This document shows positions 1 to 64,000 of a DNA stretch of 64,000 bases, one piece after another. Within the stretch, counting starts at the first letter, position 1, and every line of letters begins with the position of its first letter. A program made the translations under genes and the position numbers. The notes under the pieces were generated by a model that worked only from the letters and a program-made list of their open reading frames with translations, had not been told where the DNA came from and ran no database searches. This stretch comes from Bacteroidales bacterium (GTDB lineage Bacteria; Bacteroidota; Bacteroidia; Bacteroidales; G3-4614), in assembly GCA_017935575.1 (NCBI GenBank), contig JAGBHI010000003.1, positions 5,869 through 69,868 on the forward strand. Direction: 5' to 3'.

Positions 1-158
1 TTTCATTATATATTGTTTTTATTATATTTCTTTAGAGGTTACAAATTTCTAAAAATTTTATCAATTCGTATTGTTTGCTGTTCCTTTATAATTGTTCTTT
101 TTTACCTTTTATACTACATTTTAAATAAGAATACGTTTAATTTTTATTCAAATATACA

Positions 159-166
159 TATATTTG
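159..166 (+). promoter_or_regulatory. Putative Bacteroidota -7 promoter box (TATATTTG)
   Basis: Exact match to the TAnnTTTG consensus, 21 nt upstream of the ATG at 187. Confidence 0.4.
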
Positions 167-186
167 CATAATCACTGAGAGACACT

Positions 187-1116
187 ATGAAAAATTACAA
201 ACAATTTGAATATTTAAGTATGATGATGATTCCACGTGATAAGTGGACTCTATTTCATAACAACGAACTGTTCATATCGGATAATATTAATGATAACGAG
301 GGATATAGTAACATTCATGAACGACTAAAGAATTCATCGTTAATTATCACATCGCACCCCTTTAAAATAAAATTTTCAATTGCTATTTTATGTTTGGGCG
401 GAAGTATAGAGATTAGGTCAAACATGAGTGAATACAAGTTAACAAAAAATGACATAGTTATTATTCCTGCCGGCACAATTGGACAATACAATAATATATC
501 AGAGGATTGCAAGATTGTTATTGTTGCTTTTTCAATGGATTTTTTAAATACCAACCTTGGAACTCATAATACTTTACTAAATCATAATTTAATTTTTAAA
601 TTGCCTATTTTAACTCTTAACAACGAAGAGGCAAATGAGTTTATAAATATATATTCAAATATAAAGAAGTATATAAAAGAGAAAGACGATACTTATAAAA
701 ACGAAATAATATCAAATTATATTCAAATTTTTCAGTACTACTATTACCGTCTGTTAATTAAATATGAAAAGTTTGACAACAATGAAAACAAAAGCCGTAA
801 GAGCAGAATATTTGACCAATTTATGCAAATATTGGAAGAGCATCATAATAAAGAACGTCAAATTGGTTTTTATGCCGACAAATTATGTTTAACTCCAAAA
901 TATTTATCACAAGTTATTTATGAAGTTAGCGGACGCCATGCAAGTGAATGGATTAAAGATTTTGTTATTTTAGAGGCTAAAGCTCTATTGAAAAGCAAAC
1001 AATATACCGTTCAACAGGTTAGTGATATGTTGAACTTTGCCAACCAATCGTTTTTTGGTGTGTATTTTAAAAAAGCTGTTGGTTGCTCGCCTTTAACTTA
1101 TCAGAAAGAGGAATAA
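187..1116 (+). CDS. AraC family transcriptional regulator
   Basis: 309 aa. C-terminal AraC-type double HTH (LSQVIYEVSGRHASEWIKDFVILEAKALL ... FANQSFFGVYFKKAVGCSPLTYQ). The N-terminal half looks like a cupin-like sensor domain. Confidence 0.85.
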   Translation: MKNYKQFEYLSMMMIPRDKWTLFHNNELFISDNINDNEGYSNIHERLKNSSLIITSHPFKIKFSIAILCLGGSIEIRSNMSEYKLTKNDIVIIPAGTIGQYNNISEDCKIVIVAFSMDFLNTNLGTHNTLLNHNLIFKLPILTLNNEEANEFINIYSNIKKYIKEKDDTYKNEIISNYIQIFQYYYYRLLIKYEKFDNNENKSRKSRIFDQFMQILEEHHNKERQIGFYADKLCLTPKYLSQVIYEVSGRHASEWIKDFVILEAKALLKSKQYTVQQVSDMLNFANQSFFGVYFKKAVGCSPLTYQKEE

Positions 1117-1170
1117 ATTGAAATACTATTTAAATAATATTTAACAGCTCTGATTTTACTAAATTTTTTA

Positions 1171-1348
1171 TATATTTGAGGTAAACCTCGAATATAGTTT
1201 GTGCTCGCTGTAAAAAATATTGAAGTAAACTTCTTATTTCTTGCTCGCTTGTTGGTATATTTGAGGTAAACCTCGAATATAGTTTGCGCTCGCTGTAAAA
1301 AATATTGAAGTAAACTTCTTATTTCTTGCTCGCTTATTACTATATTTG
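1171..1348 (+). repeat. 85-bp tandem direct repeat x2 plus 8-bp start of a third copy, upstream of radA
   Basis: Copy 1 is 1171-1255 and copy 2 is 1256-1340, with 4 mismatches in 85. Each copy opens with TATATTTG, and the motif recurs at 1341-1348. Each unit carries two mini-hairpins, GAGG-TAAA-CCTC and GAAG-TAAA-CTTC, each followed by TGCTCGCT. Confidence 0.95.
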
Positions 1349-1370
1349 TAAAATAACTTTATTAAATAAG

Positions 1371-2741
1371 ATGGCTAAGAATAAGACTATATATGTTTGT
1401 TCGGTTTGTGGTGCCGACTCACCAAAATGGTTAGGTAAATGCCCCGCCTGTGGCGAGTGGAACACTTACGTTGAGGAGATTGTAAGCACTAAAACAACAA
1501 ACAACAAAATTGAATCTTTTGGAGATAATTCAAAAAAGATAAAACCTACACTTATTAATGAGATAAAGACAAGTGAAGAGGTTAGAATGGATATGGGCGA
1601 CAGCGAATTTAACCGTGTATTAGGGGGTGGTATCGTTGCAGGCTCAATGGTTCTTATAGGTGGCGAACCGGGTATAGGAAAATCGACTCTTATACTTCAA
1701 ACAATCTTACGTCTCAAAGGGGTAAAAACATTATATGTTTCGGGCGAAGAGAGTGCAAGACAACTTAAAATGCGCGCCGAACGTATTGGGTGCAACGATA
1801 GCGAATGCTATATTGTTTGCGACACTTCATTGGAAGGTATTTTTACTCATATTAAAAATGTTGAGCCTCAACTTCTTATTATTGACTCAATACAGACAAT
1901 TTCGACCGACACTTTAGAGTCGTCGGCTGGTAGTGTTGCTCAAGTTAGAGAGTGCGCTGCGGCTATTCTTAAATATGCAAAAGAGAGTAATATTCCTGTT
2001 ATTGTAATTGGGCATATTAATAAAGAGGGAAGTATTGCTGGTCCTAAAGTTTTGGAACATATTGTTGATGCCGTCCTTCAGTTTGAGGGAGACAGACACT
2101 ATATGTATCGCATTCTCCGCTCTATCAAAAACCGTTTTGGAAACACTTCGGAACTTGGCATTTATGAGATGCGACAAGATGGTTTGCGCTCGGTTGAAAA
2201 CCCTTCTGAACTTTTGTTATCTAAATCTCACGACGGCATGAGCGGTGTTGCAACTGCTGTTGCTATTGAGGGAGCAAGACCTTTTTTAATTGAGACACAA
2301 TCGCTTGTAAGCAGTGCCGTTTATGGTACTCCTCAACGCTCTGCCACAGGTTTTGATGCAAGGCGTATGAATATGTTACTTGCTGTTTTGGAGAAACGCG
2401 TTGGCTTTAAACTTGCTCAAAAAGATGTGTTCTTGAATATAGCAGGAGGGCTAAAGGTTAATGACCCCGCTATGGATTTAGCTGTTATCAGTGCTGTACT
2501 ATCTTCAAATATGGATATTGCCATTGATAGTGATGTTTGTATGACCGGAGAAGTTGGCCTTTCGGGCGAAATTCGTGCTGTAAACCGTATTGAGCAGAGA
2601 ATTTTGGAAGCTGACAAATTGGGCTTCAAAAAGATTATTATCCCTGCCGATAATCTTAAAGGGTTTGACAAAAGTAAACTTTCTATAAAAATAGTTGAGG
2701 TTAGAAAAGTTGAGGAGGCTTTCAGACAACTTTTCGGATAA
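1371..2741 (+). CDS. radA: DNA repair protein RadA/Sms
   Basis: N-terminal zinc ribbon (CSVCGADSPKWLGKCPACGEW), Walker A GGEPGIGKST, KNRFG motif (RSIKNRFG) and a Lon-like C-terminal domain. The ORF-track TTG start at 1326 lies inside the tandem repeat, so ATG 1371 (MAKNKTIYVC) is preferred. Confidence 0.95.
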   Translation: MAKNKTIYVCSVCGADSPKWLGKCPACGEWNTYVEEIVSTKTTNNKIESFGDNSKKIKPTLINEIKTSEEVRMDMGDSEFNRVLGGGIVAGSMVLIGGEPGIGKSTLILQTILRLKGVKTLYVSGEESARQLKMRAERIGCNDSECYIVCDTSLEGIFTHIKNVEPQLLIIDSIQTISTDTLESSAGSVAQVRECAAAILKYAKESNIPVIVIGHINKEGSIAGPKVLEHIVDAVLQFEGDRHYMYRILRSIKNRFGNTSELGIYEMRQDGLRSVENPSELLLSKSHDGMSGVATAVAIEGARPFLIETQSLVSSAVYGTPQRSATGFDARRMNMLLAVLEKRVGFKLAQKDVFLNIAGGLKVNDPAMDLAVISAVLSSNMDIAIDSDVCMTGEVGLSGEIRAVNRIEQRILEADKLGFKKIIIPADNLKGFDKSKLSIKIVEVRKVEEAFRQLFG

Positions 2742-2750
2742 TTTATATAT

Positions 2751-4301
2751 ATGGTTAGAGATATTGACATAAGGGTTATTCCAAAGGTTGCCGCTACTGA
2801 AAGCGAACTAAAATTGCATATTGAACGAGAAACAGGTATAAGTGCAAAAAAGATTGACACCATAAGAATTTTAAAACGCTCAATTGATGCAAGAAAACCT
2901 ACTATTTTTATAAATCTCAGAGTAAGAGTTTTTTGCGGAGAGAAACCTCAAGAGGAAGCTTTTGAGAGAAGAGAGTACCGAGATGTTTCAAACTGCAAAT
3001 GTGCCATTGTGGTTGGAGCAGGTCCTGCAGGATTATTTGCTTCGCTACGTCTTATTGAACTTGGTATAAGACCTATTATGCTTGAAAGAGGTAAAGATGT
3101 TCATGCAAGGCGTAAGGATATTGCTCTTATTAGCAGAGAGCATAAGGTAAATAATGAATCGAACTACTCGTTTGGAGAAGGTGGTGCAGGTGCTTACTCG
3201 GACGGTAAATTATATACCCGTAGTAAAAAAAGAGGCTCGGTTGAGAGAATTTTGAATATTCTTTGTCAATTTGGAGCATCAGAATCAATATTATATGATG
3301 CTCACCCTCATATTGGAACTGACAAGCTACCCAAAGTTATTGAGAACATACGAAATCAAATTATTGCTTCGGGCGGAGAGGTACATTTTGAAAAAAAGAT
3401 GACTCAACTTATAGTCAAAGGCAATAAAGTACATGGAGTAATATGCGAAGATGGTAGCGAGTTTTTAGGTGATGTTATTCTTGCGACAGGACACTCGGCA
3501 AGAGATGTTTACAGACACCTAAATAACAGCAATATTGAACTTGAAGCCAAGGGTTTTGCTGTTGGTGTAAGATTAGAGCACCCTCAACATCTGTTGGATT
3601 GTATTCAATATCATAGCAAAAAAGGCAGAGGAGAGTATCTGCCTGCTGCCGAATACTCGTTTGTAACTCAAGTTAAAGAGCGTGGCGTATATTCTTTTTG
3701 TATGTGCCCCGGAGGATTTGTCGTACCTGCAGCAAGTGGTGAAAATCAGATTGTTGTAAACGGCATGTCTCCTTCAAACCGAGGTTCAAAGTGGGGAAAC
3801 TCCGGCATGGTGGTTGAGATACGCCCCGAAGATTTAACAAAGGAAGGGTTTAATGGTATTTTGGCAGGTTTGGAGTTTCAAGAGAGGTTGGAAGCCACTT
3901 GCTTTGCTAATGGTAAAGGTCAAACAGCTCCTGCTCAAAGAATGGAAGATTTTGTTAGAGGCAGACTCTCTTCTTCCCTACCCTCTACTTCTTATACTCC
4001 GGGTGTTATATCTTCTCCTCTACACTTTTGGATGCCTGAATTTATTACCCAAAGGCTAAAAGGTGGGTTTGAGCAGTTTGGAAGAAAGGCTCACGGATTT
4101 TTAACCAACGAGGCTCTTATGATTGGTGTTGAAACAAGAACTTCATCTCCGGTGAGAATTCCCCGTAACTCTGAAAACTTACAACATATAAGGTTAGAAG
4201 GATTATATCCTTGTGGCGAGGGCGCAGGTTATGCCGGAGGTATCGTATCGGCAGCTATTGATGGCGAACGCTGTGCCGAAAACTTAGCAACTCATTTATA
4301 A
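2751..4301 (+). CDS. NAD(P)/FAD-dependent oxidoreductase (uncharacterised FAD-dependent dehydrogenase family)
   Basis: 516 aa. Dinucleotide-binding motif VVGAGPAGLF. The overall pattern resembles the conserved bacterial FAD-dependent protein family, recalled as COG2509-like. Confidence 0.7.
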   Translation: MVRDIDIRVIPKVAATESELKLHIERETGISAKKIDTIRILKRSIDARKPTIFINLRVRVFCGEKPQEEAFERREYRDVSNCKCAIVVGAGPAGLFASLRLIELGIRPIMLERGKDVHARRKDIALISREHKVNNESNYSFGEGGAGAYSDGKLYTRSKKRGSVERILNILCQFGASESILYDAHPHIGTDKLPKVIENIRNQIIASGGEVHFEKKMTQLIVKGNKVHGVICEDGSEFLGDVILATGHSARDVYRHLNNSNIELEAKGFAVGVRLEHPQHLLDCIQYHSKKGRGEYLPAAEYSFVTQVKERGVYSFCMCPGGFVVPAASGENQIVVNGMSPSNRGSKWGNSGMVVEIRPEDLTKEGFNGILAGLEFQERLEATCFANGKGQTAPAQRMEDFVRGRLSSSLPSTSYTPGVISSPLHFWMPEFITQRLKGGFEQFGRKAHGFLTNEALMIGVETRTSSPVRIPRNSENLQHIRLEGLYPCGEGAGYAGGIVSAAIDGERCAENLATHL

Positions 4302-4329
4302 AAAAACAACTTACAAAGAATTTAATATT

Positions 4330-5784
4330 ATGATAACTTTTTGTATTTCACTTGCACTACTTATTATAGCATATTTTACATACGGTAAACTTTGCGATAA
4401 AATATTTGGAGTTGACCCCGAAAGAAAAACTCCTGCAGTTGATCACCCCGATGGCGTTGACTATATTGTTATGCCAAAATGGAAAATATTTCTTATTCAA
4501 TTTTTAAACATTGCCGGATTAGGCCCTATTTTTGGAGCAATAATGGGAGCTAAGTTTGGTACTGCTTCATTTTTATGGATTGTAGTGGGGTGCATATTTG
4601 CAGGTGCCATGCACGACTACTTTGCAGGAATGATGTCGCTACGCCACAATGGTGAGGGATTACCCTCAACCGTTGGCAGATATTTGGGCAATAAGGCTCA
4701 AATTGGTATGAGAATTTTTACTCTATTACTGCTTATTATTGTTGGAGTGGTATTTGTTTCAGGGCCTGCTAATTTATTGGCAATGCTTACACCCGAAAAT
4801 CTTGATGCTACATTCTGGATTTATGTAATTTTTGCTTACTACATTATTGCAACACTATTCCCTATTGATAAGATAATTGGTAAAATATATCCTATTTTTG
4901 GTTTTGCTTTATTGTTTATGGCAATTGGTATTTTATGCTATCTTATTTTTACGTTCCCCGATATTCCTGAGATAACTGATGGCATTAAAAACATGCACCC
5001 TAAAGCCGAAAGCAACCCCATATATCCTATGATGTTTGTTAGTATTGCTTGTGGTGCTATTTCGGGATTTCACGCAACCCAATCTCCCATGATGGCTCGT
5101 TGTATGAGTAACGAAAAGCAGGGACGTCCTATATTTTTTGGAGCTATGATTACCGAGGGTATTGTTGCTCTTATATGGGCAGCAGCGGCAACATATTTCT
5201 TCTCGCCCGAAGGGCAGGAATTTTTTGGAATTACTGATGCTAAAGTAAATTCTGATGCCGCTTCAATTGTTCATATAATATCATACAAATGGCTTGGTGT
5301 TATTGGCGGATTTTTAGCAATATTGGGAGTAATAGCTGCTCCTGTATCAACAGGAGACACTGCTTTCCGCTCTGCCCGACTTATTGTTGCAGACTTCCTT
5401 AACATGGAACAAAAGAGTATAAAAAAGAGATTGTATATCTCTGTCCCTATGTTTGTTATTGCCATTGCAGTTTTGATTTTCAGCCTTGCATACGAAGATG
5501 GGTTTGAGATTATATGGCGATATTTTGCTTGGAGTAATCAGGTATTGGCAGTTATTACACTTTGGGCTATAACAATGTTCTTAAAGACAAAACGTAATGG
5601 CTGGTGGTGGCTAATCTCGTTTATTCCTGCAATATTTATGACAAGTATGACAACTACGTTTATACTATATGCTAAAATAGGAGTTGGATTGAGTTACAAC
5701 ATTGCTGTTATTTTAGGTATATTATTTACGCTATTCTGTAGCATTTGGTTTGTTGTTAAGAGCAATAAAAGGATAGAGAGTTAA
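4330..5784 (+). CDS. cstA: Carbon starvation protein CstA family transporter
   Basis: 484 aa polytopic membrane protein. The N-terminus (YFTYGKL..., NIAGLGPIFGAIMGA, HDYFAGMMSLRHNGE) is typical of the CstA family. Confidence 0.85.
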   Translation: MITFCISLALLIIAYFTYGKLCDKIFGVDPERKTPAVDHPDGVDYIVMPKWKIFLIQFLNIAGLGPIFGAIMGAKFGTASFLWIVVGCIFAGAMHDYFAGMMSLRHNGEGLPSTVGRYLGNKAQIGMRIFTLLLLIIVGVVFVSGPANLLAMLTPENLDATFWIYVIFAYYIIATLFPIDKIIGKIYPIFGFALLFMAIGILCYLIFTFPDIPEITDGIKNMHPKAESNPIYPMMFVSIACGAISGFHATQSPMMARCMSNEKQGRPIFFGAMITEGIVALIWAAAATYFFSPEGQEFFGITDAKVNSDAASIVHIISYKWLGVIGGFLAILGVIAAPVSTGDTAFRSARLIVADFLNMEQKSIKKRLYISVPMFVIAIAVLIFSLAYEDGFEIIWRYFAWSNQVLAVITLWAITMFLKTKRNGWWWLISFIPAIFMTSMTTTFILYAKIGVGLSYNIAVILGILFTLFCSIWFVVKSNKRIES

Positions 5785-5822
5785 CGAGCTATTTAAACAA
5801 GACTACTAACACAAGTATAGAT

Positions 5823-5853
5823 AAAGAGCGGAAAGGTGAACTTTTCGCTCTTT
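5823..5853 (+). terminator. Intrinsic terminator hairpin after cstA (copy 1 of a duplicated hairpin)
   Basis: 13-bp stem AAAGAGCGGAAAG / CTTTTCGCTCTTT with one G-U pair and a 5-nt loop, followed by a T-rich tract. Nearly identical to the hairpin at 7923-7954. Confidence 0.75.
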
Positions 5854-5966
5854 TATGGTTTTTATCTTTTTTAACAATAATATTAATATTTAATATAATT
5901 GTTTTGTAATATTAATAATCGTTGCTAAATTGCAAAAAAAATAAAATAACCAAAAAGGAGGTGAGT

Positions 5967-6646
5967 ATGAAAAAGATTTTTATCTTATTAGCAATGCTAA
6001 TATCTCTTGGATTAACATCTGAGATAAAAGTAATTCTTTAGAAATATTATTTGCAAAGTGGAATATAGAGTCTAAAAAGATGTCCTATATTTCTAATCCT
6101 GATTTCTTTAGGGGGTTAGATGTGTATAAGAAAATCATCTTGGAATTAAATCAATTAGAAAATCCTATTATCTATCTATTTAATAAGTATAAGTCCGAAA
6201 CTCCATTGATTGAATTATTTATATCGGATGTTGTCAACAGAGGCAACTTTGATATAAAGAAATTATGGGAAGAAGCATTTATTGATGAGGACAACACCAT
6301 AGTGTCTACTAAATCAAAAATAAATTTGTTTTATAAGAAAATTTTACAATTAGAAACCCCGAATAATACTACTATAGCTGACATTGAAAGTAAAGTAAGC
6401 AACACAGATGATTTCAGTGTTACAACATCAAGTAATGCTATAACAATAAATATTGGGATAGAAGAAACATCTGCTTATAGTGTAAAAGTAGTGAATCTAA
6501 GAAATTATTGTGTTCAAACAATTGTTCCCGAAATAAAAGTACAAGCAGGAGAATATGAACATACAATAAATGTGCCAAATGGTAATTATGTTGTGGTATA
6601 CTATTTAAATGGTAATATAAATGCTAAGAAAGTTATTGTAAAATAA
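5967..6646 (+). pseudogene. T9SS C-terminal-sorting-domain protein, frameshifted between signal peptide and body
   Basis: ATG 5967 opens a 24-codon Sec-type signal peptide (MKKIFILLAMLISLGLTSEIKVIL) that stops at TAG 6039-6041. The other frame is open from 6023 and runs through ORF 6080..6646. That ORF's C-terminus (VKVVNLRNYCVQTIV...GNYVVVYYLNGNINAKKVIVK) looks like a type-A T9SS CTD. A 1-nt indel within 6023-6041 (A4 run at 6026-6029) would fuse the two frames. Confidence 0.55.
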
Positions 6647-6665
6647 TTTGTAAAAATCAAATATT

Positions 6666-7895
6666 ATGAAACACTTATATTATATATCAATAATATTTTT
6701 GTTTATTCAATTATTCATTAAGATAGAAGTTAAGGCGATAAACAATATTGTTTGCTCGATTGATACTTGTGCTTCATCAAGAATTACGAATTCGGGAGAT
6801 TCGCTTATTATTGCAACCTCTAACACAATTGTAAGTTTTAATAAAAATGAATATAGCGTAAAAACAGCAAGGTGGTACTCAGAAAATAATCTTTTAATTT
6901 CTCCTCCCTTATCAACAACAATAGATGAAGAAGGTAAGATTTGGTATTCTGATATGTATTCTTTGTACTGTGTAGATCAAGAAAGTTGTAGTACAGATGT
7001 TTATCCTTTTGATAATATATTGTTTTACTCATATTCTATTCAAAACTCATCAAATGGAGATATATGGATTGGAGGAGCAAGAAATTTTTATATTAGAAAA
7101 TCAAATGGAGAGATAAAGATACTGACAAATCCTTTTGACGAACTTAATACTATAAGTGTAATGTCAAATATTGAGGAGGATAGTGAGGGAAATATGTGGA
7201 CGGCAATTACCTCTTATGGGGCATTCAATGGCTATAATATTGTATATTATGATAAATTATATAATCATACAGTTGTCAGCACAAAAGATAATGATCAAGT
7301 TCATACCATGCAAATAGATAAGAATGATAATATTTGGTTTGCTTCTTCAGAAGGAATATCTTGTATAAATAAAGACAAAAGCAAGAAAGTATATTCTTTC
7401 AATGATAACCCTAAGTTTGGGAATGATTTTTATGTAGCGTCAAGTAAAGATAATGCAGGGAATATATGGTTTTCTTCATCATCAACATTAATAAAATATA
7501 ATGGAACGGAATTTATTTCTTATACATCTCCTAATTATAGCGATGCTTGCTCTATTCTTTGTGATGGAGATATTGTTTGGGTATTGCTAAAGAACGATAA
7601 GTTGTTGAAGTTCCAAAACAATGAATTTGAAACAATCGATTTATCTCCTGCCGTAACAGGTATCGAAGAGAGTAAAGCAGAGGAGAGCAACACCAAAGCA
7701 TACGTTTCAAATGGAGTGTTATATATTGAGAATGATGAAGGTATTAACTCTGTTGAGGTTTATGAAGCAACAGGTAGGGTTATAACTTCAGGTAGTTACA
7801 ATAGCAATTCAATTCAAATACAACTGCCGGCAACCATTAATGGTGTAATATTGGTAAAAGTTAATTCTGAGGTTGTAAAAACTATTGTTGAATAA
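6666..7895 (+). CDS. T9SS C-terminal target domain protein with two-component-regulator-propeller-like repeats
   Basis: 409 aa with a signal peptide. Recurrent G(N/D)IW(F/I/T) blades (GKIWYSD, GDIWIGG, GNMWTA, DNIWFAS, GNIWFSS). C-terminal beta-sandwich tail (VEVYEATGRVITSG...GVILVKVNSEVVKTIVE) typical of Por_Secre_tail. Confidence 0.75.
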   Translation: MKHLYYISIIFLFIQLFIKIEVKAINNIVCSIDTCASSRITNSGDSLIIATSNTIVSFNKNEYSVKTARWYSENNLLISPPLSTTIDEEGKIWYSDMYSLYCVDQESCSTDVYPFDNILFYSYSIQNSSNGDIWIGGARNFYIRKSNGEIKILTNPFDELNTISVMSNIEEDSEGNMWTAITSYGAFNGYNIVYYDKLYNHTVVSTKDNDQVHTMQIDKNDNIWFASSEGISCINKDKSKKVYSFNDNPKFGNDFYVASSKDNAGNIWFSSSSTLIKYNGTEFISYTSPNYSDACSILCDGDIVWVLLKNDKLLKFQNNEFETIDLSPAVTGIEESKAEESNTKAYVSNGVLYIENDEGINSVEVYEATGRVITSGSYNSNSIQIQLPATINGVILVKVNSEVVKTIVE

Positions 7896-7922
7896 AAAAT
7901 AAATCATACATCTGTAAATCAT

Positions 7923-7954
7923 AAAGGGCGGAAAGTGGAAACTTTTCGCTCTTT
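7923..7954 (+). terminator. Intrinsic terminator hairpin (copy 2 of the duplicated hairpin)
   Basis: Stem AAAGGGCGGAAAG / CTTTTCGCTCTTT with a 6-nt loop. The 7921-7957 segment is nearly identical to 5821-5856. Confidence 0.75.
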
Positions 7955-8048
7955 TAGCATAAAAACCAAGATGCTGTTTAAAATTTAAAATTTAAACAAC
8001 TTCTGAAAAGTAACATATATTTCTCTTGCATTTACCGCTGAATTTAAG

Positions 8049-8056
8049 TATTTTTG
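8049..8056 (+). promoter_or_regulatory. Putative -7 promoter box (TATTTTTG) for ileS
   Basis: Exact TAnnTTTG, 28 nt upstream of ATG 8084. The ORF-track TTG start at 8054 is the TTG of this box. Confidence 0.45.
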
Positions 8057-8083
8057 CACCCTAATAATTATAATAGTGATATT

Positions 8084-11000
8084 ATGCAAAAGAAATTCGC
8101 TGAATATAACAAATTCGATTTATCGGAAATAAATAAAGAGATTCTTGAAAAGTGGGATAACGAAGGCGTTTTTGCCAAAAGTTATGAACTTAGAGAGGGT
8201 GCTCCCTCATTTGTATTTTTTGAAGGTCCTCCTTCGGCAAATGGTATGCCCGGTATCCACCACGTAATGGCCCGTTCAATAAAGGACATTTTCTGCCGTT
8301 ACAAAACCATGAAAGGTTTTCAGGTTAAACGTAAAGCCGGTTGGGATACTCACGGCTTACCCGTTGAACTTGGTGTTGAGAAACTTTTAGGTATTACAAA
8401 AGAGGATATTGGTAAAACTATTTCGGTTGCAGAGTATAATGCTGCTTGCCGTAAAGAGGTTATGAAATATACTCGTGAGTGGGAAGATCTTACTCACAAA
8501 ATGGGTTATTGGGTTGATATGACCGACCCTTATATTACTTATGACAACCGTTATATTGAGACTCTTTGGTGGTTGCTAAAACAACTTTACAACAAAGGGT
8601 TGTTATACAAAGGCTACACTATTCAGCCCTACTCTCCTGCAGCTGGTACAGGTTTGAGTTCGCACGAGTTGAACCAACCAGGTTGTTACCGCGATGTTAA
8701 AGACACAACTGTTGTTTCGCAATTCAAGATGGTTAATCCCAAACCTGAGATGACAGAATGGGGAACTCCATACTTCCTCGCATGGACAACTACTCCTTGG
8801 ACATTGCCTTCAAACACTGCGCTTTGTGTTGGTAACAAAATTGATTACGTTGCTGTACAAACATATAATTCATATAGTGGCAAACCTATAACTGTTGTTC
8901 TTGCAAAGGCTCTTGTTGGTGCACACTTTAATCCTAAAGGTGCTGAGATTGCATTGGAAGACTACAAACAAGGTGATAAAGTTGTTCCCTACCGCATAAT
9001 TGCTGAGTATAAAGGTAGCGACCTTGTTGGTATGGAGTATGAGCAACTTATACCTTGGGTAAATCCCGGAGAGAATGCTTTCAGAGTTATTCCCGGAGAT
9101 TATGTTACTACTGAAGATGGTACAGGTATTGTTCATATTGCTCCTACTTTTGGTGCTGATGATGCTTTTGTTGCTAAAGCAGCAGGTATTCCTCCCTTGC
9201 AAATGATTAACAAAAAAGGAGAGACCCGACCAATGGTTGACCTTACAGGTAAATTCTATTTGATTGAGGAACTTGACGAGGAGTTTGTTGCAAAGAGTGT
9301 TAATGTTGAGCTATATAAAGAGTTTGCAGGTCGTTTTGTAAAGAACGCTTACGATGCAAACCTAACTGATAAAGATGAGACTTTGGACGTTGCTATTTGT
9401 ATGATGATGAAGGCTTCAGACAAAGCATTCAAAATTGAGAAGCACGTTCACAACTATCCTCACTGCTGGCGTACCGATAAGCCTGTATTGTACTATCCTT
9501 TGGATAGCTGGTTTATACGCTCTACCGCAAGCAAAGAGCGCATGAGCGAACTTAACAAAACCATTAATTGGAAACCTGAATCAACAGGAACAGGACGTTT
9601 TGGCAAGTGGTTGGAGAACTTGAACGATTGGAACTTATCTCGTAGCCGTTTCTGGGGTACTCCCCTACCTATTTGGCGTAGCGAAGAGGGTGAAGAGATT
9701 TGTATAGGTTCGGTTGAGGAGCTTTACAACGAAATTGAGAAATCGGTTGCTGCCGGTGTAATGACAGAGAACCCATACAAAAAATTGGGATTTGTCCCCG
9801 GCAACTATGCTATTGACAACTACAACAAGATTGATTTGCACCGTCCATATGTTGATGATATTGTGCTTGTATCAGAGAGTGGCAAACCAATGAAACGCGA
9901 AACTGACTTGATTGACGTTTGGTTTGATTCAGGTGCTATGCCTTATGCTCAAGTTCACTATCCTTTTGAGAATAAAGAGTTATTTGACGACCGTAAGATT
10001 TTCCCTGCTGACTTTATTGCAGAGGGTGTTGACCAAACTCGCGGTTGGTTCTTTACTTTACACGCAATAGGTACTATGGTATTTGATAACATAGCTTATA
10101 AGGCTGTTGTTTCAAATGGTCTTGTTCTTGACAAAAATGGCAATAAGATGTCAAAACGTCTTGGTAATGCTGTTGACCCATTTGGTGCTATTGAGAAGTA
10201 TGGTTCAGACCCATTGCGTTGGTATATGATTACAAACTCTTCACCTTGGGACAATCTTAAATTTGATGTTGAGGGTGTTGAAGAGGTTCGCCGTAAGTTC
10301 TTTGGTACTCTTTACAATACATACTCATTCTTTGCTCTTTATGCAAATGTTGACAACTTCTGTTACAGCGAAGAGGAGATTCCTGTAAATGAGCGTCCGG
10401 AGATTGACCAATGGATTATCTCATTATTGAACTCATTGATTAAAGAGGTTGATGAGCACTATAACAATTATGAGCCAACTCGTGCCGGACGTGCAATTTC
10501 TGACTTTGTAAATGACAACTTGAGTAACTGGTATGTTCGTCTAAATCGTAAACGTTTCTGGGGCGGAAGTATGAACAACGACAAACTTTCGGCATATCAG
10601 ACTCTTTACACTTGTCTTGAAACTATTGCGTCATTGATGGCTCCTATTTCACCATTCTTTGCCGACAAACTTTATACTGACTTAACTTCGGCTACAGGTC
10701 GCGACGACAAGTCGGTTCATCTAAGCCTATTCCCTTCTTGCAACGATGCACTTATTAACAAAGAGCTTGAGGAGAGAATGAAGATTGCTCAAGATATGAC
10801 CTCTATGATTTTGGCTCTTCGCAGAAAAGTAAATATTAAAGTAAGACAACCTCTTACTGCTATTATGGTTCCTGTTGTAAGCGAGGTTCAAAAAGCTCAA
10901 ATTGAAGCCGTAAAAGAGCTTGTTCTTAACGAGGTTAATGTTAAAGAGATTAAGTTTGTTGATGATACTGAGGGTATTTTGGTTAAGAGAGTTAAACCCG

Positions 11001-11506
11001 ACTTCAAGAAACTTGGCCCTCGCTATGGTAAGATTATGAAACAACTTGCCGCTGTAATAGCTTCAATGGAGCAACACGATATTGCACTATTTGAAAAGAA
11101 TGGCTCATTTACATTCAATATTGACGGAACAGAGGCTGTTGTTGTATTGAACGATGTAGAGATAATCTCTGAGGATATTCCCGGTTGGCTTGTTGCAAAC
11201 GAGGGCAACATAACTGTAGCTCTTGATATAACAGTAACTGAGGAGTTGAAACAAGAGGGTATTGCTCGCGAACTTGTAAACAGAATACAGAATATTCGTA
11301 AATCAGGAGGTCTTGAAATTACCGACAAGATTAACGTTGCTATTGAGAAAAACGTTGAGACAGACAAAGCTGTTGAGATATACGGAGACTATATAGCAAA
11401 ACAAGTATTGGCAAACAGCATCTCTGTTTCAGATAATATGCCTGCCGATGCTGTTGAACTTGATTTTGACGGATTTATGCTGAAAATATCAGTTATAAAA
11501 TGCTAA
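8084..11506 (+). CDS. ileS: Isoleucine--tRNA ligase (long, type-2 form)
   Basis: HIGH region (PSANGMPGIHHV), KMSKS loop (NKMSKRLGN) and a class Ia editing insertion. About 1140 aa, as in Bacteroidota. Start moved to ATG 8084 (MQKKFAEYNKF). Confidence 0.97.
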   Translation: MQKKFAEYNKFDLSEINKEILEKWDNEGVFAKSYELREGAPSFVFFEGPPSANGMPGIHHVMARSIKDIFCRYKTMKGFQVKRKAGWDTHGLPVELGVEKLLGITKEDIGKTISVAEYNAACRKEVMKYTREWEDLTHKMGYWVDMTDPYITYDNRYIETLWWLLKQLYNKGLLYKGYTIQPYSPAAGTGLSSHELNQPGCYRDVKDTTVVSQFKMVNPKPEMTEWGTPYFLAWTTTPWTLPSNTALCVGNKIDYVAVQTYNSYSGKPITVVLAKALVGAHFNPKGAEIALEDYKQGDKVVPYRIIAEYKGSDLVGMEYEQLIPWVNPGENAFRVIPGDYVTTEDGTGIVHIAPTFGADDAFVAKAAGIPPLQMINKKGETRPMVDLTGKFYLIEELDEEFVAKSVNVELYKEFAGRFVKNAYDANLTDKDETLDVAICMMMKASDKAFKIEKHVHNYPHCWRTDKPVLYYPLDSWFIRSTASKERMSELNKTINWKPESTGTGRFGKWLENLNDWNLSRSRFWGTPLPIWRSEEGEEICIGSVEELYNEIEKSVAAGVMTENPYKKLGFVPGNYAIDNYNKIDLHRPYVDDIVLVSESGKPMKRETDLIDVWFDSGAMPYAQVHYPFENKELFDDRKIFPADFIAEGVDQTRGWFFTLHAIGTMVFDNIAYKAVVSNGLVLDKNGNKMSKRLGNAVDPFGAIEKYGSDPLRWYMITNSSPWDNLKFDVEGVEEVRRKFFGTLYNTYSFFALYANVDNFCYSEEEIPVNERPEIDQWIISLLNSLIKEVDEHYNNYEPTRAGRAISDFVNDNLSNWYVRLNRKRFWGGSMNNDKLSAYQTLYTCLETIASLMAPISPFFADKLYTDLTSATGRDDKSVHLSLFPSCNDALINKELEERMKIAQDMTSMILALRRKVNIKVRQPLTAIMVPVVSEVQKAQIEAVKELVLNEVNVKEIKFVDDTEGILVKRVKPDFKKLGPRYGKIMKQLAAVIASMEQHDIALFEKNGSFTFNIDGTEAVVVLNDVEIISEDIPGWLVANEGNITVALDITVTEELKQEGIARELVNRIQNIRKSGGLEITDKINVAIEKNVETDKAVEIYGDYIAKQVLANSISVSDNMPADAVELDFDGFMLKISVIKC

Positions 11507-11561
11507 TATGATATATTGCTAACAATATAGGCAAACTATTGCATATATAAGTTTGATTAGT

Positions 11562-11569
11562 TATATTTG
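11562..11569 (+). promoter_or_regulatory. Putative -7 promoter box (TATATTTG)
   Basis: Exact TAnnTTTG, 83 nt upstream of ATG 11652. Confidence 0.3.
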
Positions 11570-11651
11570 TTGCAACAGAAAAAAGATGAATAAACCTTAT
11601 TCGCATTTTGATGTTATTGAGTAAGTAATAATTATTTAAATTTTAAAAGCT

Positions 11652-12023
11652 ATGAATGAGAAAACAAGATATTCAGATGAGGAACTTGAAGAGTTTAAAG
11701 TTCTTATAAAGGAGAAACTTGAAGACGCATACAAATATTACAATAGTCTAAAAGAGTCTATTGTGAATTCTGATGATACTTCAGACACATCTCCAACATT
11801 CAAAGTTTTGGAAGAGGGTGCTACTACTCTTAACAAAGAGGAGGCAGGACAACTTGCTCAACGCCAAATGAAGTTTATTCAACATCTTGAAGCAGCATTG
11901 ATAAGAATTGAGAATAAGACCTATGGCATTTGCCGTGAAACAGGAAAACTTATTCCTAAAGAGAGACTTCGTGCTGTTCCTCATGCAACGCTATCGGTTG
12001 ACGCTAAAAATAGTAGAAGATAA
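11652..12023 (+). CDS. DksA/TraR family transcriptional regulator (Cys-poor zinc-finger variant)
   Basis: 123 aa. Coiled-coil N-terminal part and a DksA-like C-terminus (KIENKTYGICRETGKLIPKERLRAVPHATLSV). It holds the ileS - dksA-like - lspA position common in Bacteroidota. Confidence 0.75.
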   Translation: MNEKTRYSDEELEEFKVLIKEKLEDAYKYYNSLKESIVNSDDTSDTSPTFKVLEEGATTLNKEEAGQLAQRQMKFIQHLEAALIRIENKTYGICRETGKLIPKERLRAVPHATLSVDAKNSRR

Positions 12024-12047
12024 AAAAACAATTCTGTTTAAATTTAT

Positions 12048-12083
12048 AAGAAGTGTATAACAAGCTATTGTTATACTCTTCTT
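12048..12083 (+). terminator. Intrinsic terminator after the dksA-like gene
   Basis: 16-bp stem with 1 mismatch (AAGAAGTGTATAACAA / TTGTTATACTCTTCTT), GCTA loop, then a T-run. Confidence 0.7.
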
Positions 12084-12133
12084 TTTTAAAAAGATATCGT
12101 TTTATTAGAAACGGTTAAAGATTAAGTCGGATT

Positions 12134-12790
12134 ATGCTAAATAAGGCTATTAAAAATAAAGGGTTACTCGCAAGTGCTGTTATTTTAGGAGTACTTATTA
12201 TTGACCAGATATCTAAGATTATTGTTAAAACAAATATGTATCTTGGCGAAGAGATTGAAATTTTCTCTTGGTTCAAAATTCTTTTTGTTGAAAACAATGG
12301 TATGGCTTTTGGTATGGAATTAGGCAGTAAACTCTTTTTGACTATATTTAGAATTGTTGCTGTTATTCTTATTGGATATTACATATATTATATAGTCAAG
12401 AGAGACAAGAATACTAAAACCGGATACTTGGTTTGTGTATCGCTAATTTTTGCAGGAGCTTTAGGGAATATCATTGATTGCCTTTTTTACGGTATTATAT
12501 TCAATGCGCCTTTCCCTCCTGAAACAGCGGTTCTTTTCCCTACCGAAGGAGGATATGCAAGTTTAATGTATGGACGCGTGGTTGATATGTTGTATTTTCC
12601 ACTGCTAAGTTTTTGGTGGCCAAATTGGATTCCATTCGTAGGGGGTGAATATTTTGAATTTTTCCGCCCTATATTCAACATTGCCGACTCTGCTATTACT
12701 ATAGGAATTGCTACAATTCTTATTTTTTACAGACAATCGCTCTCTGCTGATAAAGATAAAAAAATTGAAGAAGAATGCAAAGAAGAATAA
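12134..12790 (+). CDS. lspA: Lipoprotein signal peptidase II
   Basis: 218 aa, multi-TM. Conserved SPase II blocks are present (VENNGMAFG, GGALGNIIDC, FNIADSAI). Confidence 0.9.
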   Translation: MLNKAIKNKGLLASAVILGVLIIDQISKIIVKTNMYLGEEIEIFSWFKILFVENNGMAFGMELGSKLFLTIFRIVAVILIGYYIYYIVKRDKNTKTGYLVCVSLIFAGALGNIIDCLFYGIIFNAPFPPETAVLFPTEGGYASLMYGRVVDMLYFPLLSFWWPNWIPFVGGEYFEFFRPIFNIADSAITIGIATILIFYRQSLSADKDKKIEEECKEE

Positions 12791-13524
12791 TCATATCTGC
12801 AATAACTATTTTATGCCTGGTTTGTGGTTGCAATAAAGTTCCAAGAGACATTATTGCTCCTGAAATTATGGAAAATCTGCTAATTGATATTCATAAGGCT
12901 GAGGCATATATGGAAAACAATTATTCCCAATTTCAAACTACTGCTAAAAAGGACTCTGTAAAAGCATCTGTATATGCAAAACACAATGTTTCAAAAGCCG
13001 ACTTTGATACATCTGTTATATGGTATGGAGCAAACCTTGAAGAGTTTATTGAGATATATAACAAAGTTATAGAGAGACTTCAACAAGAGGATAATGGATT
13101 GTTAGCTCTTATGAATAATCAAACAGACGCATACACCGGTATCACACGTTCAGGTGATACTGTAAATATATGGAATATAAGTAATCACTACATCTTTGAA
13201 GGAAATCTTAATAACAATATTCTAACCTTTTCTGTTCCTCACGATGACAACTTTAAAGACGGAGACCTTTTTAAACTTAAATTTAAGATAGCCTCTTCTG
13301 ATAAGGGATTATATAATCCTACAGTTGTTTTGGCAACAAGAGAAGAACGAGATTCTACTCGATACGTAAAGAAGACTATCAAATCTTCAGGTTGGGACTC
13401 TGTTGAACTTAAATCAGAAAAGACAATAAGAATGGTTATGGGAAGTATCTTTATTCCTGCATCGCCCCAATGGAAAACCACATATATGGATAGCATCTCT
13501 CTTGAACGAATACATACCAAATAA
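12775..13524 (+). CDS. Lipoprotein of unknown function (DUF4296-like, by position after lspA)
   Basis: Lipobox LVCGC. Overlaps the lspA end by 16 nt. The family name is from memory of conserved synteny and was not searched. Confidence 0.55.
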   Translation: MQRRIIISAITILCLVCGCNKVPRDIIAPEIMENLLIDIHKAEAYMENNYSQFQTTAKKDSVKASVYAKHNVSKADFDTSVIWYGANLEEFIEIYNKVIERLQQEDNGLLALMNNQTDAYTGITRSGDTVNIWNISNHYIFEGNLNNNILTFSVPHDDNFKDGDLFKLKFKIASSDKGLYNPTVVLATREERDSTRYVKKTIKSSGWDSVELKSEKTIRMVMGSIFIPASPQWKTTYMDSISLERIHTK

Positions 13525-13530
13525 TAGAAA

Positions 13531-14352
13531 ATGATAAAGGGGTATTTAGGGAATATATGCTATGGCAAATCTCTTCTTAAAAACCATATTGTATTAATTA
13601 ATGAAGAGGGAAAGATTAAGGATATTCACCCTTTTACTCAAGAATGTGAAGGAATTATCTTTTGCGATAATTTGATTGTTATTGCAAAGTGTAATAAGGA
13701 CGATATAAAAAATATTACAGAAATTATTCAAGGAGAGTTTGACAAAAGTAATTCGTATAACGATTTCTTAGACTCGTTAACATACAAAAAGTATGCGACA
13801 TCTTCAAAGGAGAATGCGCATATTATTGAGATTGAAATTAAAGAGGACAAAGAATACGATGCCTATAAAATAGAGAGTACGCAACATAATAATGTAACAA
13901 AATCAAAATCATACAAACTTGTTTGCATACTTGCAAAAGTAATGGACAGATATTACATTGACCCCATTATAGGTATCATACCTATTGCTGGCGATATTAT
14001 TCCTCCTTTATGCTCTATCCCATCAATATATATTTCTGTTATAAAATTAAAATCAATACCTCTTACTCTTGCTATTATTCTTAATATTCTTATTGATACA
14101 CTTATTGGTATTATCCCCTTTTTTATAGGAAATATTTTAGACTTCTATAATAAAGCGTACATAAAAAATCTTAACCTTATTATAGGGTACGTAAACAATA
14201 ACAAACAGGTAATTAAAGAGGTTAATAAGAGAGCTATTCTATCAGCTTTGCTAATATTAGGTGTTACTATATTATTGATAGCTGCTATTATATTTACATC
14301 AAAGTTTGTGGTATTCTTGTGGGAATATTTTAATAATTTATTTAAACTATAA
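13531..14352 (+). CDS. Membrane protein with C-terminal DUF4112-like domain
   Basis: The C-terminal half (YYIDPIIGIIPIAGDIIPP...LIDTLIGIIPFFIGNILDFYNKAYIKN) matches the DUF4112 double (IG-IP-GD) pattern. The N-terminal ~130 aa is soluble and unassigned. Confidence 0.6.
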   Translation: MIKGYLGNICYGKSLLKNHIVLINEEGKIKDIHPFTQECEGIIFCDNLIVIAKCNKDDIKNITEIIQGEFDKSNSYNDFLDSLTYKKYATSSKENAHIIEIEIKEDKEYDAYKIESTQHNNVTKSKSYKLVCILAKVMDRYYIDPIIGIIPIAGDIIPPLCSIPSIYISVIKLKSIPLTLAIILNILIDTLIGIIPFFIGNILDFYNKAYIKNLNLIIGYVNNNKQVIKEVNKRAILSALLILGVTILLIAAIIFTSKFVVFLWEYFNNLFKL

Positions 14353-14387
14353 AAAATAGACATCTGGATTGTCCAAATGTCTATTTT
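14353..14387. terminator. Bidirectional terminator hairpin between convergent genes
   Basis: AAAATAGACAT / ATGTCTATTTT stem flanked by an A-run and a T-run. Sits between the stops at 14352 (+) and 14411 (-). Confidence 0.7.
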
Positions 14388-14410
14388 TTATACTATGATA
14401 TTTGTAGTTA

Positions 14411-15796
14411 TTAATCAAACGATTTTATTACGTCTATAATATCATCTGCTGTTTTTTCAGCCTCCTCCATTGTCTTTGCCTCGGCATATACTCTGACAAT
14501 AGGCTCTGTATTTGATTTGCGTAATTGAACCCAGCGATCGGGGAAATCTATTTTAATTCCGTCTATATCGTTTACATCAAACTCGGCATATTTAGCTTTT
14601 ACAGCTTCAAATATCTTATCAATATCCATTGTTGGTGTTAAATCAAGACGTTTTTTAGCAATTGAATATTGAGGATAGCCTGCTCGCAATTCGCTAACCT
14701 TTTTACCGCATTTTGCAAGATATGTAAGGAACAGAGCCACTCCCACAAGAGCATCACGGCCATAGTGTAACTCGGGATATATAACTCCTCCATTACCCTC
14801 TCCTCCTATTATTGCGTTTGTCTCTTTCATCTTGGTAACTACATTTACTTCTCCTACTGCAGCGGGAGAATAAGAGGCTCCCATAGCTTGTGTTACATCG
14901 CGTAAAGCACGAGATGAACTCATATTTGAAACCGTATTACCAAGTGTGTTTTGCAATACATAATCGGCACATGCAACAAGAGTATATTCTTCGCCAAACA
15001 TCTCTCCATCTTCACATATTATTGCCAAGCGGTCAACATCAGGGTCAACAACAAAACCAACATCTATCCCTCCTTTTTTCATAACTGATGATATTTCAGT
15101 AAGGTGTTGTGGTAACGGCTCTGGATTGTGGGGAAATTGTCCATTGGGAGTACAGAATAATTTCTCTACTTTTGTTACTCCTAATGCCTCTAACAATTGA
15201 GGTATTGCAACTCCTCCAACTGAATTTACACAATCAATAGCAACGCTGAAATTTGCCTTTTTTATTGCTTCAACATCAACAAGAGGAAGATTTAATACAG
15301 CCTCAATATGGCGAGCAGTATATGTATCGTTTACAATCTCTTTTCCTAAGCTATCAACATCAGCATATACAAACTCTTCGGCAGCCGCAATATCCAAAAC
15401 CTCTTTTCCTTCTGCTGCATTAAGAAACTCTCCTTTTTCATTTAAAAGTTTCAAAGCATTCCATTGTTTTGGGTTGTGGCTTGCTGTAAGGATTATTCCT
15501 CCACAAGCACCTTCCATAACAACTGCCATTTCGGTAGTGGGAGTTGTAGCCAAACCTATATTTACAACATCAAAGCCCATTCCGGTTAATGCTCCTGCGA
15601 CACAAGAATATACCATATCGCCCGATATACGAGCATCACGTCCTACTACAATTTTATTAGTAGTTACTTTGGTTGTTTTTCTAATAAATACAGCATAAGC
15701 CGATGTAAATTTTATTACATCTAACGGAGTTAAGCAATCACCCGGATTACCTCCGATAGTTCCTCTAATTCCTGAAATTGATTTAATTAGTGACAT
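14411..15796 (-). CDS. glmM: Phosphoglucosamine mutase
   Basis: 461 aa alpha-D-phosphohexomutase. Active-site TASHNP and metal loop (DPDVDR). Confidence 0.88.
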   Translation of the reverse strand: MSLIKSISGIRGTIGGNPGDCLTPLDVIKFTSAYAVFIRKTTKVTTNKIVVGRDARISGDMVYSCVAGALTGMGFDVVNIGLATTPTTEMAVVMEGACGGIILTASHNPKQWNALKLLNEKGEFLNAAEGKEVLDIAAAEEFVYADVDSLGKEIVNDTYTARHIEAVLNLPLVDVEAIKKANFSVAIDCVNSVGGVAIPQLLEALGVTKVEKLFCTPNGQFPHNPEPLPQHLTEISSVMKKGGIDVGFVVDPDVDRLAIICEDGEMFGEEYTLVACADYVLQNTLGNTVSNMSSSRALRDVTQAMGASYSPAAVGEVNVVTKMKETNAIIGGEGNGGVIYPELHYGRDALVGVALFLTYLAKCGKKVSELRAGYPQYSIAKKRLDLTPTMDIDKIFEAVKAKYAEFDVNDIDGIKIDFPDRWVQLRKSNTEPIVRVYAEAKTMEEAEKTADDIIDVIKSFD

Positions 15797-15822
15797 AACT
15801 GTTATTTTTATTTATCTTAGAT

Positions 15823-16458
15823 TTACTGTTTTGACAATGAATACTCAATATAATAAAGGTATGGGACTACCGATGATACAGACTCCGCAAATCCTACTTT
15901 TGAGGGGATTACACAATATACCTTTGCTCTATCTGAAAGATGTGGCAATGGATACTCTATTCCTAATCCGTATGTATAATACGGAGAGAGTGATACGCTA
16001 TAATTTGGTGAATAATCAAAGTAAAAATCATCAACATTTGTATAATAAAAGTTACCCGTACCTCCACTATTTACATCAAACATCTTTATAGTATATGGAT
16101 ATGCTGACCATGTATTAAGATTTATTCTTAGAAATCTAAAAATAACCCTCTCTCCTTCTTTTATCTTACGACCATTCCCTTTATCAATAACCTGCATATA
16201 CACACCATTTGGCAACTCATAAAATGGGACACTACTTGATATTTCATCTCTATTTCCCGATGCAGCTATTTGTGAAATATCAGAAGGTATAGCAGCTGTA
16301 TATCTCCCGCCTGATTCCAAAAATTTTTGTATTGATTCCTTCTCTTGCTCCAACATCTCGGCATATGTTTGAGTCTTTTTACAACTCACAAAAGAGAGCA
16401 TCAATGATAAAATTAAAAAGATATTAAGTATTTTAGATAGTCTTACTTTTTTATTCAT
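15823..16458 (-). CDS. Lipoprotein of unknown function (possibly DUF4827 family)
   Basis: Signal peptide plus lipobox (SFVSCKK). Sits between nrnA and glmM. The family name is recalled from Bacteroides synteny only. Confidence 0.55.
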   Translation of the reverse strand: MNKKVRLSKILNIFLILSLMLSFVSCKKTQTYAEMLEQEKESIQKFLESGGRYTAAIPSDISQIAASGNRDEISSSVPFYELPNGVYMQVIDKGNGRKIKEGERVIFRFLRINLNTWSAYPYTIKMFDVNSGGTGNFYYTNVDDFYFDYSPNYSVSLSPYYTYGLGIEYPLPHLSDRAKVYCVIPSKVGFAESVSSVVPYLYYIEYSLSKQ

Positions 16459-16469
16459 ATATATATGTT

Positions 16470-17504
16470 TTATTTTATATAGTTTTCAATATTCTCTTTA
16501 AATATTTTTACTGCATCTGACATTGTACCAAAAAATTCTCCTCCTGCAGCATTCTTATGTCCGCCCCCATTATATAATTCAGAGGCTATAGTATTTACTG
16601 CATAATCTCCTACTGAGCGTAATGATACTTTTACATAACCACTCTCCTCTCTAAAAAAAATAGATACATTCACCCCTTCAATACCAAGAGGCACGTTTAC
16701 CAAACCTTCAGTATCTCCTTTTTGATATGAATAATGGTTTAACTCTTTTCTTGAAAGATTTATAATTGCAACACCTTTATTACTAATTATCTCCATCTTC
16801 TCAGATATGGCATAGGAATTTAGCCTTAATTTATCGAGCGTTGAGGTGTTACAAACAATACGATATATCTCATCTTTGTTTATACCTTTTTGCAACAACT
16901 CTGATATAACAACATATATATCGGCATCGTTTGAGTTATACGAGAAGTTTCCTGTATCTGTCATCATTCCTGTATATACTGCCTCCGCTCCACTCTTATC
17001 AACATATTTAGTCAGATTTAGTTGATTAAGAATTTTATATACTAATAATGATGTTGATGAAATTTCAGGGTACGATATTACCAAATCACAAAAATCACTC
17101 GGATATATATGATGATCAATCATAACTTTATATGCCGATGATGAGAGTAAAACATCTTGCATCAAATCAACACGTTTACTTTCATTAAAATCTAAGCAGA
17201 ATATTGTATCGGCAAATGATATTATTGAGTTACACTCTTCTACCGCATTTTTATATATTTTTATCTCCTCAGCTCCTTTTAAAAAAGTTATTGATTTGGG
17301 AAGAGCATCAGGCATAATAAGTGTTACTCTCTTTTTGAGTGATTTAAGTACTCCTCCCAACGCAAGAGAAGAGCCTATTGCATCTCCATCAGGCGCAGTA
17401 TGTGCTACAATAACCACATTTTTACTCCTGGCTATTGCCTCTGTAAGTGTTTTACACTCTTGAGAGGATATTATATCTTTTAGTTTTGACTCTTTACAAT
17501 CCAT
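16470..17504 (-). CDS. nrnA: DHH family phosphoesterase (NrnA-like oligoribonuclease/pAp phosphatase)
   Basis: DHH motifs (HTAPDGDAIGS, DHH in MIDHHIY) and the DHHA1 GGGH motif (YNGGGHKNAAGG). The ORF-track start at 17546 is a TTG and contains a -7-like box, so ATG 17504 (MDCKESK) is preferred. Confidence 0.8.
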   Translation of the reverse strand: MDCKESKLKDIISSQECKTLTEAIARSKNVVIVAHTAPDGDAIGSSLALGGVLKSLKKRVTLIMPDALPKSITFLKGAEEIKIYKNAVEECNSIISFADTIFCLDFNESKRVDLMQDVLLSSSAYKVMIDHHIYPSDFCDLVISYPEISSTSLLVYKILNQLNLTKYVDKSGAEAVYTGMMTDTGNFSYNSNDADIYVVISELLQKGINKDEIYRIVCNTSTLDKLRLNSYAISEKMEIISNKGVAIINLSRKELNHYSYQKGDTEGLVNVPLGIEGVNVSIFFREESGYVKVSLRSVGDYAVNTIASELYNGGGHKNAAGGEFFGTMSDAVKIFKENIENYIK

Positions 17505-17512
17505 AGTTACTG

Positions 17513-17520
17513 CGAAGATA
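17513..17520 (-). promoter_or_regulatory. Putative -7 box variant TATCTTCG (part of recurring decamer TATCTTCGCA)
   Basis: The plus strand reads TGCGAAGATA at 17511-17520, 9 nt upstream of ATG 17504. The same decamer sits upstream of two other minus-strand genes. Confidence 0.35.
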
Positions 17521-17556
17521 CTACATTTTTGGCATAACCTTTTCAATTTTAATTAC

Positions 17557-17564
17557 TAATTTTG
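17557..17564 (+). promoter_or_regulatory. Putative -7 promoter box (TAATTTTG) for mazG
   Basis: Exact TAnnTTTG, 30 nt upstream of ATG 17594. Confidence 0.35.
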
Positions 17565-17593
17565 CGTATCTAACTTTTTTTAATGTATATAAG

Positions 17594-18382
17594 ATGAATA
17601 ATAGAAGAGAAGCTCAACTTAAAGCATTTGAAAGATTGCTTGATGTTATGGACGAACTCCGTGAAAAATGTCCTTGGGACAGAAAGCAAACCAACGAAAG
17701 TTTAAGAGCCAATACTATTGAAGAGACATACGAACTTTGCGAGGCTATAACTAATAATGATGAGATAAATATAAAGAAGGAGCTTGGCGATTTACTATTA
17801 CATATTGTCTTTTATGCAAAAATTGGTAGTGAGAAAGGTTCTTTTGATATTGCCGATGTTTGCAATGCTCTTTGCGACAAACTAATTTTCCGCCACCCTC
17901 ATGTATTTGGCGATGCAGTTGCCAATAGTGCAGGACAAGTTGAAAAGAGTTGGGAGGAGATTAAGCTAAGAGAGAAGGGCGGTAATAAAACTGTATTAGG
18001 AGGAGTACCCAATGCCCTACCCGCTTTGGTAAAGGCATACCGCATACAAGATAAAGCCCGTAATGTCGGGTTTGATTGGAAAAATAGAGATGATGTTTGG
18101 GATAAAGTCAGAGAAGAGATAAGTGAATTTGAAGCAGAGATTAAGTGTGGTGATGCCGATAAAATTGAGGCTGAATTTGGAGATTTAATATTCTCCCTTA
18201 TAAATGCAGGTCGTTTGTATAAAATCAACCCCGAGAATGCTCTTGAGAGAACAAACCAAAAATTTACCCGCCGTTTTAACTACGTTGAGAAGTGCTTAAC
18301 CGAACAGGGTAAATCTTTTAAAGAGAGTAACCTTGAGGAGATGGATTCTCTTTGGAATGAGGCGAAAAAGAAGGGACTTTAG
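17594..18382 (+). CDS. mazG: Nucleoside triphosphate pyrophosphohydrolase MazG
   Basis: 262 aa with tandem MazG domains (EETYELCEAI...ELGDLLLHIVFYA; REEISEFEAE...EFGDLIFSLIN). Confidence 0.9.
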   Translation: MNNRREAQLKAFERLLDVMDELREKCPWDRKQTNESLRANTIEETYELCEAITNNDEINIKKELGDLLLHIVFYAKIGSEKGSFDIADVCNALCDKLIFRHPHVFGDAVANSAGQVEKSWEEIKLREKGGNKTVLGGVPNALPALVKAYRIQDKARNVGFDWKNRDDVWDKVREEISEFEAEIKCGDADKIEAEFGDLIFSLINAGRLYKINPENALERTNQKFTRRFNYVEKCLTEQGKSFKESNLEEMDSLWNEAKKKGL

Positions 18383-18487
18383 TAGTTGTTAGTTATCAGC
18401 TAAAGCCACCCCATTGAGGTAGTTGTTAGTTGGCAAAGAAGTTTTGTGCCATTAAGAGTCATTAAGGTCATTTGAGTCATTAAGAAG
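18383..18487 (+). repeat. Intergenic element: A-box (TAGTTGT heptads flanking GCTAAAGC core) plus B-box (GTCATTAAG x3)
   Basis: TAGTTGTTAGTT occurs at 18383 and again at 18420, bracketing ATCAGCTAAAGCCACCCCATTGAGG. This is followed by CCATTAAGAGTCATTAAGGTCATTTGAGTCATTAAG at 18449-18487. Related copies lie at 20236-20318, 20381-20446 and 26951-26973. Confidence 0.8.
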
Positions 18488-18562
18488 ATTAGGATTATTG
18501 AACTTTAAAAAACACAAGATCGTCTTGATAAAAACCTTGTGGCTTTTCTAACAAGTAAAAAC

Positions 18563-19303
18563 TTACTTTCTGAACTCTGCACAAGTTATGGCGGTAGCTA
18601 CTGCAACGTTTAGGGATTCTACTTTTTCTCTGCCCATTGGGTATGGTGGAAGTAGAATTTTTTTTGTTACCAACTGTTCTATCTCTTTTGAGATTCCGTT
18701 GCCTTCGTTACCCATTACGATAACTGCATCGTTGGTTAGACCGGTATCATAGATATTCTCTCCATCAAGGAATGTACCATATATAGGTTTGTTGATATCT
18801 GCCAAAGTTTCAGCAAGATTAACATAAACGACCTTTACTCTTGCCAATGCTCCCATGGTTGCCTGTATTGTTTTGGGATTGTAGATATCGGCACAACCTT
18901 CGGAGCAGAGTATTGTCTCTATTCCATACCAATCGGCTATACGGACTATTGTTCCTAAATTTCCGGGGTCTTGAACACAATCTAAGGCTAATACCAATTT
19001 CCCTTTCAACTCTTCGGGTTCAATGACGTTTTGTGGCATCTCATAAACGGCTATAACATTTTGCGGCGATTGCATCAATGATGCTTTTACTATCTCATCG
19101 CGAGTTGCCTCTACTACCTCTTTACATTGCGATGTATTATGAGTATTTAGCCATTCGGGGGTTGCTACCAATAATCGGCACTTAAACAATGTCAGAGTAT
19201 CACTAACCAATTTATCGCCTTCGGCAATAAATAGTTTTTGCTCATATCGCTCCTTCTTTTGTGAAAGGGAACGTATAAACTTTATTTTTGCTTTACTCAA
19301 CAT
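18563..19303 (-). CDS. TrmH/SpoU family RNA 2'-O-methyltransferase
   Basis: 246 aa. N-terminal substrate-binding domain plus SpoU motifs (DPGNLGTIVRIADWYG, VIVMGNEGNGIS, LNVAVATAI). Confidence 0.85.
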   Translation of the reverse strand: MLSKAKIKFIRSLSQKKERYEQKLFIAEGDKLVSDTLTLFKCRLLVATPEWLNTHNTSQCKEVVEATRDEIVKASLMQSPQNVIAVYEMPQNVIEPEELKGKLVLALDCVQDPGNLGTIVRIADWYGIETILCSEGCADIYNPKTIQATMGALARVKVVYVNLAETLADINKPIYGTFLDGENIYDTGLTNDAVIVMGNEGNGISKEIEQLVTKKILLPPYPMGREKVESLNVAVATAITCAEFRK

Positions 19304-19322
19304 CGTTTTTTATTTGTTTTTG

Positions 19323-19330
19323 CGAAGATA
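19323..19330 (-). promoter_or_regulatory. Putative -7 box variant TATCTTCG
   Basis: The plus strand reads TGCGAAGATA at 19321-19330, 20 nt upstream of ATG 19303. Confidence 0.35.
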
Positions 19331-19345
19331 ATACTTTTTTGTTTA

Positions 19346-19353
19346 TAATTTTG
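19346..19353 (+). promoter_or_regulatory. Putative -7 promoter box (TAATTTTG)
   Basis: Exact TAnnTTTG, 28 nt upstream of ATG 19381. Confidence 0.4.
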
Positions 19354-19380
19354 TATATGAACATATTTAATATATAACCA

Positions 19381-20220
19381 ATGATTGTTATTGCTGATAG
19401 TGGCTCAACCAAAACAGAGTGGTGTTTGGTAGATAATGATATAATCATAAATAGGATTACATCAAAAGGTATTAATCCCTACTTTGAAAGTAAGGAAGAA
19501 ATATCTACTGAAATTAAATCTGTTTTATCAAAGATTGGAATTTCTAATAATTTATCTGCTTTATATTTTTATGGTGCAGGTTGTACTCCTGAAAAAAAAG
19601 ATATTGTAAAAGATTCCATTTCAGATATTGTTGGCAGTAACACTTTTATTGAGGTAAATTCCGATTTATTGGGTGCTGCCCGTGCCTTGTTCGGAAGAGA
19701 GAGAGGTATTGCTTGTATCCTTGGTACAGGTTCAAACTCTTGTTCTTACAATGGAGAGTTTATAGAGAAAAACATATCTCCTTTAGGGTTTATTCTTGGC
19801 GATGAGGGTAGCGGTGCTGTTATAGGCAGATTATTTATTGGTGCTCTCTTAAAAAATCAGTTTGGGGAAGAGCTAAAATCAAAATTCTTATCAGAGACTA
19901 ACCTTACTCAAGAGGAGATTATTGATAGGGTTTATCGTAAACCTTTTCCTAATAGATTTTTGGCATCTCTATCGCCTTTTATTTTAAGAAACATTTCAAA
20001 TGAAAAAGTATATTCTCTTATCCTGAATTGTTTTAAAGATTTCTTCACTCGCAATATTATGCAATATGACTACTTAAATAACAATGTTGCATTTATTGGT
20101 TCTGTTGCCTACTACTACAAAAATATATTAAGCGAAGTTGCCCAAACTCTTAATATAACAATTTCAAAAATTGAAGTTTCTCCTATTGATGGGTTGATAA
20201 AATATCACTCTTATTTTTAG
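19381..20220 (+). CDS. BadF/BadG/BcrA/BcrD-type ATPase (N-acetylglucosamine kinase-like)
   Basis: 279 aa. ASKHA-fold phosphate-1 motif at the N-terminus (IADSGSTKTEWCLV), with GTGSNS and LGDEGSGA motifs. Confidence 0.75.
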   Translation: MIVIADSGSTKTEWCLVDNDIIINRITSKGINPYFESKEEISTEIKSVLSKIGISNNLSALYFYGAGCTPEKKDIVKDSISDIVGSNTFIEVNSDLLGAARALFGRERGIACILGTGSNSCSYNGEFIEKNISPLGFILGDEGSGAVIGRLFIGALLKNQFGEELKSKFLSETNLTQEEIIDRVYRKPFPNRFLASLSPFILRNISNEKVYSLILNCFKDFFTRNIMQYDYLNNNVAFIGSVAYYYKNILSEVAQTLNITISKIEVSPIDGLIKYHSYF

Positions 20221-20235
20221 TCGTTAGTATTAATT

Positions 20236-20318
20236 GGGTCTTTAGGTCCATTAAAGTCATTTAAAAGTTTTTAGTTGTCGGCTAAAGCTGCCCTGCGGAT
20301 AGTTTTTAGTTATTAGTT
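20236..20318 (+). repeat. Intergenic element: B-box then A-box (second copy)
   Basis: GGGTCTTTAGGTCCATTAAAGTCATTTAAAAG is the B-box. It is followed by TTTTTAGTTGTCGGCTAAAGCTGCCCTGCGGA and then TAGTTTT-TAGTTAT-TAGTTTT heptads. Confidence 0.8.
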
Positions 20319-20330
20319 TTATTGAATAAT

Positions 20331-20365
20331 AAAAGAGGAGAAAAACTTAACTTTTCTCCTCTTTT
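20331..20365. terminator. Bidirectional terminator hairpin between convergent genes
   Basis: 14-bp perfect stem AAAAGAGGAGAAAA / TTTTCTCCTCTTTT with a 7-nt loop. Confidence 0.85.
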
Positions 20366-20380
20366 GAAAGATTATTTAGT

Positions 20381-20446
20381 GCTATTAGTCTAACAACTAC
20401 CCCGAAGGGCAACGAAGTTGACAACTAAAAACTAAAAACTAAAAAC
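20381..20446 (-). repeat. Intergenic A-box in inverted orientation plus (TTTTTAG)x3 heptad run abutting the sialidase stop codon
   Basis: The minus strand reads TAA-G-TTTTTAG-TTTTTAG-TTTTTAG-TTGTCAACTTCGTTGCCCTTCGGGGTAGTTGTTAGACTAATAG. It shares TTTTTAGTTGTC, GCCCT and TAGTTGTTAG with the copy at 20267-20318. Confidence 0.8.
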
Positions 20447-23400
20447 TTATTTAACAACAACTTTAGTTACTTGATCTCCACTTACTACGAAATAGATACC
20501 TTGTGGCATAGCGACTTCAGCATTGCCGTTTGCAACTACCTCTTTAACAACTTGTCCGCTGATGTTTACAACCTTAACATCTCCCTCGTAACCTTTTACA
20601 TAGATTGTGCCATCTGCTGAATATACTGTTGCTGCGTCTGCATCTGCATCTTCAATTCCTTCTAACACTGAGAATGTTGCTACTACATGCATATCTCCAT
20701 CAACAATATAGTATGCACTACCATATTCTGCATACTCGCCCATGAAGTCAAATCCATTGATTGTTAATGCTAACAACTCTGCTCCGTCTGCCGGTATTGG
20801 GAACACATAGAAGTCTCCGTTTAAAGGAAGTGATGCTCCATTTTCATAAAGAGTTCCTGTTTGCTCTCCTGACCAGCACTCAATAGATCCTGAACCTATA
20901 ATTTCAGTAGTTAGGGTTGCTGTAATCTCTGCAAATGTTACTTCAATTGTTGTCTCTGCAGATATTGCAAAGTTATATGTAAATGCTGATGTTGCTGCTT
21001 CGTCAATTACATCTTCTCCATTGATAACAAGTGCACTTAATTTGTATCCTTCAGATGGAGTAGCAGATATTGTTACATTTGCTCCTTCTTCTACTCTTGA
21101 ACCTGATACTACACCACCCTCATCAGTTGACATTATAACTGTTCCATTCTCTGTTGCATTTACAGTTACAATATATTTGCTTATGAAGTTAGCTTGGATA
21201 GTTGCATCTTCTGCGCCCATATATGTGTATGTTGTTTCTGTTCCAACCTCTTCGCCATTGATTGTCCAATTTACAAAGAAATCGTTTGCACTTTGTGCAA
21301 TAGCCTCAACAACTACCATCTCTCCTGTTGTTACATCTGTTGCTGTTCCTTCAGGTAGAGGAGATACAAATACTGCATATCCTTTAGTTTTGTCGTTTGA
21401 TGCTACTTTCACTGTACGTGCTTCAATAGCTGCCATCTTGAAGTTAGCAACATAATCACGGTTTTCAGTGATAGCTGCTGTTGTATAAACAGCATCTGTT
21501 GAAACTATCTCTCCGTTAAGAGTCCAATTTACGAACTCGTAATACTCGTTTGCAACAGCAGTAAGTTCAATAGTTTGTGTGCCGTCAGCATCAACTCTTG
21601 TTAAAGTTGTTCCTTCTGTTCCTATATAGGCAGAACCCATCTCTTCGTTAGAAGATGCTACTGTTACTGTATATTGATCACCTACCACACGAATTGTCAT
21701 ATCTAATAATATACCTCCGTTAGGTTTAATATCAGAATATCCGCAAGGACTTGCTGTGTTCCATGCTACTGATATACGTAAACGGTAATCTCCTTTTTCA
21801 AGTTCTGCAGGTAATTTGAATGCGGGAAGACCCTTACTTGTTCCAAAGTCATTTGTATATGTATTTGTACAAGCATATTGTTGATTTGCTGAACTTCCGT
21901 TAATTGTTGTTCCATTCAAATAGTTGTATGTTACAAGCTCACCTCCTGTTGTTCCATCATTATTTGCATTGGTATTGAAAGTGTAATCACCGTCATAGTC
22001 AATGTATGCGTATGCGTGCATCCACTCTCCTGTCCAACCAAATTCGGGGAATGTAATTACTGTTCCTGGTTTAGCCTCAAGGATTGATTCTGTTGAACGG
22101 TTTACATAAACTGCTCCTGCATTTGAGGTTCCTTGAACGTCAAGAACATCTGTTCCGTTTGAAATTTGTAATGATGCCAAGTGACGACCACTGCTAATGT
22201 TTCCGTCAACTGTACAATAATTAGTCTCAACTACCAACTCATTGAAGTTTGCAACAAACTCAACAGCTCCTGTAATGGGTGCTCTGAATGTTGTCTCTGT
22301 TGATACTACCTGTCCATTTGTATAAGTCCAATTTACAAACTCATAACCTGTATTCACGGTTGTTGAGATTGTTGCATTTGCATTCTCTACAACCTCTGCA
22401 GAACCCTCATTACCATTAACTGTTACTGTTCCTCCAGCTGCAGGTGATGCTGATACTGTTACTGTATATGTTGTTGGGGCAGGTCCTGAAGGAATACCTG
22501 TTACATAGAACTCTGAACAGTTGGCAAATTTTGTACCACTCAAATCAACATTGTGAGAATCTAATGCCAATAGATATACATATTGTCCTACTACTGATTC
22601 GGGCAATGTTACGTTATGCTCGTTTGATATACCGTCGTATGTAAACTCACCTTCAATTGCTGGTGTTAAACCTACAGGCTCGTAAGTTGTAGGATCAATG
22701 TTAGCAGAGATATCTTCGTTGCTTATATACAATTTATAAGCGCTGATTTGTCCGTTATTTTGGTTTGTTGAAGCTGAACGAGATACATAGTTGAATGCTG
22801 TTACCTCAAGAGATTCTCCCATATTGAATTGAATCCAGTGAGGAACTGTTGGTTTTGAAGCGTCCCATTGTGAGTGCCAGAATGTATCTGCATTGTCATC
22901 TATTGCATGGCTTGCTTCTCCACCGCCACCCCATTGTGCCTCTGCAGGCTCTTGAGATGATGCTGTTACTGTCCAACCTGAACGGTCAAGGACAATAGGT
23001 GTTCCACTTGAAACAGGTTTGATTTGGAATGCTGATGAGAAGTTTGAATTATAGAAGTCACCTGATGCACCATCAAATGTACCTGCTGATGATTTAACAA
23101 TGATAGGACCTTCCATATCAACTAATTTACCATTGTCATATCCACGATAACCCCATAGACGAACAAATCCGAACAAATCTTCTGCAGTTGCAGATACATT
23201 AGCATCTATTGATACTTTCTCAATACTGAATTGTGTTACACGACCTGCTGACGATTCAAGACCTGTTGCACTCTCATTATCCAACCATGATTTTCCTCCG
23301 ATAGTAGGATATGCCATGTAATATGCTCCGTCAAATGTTTTGAACATATATTTACCAGCTGTCTCGTCGTACTCACAAACGAATTTTGCTTCATCTGGTA

Positions 23401-24904
23401 ACTCTGCTCCTTCGGTATATGATGCCAATGTTAATGTACCATTATCATTATACATATAGAAATCAGCATTCATTCCTTTTGATATGAATGTGTAAGTTTT
23501 TCCTGCCTGAGGAAGTTCTATATCGCTTGTTGTATAGAATGTTGTAATCGCATTTGTCAATGCTGTTACATTTTCAGCTGAAGCATCACTTTCAACAGCC
23601 TCTTTTGCTGCTCTTAATGTTGCTTTTGCTATTGTTGAAGGATAACCTATTCCGTTTAATGCCAACAAAGAATCTGCTGTATCAACCATTGCAAGTGCAT
23701 CAAAATCGGTTGTCTCCATCAACCAATCCAATGTAAAGTTGTAGTATGCAAGATTAAATCCGTCATCTCCAGCAAGTGCAGAGTCCCATTTACCCTCTTC
23801 AACGATGATACCGATTGTTCCGTCATTCAATACCTCTAATGTTGAGTATGCTGAGTATCCGCTATATACTTGACGTTTTACTGGCCATGTTTCGCCACCG
23901 TCCATACTCAAATAAACTGTTACGTTCTCGCGAGTTGATGTGCTTGCAGGCATAGAGTGAAGTAGATAATAATCGCCATCTGCTGTTTCGTATGATACAA
24001 CATCTCCGTTACATGCAGGATCCATTAAATTGCTGTTTACAGTTGCAGTTGTCCAAGTTGCTCCTTGGTCTGTTGATTTTGCCATCAAACGGTAACCAGA
24101 ACCATTTGCTGAGTCATCTTTGCGGTTTTTGATACTCATCAACAAATCTCCATTCTCCAGCTCTACTACTTTTGCCTCATCTCCTGATGAACATGCTGCA
24201 TTTGAGACTTGCCATGTTGCTCCGTTATCGTCAGAATAAACTGCATAGTTGCTCATTGTTCCTCCCCAAGTTGAGTTGTTACGAGCTGCTACAACAAACA
24301 TCAAACGTCCTGCTTTGTCTCCTTTTTTAAGTTGCAAGGCACTTCCTGATCCTGCGAACATTCCAATCCATGAAGAGCTTGTTCCATAGATTGCGTTATA
24401 GATAGATGATGAAATATCAACAGGTGCTGTCCATGATGCTCCGTTATCAGAACTCTCTGATTTGTAGAGTCGCAAAGGATAAGAAGAATTTGATGCCCAA
24501 AGACCTACACAATTTGACCCGTAGTTTTCGTTACCTACGAAAATTGTGATAATCTTTCCTGTCTCCTCATCATAAACTGCAGCTGCATCGCCATAAGTAG
24601 TTCCTGCGCTTGAGTTACCTTGTGCAATTGTAACCATGTTGTTCCAAGTTGCACCCTTATCGGTACTTGTTTTAGCAACAATGCTAATAATGTTTGGCAA
24701 GTCGCCTAATGCACTACCACGTTGGTCAGCTATTGCCACCAATGTTCCATTAGCAGTCTCTACCATCGCCGGAATGCGATAATATTGAGAACCGCTCTCA
24801 CCCATTGTAAAAACGGGTACTCTTGTCAGCTCATCTTGAGCAAATGATGTTGTAGTTAATATTGACACCAACAACATCACAAAAAAAGATAAAACTTTTC
24901 TCAT
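20447..24904 (-). CDS. Multidomain exo-alpha-sialidase (GH33) with F5/8 type C, InlB-B-repeat-like, GEVED-like and T9SS C-terminal sorting domains
   Basis: 1485 aa with a signal peptide. RIP motif (YYRIPAM) and five Asp-boxes (STDKGATW, SSDNGASW, SDDNGATW, STDQGATW, SMDGGETW) lie in aa 25-395. Discoidin-like domain at aa ~638-803. Repeated YxVTV...GYxFVNW modules. GEVED-like module at aa 895-1073. Por_Secre_tail-like end (VKVVNISGQVVKEVV...GIYFVVSGDQVTKVVVK). Confidence 0.9.
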   Translation of the reverse strand: MRKVLSFFVMLLVSILTTTSFAQDELTRVPVFTMGESGSQYYRIPAMVETANGTLVAIADQRGSALGDLPNIISIVAKTSTDKGATWNNMVTIAQGNSSAGTTYGDAAAVYDEETGKIITIFVGNENYGSNCVGLWASNSSYPLRLYKSESSDNGASWTAPVDISSSIYNAIYGTSSSWIGMFAGSGSALQLKKGDKAGRLMFVVAARNNSTWGGTMSNYAVYSDDNGATWQVSNAACSSGDEAKVVELENGDLLMSIKNRKDDSANGSGYRLMAKSTDQGATWTTATVNSNLMDPACNGDVVSYETADGDYYLLHSMPASTSTRENVTVYLSMDGGETWPVKRQVYSGYSAYSTLEVLNDGTIGIIVEEGKWDSALAGDDGFNLAYYNFTLDWLMETTDFDALAMVDTADSLLALNGIGYPSTIAKATLRAAKEAVESDASAENVTALTNAITTFYTTSDIELPQAGKTYTFISKGMNADFYMYNDNGTLTLASYTEGAELPDEAKFVCEYDETAGKYMFKTFDGAYYMAYPTIGGKSWLDNESATGLESSAGRVTQFSIEKVSIDANVSATAEDLFGFVRLWGYRGYDNGKLVDMEGPIIVKSSAGTFDGASGDFYNSNFSSAFQIKPVSSGTPIVLDRSGWTVTASSQEPAEAQWGGGGEASHAIDDNADTFWHSQWDASKPTVPHWIQFNMGESLEVTAFNYVSRSASTNQNNGQISAYKLYISNEDISANIDPTTYEPVGLTPAIEGEFTYDGISNEHNVTLPESVVGQYVYLLALDSHNVDLSGTKFANCSEFYVTGIPSGPAPTTYTVTVSASPAAGGTVTVNGNEGSAEVVENANATISTTVNTGYEFVNWTYTNGQVVSTETTFRAPITGAVEFVANFNELVVETNYCTVDGNISSGRHLASLQISNGTDVLDVQGTSNAGAVYVNRSTESILEAKPGTVITFPEFGWTGEWMHAYAYIDYDGDYTFNTNANNDGTTGGELVTYNYLNGTTINGSSANQQYACTNTYTNDFGTSKGLPAFKLPAELEKGDYRLRISVAWNTASPCGYSDIKPNGGILLDMTIRVVGDQYTVTVASSNEEMGSAYIGTEGTTLTRVDADGTQTIELTAVANEYYEFVNWTLNGEIVSTDAVYTTAAITENRDYVANFKMAAIEARTVKVASNDKTKGYAVFVSPLPEGTATDVTTGEMVVVEAIAQSANDFFVNWTINGEEVGTETTYTYMGAEDATIQANFISKYIVTVNATENGTVIMSTDEGGVVSGSRVEEGANVTISATPSEGYKLSALVINGEDVIDEAATSAFTYNFAISAETTIEVTFAEITATLTTEIIGSGSIECWSGEQTGTLYENGASLPLNGDFYVFPIPADGAELLALTINGFDFMGEYAEYGSAYYIVDGDMHVVATFSVLEGIEDADADAATVYSADGTIYVKGYEGDVKVVNISGQVVKEVVANGNAEVAMPQGIYFVVSGDQVTKVVVK

Positions 24905-24938
24905 AAATAATAATTTTTTGGTAAATTGTCTATTTTCG

Positions 24939-24946
24939 CAAATATA
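24939..24946 (-). promoter_or_regulatory. Putative -7 promoter box (TATATTTG on minus strand) for the sialidase gene
   Basis: The plus strand reads CAAATATA, 35 nt upstream of ATG 24904. Confidence 0.4.
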
Positions 24947-25064
24947 AGATATTTTTTTTACTTATAACTCAAATAATACAAACTATTTATCAACATAAAA
25001 ACGCGATATTTTTCATATAGTTCTATCTTGCAAGAAAAGTAGTGATTGTATGGGATTTTTAAAG

Positions 25065-25072
25065 TATCTTTG
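25065..25072 (+). promoter_or_regulatory. Putative -7 promoter box (TATCTTTG)
   Basis: Exact TAnnTTTG, 40 nt upstream of ATG 25112. Confidence 0.4.
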
Positions 25073-25111
25073 TATTTATTTTTAAGTATATTATTTTCAT
25101 ATTAAATATTG

Positions 25112-26953
25112 ATGAAAAGTTTTGAAGAATTAGGTGTTTCGGACGAAATACTTTTGGCTATAAGTGAATTGGGTTTTGAATACCCCATGCCGGTTCAAGA
25201 GGCTGTTATTCCATATCTTTTAGGTAACGGTAATGATGTTGTTGCTCTCGCTCAAACAGGTACAGGAAAGACTGCAGCATTTGGTATTCCTCTAATTCAA
25301 CGAATTGATATTAAACATCGTTATCCTCAAGCTCTTATCCTTGCTCCTACCCGCGAACTATGCTTGCAAATTGCCGATGACATAAAGAGCTATTCAAAGT
25401 ATGTTGATGGACTTAAAGTTTTAGCCGTATATGGTGGCTCATCTATTGAGAGCCAAATGAAAAGTCTTAAAAGTGGCGTACATATTATTGTTGCAACTCC
25501 CGGGCGTCTGCTTGATTTAATGCAACGTAAAACCGTAAAAATGGAGAATATCCATAACGTAGTTTTAGATGAAGCTGACGAAATGCTAAACATGGGATTT
25601 GAGGAGAGCTTAAATGCTATTCTTGCAGAGGCTCCGAAAGATAGAAATATGATGATGTTTTCGGCAACAATGTCGCCTGAAATCAGCGAAATTTCAAAAA
25701 GCTACCTTAACAATGCAAAGGAGATTACCATTGGTGTTAAGAATGAAAGTACAAAGAGTGTGAAACATATCTACTATATGGTTCATGCAAAAGATAAATA
25801 TCTTGCCCTTAAACGTATTGCCGACTACTACCCTAAAATTTATGGTATAATATTCTGCCGAACAAGAAGAGAGACTCAAGAAATTGCCGACAACCTTATT
25901 AAAGACGGATATAATGCAGACTCTTTACATGGCGATTTATCGCAGGCACAACGCGACGCTGTCATGCAAAAGTTCAGAATGAGACATCTGCAACTTTTGG
26001 TTGCTACCGATGTTGCAGCAAGAGGTTTGGACGTTGACGATTTAACTCATGTTATCAACTATGGGTTGCCTGATGATATAGAGTCTTATACTCACCGTAG
26101 CGGACGTACTGGACGTGCAGGGAAAACAGGTACTTCTATTGCAATAATAAATATGCGCGAACGCGGTAAACTTCGTGAGATTGAAAAGGTTATTGCTAAA
26201 GAGTTTATTACCGGAACACTCCCAACAGGCAGACAAATTTGCGAAAAGCAGTTGATTAAGGTTATTGACGATGTTGAGAGAGTTTTGGTTAATGAGGAAG
26301 AGATTGAGGGATTTTTACCATCAATATACCGAAAACTTGAATGGTTAAGTAAAGAGGACCTTATTAAACGAGTTGTTTCTATTGAGTTTAATAGATTTTT
26401 AGACTACTATAGAGATGCTGACACCATAGAGGTTCCTACCGAGAAAGCGGCTAAAAAGGAGTGCAAAAAGACAAAAAACAGCGAAAGTGATTCGTCAAAG
26501 AGAGGAAGGAAAGCAGCTCCCGGTTTTACAAGATTATTTTTAAATTTTGGTAAGACCGATGGTTTTTATGCAAATCATGTAATTGAACTTATAAACCGCA
26601 ATATGAAAGGTTTTAAACCTTGCGTGGGTAAAATTGATTTATTGCGTGAGTTTTCGTTTTTTGAGGTTGCAGAAGAAGATGCCGACAGCGTAATAAAAGC
26701 CTTGAATAAAAGTTTTGCTAACGGAAGAAGGGTTATTGTTGAGGTGGCAGGTGAAAATACAGGCAAAAGCGACAACAGTGGTAAAAAAGATGGCAGAAAG
26801 AGCAAAAAGAACTTCAATAATAATGATGATTTTGAGCCCAAAAAGCATAAGAAGAAAGGCAAAAAAGATGATTGGCAACAATTTTTCAATGGCGATTATT
26901 CAATACCCGATGATAGTATGTGGGTAAAGAAAAGCAAGAAAAAGAGAAGGTAG
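25112..26953 (+). CDS. DEAD-box ATP-dependent RNA helicase (DeaD/CsdA-like with DbpA-type C-terminal RNA-binding domain and Lys-rich tail)
   Basis: Q-motif region, AQTGTGKT, PTRELC, DEAD (VLDEADEML), SAT (FSATM) and HRSGRTGRAG. The C-terminal FTRLFLNFGKTDG...VIVEVAG segment resembles a DbpA domain. Confidence 0.93.
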   Translation: MKSFEELGVSDEILLAISELGFEYPMPVQEAVIPYLLGNGNDVVALAQTGTGKTAAFGIPLIQRIDIKHRYPQALILAPTRELCLQIADDIKSYSKYVDGLKVLAVYGGSSIESQMKSLKSGVHIIVATPGRLLDLMQRKTVKMENIHNVVLDEADEMLNMGFEESLNAILAEAPKDRNMMMFSATMSPEISEISKSYLNNAKEITIGVKNESTKSVKHIYYMVHAKDKYLALKRIADYYPKIYGIIFCRTRRETQEIADNLIKDGYNADSLHGDLSQAQRDAVMQKFRMRHLQLLVATDVAARGLDVDDLTHVINYGLPDDIESYTHRSGRTGRAGKTGTSIAIINMRERGKLREIEKVIAKEFITGTLPTGRQICEKQLIKVIDDVERVLVNEEEIEGFLPSIYRKLEWLSKEDLIKRVVSIEFNRFLDYYRDADTIEVPTEKAAKKECKKTKNSESDSSKRGRKAAPGFTRLFLNFGKTDGFYANHVIELINRNMKGFKPCVGKIDLLREFSFFEVAEEDADSVIKALNKSFANGRRVIVEVAGENTGKSDNSGKKDGRKSKKNFNNNDDFEPKKHKKKGKKDDWQQFFNGDYSIPDDSMWVKKSKKKRR

Positions 26954-26973
26954 TTTCAGTTATTAGTTGTTAG
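26951..26973 (+). repeat. Short TAG-heptad element overlapping the helicase stop codon
   Basis: TAGTTTCAGTTATTAGTTGTTAG has TAG at offsets 0, 13 and 20, so all three frames are covered. It shares TTATTAGTT/TAGTTGTTAG with the elements at 18383 and 20300. Confidence 0.6.
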
Positions 26974-26979
26974 AAAATT

Positions 26980-29118
26980 GTGAAGAGAATAATATTTTTT
27001 ATTTCGGTTTTATTTGCTGTCTCATTTTTTGAAGTTTCTGCAAATCCTATTATTGGATTATTGGAAAGAATAGATAAGGGAACTTCAAATAAATTTGAGA
27101 TTGAAATAGATGATAGCGACAAAGATTTTTTTGAGTTAAGTTCAAGAAACCGTAAAATTGTTGTTAAAGGGAACAATTACCTCTCTGTTGCTACCGGAAT
27201 TAATTGGTATTTAAAGTATTATGCAGGGATCCACTTGTCGTGGAACAATATGAACAATACTCTACCCGACTCTCTTCCGATTATTGAAAAACCTATAAGA
27301 ATTGAGAGCAATGTAAAATATAGATACGACCTTAATTTTTGCACTTTTTCGTACTCAATGGCCTTTTGGGATTGGGAGCGCTGGGAACGTGAAATTGATT
27401 GGATGGCTCTACATGGCATAAACCTCTCTTTGGCAATAACAGGTAGTGAAAACGTTTGGGTTAATGTTCTTAAAAAACTTGGATATAGCGATAACGAAAT
27501 TAATGATTTTATTGCCGGTCCTGCATTCTCTGCTTGGTGGTTAATGAATAATCTTGAAGGTTGGGGAGGTAAAAATCACAAAAGATGGTATGAGAGACAA
27601 TCAGCTCTTCAACAACAGATAATCAAAAGAATGAAGGAGTTCGGCATTGAGCCTGTATTACCTGGATATTGCGGTATGATTCCGAGCAATGCTAAAGAGA
27701 AACTCAATATCAATGCTGTTAATACCGGTTTATGGTGCGGATATAAAAGACCTTTCTTTATTCTGCCTAATGATAGCAATTTTAATAAAATTGCAAAACT
27801 ATATTATCAAGAGCAAAGTAAACTTTACGGAGCTGCAAACTTCTATGCGATTGACCCCTTTCATGAGGGAGGAATGTGTGAAGGTATTGATATGAAACAA
27901 GCCGGCTTATCAATTATGAATGCAATGAAAAAAGCAAATAAGAATGCTATATGGGTGGCTCAAGGTTGGCAAGGCAATCCTAATAAAGAGATGATTGAGC
28001 CTTTAAAAAACGGCGATATGCTTATTTTGGATTTGCATAGCGAAAGTGCTCCTCAATGGCAACATTATGGCAAACATAATTGGGCATATTGCATGCTCCT
28101 TAATTTTGGTGCTAATGTTGGATTGCACGGTAAAATTGATGCTGTTATAAATGGTTTTTACGATATAAAAGATAACGCCAAAAGCAACTTGTTTCTAAAA
28201 GGTATTGGAATGACCCCGGAGGGGATTGAGAATAACCCTGTAATGTATGAGCTTATAACAGAACTTGCATGGAGAGAGAAGAGATTTAACAAGAACGAAT
28301 GGCTAACCAATTATGTAAAGGCAAGGTATGGAACATCTGACTCAACCTTAATTAAAGTGTGGCATATTTTAGGTAATAGTATCTATAATGCCCCTAAAGC
28401 AAATCGCCAACAAGGTTGCACTGAGTCAATATTTTGCGCAAGACCTGATTTAAATGCTAAAGATGTCTCAAAATGGGCAAATTCTGAAACATACTACAAT
28501 CAGTCTGATATTATTTATGCAGCTTCTCTCATGATTGATATTGCAGATAAATACATAGGAAACAATAATTTTGAATATGACCTTATTGATATTGCGAGAC
28601 AAGCTATTAGCGAAAAAGGTCGTATTGTTTTAAAAGAGATAAAGAGTGCATATGAGAACAACTCTTTTGATTTGTTTTCTCTTAAATGCGATACATTTCT
28701 AAACCTTATTTTAGCCCAAAATAGACTCTTGAGTTGTAGAAAAGAGTTTATGGTTGGAAATTGGATTAATTGTGCCAAGAAAATGGGAAAATCTCGCAAT
28801 GAGAAGACGCTGTACGAGTGGAATGCCAAAGTGCAAATTTCAACATGGGGCAACAGAACAGCCTCTGAAAATGGCGGATTAAGAGATTATGCCCATAAAG
28901 AATGGAATGGAATATTAAAAGATCTATATTACTACAGATGGAAAATCTATTTTGACGAGTTAAAGAGTGGTTTTAAGAATAAGGAATGTAAAACCTTTGA
29001 TTGGTATTCAATTGATGAAGAGTGGATAAATAAAAAAATGAGATATCCTGACAAACCCACTAACAATAGTTTAAAGATTATCAAAGATATCTCTCTATTA
29101 TTTTCTAATCTAAATTAG
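26980..29118 (+). CDS. Alpha-N-acetylglucosaminidase (NAGLU-like, GH89)
   Basis: 712 aa with a GTG start and a signal peptide. Typical NAGLU blocks are present (GINWYLKYY, YRYDLNFCTFSYSMAFWDWERWEREIDWMALHGINL, GPAFSAWWLMNNLEGWGG, DPFHEGG). Confidence 0.85.
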   Translation: MKRIIFFISVLFAVSFFEVSANPIIGLLERIDKGTSNKFEIEIDDSDKDFFELSSRNRKIVVKGNNYLSVATGINWYLKYYAGIHLSWNNMNNTLPDSLPIIEKPIRIESNVKYRYDLNFCTFSYSMAFWDWERWEREIDWMALHGINLSLAITGSENVWVNVLKKLGYSDNEINDFIAGPAFSAWWLMNNLEGWGGKNHKRWYERQSALQQQIIKRMKEFGIEPVLPGYCGMIPSNAKEKLNINAVNTGLWCGYKRPFFILPNDSNFNKIAKLYYQEQSKLYGAANFYAIDPFHEGGMCEGIDMKQAGLSIMNAMKKANKNAIWVAQGWQGNPNKEMIEPLKNGDMLILDLHSESAPQWQHYGKHNWAYCMLLNFGANVGLHGKIDAVINGFYDIKDNAKSNLFLKGIGMTPEGIENNPVMYELITELAWREKRFNKNEWLTNYVKARYGTSDSTLIKVWHILGNSIYNAPKANRQQGCTESIFCARPDLNAKDVSKWANSETYYNQSDIIYAASLMIDIADKYIGNNNFEYDLIDIARQAISEKGRIVLKEIKSAYENNSFDLFSLKCDTFLNLILAQNRLLSCRKEFMVGNWINCAKKMGKSRNEKTLYEWNAKVQISTWGNRTASENGGLRDYAHKEWNGILKDLYYYRWKIYFDELKSGFKNKECKTFDWYSIDEEWINKKMRYPDKPTNNSLKIIKDISLLFSNLN

Positions 29119-29124
29119 TAATTA

Positions 29125-29556
29125 TTATCTGCGAATATTTCTGTACTCCATAAATTTAGTATAACTACGAATGTAATCGTGTTCATCGTACGGCAATGAT
29201 GCCAATACAAGAGTTATAGCTCCTGATGAGAAGTTTTTTATCTCTCGCCAAATTCCAGGCTGAAGTAACAATCCATAATAGGGTCTGTTTAAAGTTATAG
29301 TTTTTCGCTCTTTACCATCATCAATAACCACATCAAAACTTCCACTGACCGCTACTAACATTTGTGCCAACTCTTTATGAGCATGACCTCCTCTATCAGT
29401 AGCTCCTGGAACGTCATAAATATAATATACCCTTTTTATTTCAAAACCCATATCCTTATTGCCTCCTTCAACTGCAGTAAGGTTTCCGTTTGGGCGATAA
29501 TGCTTTCCTAATTGAATTATCTTACAATCCGCAATACTATGTAGTTTCTTATTCAT
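29125..29556 (-). CDS. FdtA/QdtA-like dTDP-4-keto-6-deoxyhexose 3,4-ketoisomerase (WxcM-like cupin), copy with intact H-x-H
   Basis: 143 aa. RGGHAHKELAQMLVAVSGSF...LVLASLPYDEHDYIRSY aligns with the FdtA signature PRGFHAHKKLEQ...LASDYYDETDYIR. Confidence 0.8.
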   Translation of the reverse strand: MNKKLHSIADCKIIQLGKHYRPNGNLTAVEGGNKDMGFEIKRVYYIYDVPGATDRGGHAHKELAQMLVAVSGSFDVVIDDGKERKTITLNRPYYGLLLQPGIWREIKNFSSGAITLVLASLPYDEHDYIRSYTKFMEYRNIRR

Positions 29557-29962
29557 TACTATTTATATATTGTAGATATTCATTAAAATCTTCGATATAA
29601 TCTTCAGATGAGTAGTGTGTTGATGATAAAACCAACGCTACTGCATTTGTTGAGAAATTTTCTATCTTTCGCCATATTTTATTAGGAACATATACTCCTT
29701 GATATGAACGATTTAAAGAGAAAACCTTCTCTTCTTTACCATCATTAAGTATTATATCAAAACTACCTGATAATGCCACAATGAACTCATGCTGTTCTTT
29801 AAATGCATGCCCATAACGTTTCTCACCACCAGGTACGTCATATATCCAATATGCTCTTTCTATAGCAAATGGGATATGGGTAAACTCCTCTATAACTGAA
29901 AGATTACCTCTAAAATCTTCCTCTTTGGGAAGCATCACTATTTTTGCATCACTGAGAGCCAC
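29549..29962 (-). CDS. FdtA/WxcM-like cupin paralog with H-x-F in place of H-x-H
   Basis: 137 aa, roughly 40 percent identical by eye to the downstream copy. The catalytic-region motif reads RYGHAFKEQHE. Overlaps its paralog by 8 nt. Confidence 0.7.
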   Translation of the reverse strand: MALSDAKIVMLPKEEDFRGNLSVIEEFTHIPFAIERAYWIYDVPGGEKRYGHAFKEQHEFIVALSGSFDIILNDGKEEKVFSLNRSYQGVYVPNKIWRKIENFSTNAVALVLSSTHYSSEDYIEDFNEYLQYINSNE

Positions 29963-30843
29963 TACTTACTAAAATCTTTTACCAAATTTATCAAATATTG
30001 ACCATATTGATTTTTCTTCATAGGTTCCGCAATTGACAACAATTCTTTCGAGGTTATCCATCTATTGCGGTATGCTATCTCTTCAAGACAAGCCACTTTC
30101 AATCCTTGTCGTTTTTCTATAGTTCCTATGAAGTTTGAAGCATCAAAAAGAGAATCATGAGTTCCTGTATCAAGCCAGGCAAAACCTCGTCCTAAAAGAG
30201 ATATTTTAAGACCTTGCTCCTCTTTAAAAATATTATTTACAGAAGTTATCTCCAATTCTCCACGAGCTGAAGGTTTTATACTCTTTGCTATCTCCACTAC
30301 TTTATTTGGATAAAAATATAATCCTACTACTGCATAATTTGATTTTGGATTTTGTGGTTTCTCCTCAATTGATGTAACATTCATCTCTTCATCAAATGTG
30401 GCTACTCCATAACGTTCCGGATCATTTACCCAATATCCAAAAATTGTAGCTTCTCCATTATCAGCTTTCGCTACAGCCTCTTTAAGCATTCGTGAGAAAC
30501 TCTGTCCGTAAAATATATTATCTCCGAGAACCAAACATGCCGAATCGTTACCGATAAACTCCTCTCCAATTATAAATGCTTGTGCTAATCCATCTGGCGA
30601 TGGTTGCTCGGCATACGAAAATTTCACCCCAAACTGCGAACCATCTCCTAATAACCTTTCAAAACCCGGTAAGTCGGTAGGCGTAGAAATTATCAATATT
30701 TCTCGTATGCCTGCCAACATCAATACAGATATAGGATAATATATCATAGGTTTATCATATATTGGCAACATCTGTTTTGAGACTCCTTTTGTTATTGGAT
30801 ATAGTCTTGTGCCTGAACCACCTGCTAATACTATTCCTTTCAT
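29962..30843 (-). CDS. rfbA: Glucose-1-phosphate thymidylyltransferase
   Basis: 293 aa. [11 protein letters not shown] signature, with high similarity throughout to RmlA. Confidence 0.93.
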
Positions 30844-30861
30844 AATTAGAGAATTTTTAAA

Positions 30862-32061
30862 TTATCTGTTATTATACATCTTTTCGTAATACTTCTGATA
30901 CTCTCCGCTTGCCACCTCTTCAACCCATGATTGGTTTTCTAAATTCCAACGTATGGTCTTTTCTATTCCTTCGGTAAATGGGGTCTCGGGATACCAACCT
31001 AACTCCTTCGCCGTTTTTGAGGGGTCTATAGCATAACGCATATCGTGTCCCAAACGATCGCCTACGTATGTTATAAGATCATAATTTATCATCTCAACAG
31101 GAACTTTTAACGCCGAGCGGTATGATGGCTCCTCTTGCATTAATCGTGCTATGGTATCTATTATAAGTTTTACGATATTTATATTTGTCTCTTCATTAAA
31201 TCCACCAATATTATAAACCTCTCCCTCTTTTCCGTTATTCAATACCATATCTATTGCCTTGGCATGATCCTCAACATATAACCAATCGCGAACATTTTCT
31301 CCTTTACCATATACAGGTAACTTTTTACCTTCTAAAATATTTTTAATAATTAGCGGAATCAATTTTTCGGGGAAATGATATGGCCCGTAATTATTTGAAC
31401 AACGTGTTATATTAACAGGCATCTTATATGTCTCATTGTATGCTTTTACTATCAAATCGGCACCGGTTTTCGAAGCAGAATATGGAGATCGTGGGTCTAA
31501 TGGTGTAGTTTCTGTAAAAAACTCTTTACCATAAGTTTTTAGATTTGTTCGTCCTTTCACAACTTGTTTCACTTGCTCATCATCTATTGATAATGGTTCC
31601 GGTGTCTCAAAATCTTTTGTCAATGAACCATAAACTTCGTCTGTTGAAACTTGAAGATATTTTTTACCCTCTTTATATGTTGGGTATCCTGCATTATCTT
31701 TTCCTGTAGCCCACGCATTTTTAGCACACTCTAACATGTTTTGTGTGCCTAATATATTTGTTGTCAAAAATAGTTGTGGGTTTGTTATACTTCTGTCAAC
31801 ATGTGATTCTGCAGCAAAATTTACAACATAATCTATATCATGTTTCTCAAAAATAGCAGATACAGCATCTCTATCGCAAATGTCTCCCAATACAAATTCA
31901 ACTCTTGAATCCTCTATTTCATTTTTTATAGTACCTAAATTACCTGCATATGTTAATTTATCAAGTATAACAATGAATATATCTTGATACTTTGACAACA
32001 TATATTTTACGAAATTTGCACCTATAAAGCCTGCTGCTCCTGTTACTAAATATTTCTTCAT
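30862..32061 (-). CDS. rfbB: dTDP-glucose 4,6-dehydratase (long form)
   Basis: TGAAGFIG Rossmann motif, catalytic YSASK and the SDR-extended pattern. At 399 aa it carries internal insertions relative to ~350-aa RmlB proteins. Confidence 0.9.
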   Translation of the reverse strand: MKKYLVTGAAGFIGANFVKYMLSKYQDIFIVILDKLTYAGNLGTIKNEIEDSRVEFVLGDICDRDAVSAIFEKHDIDYVVNFAAESHVDRSITNPQLFLTTNILGTQNMLECAKNAWATGKDNAGYPTYKEGKKYLQVSTDEVYGSLTKDFETPEPLSIDDEQVKQVVKGRTNLKTYGKEFFTETTPLDPRSPYSASKTGADLIVKAYNETYKMPVNITRCSNNYGPYHFPEKLIPLIIKNILEGKKLPVYGKGENVRDWLYVEDHAKAIDMVLNNGKEGEVYNIGGFNEETNINIVKLIIDTIARLMQEEPSYRSALKVPVEMINYDLITYVGDRLGHDMRYAIDPSKTAKELGWYPETPFTEGIEKTIRWNLENQSWVEEVASGEYQKYYEKMYNNR

Positions 32062-32078
32062 AATATAGATATTTTATG

Positions 32079-32086
32079 CGAAGATA
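32079..32086 (-). promoter_or_regulatory. Putative -7 box variant TATCTTCG for the rfbB operon
   Basis: The plus strand reads TGCGAAGATA at 32077-32086, 18 nt upstream of ATG 32061. Confidence 0.35.
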
Positions 32087-32120
32087 GTAATTATATTTTT
32101 TAATACAACAATAGATTTAC

Positions 32121-32152
32121 AAAAAAAGAGGATATGTTCAACATACCCTCTT
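32121..32152 (-). terminator. Intrinsic terminator ending the DUF3575 / poly-barrel operon
   Basis: The minus strand reads AGAGGGTATGTT-GAA-CATATCCTCT followed by T7. It lies 20 nt downstream of the stop at 32172. Confidence 0.75.
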
Positions 32153-32171
32153 ATCTTGCTATATAGTTTTA

Positions 32172-35069
32172 TTAAAATTTGAAGTCAAATCCTGCCAACA
32201 ACATGGCTGTTGCATCAAATCCTGCATTTGATTTATATCCGTCTATCTTATCGCCATAGAATACTCCGCGAGGCTCAACATAGAAGTTTACATGTTTGCT
32301 TAGCCTTACATTCGCTTTTAATCCAAATGCTGCTGTATATGTAGCTTTTGAGCCGATATTTGCTTCCTTGTCAATAGGTATTACAGCTCCTAAACCTGCA
32401 AAGAATAGTGCATCAAATATCTTATTAGGATTATAACCTGATGATAATGATGTTAAATTAAGCATATAATCAGCACGTGCCGATACTACTCCCATCGGTT
32501 CTCCTATATATTGATATGGTTTTCTTATATAGTTATATTCTCCATTTATTCTTAAACCATGTACAGAGTTAATCCAACGTCCGTATGCCAAACCTCCGGA
32601 ATAGGTCATCTTCTCTCCAAAACTTCCGCTTGTAAATTTAGACATCAATGTATTTCCGTATAATCCTAAACCTCCATACATTGATATAAAGTTTTTCTCT
32701 TCAATCTCAGTTGTTGCTCCTGATTTAATACGTTCAGACTGATTCATGGTATATGTCATACCTGCCAAAAGTGCAACATTTGTTTTCTGCTTGCTAACCC
32801 CATCAAATTTATTCAAATATACTGCAACTTGTGGCTCAATATACAAACCAACCTTGGGTGATATATTAAACATTCCTTGAAGACTTCCTTTTACTCCGGG
32901 AATAAATCTTCTATCGTGATTTACTATTGAAAATCCTGCATGGACTCCGGCATTGATATTTAAATCAAATAAACGATATGGCTTATAACCTAATGCAGCG
33001 TCCATAAAGCTGAACATTACATCAGCTTCTAATCCTCCATGTGTTATATCTTTTTCGTTTGTCGCGCCATTCAACTTTTCAGCCATTGCACTTACTCTCC
33101 AACCTAAGACAGGAGTTTCCCAACAACCAATTGACAAACGTCCTAATGGACCTACGCGGAATTTTGTATTATCCCACAATCTGTTATCAAGATTTCCTGA
33201 TGCTCCAAGTGCAAATGAGAAGAATAATCGTTTACCTTCGTCCCCTTTAAATATTTGATATGATGCTGCATCGTAACCTCTCATTTTATAGGTTGTTCCG
33301 ATGTTTGCTGTCATTAAGATTGTCTTACGTGTTATAATGGTATTTGTAAAGACACTACGAGAGGGTGACCATATTGCATGTGGCTCTACATATACACTCC
33401 AATTCTTTTGTAAATTGAAGTTCCCTTTGAAGAATGCTTGAAATGCAGGATAGAATGTTGAGTGATGATATATAGCAGATGCTCCTATACCTCCTATTAA
33501 TTCAAATAATCTGTCTTCGCGATATCCACATACGACATTAGTCATGTTTAGTAGATAATCAACACCAAATGTCAATGTTCTTGCACGATATGGCTCTTCC
33601 GATTCAAGTCTCGGATTTCTTGTTCCGTACAATAATGAACCTCCTGAGAATTGAATACCGGAATTTTTAGTAAACCATTTTCCAACACCTATATTAAAGC
33701 GATAAGCAAGTGCATCACCTCCTTTTAAACCTTGATCATAACGTTCAATTAATCCTCCCATACCTGCTGATGCAGATACAAACATGTGGTCAGCTCTTGA
33801 TTTCTGAATAAATTGGTCATTATCTTTTCGATACTCTTCATCGTTACTATGATAAGTTACACCAAATAATACTGAAGCAACTCCATCAAAACGATTCTCT
33901 TGTCCGTGAGTATATGTCTTATTATAGAATGATATTCGGGGCTCCATAAACATATCTATGGTTGGAGATACGCGGAATGCTCCTTGTAATCCTATACCCA
34001 AACCTCCTGCTGCCTTCCAAGATGTATCGTTATATTTTGTAGCAGCAAGTTCTAATCCGAATGTTCCTATAAATTTAAATATTCTCTTCTCATTATAGCC
34101 TCCAAAAAGATTACTATAATTTACCAAATAATCAATTCTACCGACGGTATTAATAAGTTTTGTTGCTTCTGAAACTCCATCTTCAGAATAGTAAGGAGAA
34201 AATCCTGCTAAGGCAGAAAATCTTACACCTTGTATAGGCGTAAACCAACCTCCAAAACCTAACATTCCTTCAAAACCGGCATAATTTCGGTCTTTAATAT
34301 CAAACAAACGAGAAGTTATGCGTTGCAGACCAAATGCTCCTGTAAAGAATACATTATCTTTAAAAGAAGAACTTCCATAATCTGTTGTACGACGTTTTGA
34401 CTCAGGAACCATCTTATAGGTCATACCCACAGTCACCTCAGGCAATAAGTCAAATTTGCGCTCTTGCCATTTTTCACCCTCATTATAACCATCATTTGCC
34501 AATGTTACTTTTGGCTCTATATATACTGCCATAAGAGGTGATACATTGAAACTTCCTTGAAAACCTAAAGCACCTCCTATTAGATTTGTGCCAAAGCCAT
34601 AACGATATGAACGTTTGTATGTTAATCCTGCAATACCATAAAATTCAAATAATCTGTCCGGATTATATCCTCTGGCAAACGCACTTAAATTAGCCATATA
34701 ATCAAGGTTAAAGCCAAAAAGAGCATGAGTTTTGGTTCCTCTATCATAAAGATATGACATATCTATACCAAACCTGGCTCCGATAACCGGTGTAAACCAT
34801 TTTCCGAATGAATATCTTATAACAGGACCTCTTTCTGTTCCGGGTTGATTATTCAAAAAGTTAAATTGTGCTCCGGCACCCAAACTCACAAATGTATGAT
34901 CCATAAACTTTGGATTATCAAACTTCTCAAGGGGTGGACGCTTTTGTAAGCGATAATCTAAAGCATTAAATTGTGCATATGCTTCTGAGATTGCGATAGA
35001 GAATATCACAATCATCACACATATAAAACGCACACTTGTTATTTTAATATTTGTATATATCTTTTCCAT
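32172..35069 (-). CDS. Outer-membrane protein made of five tandem OmpA-N-like beta-barrel modules
   Basis: 965 aa with a signal peptide (…IAISEAYA/Q). Five ~165-175-aa modules share the same ordered landmarks (see finding). The C-terminus ends FDFKF, an aromatic-terminal OMP signature. Confidence 0.7.
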   Translation of the reverse strand: MEKIYTNIKITSVRFICVMIVIFSIAISEAYAQFNALDYRLQKRPPLEKFDNPKFMDHTFVSLGAGAQFNFLNNQPGTERGPVIRYSFGKWFTPVIGARFGIDMSYLYDRGTKTHALFGFNLDYMANLSAFARGYNPDRLFEFYGIAGLTYKRSYRYGFGTNLIGGALGFQGSFNVSPLMAVYIEPKVTLANDGYNEGEKWQERKFDLLPEVTVGMTYKMVPESKRRTTDYGSSSFKDNVFFTGAFGLQRITSRLFDIKDRNYAGFEGMLGFGGWFTPIQGVRFSALAGFSPYYSEDGVSEATKLINTVGRIDYLVNYSNLFGGYNEKRIFKFIGTFGLELAATKYNDTSWKAAGGLGIGLQGAFRVSPTIDMFMEPRISFYNKTYTHGQENRFDGVASVLFGVTYHSNDEEYRKDNDQFIQKSRADHMFVSASAGMGGLIERYDQGLKGGDALAYRFNIGVGKWFTKNSGIQFSGGSLLYGTRNPRLESEEPYRARTLTFGVDYLLNMTNVVCGYREDRLFELIGGIGASAIYHHSTFYPAFQAFFKGNFNLQKNWSVYVEPHAIWSPSRSVFTNTIITRKTILMTANIGTTYKMRGYDAASYQIFKGDEGKRLFFSFALGASGNLDNRLWDNTKFRVGPLGRLSIGCWETPVLGWRVSAMAEKLNGATNEKDITHGGLEADVMFSFMDAALGYKPYRLFDLNINAGVHAGFSIVNHDRRFIPGVKGSLQGMFNISPKVGLYIEPQVAVYLNKFDGVSKQKTNVALLAGMTYTMNQSERIKSGATTEIEEKNFISMYGGLGLYGNTLMSKFTSGSFGEKMTYSGGLAYGRWINSVHGLRINGEYNYIRKPYQYIGEPMGVVSARADYMLNLTSLSSGYNPNKIFDALFFAGLGAVIPIDKEANIGSKATYTAAFGLKANVRLSKHVNFYVEPRGVFYGDKIDGYKSNAGFDATAMLLAGFDFKF

Positions 35070-35071
35070 CG

Positions 35072-37075
35072 TTACAACAAGTCTTTAACATCGGCATCAA
35101 TCTCCGCAATTTCTCTTAATGAAGGATCCATCTCTAATGCAGTTTCTATATAATTAATAGCTTCAACCACCATATCAAGACGGTTTGTTATTATTGCTTT
35201 TACATATAGTGTACGAGCTGAATCGTCTGGTAATTCTTGCGCTTTCTCCCAAGCCTCTTCGTTTCGCTTCATTGCCAAAAGGATTAGAACCTCATTTATT
35301 CCTCCCTCATCTGCAAATTGCTCCAATGCTTTTTTATAATCTCCATTTAATACGCGAGTCACAGATTTTATATAATCTGTTGTCTCAGAATCAGGCATTA
35401 AAGCTGCAACTGAATCGGCACTTTCATATCTCCAATCATCTAAATATGCAACGATCTGATTTGATAAGACCTCAACAGGAGCACCCTCTTTTATAAAAGG
35501 TTTCAATAATTCTGCATCTGAACGTCCTTGACGTATATACATTGCTGCAAGATTATTTGCAGCTAACATAAATTTGGGATATACTGATAATGCTTGAGTA
35601 TATAGAGTTTCTCGTTCAACATCATCTTTTGCCTGCAAGAACATTCTATAAAAGTCGTAACGAGAAAGTTGTGTGTAATTTTGCTCATACATCTCTCGTA
35701 TCTCCTCATCTTTTAGTACTCGATAAAGAGAGTATCCAAAGTTATATTCTACCCTTCTTAATTCTGGGAGATATTTGGGTACTATCAATGAACGATAGTA
35801 TGATAATTTACGTATTTTGTCAAATTGAGCATTTAATTTACCTGGATACTTATCAATTATTGCTTGCAACTCACTTGCTTTGTCTTCTAAAGAGTCACGT
35901 TTCATCATTGCCACTACAGGTAACCAGTCTTCAACTTTTGATGATGATTCTACTTTTAAGAACTCGCGTGTTACAGGGCTTATATATGATAATATTCTAT
36001 CACGTGCTACCTTCATACGTTCGTCTGCCAAAACAACATTTTTGCTGTAATTTCCATCTGGCGAAGATATACCATTGATTGACATTGACTCTAATCGTGC
36101 ATCTGGGTCGTTTTCAAGAAATGCTATTCTATCTTGTAACTTTTTAAGTTCCGACGCATTATGAGGATCGCTTTCGTCAATTTTTGCTTTACCTGGCAGA
36201 TATGTCAAATGTACCTCTCCCTTGTCGTTACGTAATGCTAACTCAGGTTTTGGTATATATATTGAATCGGTCAAATCTTGTGCTCCTAATTGATAATCAA
36301 AGAAACGCAATGGATTTACTGTACCTTTTGCAATAGTCATTGTATCAATTCTGATAATTTTCTTGTAATCTTCAACTGACAAGAATACATCTGAGCGATA
36401 ATCATCTCGGTTATTCTCAATATAGACAGAATCGTGGTATGCGATAATCTCTCCTTGACGAGACATCTGACTCTCTTGAATATATGGAGACAAAGTGTCT
36501 CGCTTAATATCAAACGAATACATTCGCTCTTGTGTCAAAAGATATTCTCTTCCGTCTGACACAACCGGACGCAAATAGATGATTTTACGACGTGTTACAT
36601 TATATATTGTAGGTTGTACTACCAAACGGTGGTCTAATGCCATTACCTCCTTTGGCACTTTAAATCTTGTGCGCAAATGGAAATAGTTTCCTATAACCTC
36701 TATCTCTGATGGTTCAAATACCACATTACCCAAAAGGCTCGCTGTTACTGTAATCTCCTCTATCTCACGAGCTGTAGATTTCATCTCTACATCAATGGTC
36801 AATCGGCCTTTTACTTTTACCTTCTCTTCAGAATATCCCATACAAGTAAAAGATAGTGTTGCATTTGGAGCTAACACAACCGAATATTTTCCATCTTCAT
36901 CGGTTATACCCAATACTCTCTGACGACCTAAATCCGTGATTGACACACCACCTATTCTCTCTCCATTATTTCCTCTAACCACACCGGTAAGACGAATATT
37001 TTGAGCGCAAATTTCAAATGGCAAAGCCAATATAAGCGTTGCTATCAACAATAATATTTTAGATATTCTTTTCAT
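35072..37075 (-). CDS. CarboxypepD_reg-like / DUF3868-like / TPR-like envelope protein
   Basis: 667 aa with a signal peptide. N-terminal carboxypeptidase-regulatory-like beta-sandwich (IRLTGVVRGNNGERIGGVSITD...DGKYSV). The central segment resembles DUF3868 (FHLRTRFKVP...RLVVQPTIYN...LRPVVSDGREY). There is an OmpA_C-like remnant (INGISSPDGNYSKNVVLADERMKVARDRI). The C-terminal ~200 aa is helical and TPR-like. Confidence 0.55.
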   Translation of the reverse strand: MKRISKILLLIATLILALPFEICAQNIRLTGVVRGNNGERIGGVSITDLGRQRVLGITDEDGKYSVVLAPNATLSFTCMGYSEEKVKVKGRLTIDVEMKSTAREIEEITVTASLLGNVVFEPSEIEVIGNYFHLRTRFKVPKEVMALDHRLVVQPTIYNVTRRKIIYLRPVVSDGREYLLTQERMYSFDIKRDTLSPYIQESQMSRQGEIIAYHDSVYIENNRDDYRSDVFLSVEDYKKIIRIDTMTIAKGTVNPLRFFDYQLGAQDLTDSIYIPKPELALRNDKGEVHLTYLPGKAKIDESDPHNASELKKLQDRIAFLENDPDARLESMSINGISSPDGNYSKNVVLADERMKVARDRILSYISPVTREFLKVESSSKVEDWLPVVAMMKRDSLEDKASELQAIIDKYPGKLNAQFDKIRKLSYYRSLIVPKYLPELRRVEYNFGYSLYRVLKDEEIREMYEQNYTQLSRYDFYRMFLQAKDDVERETLYTQALSVYPKFMLAANNLAAMYIRQGRSDAELLKPFIKEGAPVEVLSNQIVAYLDDWRYESADSVAALMPDSETTDYIKSVTRVLNGDYKKALEQFADEGGINEVLILLAMKRNEEAWEKAQELPDDSARTLYVKAIITNRLDMVVEAINYIETALEMDPSLREIAEIDADVKDLL

Positions 37076-37091
37076 CTCTGATTACTCCTTT

Positions 37092-37679
37092 TTAGAAAAT
37101 AACGTAAGAAACTGTTACTCCTAACTTAATAGGCACCAAACACCATCTGTTTGCATTATTTGTTGCAGGGAGAGGCTCTCCTTCAAGATATTTCTTTTCC
37201 CAACGATGCATTACTCCTACTCCTGCTGTCAGTTCCAAATTCCACCTTTTAGTCAAAACAAAATTATAACCATAAGTAAAACCTCCACCCAATGCTTGTC
37301 CATCATGATACTCCTTTTTACGCATTAAGTCATAATCAAGGTATAACAATGTAAATCCTAAAAAGTGTTGCGCCATAGGGCGTTGAAACCAATAACGCAA
37401 TTCAGGTTGAAGACTCAAATGGTTAAATTTTGAATCAGCATATGGAGTCCAAACATTAAATGACGCTGACAAATCAAGCGACATATAAGGATTCACTACA
37501 AACTCTGCAGATACATTTGGAGAGATCGTCGCCCAATCCAAAACGTTAGTTTTTACAGCTATTTTTTGAGACAGACCTGATAAAGGCACCAACATAAATA
37601 GTATAAATAACACTATTTTTGCCTTTCTTTTTAAAAGAGAATTTGAGGCATTTACGTTATTTATTGAATGTATTTTCAT
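37092..37679 (-). CDS. DUF3575 domain outer-membrane beta-barrel protein
   Basis: 195 aa with a signal peptide. KTNVLDWATISPNVSAEF...LSLQPELRYWFQRPMAQHFLGF... matches the DUF3575 pattern (KTNLLYDA...QPE.RYWF). Confidence 0.75.
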   Translation of the reverse strand: MKIHSINNVNASNSLLKRKAKIVLFILFMLVPLSGLSQKIAVKTNVLDWATISPNVSAEFVVNPYMSLDLSASFNVWTPYADSKFNHLSLQPELRYWFQRPMAQHFLGFTLLYLDYDLMRKKEYHDGQALGGGFTYGYNFVLTKRWNLELTAGVGVMHRWEKKYLEGEPLPATNNANRWCLVPIKLGVTVSYVIF

Positions 37680-37757
37680 ATCTTTAATTAATCTTTTTAT
37701 TATTTTCTCTGATACTCAGCAGAAAACAAGCATTCTGCAGATCACAAAATACGGGCG

Positions 37758-37765
37758 CAAAGTTA
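37758..37765 (-). promoter_or_regulatory. Putative -7 promoter box (TAACTTTG on minus strand) for the DUF3575 operon
   Basis: The plus strand reads CAAAGTTA, 79 nt upstream of ATG 37679. Confidence 0.3.
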
Positions 37766-38016
37766 CATAAATCTTTTATATTTTACAATATTTTTTTAAT
37801 AAATATTTTCTTAATATTCACTATTTTAGAATAACTGTTCCTAAGTAACTACAATCTCGTAATGAGGTATCACAAATGTTTAGTTTATAAAAAATTTACT
37901 TGCAAAATTTCGTATAATTAGTATTTATCGTTACTTTTGTATGATTATTATGTAAATTGCGAATTTATTTGTAGTTACGACATATCACCTCTTTTAATTC
38001 AAGAAATAAAAGCAAA

Positions 38017-39237
38017 ATGATTAACAACCCTGAGATAAACAGCATAAAGCAACGATTTAATATTATAGGAACCACCCCCTCATTATTAAGAGCAATAAGC
38101 CGAGCTATTCAAGTTGCGAGGTTTGACATATCGGTTCTTATAACTGGAGAGAGCGGAACGGGTAAGGAGTTTTTTCCTAAAATAATACATGAAAACAGCG
38201 AAAGAAAACACAAAAAATATATAGCCGTAAACTGCGGAGCAATACCTGAAGGGACTATTGATTCAGAGCTATTTGGGCATGAAAAAGGAGCCTTTACGGG
38301 TGCTTTGGCCGACAGAAAAGGGTACTTTGAAGAAGGCAACGGAGGAACAATATTTTTAGACGAAGTTGGTGAACTACCATTAACGACACAAGCTCGCCTT
38401 TTAAGAGTTTTGGAAAATGGAGAATTTTTAAAGGTAGGTTCTTCAAAAGTTCAAAAAACAGATGTACGAATTGTGGCTGCTACCAATATGAATATGACAA
38501 AAGCCATTCAGGAAGGCAAATTCAGGGAGGATCTTTTTTACCGATTAAACACGGTGCATATTGAGCTTCCCCCTCTTCGTAATAGAATGGACGACATTCT
38601 TCTGCTATTCAGAAAATTCACATCTGATTTTGCCGAAAAATACAAAATGCCGGCAATTCGTTTAACCGAAGACGCAAAAGAGCTTTTGCTTTCATATCGT
38701 TGGCCCGGAAATATCAGGCAACTACGAAATATTACTGAACAGATTTCAATATTAGAGACTTCAAGAGAGGTTAATGCTGATGTTCTTCGTTCATATCTTC
38801 CTGTTTATGATGGACCTAATTTACCTGCCATAAACAAGAGGGAGAGCAATGCCTTTATAGATGGCGAACGAGAAATGCTCTATAAAATAATATTGGAAAT
38901 GCGTAAAGAGTTGAATGAGATTAAAGAAAAAATTGAATCGACTGATATAACCGATATAAATATTCCTCATAAACTTCACTCCTCAAATTATGGAGAAGAG
39001 ATACATCATGAGGTTATACCATCTGTAATTGAACGCAAAACGCAAATTTTTGATAATATTGAAACTGTACATGCTGAAAGTGTTGAAGACAATACCCTTT
39101 CGCTTGAAGATGCGGAAAAAGAGATGATAAAAAAAGCTCTTGAAAGAAATAATGGCAAACGCAAGAAATGCGCTGAGGAGTTAAAAATTTCAGAAAGGAC
39201 ACTATATCGCAAAATAAAAGAATACAATTTAGACTAA
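38017..39237 (+). CDS. Sigma-54-dependent Fis-family transcriptional activator lacking an N-terminal sensory/receiver domain
   Basis: The AAA+ domain begins ~15 aa from the N-terminus (Walker A GESGTGKE, GAFTGA loop in HEKGAFTGA, Walker B TIFLDEVGE, RWPGNIRQL). C-terminal Fis-type HTH (AEELKISERTLYRKIKEY). Confidence 0.88.
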   Translation: MINNPEINSIKQRFNIIGTTPSLLRAISRAIQVARFDISVLITGESGTGKEFFPKIIHENSERKHKKYIAVNCGAIPEGTIDSELFGHEKGAFTGALADRKGYFEEGNGGTIFLDEVGELPLTTQARLLRVLENGEFLKVGSSKVQKTDVRIVAATNMNMTKAIQEGKFREDLFYRLNTVHIELPPLRNRMDDILLLFRKFTSDFAEKYKMPAIRLTEDAKELLLSYRWPGNIRQLRNITEQISILETSREVNADVLRSYLPVYDGPNLPAINKRESNAFIDGEREMLYKIILEMRKELNEIKEKIESTDITDINIPHKLHSSNYGEEIHHEVIPSVIERKTQIFDNIETVHAESVEDNTLSLEDAEKEMIKKALERNNGKRKKCAEELKISERTLYRKIKEYNLD

Positions 39238-39752
39238 TGAAACGTATATACAAAAAAATAGTTTTATCATTTGTCATAGTTACAATAATGGCAGGCTGTA
39301 CCATATCATACAAATTTAATGGTGCTTCAATTGACTATAATACAACAAAAACTATATCGATTGCAGATTTTCCCATTAGAGCCTCATTGGTATATCCTCC
39401 TCTTGCTCAAGCATTCAATCTTGCATTGGAAGATATATATGTAAGACAAACACGTTTGAACGTTGTAAGAAACAACGGAGACCTACAAGTTGAAGGTGAG
39501 ATTACAGGATACGACCTTACTCCTCAAGCCGTAAAAAGTGATGCTTATGCATCACAAACAAGACTAACAGTAAGAGTAAGAGTAAAATATACTGACACTA
39601 AAAATCCTCAATTTAGTATTGACGAAACATTCAGCGCTTATCGCGATTTTGACAGTTCAAGACTATTGACTGAGGTTCAAGATGAACTCATTGGCGAAAT
39701 AACAAAAGAGTTGGCAGAACTCATTTTTAATGCAACTGTAGCAAACTGGTAA
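39237..39752 (+). CDS. lptE: LptE-like LPS-assembly lipoprotein
   Basis: 171 aa with lipobox MAGC. Its start overlaps the EBP stop (TAATG). It holds the EBP - lptE - x - secG position conserved in Bacteroidota. The assignment rests mainly on context. Confidence 0.55.
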   Translation: MKRIYKKIVLSFVIVTIMAGCTISYKFNGASIDYNTTKTISIADFPIRASLVYPPLAQAFNLALEDIYVRQTRLNVVRNNGDLQVEGEITGYDLTPQAVKSDAYASQTRLTVRVRVKYTDTKNPQFSIDETFSAYRDFDSSRLLTEVQDELIGEITKELAELIFNATVANW

Positions 39753-39755
39753 TCT

Positions 39756-40412
39756 ATGGCTCGCAATAATAAAACAAAAAACAGAGTCTCAGACGGATAC
39801 AAACGCAACAATCTGCTCTCGGCAATGAATAAGCCGGGAGACAACCTTGCAACCCTCTCTAAAGAGTTGAAAAAGTTAGCAGCATTTATGCACAACTCAA
39901 AAAATAACGAAACAGACAACTACGAGCCTAAAGATATTATTGAAAAATCTGAGAACAATTCAGAAGATAATTTCTCATCAATAAATTCATTCTTAGAGAG
40001 TAATGGCGTTAAGGAAACATCTCTTGACGATATTCTTATAAGCGAGGGTTATAGTAACGATTACTTTGCTATGAACGAGGAGACAACCACTCCCCTGCAT
40101 AATGATAAACAGATAAATTCAATTGACTCTTTTATTGAAGCAGTTGAAAATGGAGAGTTTAGTAAATCCATTGAAGATGATAGTGAAGAAGAGATTGATG
40201 AGGACCTGCTTGAAGAAGAGGAGTATAACCAACCTATTGATGAGAGTTTTTACACAGAAAGTTTGGCAAGTATTTATATAAAACAACGTAAATATGCACG
40301 AGCTTTGGAAATTATTAAGAGCATAAGTTTGAAAAATCCAGAAAAAAATATTTACTTTGCAGACCAAATTAGGTTTTTGGAAAAATTGATTATTAATGTA
40401 AAATCTGAATAA
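39756..40412 (+). CDS. Acidic hypothetical protein with C-terminal TPR-like helix pair
   Basis: 218 aa with a Glu/Asp/Asn-rich centre. The C-terminus reads YTESLASIYIKQRKYARALEIIKSISLKNPEKNIYFADQIRFLEKL. Confidence 0.5.
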   Translation: MARNNKTKNRVSDGYKRNNLLSAMNKPGDNLATLSKELKKLAAFMHNSKNNETDNYEPKDIIEKSENNSEDNFSSINSFLESNGVKETSLDDILISEGYSNDYFAMNEETTTPLHNDKQINSIDSFIEAVENGEFSKSIEDDSEEEIDEDLLEEEEYNQPIDESFYTESLASIYIKQRKYARALEIIKSISLKNPEKNIYFADQIRFLEKLIINVKSE

Positions 40413-40414
40413 AC

Positions 40415-40762
40415 ATGGCAACATTTATTACCATTCTTATTGTACTTGCAGCTATATTGATGATTCTCATCGTGTTAGTACAAAATTCTAAAGGTGGAGG
40501 TTTGGCTTCAGGCTTTGCTTCATCAAACCAAATTATGGGTGTTAGAAAAACTACTGACTTCCTTGAGAAAACAACTTGGACATTGGCTGCAACTATTGTT
40601 GTCCTAAGTATTCTTTCTGCTGCGTTTATCTCTCGCACAGGAGTTGAGACTTCTGAAATTCAGAACTCAATTCAACAAGAGGCTCCCGTTGCAATGCCCG
40701 ACATTCAACAAGAGACAGCTCCTGCAGAGGTTCCCGCTCTACCAGAGAATGCTCAAAACTAA
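40415..40762 (+). CDS. secG: Preprotein translocase subunit SecG
   Basis: 115 aa. Two TM helices around the conserved LVQNSKGGGLASGFAS loop. Confidence 0.85.
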   Translation: MATFITILIVLAAILMILIVLVQNSKGGGLASGFASSNQIMGVRKTTDFLEKTTWTLAATIVVLSILSAAFISRTGVETSEIQNSIQQEAPVAMPDIQQETAPAEVPALPENAQN

Positions 40763-40787
40763 TAGTTATAGTACATAGTTAAGAGAT

Positions 40788-40819
40788 AAAAAAACAGCAA
40801 CATAAGTTGCTGTTTTTTT
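40788..40819 (+). terminator. Intrinsic terminator after secG
   Basis: AAAAAACAGCAAC-ATAA-GTTGCTGTTTTTT, a perfect stem plus a T-run. Confidence 0.85.
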
Positions 40820-40984
40820 ATATTCATTTGTAAGCAATTGATGCATTACATAAACTTTATCAGCCAATTTTAGCGAATTAGATATCTACTTCAAAAAACA
40901 CAATTATATATCTTTACTACGATAACTCTCACCCCTATTTTTAATATATAAGATAATATTTAAACCATTACACTCACCATATAG

Positions 40985-41024
40985 ATATCAAGCAGATTAT
41001 TCAATTGAACAATCTGCTTGATAT
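40985..41024 (-). terminator. Terminator hairpin downstream of the GH16/T9SS gene
   Basis: 14-bp perfect stem ATATCAAGCAGATT / AATCTGCTTGATAT. Confidence 0.7.
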
Positions 41025-41066
41025 TTTATTATTAGCTTCTAAAATGACCAAGTATAAGAAATAAGG

Positions 41067-43119
41067 CTATTTAACTACCACCTTATATACTTTTGATGCA
41101 ACTTTTACAATATATATACCGGAAGTTTTCACTATTTGCGCTTGTCCATCAACAAATTGTCTATTTTCAACTATTCCCGACATATTATATATATGTACTT
41201 CTTCGTTTTTTGAAGTAACTATATTTATTGCTCCTGCCGATGCATATACTACCGCTTCAACCGCATTTACATCTTCTATACCGCTAAAATTGGTATATTG
41301 AACATTTATCTCGGTATCGGAAGTTACTTTTATTGAATGCTTTCCGTTAATCAATTCTGACGATTTATCTTCTCCGTTTACGGTATATGCAATAAGTGAC
41401 TCTCCTTCAACAGGAGTAAGAGCTACTGCAACTTCTGTTCCATAATTAACCATTGAACCACTTTGTAGTTCATTTTGCTCTGCGTCTTTAAGGATAAAAT
41501 CAACTCCTCCTTCAATGGTATAGTTTATAGTATGTTGTTTTATTTTATAGGTTGCAGATATTTATTTGTGTATCCGACTCAGGTAGATATGCATAAGAGC
41601 CTGACGAATTGTGTTGTGCCGTTACATCTTCTTCATTTATTAACAACTGTTCCAACTCATATCCCTCTACAGGGGTTGCAGTTATTAATAATACTGTATT
41701 TTCAGGGACAGTAGTTCCTGATGCCACAATAGAGTTGTTTTCCAATGTTTTAACCATGAGTTTACCTCCTTGCTCATAATTTTTATAAAATTTTACCCAA
41801 TCAAGATACATCTCAACCGGCAGATCTGCACCTGTTACACTTCCTACCCATGAACCTCCTAATTGCATATCAAGAATAAGGTAAAACTCTTTTCCGTACG
41901 GATATTGATCGGTTGCCCCTGTATTGGGATATGCCATTGTTACATTGCCGTTTACCATCAACTTGGTTGTATCCGGAGAAAGCACTACTCCATAAGTGTT
42001 ATAATTTGCAACATTTACAGATTCTGTTATATGAGACAAAGGACTCTCCTTGCTTACATTATATGTATAATTGCTATGTAGTGTTTGATATACAAAGCCA
42101 TCGTAATTGAGATGCTCAAAGATATCTATCTCGCCACAACCGGGCCAACCTGCCGATTGGTCTTCAGGCATCATCCATAACGCTGGCCATGCGCCTTGAG
42201 CTGATGAGGTCTTTGCTCTTATCTCAATACGTCCGTTTGAGAAACTTTTTTTACCTAACGACTCTATTCCTCCACATAAATATGAACGGGTATCGCCTGT
42301 TATTGCTTGTCCCGGATTAGCTATTCCTCTGAGAACTATATTTCCGTCTATAAAATCAAAGCAACCATCGTATGTTGATATGTTTTTTCGCCAATCGGGA
42401 TTTCCGCTCTCATATGGTTCAATCTTTGTCCAGATGGTTTCATCAAGAGTGCCTTTGTCAAATTGCTCCTCCCACTCCAATTTATACTCCGATGTATATT
42501 GGTTATTTATGGTTATCTCGTAGTTACGAACCAAACCTGATAGCCTGAGAGTCAAATCTACTATTGCCCCTCCATTCTGCTCCATTGAATTACCTGTTGC
42601 AGTTGTACGTCCGCATGGGTCAGGAGAATCCCAATCAACTTTAATTCTCATACGGTAATCTCCCGATGGGATATCTTCGGGTATAATAAACGAGGGAGTT
42701 GACGATGGTGGACATACACCTCCATCAGCAAGTTGTTCTCCTTTACTGTTACGCCATACACCATTCTGCATATAGCCACTATGTGCCACAAGCTCATTAT
42801 TGGTGTTAAATTCTCCATCGTTATCATAATCAATATATACATATCCCTGCATCCAAACTCCTTCATATACAATTTGAGGTGTTATTGTTGCCCCGGCTTG
42901 TGCATAAAAAACTTTTGATGTTTTGTTATAATATATGGGAGAGTATCCGCTTGATGCTATAGTGAGAGGTGAAAATTCATAGGTTCCCCCTGTGAATGCT
43001 ACACTACTAAGATAGCGCGACGAGTTTGAAGATGTTGTTCGCGTACAATAATCAGCCTTAACATTCATAGATGTTAATACTGAAAACATCATCAGCAATA
43101 AAAAGTAGCTTTTTCTCAT
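41067..43119 (-). pseudogene. GH16 glycoside hydrolase with N-terminal GEVED-like module and T9SS CTD, split by a frameshift
   Basis: The upstream ORF (41545..43119) has a signal peptide, a GEVED-like module (aa 23-193) and a GH16 domain with catalytic GEIDIFE (nt 42115-42135). It stops at TAA 41545-41547. The other frame is open from 41561 and reads ISATYKIKQHTINYTIEGG...MVNYGTEV... through to a Por_Secre_tail-like end (HIYNMSGIVENRQ...GIYIVKVASKVYKVVVK). Confidence 0.65.
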
Positions 43120-43180
43120 ATTAATTATATTTTAATTGTTTACGATTTGTAAAGATATACATTTTTAATAATAAAAAGTT

Positions 43181-43210
43181 GAGGATATGTCTTTTTTTTG
43201 ACATATCCTC
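43181..43210 (-). terminator. Intrinsic terminator after yidC
   Basis: Perfect 11-bp stem GAGGATATGTC / GACATATCCTC with a T8/A8 loop, and a T-rich tract downstream on the minus strand. Confidence 0.75.
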
Positions 43211-43246
43211 AACTATATGTTGTCATTTTTATGTTCTAATCAAACA

Positions 43247-45139
43247 TTAACGGCGTTTTGCTTGTTGTTTTGCACGCTCACGCATTAATGCCTCTTGTCG
43301 CTTTTGTGCCTCTTCTAATCTTGCCATAAATCCGCTCTTTTTACGAGGTTTCTTTTGGTTCTCTTTTAGTTTTGCCAAAACCTTCTCCTCATTTATTAAT
43401 TTACGGAAAGCATATGTTTGAAGTATTGTTATCAATAGAGATACAAAATAATAGTAACTCAATCCTGATGCATAGTTATTAAAGAAGACCAAAAACATCA
43501 ATGGCATTAAATACATCATTGCTTTCATTCCCGGCATTTGAGAGCCTGTTGCCTGACTATCCATATTTATCTTTGTATAGATAATATTTGTTATGGTCAT
43601 CAAAAGACAGAACAAACTTATGTGATTCCCGAAGAATGGTGTTATCAGTGGTATATACATATCCCATGAGAAGATTGAGTCGTATGATGACAAATCTTCA
43701 GCCCAAAGGAATGGTTCTCCTCTCAACTCTATTGATGAAGGGAAGAAGGCAAACATTGCTATCAATATGGGCATTTGTAATAACATTGGAAGACAACCGC
43801 TCATTGGGTTTGCACCTGCCTTGCTATACAAATCCATTGTCGCACGTTGACGTTCCATTGCCTTTTCATTGCCTGGATATTTTTTGTTTATCTCTTCAAC
43901 CTGGGGACGCAATACTCTCATTTTGGCTGTTGACATATACGACTTGTATGTAAGTGGTAACAATATCAACTTTATTATTATTGTTAATAAAAGTATTATT
44001 ATTCCATAGTTACTAATAAAACCTCCGAGGAATGTAAATACAGGAATTACAAGTATCGTGTTTATCCAGCGAAATAGAGATATTCCCAATGGAATAAGCC
44101 TATCCAAATCAAGTTGCTCAGCATCATCTAAACCTTTATCATAACTTTTTAACAATGGATAGAGATTGGGTCCTAAGAATATTCTGAATGATGGTCCTTG
44201 TGCATTAGCAGGATTATAATCAAACGATGTTTTTACATCAAAATTCTTCAAATAAGCCGAATCGCCTTCAATTATTGAAGAGGTCATCTCTGCTCCATTA
44301 AATTTATGGTCGGCGATAAAGGCTGATGAGAAGAACTGATTTTTAAAACCTAACCACTTTATTCCTGTATTAAAGGTCTCCTTGTCATCGTCTGTTTCTG
44401 AGAGATAGTCAACATCTGAACCTACAAATTTGTAATACAATGCGCTATTACGCTCCTCAAACATTCGCCCTTTTTCTTGACTGCGAAGTTTTTGATTCCA
44501 ATAAAAATCAAGATGAGCAGTATTTTTTGGTAACACATTATTCATTCCCTCCTGCTCAATCTCCATTTTAAGCATATAGCTATCTGAAGGGAGTGTATAT
44601 TTTACAGCAAAGTTAGCTCCGTTATCAGTAGCCAAAGACATAACAACGGTTGAATCTGAGTTTTTTTCTGCTGAAAAATACAAATCATTAGAATCAACAA
44701 CTCTACCTTGAGTTTTAAAAATGATACCATAATTATTATCGCTCTCGTCAAAAAGAACCAACGGCAATGAATCGTAACGAGAATACTCTTTAAGAGTTGC
44801 CTTACTCAATACTCCACCCTTGCTATTAAATTGTAAATCAACAAGATTGTTTGATAATGTTATTATACTATCAACGCCCTGTGCCACTGACGAAAACTCT
44901 CCAAATTCAGCCTTTAGTTGAGCATCAACCATTGCTGAATCAGTTACTACGTTTTCAGTTTGCGCTTTTATAGCCTCTGCTTCTGCTATAGCCTGCAACA
45001 TCTCTTGTTGCACAAGCGCTATTGAATCATTATATTTTTTTGCCTGCTCAATCTCCTCTTGCGAAGGTTGATTAAGCCATGAATAACCAAAAAGAAGTGC
45101 CGCTATAAGGAGAAATCCTATTATAGTGTTTTTATCCAT
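43247..45139 (-). CDS. yidC: Membrane protein insertase YidC (long Bacteroidota form)
   Basis: 630 aa. N-terminal TM, large periplasmic P1 domain, and a conserved C-terminal 5-TM core (MSGCLPMLLQMPILIAMF) with a basic tail. Confidence 0.93.
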   Translation of the reverse strand: MDKNTIIGFLLIAALLFGYSWLNQPSQEEIEQAKKYNDSIALVQQEMLQAIAEAEAIKAQTENVVTDSAMVDAQLKAEFGEFSSVAQGVDSIITLSNNLVDLQFNSKGGVLSKATLKEYSRYDSLPLVLFDESDNNYGIIFKTQGRVVDSNDLYFSAEKNSDSTVVMSLATDNGANFAVKYTLPSDSYMLKMEIEQEGMNNVLPKNTAHLDFYWNQKLRSQEKGRMFEERNSALYYKFVGSDVDYLSETDDDKETFNTGIKWLGFKNQFFSSAFIADHKFNGAEMTSSIIEGDSAYLKNFDVKTSFDYNPANAQGPSFRIFLGPNLYPLLKSYDKGLDDAEQLDLDRLIPLGISLFRWINTILVIPVFTFLGGFISNYGIIILLLTIIIKLILLPLTYKSYMSTAKMRVLRPQVEEINKKYPGNEKAMERQRATMDLYSKAGANPMSGCLPMLLQMPILIAMFAFFPSSIELRGEPFLWAEDLSSYDSIFSWDMYIPLITPFFGNHISLFCLLMTITNIIYTKINMDSQATGSQMPGMKAMMYLMPLMFLVFFNNYASGLSYYYFVSLLITILQTYAFRKLINEEKVLAKLKENQKKPRKKSGFMARLEEAQKRQEALMRERAKQQAKRR

Positions 45140-45175
45140 ATTCCCTTTTTAATCTGTTTATCTATTTCTATTTGT

Positions 45176-46804
<1,629 letters not shown>

Positions 46805-46822
46805 TTATTTTTAATCAACTCA

Positions 46823-46830
46823 CAAAGGTA
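46823..46830 (-). promoter_or_regulatory. Putative -7 promoter box (TACCTTTG on minus strand) for pyrG
   Basis: The plus strand reads CAAAGGTA, 37 nt upstream of ATG 46786. Confidence 0.4.
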
Positions 46831-46944
46831 GAAAAATATTTGCATTCTAAGTATATAAATTCGTTAAAGATGTACCATTTTTTTTCTTTTTTTTATTACT
46901 GTTATTTTTTTATCATATTATGTGATTTTTAAATAATAAATAAC

Positions 46945-46952
46945 TAATTTTG
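46945..46952 (+). promoter_or_regulatory. Putative -7 promoter box (TAATTTTG)
   Basis: Exact TAnnTTTG, 74 nt upstream of ATG 47026. Confidence 0.3.
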
Positions 46953-47025
46953 CAATAATTTGTGGATAGTAACCCCAATTGTTTTTATTAATTTATTTGA
47001 ATAGTTAATTTCAGTTTTTTTATTT

Positions 47026-48534
47026 ATGAAAATACTTTTACTTCTTTCACTATTTTTCATTGGGACTAATGCTCAAGGAGAAAACAATGTAAATCCTGAT
47101 AGCTTAGTTGCAACTACAGCAAATGTTATTGACTCTGTTGCCATTAACATTATTGATTCTGTTACAACAGAAATAAACGAGGGAATTGCCGTTATTTCTG
47201 ACTCTTTATCAACTATTGCAGCTCCAATAGACAGTTTGAATACAAATAAAGAGGAGATAAAATCAGATGTCATAAAATATTTGGAGAAACTTGCTATCTT
47301 TAAAGGAGATTCTACTGTAAACGATTCTCTAAAGGCTATCATATACTCCTCAATTACCGAGTATATAATGGATATAAAGGATAGTTCTGAGAATCCGGTA
47401 AGCCCTGCAAATCCAAATTTCTTATCGTTAGTGTTTAACGAAAAGGATATTAATACAAACATTGATATCCCCAAGAGCGAATATTACGACTCTGAAACAG
47501 CAACTCTATCATTAGACAATTCTGTTGTTAAAAATTTTGAGCAAAGTGAGAGTGATAAAATTATAAAAGAGGCACAACAAAGCGTAGTAGCTAATAATCC
47601 TGAAAATGTAAAATACACAAGCGCAACAATGCCAGAAGTTCCTAAAAATGAAAAGATAGAACGTTCAGGTAAAAAAGAGTTGGTTAAAGTAAATACCCCC
47701 ACTCTTATCGCAACCAATATTGAAACCGAGACTCCTCCCGTAACAAAATTATGGAAACATAGTTTTAATAGCTCTATTCAAGTATCTGAAGCATATGTCT
47801 CAAAAAACTGGTATCAAGGAGGCGAAAGTAACTTTAACTTAATCAGCGACCAATTGTATAATGTAGAATACGACCATAATAATATCTTATTTACAACAGG
47901 TTTTCAATGGAAATTAGGTATAAGCACAACACCCTCTGACGAATATCACAAGATAAGCATAAACGATGACCTTTTCCAGATCAATTCAAAACTTGGTATA
48001 AAAGCGGTAAAAGATTGGTACTATACCGTTTCGGTTCTTCTTAAAACACAGTTATTTAGTAGTTATGCCTCAAATAGCGAAACTAAAACTTCTGCTTTCT
48101 TCTCTCCCGGAGAACTTAATCTCGGAGTCGGTATGAGTTATAACAAAAAAATACCTGAAAGAAAGTTTGAAACATCTGTAATGTTTGCACCACTTTCTTA
48201 TAACTTAAAGTTCTCTTTGGATAAAGAGTTGGCAGCAAAGGCAGGTATTAAAGATGATAAATTATTTGAAAATCAAGTCGGTTCTTCTTTTGAGGGAACA
48301 TTCAAATGGGAATTCTATCCAAACTTGACTTGGACTTCAAGATTATTCTACTTTACCGATTATAAATCAGTATTAGCAGATCTTGAAACCGGATTGAATT
48401 TTATATTCAACAGGTTCTTCTCAACAAAAATATATCTTCACGCAAGATATGATGATAGCGTTGACAAGAACAAACATCACAATCACTTGCAATTCAAAGA
48501 GATGCTAAGCTTTGGATTTAACTACAAGTTTTAA
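47026..48534 (+). CDS. DUF3078-like outer-membrane protein
   Basis: 502 aa with a signal peptide and a low-complexity N-terminal half. The C-terminal half carries the DUF3078-type motif (QVSEAYVSKNWYQGGESNFNL) and ends in an aromatic residue (FGFNYKF). Confidence 0.6.
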   Translation: MKILLLLSLFFIGTNAQGENNVNPDSLVATTANVIDSVAINIIDSVTTEINEGIAVISDSLSTIAAPIDSLNTNKEEIKSDVIKYLEKLAIFKGDSTVNDSLKAIIYSSITEYIMDIKDSSENPVSPANPNFLSLVFNEKDINTNIDIPKSEYYDSETATLSLDNSVVKNFEQSESDKIIKEAQQSVVANNPENVKYTSATMPEVPKNEKIERSGKKELVKVNTPTLIATNIETETPPVTKLWKHSFNSSIQVSEAYVSKNWYQGGESNFNLISDQLYNVEYDHNNILFTTGFQWKLGISTTPSDEYHKISINDDLFQINSKLGIKAVKDWYYTVSVLLKTQLFSSYASNSETKTSAFFSPGELNLGVGMSYNKKIPERKFETSVMFAPLSYNLKFSLDKELAAKAGIKDDKLFENQVGSSFEGTFKWEFYPNLTWTSRLFYFTDYKSVLADLETGLNFIFNRFFSTKIYLHARYDDSVDKNKHHNHLQFKEMLSFGFNYKF

Positions 48535-48543
48535 TAAATCAAG

Positions 48544-49101
48544 ATGAAGATTTCTCAATATATAAGAGGTAAAGCAAAATATATTTTTTTCATTATTATT
48601 TTGCTACCTCTTAATATTGTGGCTCAATGTCCTGAGATATGGGACAGAGCAGATTCTGTTGATTTAAACAGTGCGTATAATCTCTTTCGGAATAACGATA
48701 TTAACTCTATTGAAGGTATATGGGAAAACCGCAATGGAGTTATTTTTATGATTGAACATTGCCCTCAAAACGAGTGCATGGCAGATTACCGTATGGTTAT
48801 GCTCGTTGACAAAGTTTATTATAGTGATGTGCATATAAAAGTACCTGCCGGGAATGTTATTGGAACTATAAGCAAAACTGCCAATAAAAACATTTTCAGT
48901 TGCAAATACCGTCGTAAAAGCAATGACCCCTTTACATATTACCACATTACTTTAACTAAAGGCAAACTATCTCTTGTCTCTGGTTCAAATCTTTCGCGAA
49001 GACTTTTTGCCGTAAAAATTTATCCAACTGAAAAAAGTACTGAAAAGACGCGTAAAAAATCTCCTTTTGAGAATGGTTCTATTGATAGAGAGCAACACTA
49101 A
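48544..49101 (+). CDS. Hypothetical secreted protein
   Basis: 185 aa with an N-terminal signal/anchor (IFFIIILLPLNIVAQC). No motif recognised. Confidence 0.5.
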   Translation: MKISQYIRGKAKYIFFIIILLPLNIVAQCPEIWDRADSVDLNSAYNLFRNNDINSIEGIWENRNGVIFMIEHCPQNECMADYRMVMLVDKVYYSDVHIKVPAGNVIGTISKTANKNIFSCKYRRKSNDPFTYYHITLTKGKLSLVSGSNLSRRLFAVKIYPTEKSTEKTRKKSPFENGSIDREQH

Positions 49102-49116
49102 AAGATAGATACGAGT

Positions 49117-51471
49117 ATGAAACTTAAAAGAAAATCTTTTTTCAAATCATTGTTTACAGTTATATCAGATATAAGATTTTCTCTTATAGGTCTTATTATA
49201 TATGCATTGGCTATAGCAACTGCTACTTTTATTGAAAATTCCTACGGAACTGAAATTGCCTTTAAAGCTGTTTACAACAACATCGCTTTTTATCTGCTAC
49301 TATTATTCTTAATTTTAGGTTTTATTTCAAATGCAAAAAAGAGAAATTTAAGAAATAGAAAAAGATATGGTGCAATATTTATACACTCAGCATTTATAAT
49401 AATTTTACTTGGCGCCCTTACAACAAATATTTTAAGTTCTGAAGGAACTATGCATTTGAGAGAGGGTGATACTTCTTCAGATATAACAATTGATGACAGC
49501 AAAATCATTTCACGCCCCTACTCCATTACCTTAAAAGATTTTGCTGTTGAATACTATGAAGGAGGGGAATTCCCTTCGGCATATAAATGTTTTGTTGAAA
49601 TTAAAGATGGTAAAAAACAATACGACGCTGTTATAGAGTTAAATAGTGTATTAAATATAGATGGAGATAGAATATATCAAAAATCTTTTGATACAGACAA
49701 AAAAGGTGTAACCCTATTGATAAATAGTGATTTTGCAGGAACAACTGTTACATACATAGGATATATAGTGCTTTTAATTGGATTTATTTTATCTCTATTT
49801 GGCAAAGAGAGTAGAATAAAAGATATTCTAAAAGATATTTCCAAGAATAGTAAAGTTATTATTATTGTATTTATATTCTCATCAGTAACTCAAACAACTA
49901 ACGCATTTAATATTGATAATAATATTCTTATCCCTTATGAAGATGCTAAAAAATGGGAACAGATATCGGTTTTAAGCAACAGTGGTATGGTTGAGCCTTT
50001 AGAGTGTCATGCACGAACTGTTCTAAGAAAATTGACAAAATCTAATGGCAAAGATGCTGACGAATGGGGAGCAAGGGTTTATATGAGTATAATTGCATAT
50101 CCTGAAAAATGGAGCAATACACCTTTTATATATTGTAAGAATAAAAATGTTTGCAATGCTTTGAATATTCCTTTTTCTAAATTTATTGCTTTCAATGATT
50201 TATTTGATTCATTCGGGAATTACAAACTATCCTCTTTAAAAGCTACCGGAGAAACAGGAAAGGAACTAAAAAAATTAGACGAAAGGGCTCACATATTTGC
50301 TGCCATTGCTAATGGCTCGTTACTTAAAATTTTTCCGATAAAAAATGGCAATTGGGGAACACCGATAAAAAATGGATATACAGATAGTGATTCTGTTTTT
50401 GCAAAAACAATTTTTCCCCAATATATCGCATTTTTAACAAGCAATAACTCCAAAAGATTGGAATTGATTGACCATATAGCCTCATTCCAACGATTTAAAC
50501 ACCCGGAAGGTATTCCCTCTTCAACAAAAATTAATCTTGCAATTTTTTATAGCAGAGCTCCCATATTTAAGATTGCCGCTTTTGGTTACATTATATTAGG
50601 CATTATTCTAACTTTCTTATCAATCAAATATTTGGGAAATAAATCTTTTATACAACAGATAAAGATAGGTGCTATAGTTGGTGCTATTTTTGCAATTTTT
50701 CTTCTTCATACAGGAGGAATTATATTGAGATGGTATATCTCAGAACAACCACCATGGAGTAACACTTACGAAACTATGTTATTTATTGCGTGGAGCATGA
50801 TTTTAGGCGGAATGTTCTTTATCAAACGGAACTCTATCGTCTGCGGGTTATCTGCTGTTATGGCTGCAGTAACCCTGTTTATATCAACTCTTAATTGGTT
50901 AGACCCGGTTATAACTCCGCTTATGCCGGTTTTAAATTCTCCATGGCTAATATTCCACGTTACAATTATAACTGCAGGTTATGGATTTTTAGGAATTTGT
51001 GCCATTATCGGATTATCCTCTTTAATAATATCATTAAAACAGAATAGCGCCAAAGATGTGGCTCACCTATCTTTGATTAATGAACTATTTATGTATCTTG
51101 GTCTAATTCTTATTACAATTGGCACATTCTTAGGAGCTGTATGGGCAAACCAATCATGGAGCAGATATTGGGGCTGGGACGCTAAAGAGAGTTGGGCTTT
51201 AGTTACTATTTTAGTATATACAATTATTACGCATACCAGATTAATACATAGATGGAGAAATGATATCATCTTTTCTGCCCTATCAGTTTATGCACTTCTT
51301 TCAATATTGATGACCTATTTTGGAGTAAACTATTATTTAAGCGGGCTACACTCTTATGGTAATAGCGACAATGCCCCTGCCGTTGGTTATGTTGCCATTG
51401 GTTATGGAGTAATAAGCTTGGTATCAATAATTGCATGGATACGTAACAGGAAAGGGTTAAAACAGATGTAA
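49117..51471 (+). CDS. ccsBA: Fused system II cytochrome c biogenesis protein (ResB/CcsB-like N-terminus + CcsA C-terminus)
   Basis: 784 aa. ResB-like start (IRFSLIGLIIYALAIATATFIENSYGT). The C-terminal CcsA core has the Trp-rich haem-handling motif (WANQSWSRYWGWDAKESWALV). Confidence 0.8.
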   Translation: MKLKRKSFFKSLFTVISDIRFSLIGLIIYALAIATATFIENSYGTEIAFKAVYNNIAFYLLLLFLILGFISNAKKRNLRNRKRYGAIFIHSAFIIILLGALTTNILSSEGTMHLREGDTSSDITIDDSKIISRPYSITLKDFAVEYYEGGEFPSAYKCFVEIKDGKKQYDAVIELNSVLNIDGDRIYQKSFDTDKKGVTLLINSDFAGTTVTYIGYIVLLIGFILSLFGKESRIKDILKDISKNSKVIIIVFIFSSVTQTTNAFNIDNNILIPYEDAKKWEQISVLSNSGMVEPLECHARTVLRKLTKSNGKDADEWGARVYMSIIAYPEKWSNTPFIYCKNKNVCNALNIPFSKFIAFNDLFDSFGNYKLSSLKATGETGKELKKLDERAHIFAAIANGSLLKIFPIKNGNWGTPIKNGYTDSDSVFAKTIFPQYIAFLTSNNSKRLELIDHIASFQRFKHPEGIPSSTKINLAIFYSRAPIFKIAAFGYIILGIILTFLSIKYLGNKSFIQQIKIGAIVGAIFAIFLLHTGGIILRWYISEQPPWSNTYETMLFIAWSMILGGMFFIKRNSIVCGLSAVMAAVTLFISTLNWLDPVITPLMPVLNSPWLIFHVTIITAGYGFLGICAIIGLSSLIISLKQNSAKDVAHLSLINELFMYLGLILITIGTFLGAVWANQSWSRYWGWDAKESWALVTILVYTIITHTRLIHRWRNDIIFSALSVYALLSILMTYFGVNYYLSGLHSYGNSDNAPAVGYVAIGYGVISLVSIIAWIRNRKGLKQM

Positions 51472-52098
51472 TTTTAATCCAAATGATAAACGTAAATAAT
51501 CTCGGGGACGTAAATAGCTATTGTCAATTCGGCTAATCAAAAGGATATCACTTGTACTCAATTCATAATATAGCGATATTGATTTTGCCAAATAACGTTG
51601 TTCTTTTGAGAAGAGAAATGTTATACGTTGTCCCATAAAAATATGCATACGTATTTTGCTCGGTAGCTGATAATATCCTTTAGGATATTTATGTGGTTGA
51701 CGAGACCAAAATTCACTTCCGAATATAGTATTAAAATATCCGCCACACGAGAATGGTTCTATTGAGAAAATTGGCGTTAATTGAACACTCCAGGGTATAT
51801 AATTTTGTTTCAGCGTAAACGTTGCTTTTGCTTTATCAGTTGAATACTTTGGAAGAAAGCCAAAGAATATATCTGTTTCTCCTTGATTTCTCTTTCCGTA
51901 GTCCCAACCTGTTCCGAATGAAAGCAAACCCATACCTCCTCCATACTGTATTTTAGTGTACGACGGAATAAGTTTAGCCCATGCCTTTTTATAATTATTT
52001 ATACGTTTATCGTATTTACATTCAGAATGTAAATTCATAGATATTAATATAAATAGTAGCGATATAATTACTTTAATACATAATAATCTCTTTTTCAT
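51457..52098 (-). CDS. Hypothetical outer-membrane beta-barrel protein
   Basis: Signal peptide (MKKRLLCIKVIISLLFILISMNLHS), alternating beta-strand pattern and a C-terminal LKLHLF. Start placed at the third Met of ORF 51457..52110. Confidence 0.5.
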   Translation of the reverse strand: MKKRLLCIKVIISLLFILISMNLHSECKYDKRINNYKKAWAKLIPSYTKIQYGGGMGLLSFGTGWDYGKRNQGETDIFFGFLPKYSTDKAKATFTLKQNYIPWSVQLTPIFSIEPFSCGGYFNTIFGSEFWSRQPHKYPKGYYQLPSKIRMHIFMGQRITFLFSKEQRYLAKSISLYYELSTSDILLISRIDNSYLRPRDYLRLSFGLKLHLF

Positions 52099-52888
52099 AG
52101 CCATCTGCATTTAAAGTAAATATATAGTAACCTCGTTTTTTTAAACATGTACATTGGTAATAGACTATTCCATCATTGAAGATATCACTTTCCAAAAAAG
52201 AATGACCATGTCCATTTAAACAGAACAAAAGATTTGGAAATCTTGAAATATATGAATGAAAAGATTTTGATAGGTTTTTGACCAGCTGTTCGCTATTAGG
52301 AGCAGCATGCATAGCTACTATAGTCCTTTTATGTGAAGGGTTTTTTACAGATAATAATTCTTCAATGTATATAAAATCTGGGACTCGCTCTGAATAATCA
52401 AACTCTAACGAATTTGTATTAAGCATTACAAAACGAGTATCTCCTGCCATAAAAGAGAAATTTAACTCTCCGAATATCTCTTTAAAAACATATTCTCCAT
52501 TTCCTAAACAATCATGATTTCCGATAACACATAAATAAGGGTATCTTAATTTCTGGAGTATATCGCGTTGCATAGCGAACTCATGAGTTGCACCATAATC
52601 AGTAAGATCTCCTAAATGCAATACGAAATCAATATCTCCGCGAGAATTAATATCATTTACACAATCTTCAAGCTGATTATACCACCCTTGCGAATCACTT
52701 ATAACTGCAAATTTTATAACTTCCTTATTTCGACAGTTATTCTCTATTTGATATAGATTTGTTGTATTAATTGATTTTTCCCCTCTTATTTTACCAGCAT
52801 ATTCATGAGGTTCAAACAATTCGCAACCATTGAATAAAATAAGGGATAACAGAAGAAATATTTTGCACCTTATATTCATAACTTTCAT
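52073..52888 (-). CDS. Metallophosphoesterase lipoprotein (calcineurin-like)
   Basis: Lipobox LFNGC. Phosphoesterase motifs are present (AVISDSQ, HLGDLTDYG, GNHD, MHAAP, GHGH). Confidence 0.8.
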   Translation of the reverse strand: MKVMNIRCKIFLLLSLILFNGCELFEPHEYAGKIRGEKSINTTNLYQIENNCRNKEVIKFAVISDSQGWYNQLEDCVNDINSRGDIDFVLHLGDLTDYGATHEFAMQRDILQKLRYPYLCVIGNHDCLGNGEYVFKEIFGELNFSFMAGDTRFVMLNTNSLEFDYSERVPDFIYIEELLSVKNPSHKRTIVAMHAAPNSEQLVKNLSKSFHSYISRFPNLLFCLNGHGHSFLESDIFNDGIVYYQCTCLKKRGYYIFTLNADGYEKEIIMY

Positions 52889-52964
52889 AGGCGCAAAATT
52901 ATAAATTTCAAAGAGTGAAACAGAGTCCGTTTATTCGGTATAAATGTTTAAAAAGAGAAAACTA

Positions 52965-53675
52965 TTATTGCGTAAGATTATTAAGAGAGAGTATCTCCAT
53001 AAACTTATCTTTATAGGTGTCTGAGATTGGTATATACTCTTTTCCAAATACAATACGGTTGCGTTCTACAAGATTTACATTATCAAGATTTACAATATAT
53101 GAACGATGCACTCTCATAAAGTTATTTTTTGACAACATCTCCTCGGCATGCTTCATTGTCATTAATGATACTATAGGAGATTGATTTGCCATATATATTT
53201 TTACATAATCTTTAAGACCTTCAATATATAGTATATCTTTTATTGATACCCTTTTATACTTTGACTCAGATTTTATAAATATTGTATCCCCTTGAAGCAT
53301 CTTTTGAGAAAGTTCTTCCGGTTCCTCTCTTCGGAATTTGTTTGCAGCACTTATAAAATTTGAATATGAAATTGGTTTTAGCAAATAGTCAAGGGCATTG
53401 AGTCTGTAACTCTCTACGGCATATTGCGTATAGGCTGTCGTAAAAATTACTTTCACACTCCTTGGAATAAGTTTACACAACTCAACCCCATTCATCTCAG
53501 GCATCTCTATATCAAGAAAAAGTAAATCAATCTCTTTCTCCGCAATATCCTGCATTGCTTTTATTGAGCTTGTTGTTGAGCCTACCAACTCCATGTTTGG
53601 AGTTTTAGCCACATAACTTTCCAAAAGTTTTACTGCTAATGGCTCGTCATCTACGATATAACTCTTTATTAACAT
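52965..53675 (-). CDS. LytR/AlgR family response regulator (receiver + LytTR DNA-binding domain)
   Basis: Receiver Asp in LLFLDIEMPEMNG. C-terminal LytTR pattern (ILYIEGLKDYVKIY...FMRVHRSYIVNL). Confidence 0.9.
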   Translation of the reverse strand: MLIKSYIVDDEPLAVKLLESYVAKTPNMELVGSTTSSIKAMQDIAEKEIDLLFLDIEMPEMNGVELCKLIPRSVKVIFTTAYTQYAVESYRLNALDYLLKPISYSNFISAANKFRREEPEELSQKMLQGDTIFIKSESKYKRVSIKDILYIEGLKDYVKIYMANQSPIVSLMTMKHAEEMLSKNNFMRVHRSYIVNLDNVNLVERNRIVFGKEYIPISDTYKDKFMEILSLNNLTQ

Positions 53676-54865
53676 ATTTCGCTCTCCTCTCTTTTAATAG
53701 GGACTACAAGTTTTGCCAAATATTTCTCTTCGTCATGTTTAAGTTCAAAAGAATATTCTCCGTTATATACTATATCCAAACTCTTTCTCAGATTATCAAT
53801 ACCTACTCCTGTTGTATTTTGAGCAACATCATTTCTACGATAATAGCTGTTTTCAACCAAACATGTTACGTTATTATCATCTATCTCTATTTTTATATAT
53901 ATGAATGATCTTTTTGAAGGACTTATTCCGTGCTTAAAAGCATTTTCGACTAATACAACAAATATAAGCGGAGCTACATATATAGTATCAAACTTTTTAG
54001 GCAAAGAGACTTGTAAATCTAAATCCTCCGGCACACGCAAACTCATTAACGATATATAATCTTCTATCAATTTTATGGAATTTTGAAGAGGTACAAATTT
54101 TATTGTTTGATACTTAAACATTACATCTCTCATTATTCCACTTAACTGCATTATTGCCGTTTGTGCTTTTTGTGGTGATATATCAACAAGCGCATATATG
54201 TTATTAAGGGTATTAAATATAAAGTGAGGAGAGAACTGTTTCCTTAAATTTTTTAATTCTGCCTCATCATAGTTATGTTGCAATTTATCAATTTTTTTAC
54301 CTCTACTACGAGCAACTGTTATTGTTTTTGTTCCCAAAGCCATTCCCACCATAAGAATCAATGGCAATACTTTGCTCAAAATAAACATTTTATTAATAAA
54401 AGGTCTTTTGTGATGGTGTGGTGAAGGTGGAGGCAACAATGGCTTTAAGATATCAAAAGGTTCTGTTAATGAATATTTTTCCGGACCTCCAGGTAATGGG
54501 CAATACAACTCTTCAATATATACTGTAGGCGGAACATCTCTTCTTGCATGTTTAATATGTTTCTCACTAAATATCATAATTCCTAATAGAATTGATATTA
54601 GTAATACATTATTAAGTATATATTTTAAGATATTCTTTTTTTTACCAATCAAGTTTCTTGTTACAAAAACTCTATAATTCAAGATAAATACTATCAATAA
54701 GGACCACAAGTATATTAAGAAATCAATATCATGACCCACTTTAGCATTATCACTTTCAAATAAGAAGAATAACAAAGGCATAGAGAATGCCAATATCCAT
54801 AAAACTACCTCTGATAATTTAGAGTTTAATATCTTAGTAATTATTTTATGTGTTTTCAATTTCAA
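53669..54865 (-). CDS. LytS-type sensor histidine kinase (His_kinase + HATPase_c)
   Basis: TTG start and a multi-TM N-terminus. FSPHFIFNTLNNI phospho-acceptor box and VENAFKHGI N-box. Overlaps the regulator gene by 7 nt. Confidence 0.85.
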   Translation of the reverse strand: MKLKTHKIITKILNSKLSEVVLWILAFSMPLLFFLFESDNAKVGHDIDFLIYLWSLLIVFILNYRVFVTRNLIGKKKNILKYILNNVLLISILLGIMIFSEKHIKHARRDVPPTVYIEELYCPLPGGPEKYSLTEPFDILKPLLPPPSPHHHKRPFINKMFILSKVLPLILMVGMALGTKTITVARSRGKKIDKLQHNYDEAELKNLRKQFSPHFIFNTLNNIYALVDISPQKAQTAIMQLSGIMRDVMFKYQTIKFVPLQNSIKLIEDYISLMSLRVPEDLDLQVSLPKKFDTIYVAPLIFVVLVENAFKHGISPSKRSFIYIKIEIDDNNVTCLVENSYYRRNDVAQNTTGVGIDNLRKSLDIVYNGEYSFELKHDEEKYLAKLVVPIKREESEIC

Positions 54866-55223
54866 AAAAGATTTTGTGTGTGTTTTCTCTGTTATAATAC
54901 AAACATCGCTATGATGTTGAGTGCAAATATAATGGTTTTACACGATTTTTCACACATAACAATCTGTTTTTATTACAATTATATTTATGTAGATTGACTA
55001 AAATTTGTAGTTTATAAGAAACTGTTTAAAATTTTATTAAATAATTATTTATAGTTTCAAGAGAGAATATTTCGGATTCTTAAAGGTTCTTTTGGATATC
55101 TTTTTCGTCAAACCGCTTGGAAATAGCCCGCTATTACCTACGCAATTTGTTAAAAAATTTACTCCAAAATAACTCTTAAAATAATCTTGAAATAAAATTT
55201 AAACAACTTCTAAAAATTTTTTT

Positions 55224-55231
55224 TACTTTTG
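55224..55231 (+). promoter_or_regulatory. Putative -7 promoter box (TACTTTTG) for the metal-efflux operon
   Basis: Exact TAnnTTTG, 46 nt upstream of ATG 55277. The ORF-track TTG start at 55229 is part of this box. Confidence 0.4.
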
Positions 55232-55276
55232 CACTACTCGCAATCAAATATCTTATTTACGACATTTATTAGTAAT

Positions 55277-55681
55277 ATGAGGCATTTATGTTATATTATA
55301 TGTATGTTAGTGGCAACTTTATCGTTAGCTGCTTCTAACATCATACCTCATCACCATCATAATGGTTTTGTCGTATTTTCGTATTGTGAAGCAAACCACG
55401 AGAATGATGATTGCGACAATCACAATAACTGTTGCAATTCAAATAATGAAGAAGAGTGTAAAAGTTGCCCTCTTTCAATAAAAAATTTATCTATTCTTAA
55501 AACCGATCAAAATGAGTTAGACAACAATATCTTTTCTGTCTATGCCGTTTTTGATTGCGATGAATATGATAATAGTTTTGAGATTTACGAAAAGAAAATC
55601 AAATATTTCTCTTTTAATGACACATACACGTCATCTTTTGTCTTTTCGTCTCTATCGTTAAGAGCTCCTCCCATTATTTAA
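55277..55681 (+). CDS. Cys/His-rich small membrane-anchored protein (putative metal-binding, unknown family)
   Basis: 134 aa from ATG 55277. N-terminal hydrophobic segment, then IIPHHHHNG and a cluster C-x10-C-x6-CC-x9-C-x2-C (SYCEANHENDDCDNHNNCCNSNNEEECKSCP). Confidence 0.55.
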   Translation: MRHLCYIICMLVATLSLAASNIIPHHHHNGFVVFSYCEANHENDDCDNHNNCCNSNNEEECKSCPLSIKNLSILKTDQNELDNNIFSVYAVFDCDEYDNSFEIYEKKIKYFSFNDTYTSSFVFSSLSLRAPPII

Positions 55682-55767
55682 AAGATTATTATCTTTTAAA
55701 CTTCATTGATTAATTCTTGTTTATTAACGTTCGTATCAGTTACTACTGATACATAATATTATTATAT

Positions 55768-56985
55768 ATGAAAAAATACTTTTTATACATTACTCTCTTC
55801 TCAGTTGCTTTTATGTATGGCTGTAATAGAGATAATCATAATCATCATGAACATAATCATGATAGTGAGCATATACACCAACATAGCGAATTTGAAAAAG
55901 AACATCATCATGAAAATGGACATTCTCATAGCCACTCAAACATCAATATTGACGGAGATGAAGATATAGTTGTATTCTCGCACAAACAGGCTGAGAATGC
56001 AGGACTTAATTGCGACACCATTAATTATGCACCTTTTGCACATGTTATAAAATGTAGTGGCGATATTGTTTCATCGCCGAGCGATGCCATTTATATTGTT
56101 GCTCCTACTAACGGAGTTATCCTATTCGGGAACCCCTACCCTGTTGATGGAAAGATAGTAAAGGCAGGTGAGGTTTTATTTAATATATCATCAGCCAATC
56201 TTCAAGACGGTGATGTTGCATACAGAACCAAAATCGCATACGAAAATGCTAAAAGCGACTACGAACGCGCTGCCGAATTAGCAAAAGAAAAGATTGTTTC
56301 GGCTAAAGATTTAGCAGATATAAAAGATGAATATGAGAGTGCCAAAGCTGCTTACGAAGCTGTTTGCGGGAAAGATGGTAATGGCAGTGTAGTTTCGGCT
56401 CCTGCTGATGGCTATATATCTCAAATTAGTGTAAAAAATGGTGATTACGTATCGGTTGGGCAAACCATTGCTATGATTAGCAGAAATAAAAAACTTCAAC
56501 TTAGAGCCGATATTGAGAGGGAAGATTTTGCTCATTTACCCAAAATCACAAGTGCAAACTTTACTCTCTCATTTGACAATAAAGTTTACAAACTTTCTGA
56601 AATGAATGGTAAATTATTATCATACGGGAAATATATTACACACGGAGAAAATTTTATTCCTATTACTTTTGAATTTGATAATAACGTCAATCTGATTCCC
56701 GGATCTTATGCCGATATATTCCTTATTACAGAGAGTGAAGATAATTGCTTGGCTGTACCTGAAAATGCGATATGTGAAGATGAAGGCCTATTCTTTGTTT
56801 TTACTCGTATTGATTGCGAACATTTCAGAAAAACTTATATTGAAATTGGCGAAAGGAACGGAGAGAAGGTAAAAGTTCTTAAAGGATTAAATAATGGAGA
56901 TGTTGTTGTAACAGATGGTGTTCATCAACTAAAAGCAGCATCACGAAAAAGTGTAATACCCGAAGGACATTCTCATAACCATTAA
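55768..56985 (+). CDS. Efflux RND periplasmic adaptor subunit with His-rich termini (CzcB/CusB-like)
   Basis: Lipobox (FMYGC). N-terminal His tract (HNHHEHNHDSEHIHQHSEFEKEHHHENGHSHSHS), a barrel-sandwich/hairpin core and a C-terminal EGHSHNH. Confidence 0.85.
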   Translation: MKKYFLYITLFSVAFMYGCNRDNHNHHEHNHDSEHIHQHSEFEKEHHHENGHSHSHSNINIDGDEDIVVFSHKQAENAGLNCDTINYAPFAHVIKCSGDIVSSPSDAIYIVAPTNGVILFGNPYPVDGKIVKAGEVLFNISSANLQDGDVAYRTKIAYENAKSDYERAAELAKEKIVSAKDLADIKDEYESAKAAYEAVCGKDGNGSVVSAPADGYISQISVKNGDYVSVGQTIAMISRNKKLQLRADIEREDFAHLPKITSANFTLSFDNKVYKLSEMNGKLLSYGKYITHGENFIPITFEFDNNVNLIPGSYADIFLITESEDNCLAVPENAICEDEGLFFVFTRIDCEHFRKTYIEIGERNGEKVKVLKGLNNGDVVVTDGVHQLKAASRKSVIPEGHSHNH

Positions 56986-56999
56986 TAAGAGGATTTGAT

Positions 57000-59900
57000 A
57001 TGTTGAACAAGATTATTAAATTTTCATTAGATAACCGCCTTGTTATTGTCCTGGTGGCAATTCTTCTTATGTTGGGAGGTATATACACTACCCAAAATAT
57101 GGAGGTTGATGTTTTCCCTGACTTAAATGCTCCGACTGTTACTGTTATGACAGAGGCTCCCGGTTTAGCTCCGGAAGAGGTTGAAAGATTAGTTTCATTC
57201 CCTGTTGAAACAGCGGTTAATGGGGCTACCGGAGTGAGACGTGTACGTTCTTCATCTACTACAGGATTCTCTATTGTGTGGGTTGAGTTTGATTGGGATA
57301 CTGATATTTATCTTGCCAGACAGATTGTTTCTGAAAAGCTATCTACTCTTGCAGGCAAACTTCCTAATAGTGCAGGAACGCCCCAATTAGGTCCTCAAAC
57401 ATCAATATTGGGAGAGGTTATGATTATTGGGCTTTCATCTGATTCTGTATCGCTATTGGATATTAGAACTGCAGCAGACTTTCTTATACGACCACGACTG
57501 TTATCAATCAGCGGTGTAGCTCAAGTTGATGTTATCGGTGGCGATGTAAAAGAGTACCAGATTCTTTTAAATCCCAATAAAATGCGCCACTATGGGGTAA
57601 CTCTTGATAATGTTATGAATAATGTTCGTAACCTTAACGAGAATGCGGCAGGAGGTATAATATATGAATACGGTAATGAGTATATTATTAGGGGTGCAAT
57701 TTCGTCAAAGAGTGCCGATGATATGGCTGAATGCCTTATAAAACGTGAGAATGGAGAACATATCCACCTATACGACATCGCTGATGTAAAAATAGGTTCA
57801 AAGGCTCCTAAATTAGGTTTAGCTTCATCAAAAGGGAAAGAGGCCGTTATAATAACTGTTACAAAACAACCTGAGGCAAGGACTTTGGAATTGACTGAAA
57901 ATATTGATAAGGTAATGAATGATATAAAGAAACAACTACCTGACAATATTGAAATTGATAGTCAAATATTCCGACAATCAAGATTTATTGAGAGTTCTAT
58001 TAACAATATTCAAAAATCGCTTTATGAAGGTGGTATTTTTGTTGTTATCATTCTTTTTATCTTCTTGATGAGTGTACGAACAACAATAATATCTGTTGTT
58101 ACAATTCCTCTATCTCTTATTGTTACCATTATTACTCTTAAATTTATGGGGCTAACCATAAACACTATGAGTATAGGAGGTATGGCCATTGCAATTGGAT
58201 CGTTGGTTGATGATGCCATTGTTGATGTTGAAAATGTTTTTAAAAGATTAAAACAGAATAATTTAAAAGCAGAGAGCGAGAAGTTACCAACCTTGCAGGT
58301 GGTTTTTGAGGCGTCAAAAGAGGTGCGCATGCCTATTTTAAACTCAACATTGATTATTGTTGTAAGTTTCTTACCTCTATTCTTTTTGTCAGGCATGGAG
58401 GGTAAAATGTTGGTTCCTCTTGGAATATCTTTTATTGTTGCACTATTTGCTTCTACAATTATTGCTCTTACTTTAACACCTGTGATGTGTAGCTATCTGT
58501 TTGGCGGTAAAAGAAACCCAAAAAAAGAGAGGGAGCCTATTGTTTCAAGAGTTTTAGGCAAATGGTATAAAAGAGGTTTAGAATGGGCTATATCTCACAA
58601 AAAAGGGGTGCTTATTCCTACATTCTGTCTGTTTATTATTGCTCTCGCAACCGCATATACATTGGGACGCAGTTTTTTGCCACAATTTAACGAAGGTTCT
58701 TTTACTATAAACATTAGTTCTGTTCCGGGAATATCTCTTGAAGAGAGCAATAAAATAGGCAAACTCGCCGAAGAGATATTGCTTACTGTACCAGAGATAC
58801 AAACAGTTGCAAGGAAAACGGGACGTGCAGAACTTGCTGAACATGCTTTAGGAGTAAATGCCTCTGAAATTGAAGCTCCCTTTATTCTTAAAGATAGGAG
58901 CAAAAAGGAAGTTGCGGCAGAGGTTCGCAAAAAATTATCGGTACTCCCGGGAGTAAACGTTGAAATTGGACAACCTATATCTCACCGCATTGATGCGATG
59001 TTATCCGGTACAAGAGCTAATATTGCCATAAAGATTTTTGGCAAAGACTTAAACCAAATGTTTAAGATTGGTAATGATATCAAAAAATTAATTACTAATG
59101 TAAATGGTATTGCTGATGTAAATGTTGAGCAACAAATTGAACGTCCGCAATTAAGAATAACTCCCAACAGAGAGTTATTGTCTGACTATGGCATCACTCT
59201 TGGAGAGTTTGGCGAATTTATACATATATTATTAGCAGGCGAAGTGGTATCTCAAGTTTATGATGGAAACAGTACTTATGATGTTACAGTAAAACTTGAC
59301 GACAACAAAAGGAAATCGCTTGACGATATAAAGAATATGCTTATCGACTCTGAAGCTGGTAAAATTCCTCTATATTTTGTAGCAAAGGTTGAATCGGTTA
59401 TGGGTCCTAACACTATAAGCCGAGAAAATGCAGAGAGAAAAATTGTTGTTTCGGCAAACATGGCTGGTGGCGACCTCACCGGAGGTGTTAAAGAGATTAG
59501 AGAACGTATTGAAGATAATATAAGTTTACCGGAAGGGTATCATATTGAATATGGGGGACAATTTGAAAGCGAACAAGAGGCTTCAAAAAGATTGACAATT
59601 ATGTCAATATTCTCAATATTGGTAATCTTCTTGTTACTATACAATCAATTCAAGAGTAGTATTCAGGCAGGTGTAATTCTTATAAATCTCCCACTCGCTC
59701 TTATTGGTGGTATTTTTGCTCTAAGATTTACAGATGGCATAATGAGTATTCCAGCAATTATTGGCTTTATATCTCTATTTGGTATAGCCACTCGCAATGG
59801 AATGCTTCTTATAAGCCGATACAATTCACTTAAAGAAGAGGGAAAGAGTTTAAAGGATACTATCATTGAAGGCTCAACGGACCGCCTTAATCCTATTATC

Positions 59901-60095
59901 ATGACAGCATTAACGTCAATGCTTGCTCTTATTCCGTTAGCTATAGGCGGAGACCTCCCCGGTAATGAAATTCAAAGTCCAATGGCGAAGGTCATTTTAG
60001 GAGGATTGTTCACTTCTACATTATTGAATATGTTTGTAATCCCTGTTATATATATGATTATTGAGAGAAAGAAAGGGGGTAATTTTAAATCATGA
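57000..60095 (+). CDS. CusA/CzcA family heavy-metal efflux RND transporter
   Basis: 1031 aa with 12-TM RND architecture. The N-terminus (IIKFSLDNRLVIVLVAILLMLGGIYT...VDVFPDLNAPTVTVMTEAPGLAPEEVE) is typical of the HME-RND family. Confidence 0.9.
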   Translation: MLNKIIKFSLDNRLVIVLVAILLMLGGIYTTQNMEVDVFPDLNAPTVTVMTEAPGLAPEEVERLVSFPVETAVNGATGVRRVRSSSTTGFSIVWVEFDWDTDIYLARQIVSEKLSTLAGKLPNSAGTPQLGPQTSILGEVMIIGLSSDSVSLLDIRTAADFLIRPRLLSISGVAQVDVIGGDVKEYQILLNPNKMRHYGVTLDNVMNNVRNLNENAAGGIIYEYGNEYIIRGAISSKSADDMAECLIKRENGEHIHLYDIADVKIGSKAPKLGLASSKGKEAVIITVTKQPEARTLELTENIDKVMNDIKKQLPDNIEIDSQIFRQSRFIESSINNIQKSLYEGGIFVVIILFIFLMSVRTTIISVVTIPLSLIVTIITLKFMGLTINTMSIGGMAIAIGSLVDDAIVDVENVFKRLKQNNLKAESEKLPTLQVVFEASKEVRMPILNSTLIIVVSFLPLFFLSGMEGKMLVPLGISFIVALFASTIIALTLTPVMCSYLFGGKRNPKKEREPIVSRVLGKWYKRGLEWAISHKKGVLIPTFCLFIIALATAYTLGRSFLPQFNEGSFTINISSVPGISLEESNKIGKLAEEILLTVPEIQTVARKTGRAELAEHALGVNASEIEAPFILKDRSKKEVAAEVRKKLSVLPGVNVEIGQPISHRIDAMLSGTRANIAIKIFGKDLNQMFKIGNDIKKLITNVNGIADVNVEQQIERPQLRITPNRELLSDYGITLGEFGEFIHILLAGEVVSQVYDGNSTYDVTVKLDDNKRKSLDDIKNMLIDSEAGKIPLYFVAKVESVMGPNTISRENAERKIVVSANMAGGDLTGGVKEIRERIEDNISLPEGYHIEYGGQFESEQEASKRLTIMSIFSILVIFLLLYNQFKSSIQAGVILINLPLALIGGIFALRFTDGIMSIPAIIGFISLFGIATRNGMLLISRYNSLKEEGKSLKDTIIEGSTDRLNPIIMTALTSMLALIPLAIGGDLPGNEIQSPMAKVILGGLFTSTLLNMFVIPVIYMIIERKKGGNFKS

Positions 60096-61273
60096 AAAGA
60101 GTTATTTTAATAGTAGCCATTCTAAGTTATATATGTAATGGCACAGCCCAAAATATAAGTATTGATAAGGTTCTGAATGAAATTGAGAATAATAACCTTA
60201 CTCTAAAAACTTTAAGAGAGGAACAAAAGGCAGAGAAACTTGCAAACAAAGAAGATATTGCCTTATCAAACCCCGAGGTTGAATTTAACTATATATGGGG
60301 AGCTTATAACCATGATATAAATGGAAAAGGTATATCTGTATCGCAAGAGTTTGATTTTAAGACCATACTCGGTTTTAAAAGCAGAATTGCAAATAAGGAG
60401 AACGAATTAATTGATATTGTATATAAGAGAGAGAGAATAAACCTTTTGCTTGAGGCTAAACTCCTCTGCTATGATGCAATTTATTACAATGCTCTATGCA
60501 AAGAGTTAAATAACAGATTATCATATGCAAAAGCAAATGTTGATGCATATAAGAAACGTTTTGACAATGGCGATGTGTCGATACTTGAATATAATAAAGT
60601 TAAACTTGATTATGCCTTGGCAAAGGGTAAATTAGCCGAGATTGAAGCCGATAGAGAAGAGGTTTTTTCACAACTGACAATCCTTAATGGAGGCAAAGAG
60701 ATTATACTCCATGATGAGAGCTTTGAATTGATTGCACCCCTACCCCTTTTTGATGTATGGTATGCAGAAGCAGAGGCTCTTAATCCCGTTTTAGAATATG
60801 CAAAGAATGAGGTTGAATTGAGCAAAAACAGAATAAGCCTAAATCGCTCTGCATGGGCTCCTACTTTTTCGGCAGAGTATGAACGCTCATGGGAAGAGAA
60901 CTTTAAGCAAAACGGATTTACAATTGGTATGAGCATACCTCTTTGGGCAGATATTAATAAAGTAAAATCGGCTAAAGCTGCTAAAATAGCATCTGAGAGC
61001 AGAGAATCTGAATTAAAGATTAATTTCTATTATCAGATTAAGAGTGCATATAATAAAACCGTTATATTGCAAAAGAGTGCTGCTGAAACAAAAAGTGCCG
61101 TAGAACAATTATCAAATATGCTATATTTGGGTAAGGCTCTTGAAAGTGGAGAGATTTCAATGCTTGATTATATTGTTGAAGTAGAACTGTACTATGATGC
61201 CCGAACTATGGCATTAGATGCAGAAAAAGCATATTTTTCATCACTTGCCAAACTTGCAGCATATACTCTATAA
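60092..61273 (+). CDS. TolC-family outer-membrane efflux protein (CzcC-like)
   Basis: 393 aa with a signal peptide and two OEP-type repeats. ATGA overlap with the RND gene. Confidence 0.8.
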   Translation: MKRVILIVAILSYICNGTAQNISIDKVLNEIENNNLTLKTLREEQKAEKLANKEDIALSNPEVEFNYIWGAYNHDINGKGISVSQEFDFKTILGFKSRIANKENELIDIVYKRERINLLLEAKLLCYDAIYYNALCKELNNRLSYAKANVDAYKKRFDNGDVSILEYNKVKLDYALAKGKLAEIEADREEVFSQLTILNGGKEIILHDESFELIAPLPLFDVWYAEAEALNPVLEYAKNEVELSKNRISLNRSAWAPTFSAEYERSWEENFKQNGFTIGMSIPLWADINKVKSAKAAKIASESRESELKINFYYQIKSAYNKTVILQKSAAETKSAVEQLSNMLYLGKALESGEISMLDYIVEVELYYDARTMALDAEKAYFSSLAKLAAYTL

Positions 61274-61291
61274 CTTAAATTTAACAATATA

Positions 61292-61329
61292 AAATAGAAT
61301 GGAAGCGAAATTTCGCTTCCATTCTATTT
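61292..61329. terminator. Bidirectional terminator hairpin
   Basis: Perfect 19-bp palindrome AAATAGAATGGAAGCGAAA / TTTCGCTTCCATTCTATTT between convergent genes. Confidence 0.85.
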
Positions 61330-61355
61330 TAAGCATATACTTTTAGTTATTAATT

Positions 61356-61781
61356 CTAATGTATTGCAAAGACTTGTGGTGTTGCACAAAAAGCATTATA
61401 TTCTTGAACTGTTTGGAATGTTTGAGTTGGAGTATATTTTCTCTCAATATCCTCAAGTTCCAATTTATATCTCTGATTTAATTGAACAGGGACAGAAGCA
61501 TCTTCCGGTATTGGATTAAGGGTTACCACCATCTTTACATTATCAAAACCTTTTTCTGCCTCAAAAGAGCATTCAAAAGGATAATATGAAATTGCTCCTC
61601 CTGATATTAAATTACCATTGGCATCAACATAACTGATTGTTCCTGTTATATCCTGATGAGTTCCGGGCATCAGTTGATATTCATACTCAACATCAACATA
61701 TTTTCTATCATCATCACACGAAACAAGAGCTGGTATAAGAAATAATAAAACCAAGCTCAAAAATCTACTAATCTTTTTCAT
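61356..61781 (-). CDS. Hypothetical lipoprotein
   Basis: 141 aa with lipobox LVSCDDD. No recognised motif. Confidence 0.5.
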   Translation of the reverse strand: MKKISRFLSLVLLFLIPALVSCDDDRKYVDVEYEYQLMPGTHQDITGTISYVDANGNLISGGAISYYPFECSFEAEKGFDNVKMVVTLNPIPEDASVPVQLNQRYKLELEDIERKYTPTQTFQTVQEYNAFCATPQVFAIH

Positions 61782-61930
61782 ATTCTATATTTTTTATTCT
61801 GATACAAATAAAAAGAATGGTTATTGTATATGCAACACTATTAATTTTAATTATAAATTTTACATATAACATATCATTTTGGGCATATAATGTTTATCTT
61901 TGTAAAAATTAACGATAAATAGAGATAAAG

Positions 61931-62551
61931 ATGATACTTCCAAACAATATAAAAGCCTTGCTATTTGATATGGACGGCGTTATTTTTGATACCGAAGGAC
62001 TTTATACTGATTTTTGGAAAAGAGAACTTTTTAAATATCTCCCTGATGATCCGGAAATTTTTGATAAGGTCAAAGGCTCAACATTAAATGATATCCTTAC
62101 AAGATATTTTAAAGATGATGATATCAGAACAAAGGTTGTTGCAGCTATTGATAATTTTGAGACTACAATGCCATTTTATTATATAAACGGGTTTGAGGAG
62201 TATTTCAGAAAAATTAAGGACATCGGCTATAAATGTGCAGTTGTTACAAGTTCTAACGACAAAAAAATGGCTAATGTTTTTAACCGCCACCCAATGTTTA
62301 AGAGCCAATATGATACAATCATAACTGCTGATGATATATCTTTATCAAAACCAAATCCTCAATGTTTTTTGCTTGCAGCAGAAAGGCTTGGGGTAAAGCC
62401 AGAAGATTGCGCTGTATTTGAGGACTCTATTCATGGGCTGAATGCCGCTCGCGCAGCAGGAATGTTTGTTGTTGGAGTTGCAACATCTAACCCATACAAC
62501 ATTGTAAAAGAGATGTCAGATGTAATAATAAATGATTTTAAAGAGATATAA
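61931..62551 (+). CDS. HAD-superfamily hydrolase (beta-phosphoglucomutase-like subfamily IA)
   Basis: Motif I is LFDMDGVIFDTE, motif II is VVTSS, and motif IV is FEDSIHGLNAA. Confidence 0.85.
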   Translation: MILPNNIKALLFDMDGVIFDTEGLYTDFWKRELFKYLPDDPEIFDKVKGSTLNDILTRYFKDDDIRTKVVAAIDNFETTMPFYYINGFEEYFRKIKDIGYKCAVVTSSNDKKMANVFNRHPMFKSQYDTIITADDISLSKPNPQCFLLAAERLGVKPEDCAVFEDSIHGLNAARAAGMFVVGVATSNPYNIVKEMSDVIINDFKEI

Positions 62552-62585
62552 ACATTTACAAATTAATAGTATAAAAATTTTAACT

Positions 62586-63656
62586 ATGAACATTTTAATT
62601 ACCCATAGGGAAGTGGACCCCATAATGCTAAATATTTTCAATACTTTATCATTAGATAAAAAATATAATATATTTATTGCTATTCCTAAAGATGAAGAAT
62701 CATTTCATAAAATTGAAGGGAACTGCATTAAACTATTTATGAACCGAATAAAATCTAAGTTTACGTGGAGTTCTATTAAGGATATCAGAAGAATTGTAAA
62801 AGAAAATAATATCGACATTATATTTTCAGCTGGTAGCTCTGGTTTGTCTAATGCTTTATTTGCAACAATTGGAACAAAAGCTATAAATATAGCTTATAGA
62901 GGAACTCAACATAAAATCAGACTAACTGATCCTACATACTACATGGGAATTCTAAACCCTCGCGTTGATTATGTAATATGTGAAACTGAAGATATAATGC
63001 AGTCTTTATCCAAATATATTTCAAAGGAAAAACTATCATTCAAGTCAAAACCATATATGATTGAATGGATTAAGAAGGATAACGATGTAACAGATGAAAA
63101 TCTTCCTGAAAATTCATTCAAATTGGTATATGTTGGAAACACAAAAGGCAGACCTTTCAAAGGATTAAGCTACCTAATTGAGGCAATGATTTTATTAAAT
63201 GACAAAGATATTCATTTAACCATTATAGGAGATTATAGTGATGAAGACTTTAATATGGCAAATAACAGCAAGATGAATAATAATATTCATTTTATGGGAC
63301 CTCGTTCTAATGCTATTAGTTATATAAAAAATAAAGATTTATTTGTCTTGCCTTCATTAAGAGACGCTTCTCCAAGAGTAGTCAGAGAAGCCCTCGCTTG
63401 CTCTGTGCCTTGCATAGTTACAGATATACCTGGAGCAAGAGACTTAATATCTCCCAAATGCGGTATATTGGTTCCTGCAGGTAACTCTAAAGAATTGGCT
63501 GATAAAATAAAAGATTTGAAAAATAATAATAGTAAACTAAATTCCTTAAAAAGCGAATCACAGAAACATATTATAGAAAATTTTAGTGTAGAAGATTATA
63601 CCAATTACATATCTAAGATCTTTGATAAACTTTATTCAGAGAGAGTTAATTCATAA
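62586..63656 (+). CDS. Glycosyltransferase family 4 (GT-B, Glycos_transf_1)
   Basis: The C-terminal domain has the E-x7-E-like region (PSLRDASPRVVREALACSVPCIVTDIPGARDLI). Start moved to ATG 62586 (MNILITH). Confidence 0.8.
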   Translation: MNILITHREVDPIMLNIFNTLSLDKKYNIFIAIPKDEESFHKIEGNCIKLFMNRIKSKFTWSSIKDIRRIVKENNIDIIFSAGSSGLSNALFATIGTKAINIAYRGTQHKIRLTDPTYYMGILNPRVDYVICETEDIMQSLSKYISKEKLSFKSKPYMIEWIKKDNDVTDENLPENSFKLVYVGNTKGRPFKGLSYLIEAMILLNDKDIHLTIIGDYSDEDFNMANNSKMNNNIHFMGPRSNAISYIKNKDLFVLPSLRDASPRVVREALACSVPCIVTDIPGARDLISPKCGILVPAGNSKELADKIKDLKNNNSKLNSLKSESQKHIIENFSVEDYTNYISKIFDKLYSERVNS

Positions 63657-63703
63657 AAAAGTAAATCTATCTGAGAATATAATAGATTAAACGTCGTAAC
63701 ATA

Positions 63704-63746
63704 AAAATCCCTTTTTGAACTTTACTAAGTTTCAAAAAGGGATTTT
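63704..63746. terminator. Bidirectional terminator hairpin
   Basis: 16-bp perfect stem AAAATCCCTTTTTGAA / TTCAAAAAGGGATTTT with an 11-nt loop, between convergent genes. Confidence 0.85.
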
Positions 63747-63835
63747 ATCATAAAGAGGAATGGTCTTAATTTATAATTTTGTTATAAATTTTATCCTCTG
63801 CTTTATCGCAGTCTCCTTATTTCGTTAGTTTTCCA

Positions 63836-64000
63836 TTAATACTCGTCCCAAGCAAGTATTCCTATATCTTCAATTGGTTTGTTGATAAAGGCGTTAATAT
63901 ATGCTGTTGCAAGACGTGCATTTGTTAGCAATGGTATGTTGTGGTCTATTGCTGAACGACGTATGCGGTATCCATTTGTCAACTCGCGTTTGGTATGATT
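63836..64000 (-). CDS. carB: Carbamoyl-phosphate synthase large subunit, C-terminal fragment (runs off window)
   Basis: The last 54 codons read NHTKRELTNGYRIRRSAIDHNIPLLTNARLATAYINAFINKPIEDIGILAWDEY*. The IRRSA...TT/TN...A pattern matches the MGS-like tail of CarB. Confidence 0.65.
   Translation of the reverse strand, partial: NHTKRELTNGYRIRRSAIDHNIPLLTNARLATAYINAFINKPIEDIGILAWDEY

Follow-up and report, generated by a model that had tools for sequence, protein, structure and literature searches.

A conserved three-gene unit of Bacteroidales combining a DUF3575 protein, a putative periplasmic adaptor with a TonB-box-like motif and a poly-barrel protein

In a window of 64,000 nucleotides (the whole stretch of Bacteroidales DNA that was analysed), three co-directional minus-strand genes were identified, whose products of 195, 667 and 965 aa are a DUF3575 protein, a putative periplasmic adaptor and a poly-barrel protein, respectively. 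This trio is a real conserved unit across Bacteroidales. It may encode a complex spanning the outer membrane and the periplasm, most likely linking outer membrane and cell wall non-covalently as a tether or scaffold, a reading which is given an even chance of being correct.

Conservation and layout of the three-gene unit

Co-occurrence of the three genes in relatives had been set beforehand as a test of a preliminary description of this DNA as a three-gene envelope operon. The same gene order was found in 80 of the 80 loci retrieved, which are species representatives from Bacteroides, Prevotella, Barnesiella, Coprobacter, Muribaculaceae and Marinifilaceae, and the flanking genes were unrelated. 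The intergenic gaps in these loci are short (medians of 26 and 8 nt), with genes that abut or overlap, and wherever no contig end interrupts the locus, gene 2 is directly preceded by an ortholog of gene 1.

In the window the genes are separated by 16 and 2 nt, confirming the tight packing described before. The proposed operon bounds, a -7 box and a strong terminator, could also be located: an exact TAnnTTTG element is present upstream, and a hairpin with a 12-bp stem and a T-run downstream, read from 32152 to 32126 on the minus strand (Table 1). TAnnTTTG alone is frequent, with 116 copies in the window when both strands are counted; at most 260 nt upstream of gene 1 it was found in 54 of 73 related loci, compared with 12 of 73 on the opposite strand. 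No sigma-54 promoter was evident by eye in the 337-nt region that the trio shares with a divergent sigma-54 activator gene. Besides this activator, the flanking genes in the window encode RfbB, RfbA, two FdtA proteins, NAGLU, LptE and SecG. All three products of the trio carry signal peptides with Gln at +1. A C-terminal Phe, typical of barrel proteins, was found in the products of genes 1 and 3 and not in that of gene 2.

Table 1. Features of the three-gene unit, in window positions
Feature	Position	Strand	Basis or remark
Candidate Bacteroides-type -7 promoter element TAACTTTG	37758..37765	-	Exact TAnnTTTG match; 78 nt upstream of gene 1 ATG
Gene 1, 195-aa DUF3575 protein	37092..37679	-	Pfam PF12099
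Gene 2, 667-aa putative periplasmic adaptor	35072..37075	-	Domain searches and AF2 model
Gene 2 residues 27-100, SusC-type N-terminal extension (NTE, CarbopepD_reg_2)	36776..36997	-	Pfam, profile, Foldseek
Gene 2 residues 105-112, IEEITVTA, TonB-box-like motif	36740..36763	-	Directly after NTE; SusC alignment
Gene 2 residues 120-280, beta-rich domain corresponding to DUF3868 N-domain (moderate confidence taken alone)	36236..36718	-	Part of 313-column hhalign match
Gene 2 residues 281-450, OmpA_C-like domain and helical extension	35726..36235	-	Contains SSPDG...N346...R353 and YLPELR
Gene 2 residues 456-667, all-helical TPR-like tail	35075..35710	-	Weak TPR matches, AF2 model
Gene 3, 965-aa poly-barrel protein	32172..35069	-	Repeat comparison, AF2 model, coevolution
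Gene 3 module 1, residues 50-226	34392..34922	-	Pairwise blastp; 8 strands in AF2 model
Gene 3 module 2, residues 232-412	33834..34376	-	Pairwise blastp; AF2 model
Gene 3 module 3, residues 424-600	33270..33800	-	Pairwise blastp; AF2 model
Gene 3 module 4, residues 608-782	32724..33248	-	Pairwise blastp; AF2 model
Gene 3 module 5, residues 788-965	32175..32708	-	Pairwise blastp; AF2 model
Intrinsic-terminator-like hairpin AAGAGGGTATGTTGAACATATCCTCTT and T-run	32116..32152	-	12-bp stem, 3-nt loop; ~20 nt past gene 3 stop

Predicted architecture of the three products

The assignment of gene 1 to DUF3575 in the preliminary description was borne out by Pfam (E 6e-52, 175.9 bits against a cut-off of 21.1, model positions 3-177 of 177), and with its signal peptide and C-terminal Phe the product is presumed to be a small outer-membrane beta-barrel. 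Homology of DUF3575 to the modules of gene 3 was considered and not supported (hhalign probability 6.5%). A DUF3575 and OmpA fusion (P0416) was likewise set aside as Rosetta-stone evidence. In this protein OmpA spans residues 69-145 and DUF3575 is represented by its first third alone (277-322); the remainder of DUF3575 lies in the next gene of 110 aa, which indicates that a frameshift or a read-through has occurred in this metagenome bin.

Gene 3 encodes a signal peptide, a conserved N-terminal peptide (LDYRLQKRP), five tandem modules of ~177 aa and a terminal Phe. The modules are related to each other by pairwise blastp (E 1e-7 to 3e-20) and eight strands are predicted for each, 40 strands as 5 x 8 in the AF2 model (pLDDT 75), in agreement with the five-module barrel protein recognised before. 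Coevolution analysis of 450 modules resulted in neighbour-strand ladders, a within-module closure ladder between S1 and S8 and cross-barrel couplings, for example R-E between S3 and S7. Across species the number of barrels ranges from 2 to 6. The predicted outside loops, of 2-16 residues, are the least conserved parts, and conservation is found in the N-terminal peptide and the periplasmic turn T2; each barrel carries a periplasmic motif, GY(N/K)PxR(L/I)F(E/D), in a 13-residue turn with a short helix. Pfam searches with the five modules separately and with 18 relatives returned essentially nothing, apart from one relative matching OMP_b-brl (4e-8), and NCBIfam gave a weak PorT/SprT match (E 2e-4). 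When the whole five-barrel model was compared with the PDB by Foldseek, generic large barrels were the only matches (rmsd 18-44 Å), which was uninformative.

At the N-terminus of gene 2 a CarboxypepD_reg-like domain had been proposed, and CarbopepD_reg_2 was indeed matched at residues 30-110 (Pfam, E 2e-8). What had been missed is that this beta-sandwich is specifically an NTE of the SusC type, followed by a conserved, putative TonB box. In a profile search of the PDB, the NTE matched SusC homologs with an E of 4.5e-19, and in Foldseek the domain matched the NTE of BT3090 (9hfj) with a TM of 0.88 and an rmsd of 1.2 Å. The motif that follows can be aligned to the TonB-box region, DEVVV(T/V)G, of SusC homologs, and the consensus L-[DE]-E-V-[VT]-V-[TV]-[AG] is kept after the NTE in 216 family members; it is assigned as a putative TonB box by its sequence and position. 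In the AF2 model the motif sits in a segment of low pLDDT, which is probably flexible. The plug and the 22-strand barrel are absent from gene 2, as the TIGR04056 match reached 54.3 bits against a cut-off of 368 and covered model positions 2-85 of 981. No TonB/ExbBD genes are linked to the trio operon.

An hmmscan of the three products had been expected to return DUF3575, DUF3868, CarboxypepD_reg and TPR; the first and third were found, TPR matches were weak and below the Pfam cut-offs, and DUF3868 (PF12984) gave no match to gene 2 at E<=1 and matched 1 of 52 gene 2 relatives (E 0.0057). Although plain hmmscan is blind to it, the proposed DUF3868-like centre was recovered by profile-profile comparison: hhalign of the gene 2 family with DUF3868 proteins resulted in a probability of 99.4% and an E of 3.3e-21 over 313 columns (residues 120-448 against 33-374). 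When the DUF3868 N-domain alone was aligned with gene 2, the values were E 2.2e-5 and 76%, so that this correspondence taken alone is of moderate confidence. The region of residues 281-450 also matched a DUF3868 protein in BLASTP (E 7e-7).

The SPDG-x4-N-x2-LA-x2-R motif, described before as an OmpA_C-like remnant, is present in gene 2, and S338, P339, G341, N346, L349 and R353 are invariant or nearly so. Foldseek aligned the OmpA_C-like domain with the C-domains of OmpA/RmpM (4rha, 1r1m, 5nhx) at a TM of ~0.6. Pfam OmpA matched 15 of the 52 relatives, with gene 2 itself below detection. The AF2 model has a pLDDT of 77-96 across residues 281-450 and is poor for residues 102-279 and 590-667. 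At the position of the Asp in the peptidoglycan-binding triad of OmpA, the gene 2 family has the invariant Ser338, and therefore wall binding by gene 2 may be altered or lost. The model shows a tail made up of helices only, at moderate to low confidence, and its TPR matches are weak (E 5e-4 to 5e-3; TPR_17 20.4 bits against 24.4, TPR_1 19.5 against 27.8), with NCBIfam TPR_END_plus at E 3.9e-5. In gene 2 relatives the TPR matches reach E 2.3e-4 to 2.9e-4.

Relation to type V pilus loci and other envelope systems

Ordinary DUF3575-DUF3868 pairs were found as the leading genes in type V pilus operons, in the order DUF3575-DUF3868-Peptidase_C11-DUF5029-Mfa2-FimA-Mfa_like, in three independent contexts, which confirms this arrangement as given in the preliminary description. 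The trio resembles these pairs in the succession of DUF3575, a DUF3868-type beta-domain, an OmpA_C-like domain (SSPEG...N...R in the pilus-linked proteins) and a YLPxLR helical extension. However, the pilus-linked proteins have no NTE, no TonB box and usually no TPR tail, and they are followed by Peptidase_C11, DUF5029, Mfa2 and FimA/Mfa-like pilins, whereas the third gene of the trio encodes the poly-barrel protein and pilins are absent. This absence of pilus structural genes, also claimed before, holds in the window, where no fimbrillin or other pilus-cluster gene flanks the trio and a strong terminator closes the operon.

Given this paralogy of the leading gene pairs, the trio could be a platform that assists or anchors type V pili whose genes lie elsewhere in the genome, with the poly-barrel protein as its membrane base. 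In 4 of the 80 loci the trio indeed lies back-to-back with a separate type V pilus operon. In the other 76, a search of limited sensitivity identified no pilus-cluster homologs within 10 kb, and pilus operons have a DUF3575-DUF3868 pair of their own. Moreover, gene 1 orthologs of the trio are clearly closer to one another (E 1e-30 to 1e-49, outside the window's own clade) than to pilus-linked DUF3575 proteins (E 1e-19 to 1e-21). A role as pilus platform is therefore considered unlikely.

Poly-8 multi-barrel outer-membrane proteins of Bacteroidetes are known from a computational study (Solan et al., 2021, PNAS, PMC8346858), a precedent that the preliminary description did not include. Gene 3 is likened to them by architecture, with tandem 8-stranded barrels in one chain, in variable number, in Bacteroides and Prevotella. 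That study covered the proteins only, without operon context or partners, and a literature search for follow-up work on poly-8 proteins found none. Gene 3 differs in its strict linkage to DUF3575 and to the OmpA-like adaptor with its putative TonB box, and in conservation on the periplasmic side. Solan et al. (2021) suggested adhesion, with poly-8 barrels of gut Bacteroides and Prevotella raising the avidity for repeated epitopes, and gene 3 might accordingly be a multivalent surface adhesin whose valency is tuned by the module number, with genes 1 and 2 as assembly helpers. Short and poorly conserved extracellular loops argue against this, as do conserved features that face the periplasm, and the linkage to a periplasmic OmpA-like/TPR protein would be left unexplained. 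We regard this as improbable, somewhat more so than the pilus platform.

With the SusC/RagA TonB-dependent transporters, gene 2 shares a signal peptide, an NTE and a TonB-box region that align residue by residue, but this match stops at model position 85 of 981. Since NTE and TonB box are otherwise typical of SusC-like transporters, gene 2 might engage TonB as a regulator or a decoy, or it might belong to a device for export or uptake that is powered by TonB and has the barrels as conduit. However, 8-stranded barrels have no channel, gene 2 has neither plug nor transporter barrel, no substrate-related genes are linked and the flanks differ in every lineage; such a device is judged just as improbable as the adhesin. 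That the three genes are functionally unrelated neighbours by chance is effectively refuted by their conservation across several families amid unrelated flanks, by genes that abut or overlap and by the single upstream promoter motif and single terminator.

A further multidomain protein for comparison is PorE (PG1058), from the type IX secretion system of Porphyromonas gingivalis, a periplasmic protein with TPR, carboxypeptidase-regulatory-like and OmpA_C-like peptidoglycan-binding domains (PMC12773672, PMC7192894), a combination that resembles the predicted make-up of gene 2. In the PorE triad D576, N584 and R591 bind diaminopimelate, and the invariant N346 and R353 of gene 2 have the spacing of N584 and R591. 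PorE differs from gene 2 in being a lipoprotein, in its WD40 propeller and domain order and in having no reported TonB box; gene 2 lacks a lipobox (signal peptide ...ICA|QN) and a WD40 match, and it was not among the PorE homologs retrieved.

A possible link between outer membrane and cell wall

In the tether or scaffold reading, genes 1 and 3 would supply the outer-membrane anchors, a DUF3575 barrel and a chain of five small, pore-less 8-stranded barrels. Gene 2 would be the soluble periplasmic adaptor, with a DUF3868/OmpA_C-like module of the peptidoglycan-binding type that keeps the Asn and Arg of the triad, and its TPR-like tail and beta-domain would be the likely docking surfaces for the barrels. 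Like OmpA of the E. coli type and other OmpA_C tethers, the trio would combine 8-stranded membrane barrels with a periplasmic OmpA_C-like domain; in effect it would be an OmpA with barrel and wall-binding parts on separate polypeptides, the barrels multiplied, the triad Asp replaced by Ser, and NTE, TonB box and TPR tail added. We infer the localisation of the products, the formation of a complex, peptidoglycan binding, engagement by TonB and the tethering role. It counts against this reading that Bacteroidales already have conventional OmpA and Pal-like tethers.

The N-terminus of gene 2 appears to copy a SusC-type transporter, with no plug or transporter barrel after it, and TonB-ExbBD may engage or remodel the link between outer membrane and wall through the TonB box, powered by the proton-motive force. 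In the Tol-Pal system an outer-membrane OmpA-like wall-binding protein is engaged under the control of a TonB/TolA-type protein driven by the proton-motive force, via a short N-terminal box. The likeness is one of concept, as homology to TolB, TolA or the lipoprotein Pal was not detected in the trio and the parts are arranged otherwise. It is tentatively suggested, with the chances clearly against it, that the trio is a TonB-coupled envelope machine that is not a transporter, of a previously unrecognised kind, in which NTE and TonB box on the adaptor receive force from TonB-ExbBD, the adaptor then either passing it on to the pore-less barrel array or being released from that array. If true, attachment of the outer membrane to the wall could be adjusted in an energy-dependent manner, for instance when cells divide, form vesicles or face envelope stress.

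The searchable literature hardly mentions DUF3575 and DUF3868, and then only as list entries, and for the B. thetaiotaomicron locus a cluster look-up and a search for BT3061-3063 retrieved no accession or study. The main genera of gut Bacteroidales, among them Bacteroides with its experimentally tractable members, have the trio in a single, syntenic form, and it gives poly-barrel outer-membrane proteins a concrete genomic and protein context. An NTE and a putative TonB box on a protein devoid of a transporter barrel make the role of the NTE and the breadth of TonB clients in Bacteroides directly testable. If the tether model is true, it would matter for the stability of the outer membrane and the production of vesicles in gut symbionts that are dominant, and for the role of the related gene pair that heads type V pilus operons.

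Operon layout and conservation of the trio

Genes 1, 2 and 3 are separated by only 16 nt (genes 1 and 2) and 2 nt (genes 2 and 3). This packing, the candidate -7 box and the terminator, all noted in the preliminary description, were recovered at the positions listed in the table. Promoters of Bacteroides carry a -7 element of the form TAnnTTTG, which is fitted exactly by the candidate TAACTTTG. The octamer is frequent in the window (116 copies, both strands); in 54 of 73 loci, however, a copy lies in the 260 nt preceding the gene 1 ortholog, compared with 12 of 73 for the opposite strand.

Coordinates of features of the trio, of the gene 2 protein and of pilus operons in retrieved homologous loci (L044, L090, L093)
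Feature	Position	Strand	Remarks
Gene 1 ORF	37092-37679	minus	195 aa
Gene 2 ORF	35072-37075	minus	667 aa
Gene 3 ORF	32172-35069	minus	965 aa
Candidate -7 element TAACTTTG	37765-37758	minus	78 nt 5' of gene 1 ATG
Terminator-like hairpin	32152-32126	minus	12-bp stem, 3-nt loop, then T-run; ~20 nt past gene 3 stop
CarbopepD_reg_2 domain	gene 2 residues 27-100	minus	Pfam E 2e-8
TonB-box-like IEEITVTA	gene 2 residues 105-112	minus	directly after the N-terminal extension
DUF3575-DUF3868-led pilus operon	L044:2396-5317	minus	
DUF3575-DUF3868-led pilus operon	L090:7229-17143		
DUF3575-DUF3868-led pilus operon	L093:7313-17113		

Beyond the terminator lie dTDP-sugar-type genes (rfbB-like, rfbA-like and two FdtA genes), and upstream a divergent cluster (window 38017-40762, plus strand) encodes a sigma-54 activator, LptE, a 218-253-aa protein and SecG. 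No pilus-related gene was present among the neighbours identified in the window flanks, in agreement with the earlier claim that pilus structural genes are absent from the operon. The sigma-54 activator/LptE/218-253-aa protein/SecG cluster also adjoins the trio in a related metagenome contig (L003:2038-4810) and in Coprobacter fastidiosus (L001:1-2685), there interrupted by trehalose genes; the neighbours of Bacteroides and Prevotella trios differ from it. After rfbB and rfbA, the FdtA/WxcM-like cupin genes stand in tandem (143 and 137 aa, 8-nt overlap; window 29125-29962, minus strand), and this four-gene set recurs in L003, 5 kb farther from the trio. Convergent to the dTDP-sugar genes is a full-length NAGLU-type alpha-N-acetylglucosaminidase with 3/3 Pfam domains (window 26980-29118, plus strand), and a 524-aa protein with a GEVED and a GH16 glycoside hydrolase domain is encoded at window 41545-43119 (minus strand).

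The gene 2 product is 98% identical to that of a close relative, a Candidatus Caccoplasma metagenome bin (L010). A word-indexed search returned 378 gene 2 homologs, and the central region of gene 2 alone had 1,130 matching representatives (E<=1e-3), mostly proteins of 670-830 aa that share its layout; for gene 3 only 32 clusters of homologs were detected. In all five contexts retrieved for gene 3 or gene 2 homologs, DUF3575, gene 2-like and poly-barrel genes were found in this order, with varying neighbours. The co-occurrence in relatives proposed earlier was borne out by a one-genome-per-species scan that yielded 186 relatives: by local HMMs, order and orientation were kept in 80/80 of the best-scoring loci, of which two lack gene 1 solely because the contig begins there and one was recovered after ATG-only ORF calling had overlooked it. 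Carriers of the trio include Bacteroides (xylanisolvens, acidifaciens and a bin labelled thetaiotaomicron), Prevotella, Alloprevotella, Barnesiella, Coprobacter, Duncaniella, other Muribaculaceae and one Marinifilaceae bin. Gene 3 has two barrels in 7 loci, three in 1, four in 35, five in 23 and six in 8; the median intergenic gaps are 26 and 8 nt.

Relation to type V pilus loci

The earlier statement that DUF3575 and DUF3868 genes usually lead type V pilus clusters proved correct, as judged from the retrieved operons. Those containing DUF3868 follow an integrase and run DUF3575-DUF3868-Peptidase_C11-DUF5029-Mfa2-P_gingi_FimA-x-Mfa_like_1, and another OmpA-like/DUF3575 pair heads an Mfa_like_1 cluster. 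In Bacteroides, a clostripain-family Peptidase_C11 and DUF5029 follow DUF3575-DUF3868 and precede both Mfa2 and the FimA/Mfa-like pilins; by analogy, this peptidase could plausibly be the pilin-maturation enzyme, in the role that gingipain has in Porphyromonas. The protein P0416 (L095:3829-5190), annotated as OmpA plus DUF3575, was rejected as a fusion: its OmpA-like part continues into a DUF3575 gene but covers only the first third of it, the remainder being the next 110-aa ORF, and the fusion is probably an assembly frameshift. In L095 the OmpA-like gene precedes DUF3575, opposite to the usual order.

When the 80 trio loci were searched with the few queries used, 14 proteins from pilus operons, matches were obtained in only four (L043, L044, L050 and L051). 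Each of these has a two-barrel trio and, beyond an integrase gene, a complete and separately oriented pilus operon that carries a second DUF3575-DUF3868 pair. Such back-to-back arrangements around a tyrosine integrase belong to a Bacteroides hominis/faecalis/nordii-type lineage (L043, L044, L050, L051 and L090-L092), in which gene 2 is longer (~837 aa in L090). The trio is a distinct paralogous arrangement, apart from the pilus-linked DUF3575-DUF3868 pair, and it is unlikely that it serves as an accessory to pili encoded elsewhere.

The predicted barrel proteins and the putative gene 2 adaptor

Gene 1 encodes a full-length DUF3575 protein (hmmscan, E 6e-52), as expected, with a signal peptide and a C-terminal Phe. 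For gene 3, hmmscan gave no Pfam match. The five modules described before are of ~177 aa each and mutually alike (E 1e-7 to 3e-20, 24-34% identity), and an AlphaFold2 model (18 homologs, pLDDT 75) distributes 40 strands over five sets of eight; short helices recur at an equivalent position of every module. Barrel closure was addressed by direct-coupling analysis of 450 unique modules (Neff 283). Each of the seven ladders between neighbouring strands was detected, along with a coherent S1-S8 ladder of four pairs on a single anti-diagonal (ranks 155-466 of 14,365) and cross-barrel couplings, e.g. Arg-Glu between strands 3 and 7 (rank 6). These couplings are expected of small closed barrels and not of one giant barrel. 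Some gene 3 homologs (P0016, 1312 aa; P0024, 1428 aa; P0022/P0023, 1131-1148 aa) far exceed the length of five or six modules; they could contain seven or eight barrels, or additional domains. Poly-8 multi-barrel proteins with 2-11 barrels, mainly from Bacteroides and Prevotella, were described computationally as a superfamily of Bacteroidetes without partners or a tested function (Solan et al. 2021, PMC8346858), whereas here gene 3 is a fixed member of a trio.

If the topology is the usual one, gene 3 exposes to the outside only loops of 2-16 residues that are weakly conserved; this counts against a multivalent adhesin, an improbable function. With the same topology, the turn that joins strands 4 and 5 is periplasmic; it is invariably 13 residues long and carries the motif GY(N/K)PxR(L/I)F(E/D). 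The peptide LDYRLQKRP is conserved at the mature N-terminus.

The signal peptide of gene 2 ends in ICA|QN and has no lipobox. The N-terminal regulatory-type domain proposed earlier was confirmed by Pfam and can be specified as a SusC-type N-terminal extension (NTE) followed by a predicted TonB box. The family profile matched SusC homologs of the PDB over signal peptide, NTE and TonB-box region (E 4.5e-19), with alignments extending into DEVVV(T/V)G, and the NTE fold resembles the BT3090 NTE crystal structure (9hfj; TM 0.88, rmsd 1.2 A). Among 216 members, residues 105-112 have the consensus L-[DE]-E-V-[VT]-V-[TV]-[AG] between variable positions, which by sequence is that of a TonB box; the segment was modelled at low confidence and is probably flexible. 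SusC has its NTE ahead of the TonB box, and the NTE has been suggested to affect pairing with TonB (bioRxiv 10.64898/2026.09.16.752182). A gene 2 product acting as TonB decoy or conduit has a low probability, the lack of a channel speaking against transport via the barrels.

The structure model of gene 2 is poor at residues 102-279 and 590-667 but confident at 280-450, where the C-terminal domains of OmpA and RmpM match (TM ~0.6); Pfam OmpA was detected in 15/52 diverse relatives. Of the peptidoglycan-binding triad of PorE (D576, N584, R591; PMC7192894), Asn346 and Arg353 are invariant equivalents with correct spacing, and the Asp position is an invariant Ser338. The surrounding SSP[DE]G (residues 337-341), invariant in the gene 2 family and in pilus-linked DUF3868 proteins, stands where OmpA domains have the canonical (H/Y)TD..G, which predicts a modified ligand pocket throughout the gene 2/DUF3868 superfamily. 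Residues 456-667 are helical in the model, as the TPR-like tail suggested earlier would be, but TPR matches in hmmscan were below threshold.

The proposed DUF3868-like centre was not detected by hmmscan, but emerged from profile comparison. In L044, a 380-aa protein beside a second DUF3575 gene has weak DUF3868 and OmpA matches and aligns with gene 2 residues 330-448 (BLASTP E 7e-7); a search with it led to a family named 'DUF3868 domain-containing protein'. The profile of this family matched that of gene 2 over 313 columns (probability 99.4%, E 3.3e-21), residues 120-448 against target residues 33-374, whereas the N-terminal part alone gave E 2.2e-5 and a probability of 76% with a 216-sequence profile and 11% with 12 sequences. 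These alignments argue for homology of the gene 2 centre to whole DUF3868-type proteins, firmly for the OmpA-like half and moderately for the DUF3868 domain proper. A TPR tail also occurs in some members of the DUF3868 family (e.g. P0404 and P0410); an NTE or TonB box was found in none of those examined.

A candidate outer-membrane/periplasm complex

Secretion of all three proteins, the barrel-type C-termini of two, domain content and strict co-inheritance lead us to infer that the trio forms an outer-membrane/periplasm complex; chance adjacency is refuted by the conservation. The pore-less 8-stranded barrels, with their conserved features facing the periplasm, would anchor the gene 2 adaptor, which is not a lipoprotein and combines an OmpA_C-type domain and a repeat-helical tail with the transporter-type NTE and TonB box. 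The adaptor would associate with the cell wall, and TonB-ExbBD may engage its TonB box. The logic of this barrel-anchored, wall-associated adaptor resembles an OmpA divided into separate parts. In Tol-Pal, a short N-terminal box lets an inner-membrane force transducer act on an OmpA-like wall binder, and the trio would resemble it in logic. Compared with PorE, gene 2 has neither lipid anchor nor propeller, its domains are ordered differently, and a TonB box is added.

In the open-access literature searched, no published account was found of the trio operon, nor of any DUF3868/OmpA-like protein with a TonB box, and DUF3575 and DUF3868 occur only as gene-list entries, in four and two papers respectively. 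The trio can be classified as a variant on established themes in which poly-8 barrels are combined with an OmpA-type tether or a PorE-type anchor. Its one new and testable feature is that a protein lacking a transporter barrel carries an NTE and a TonB box.
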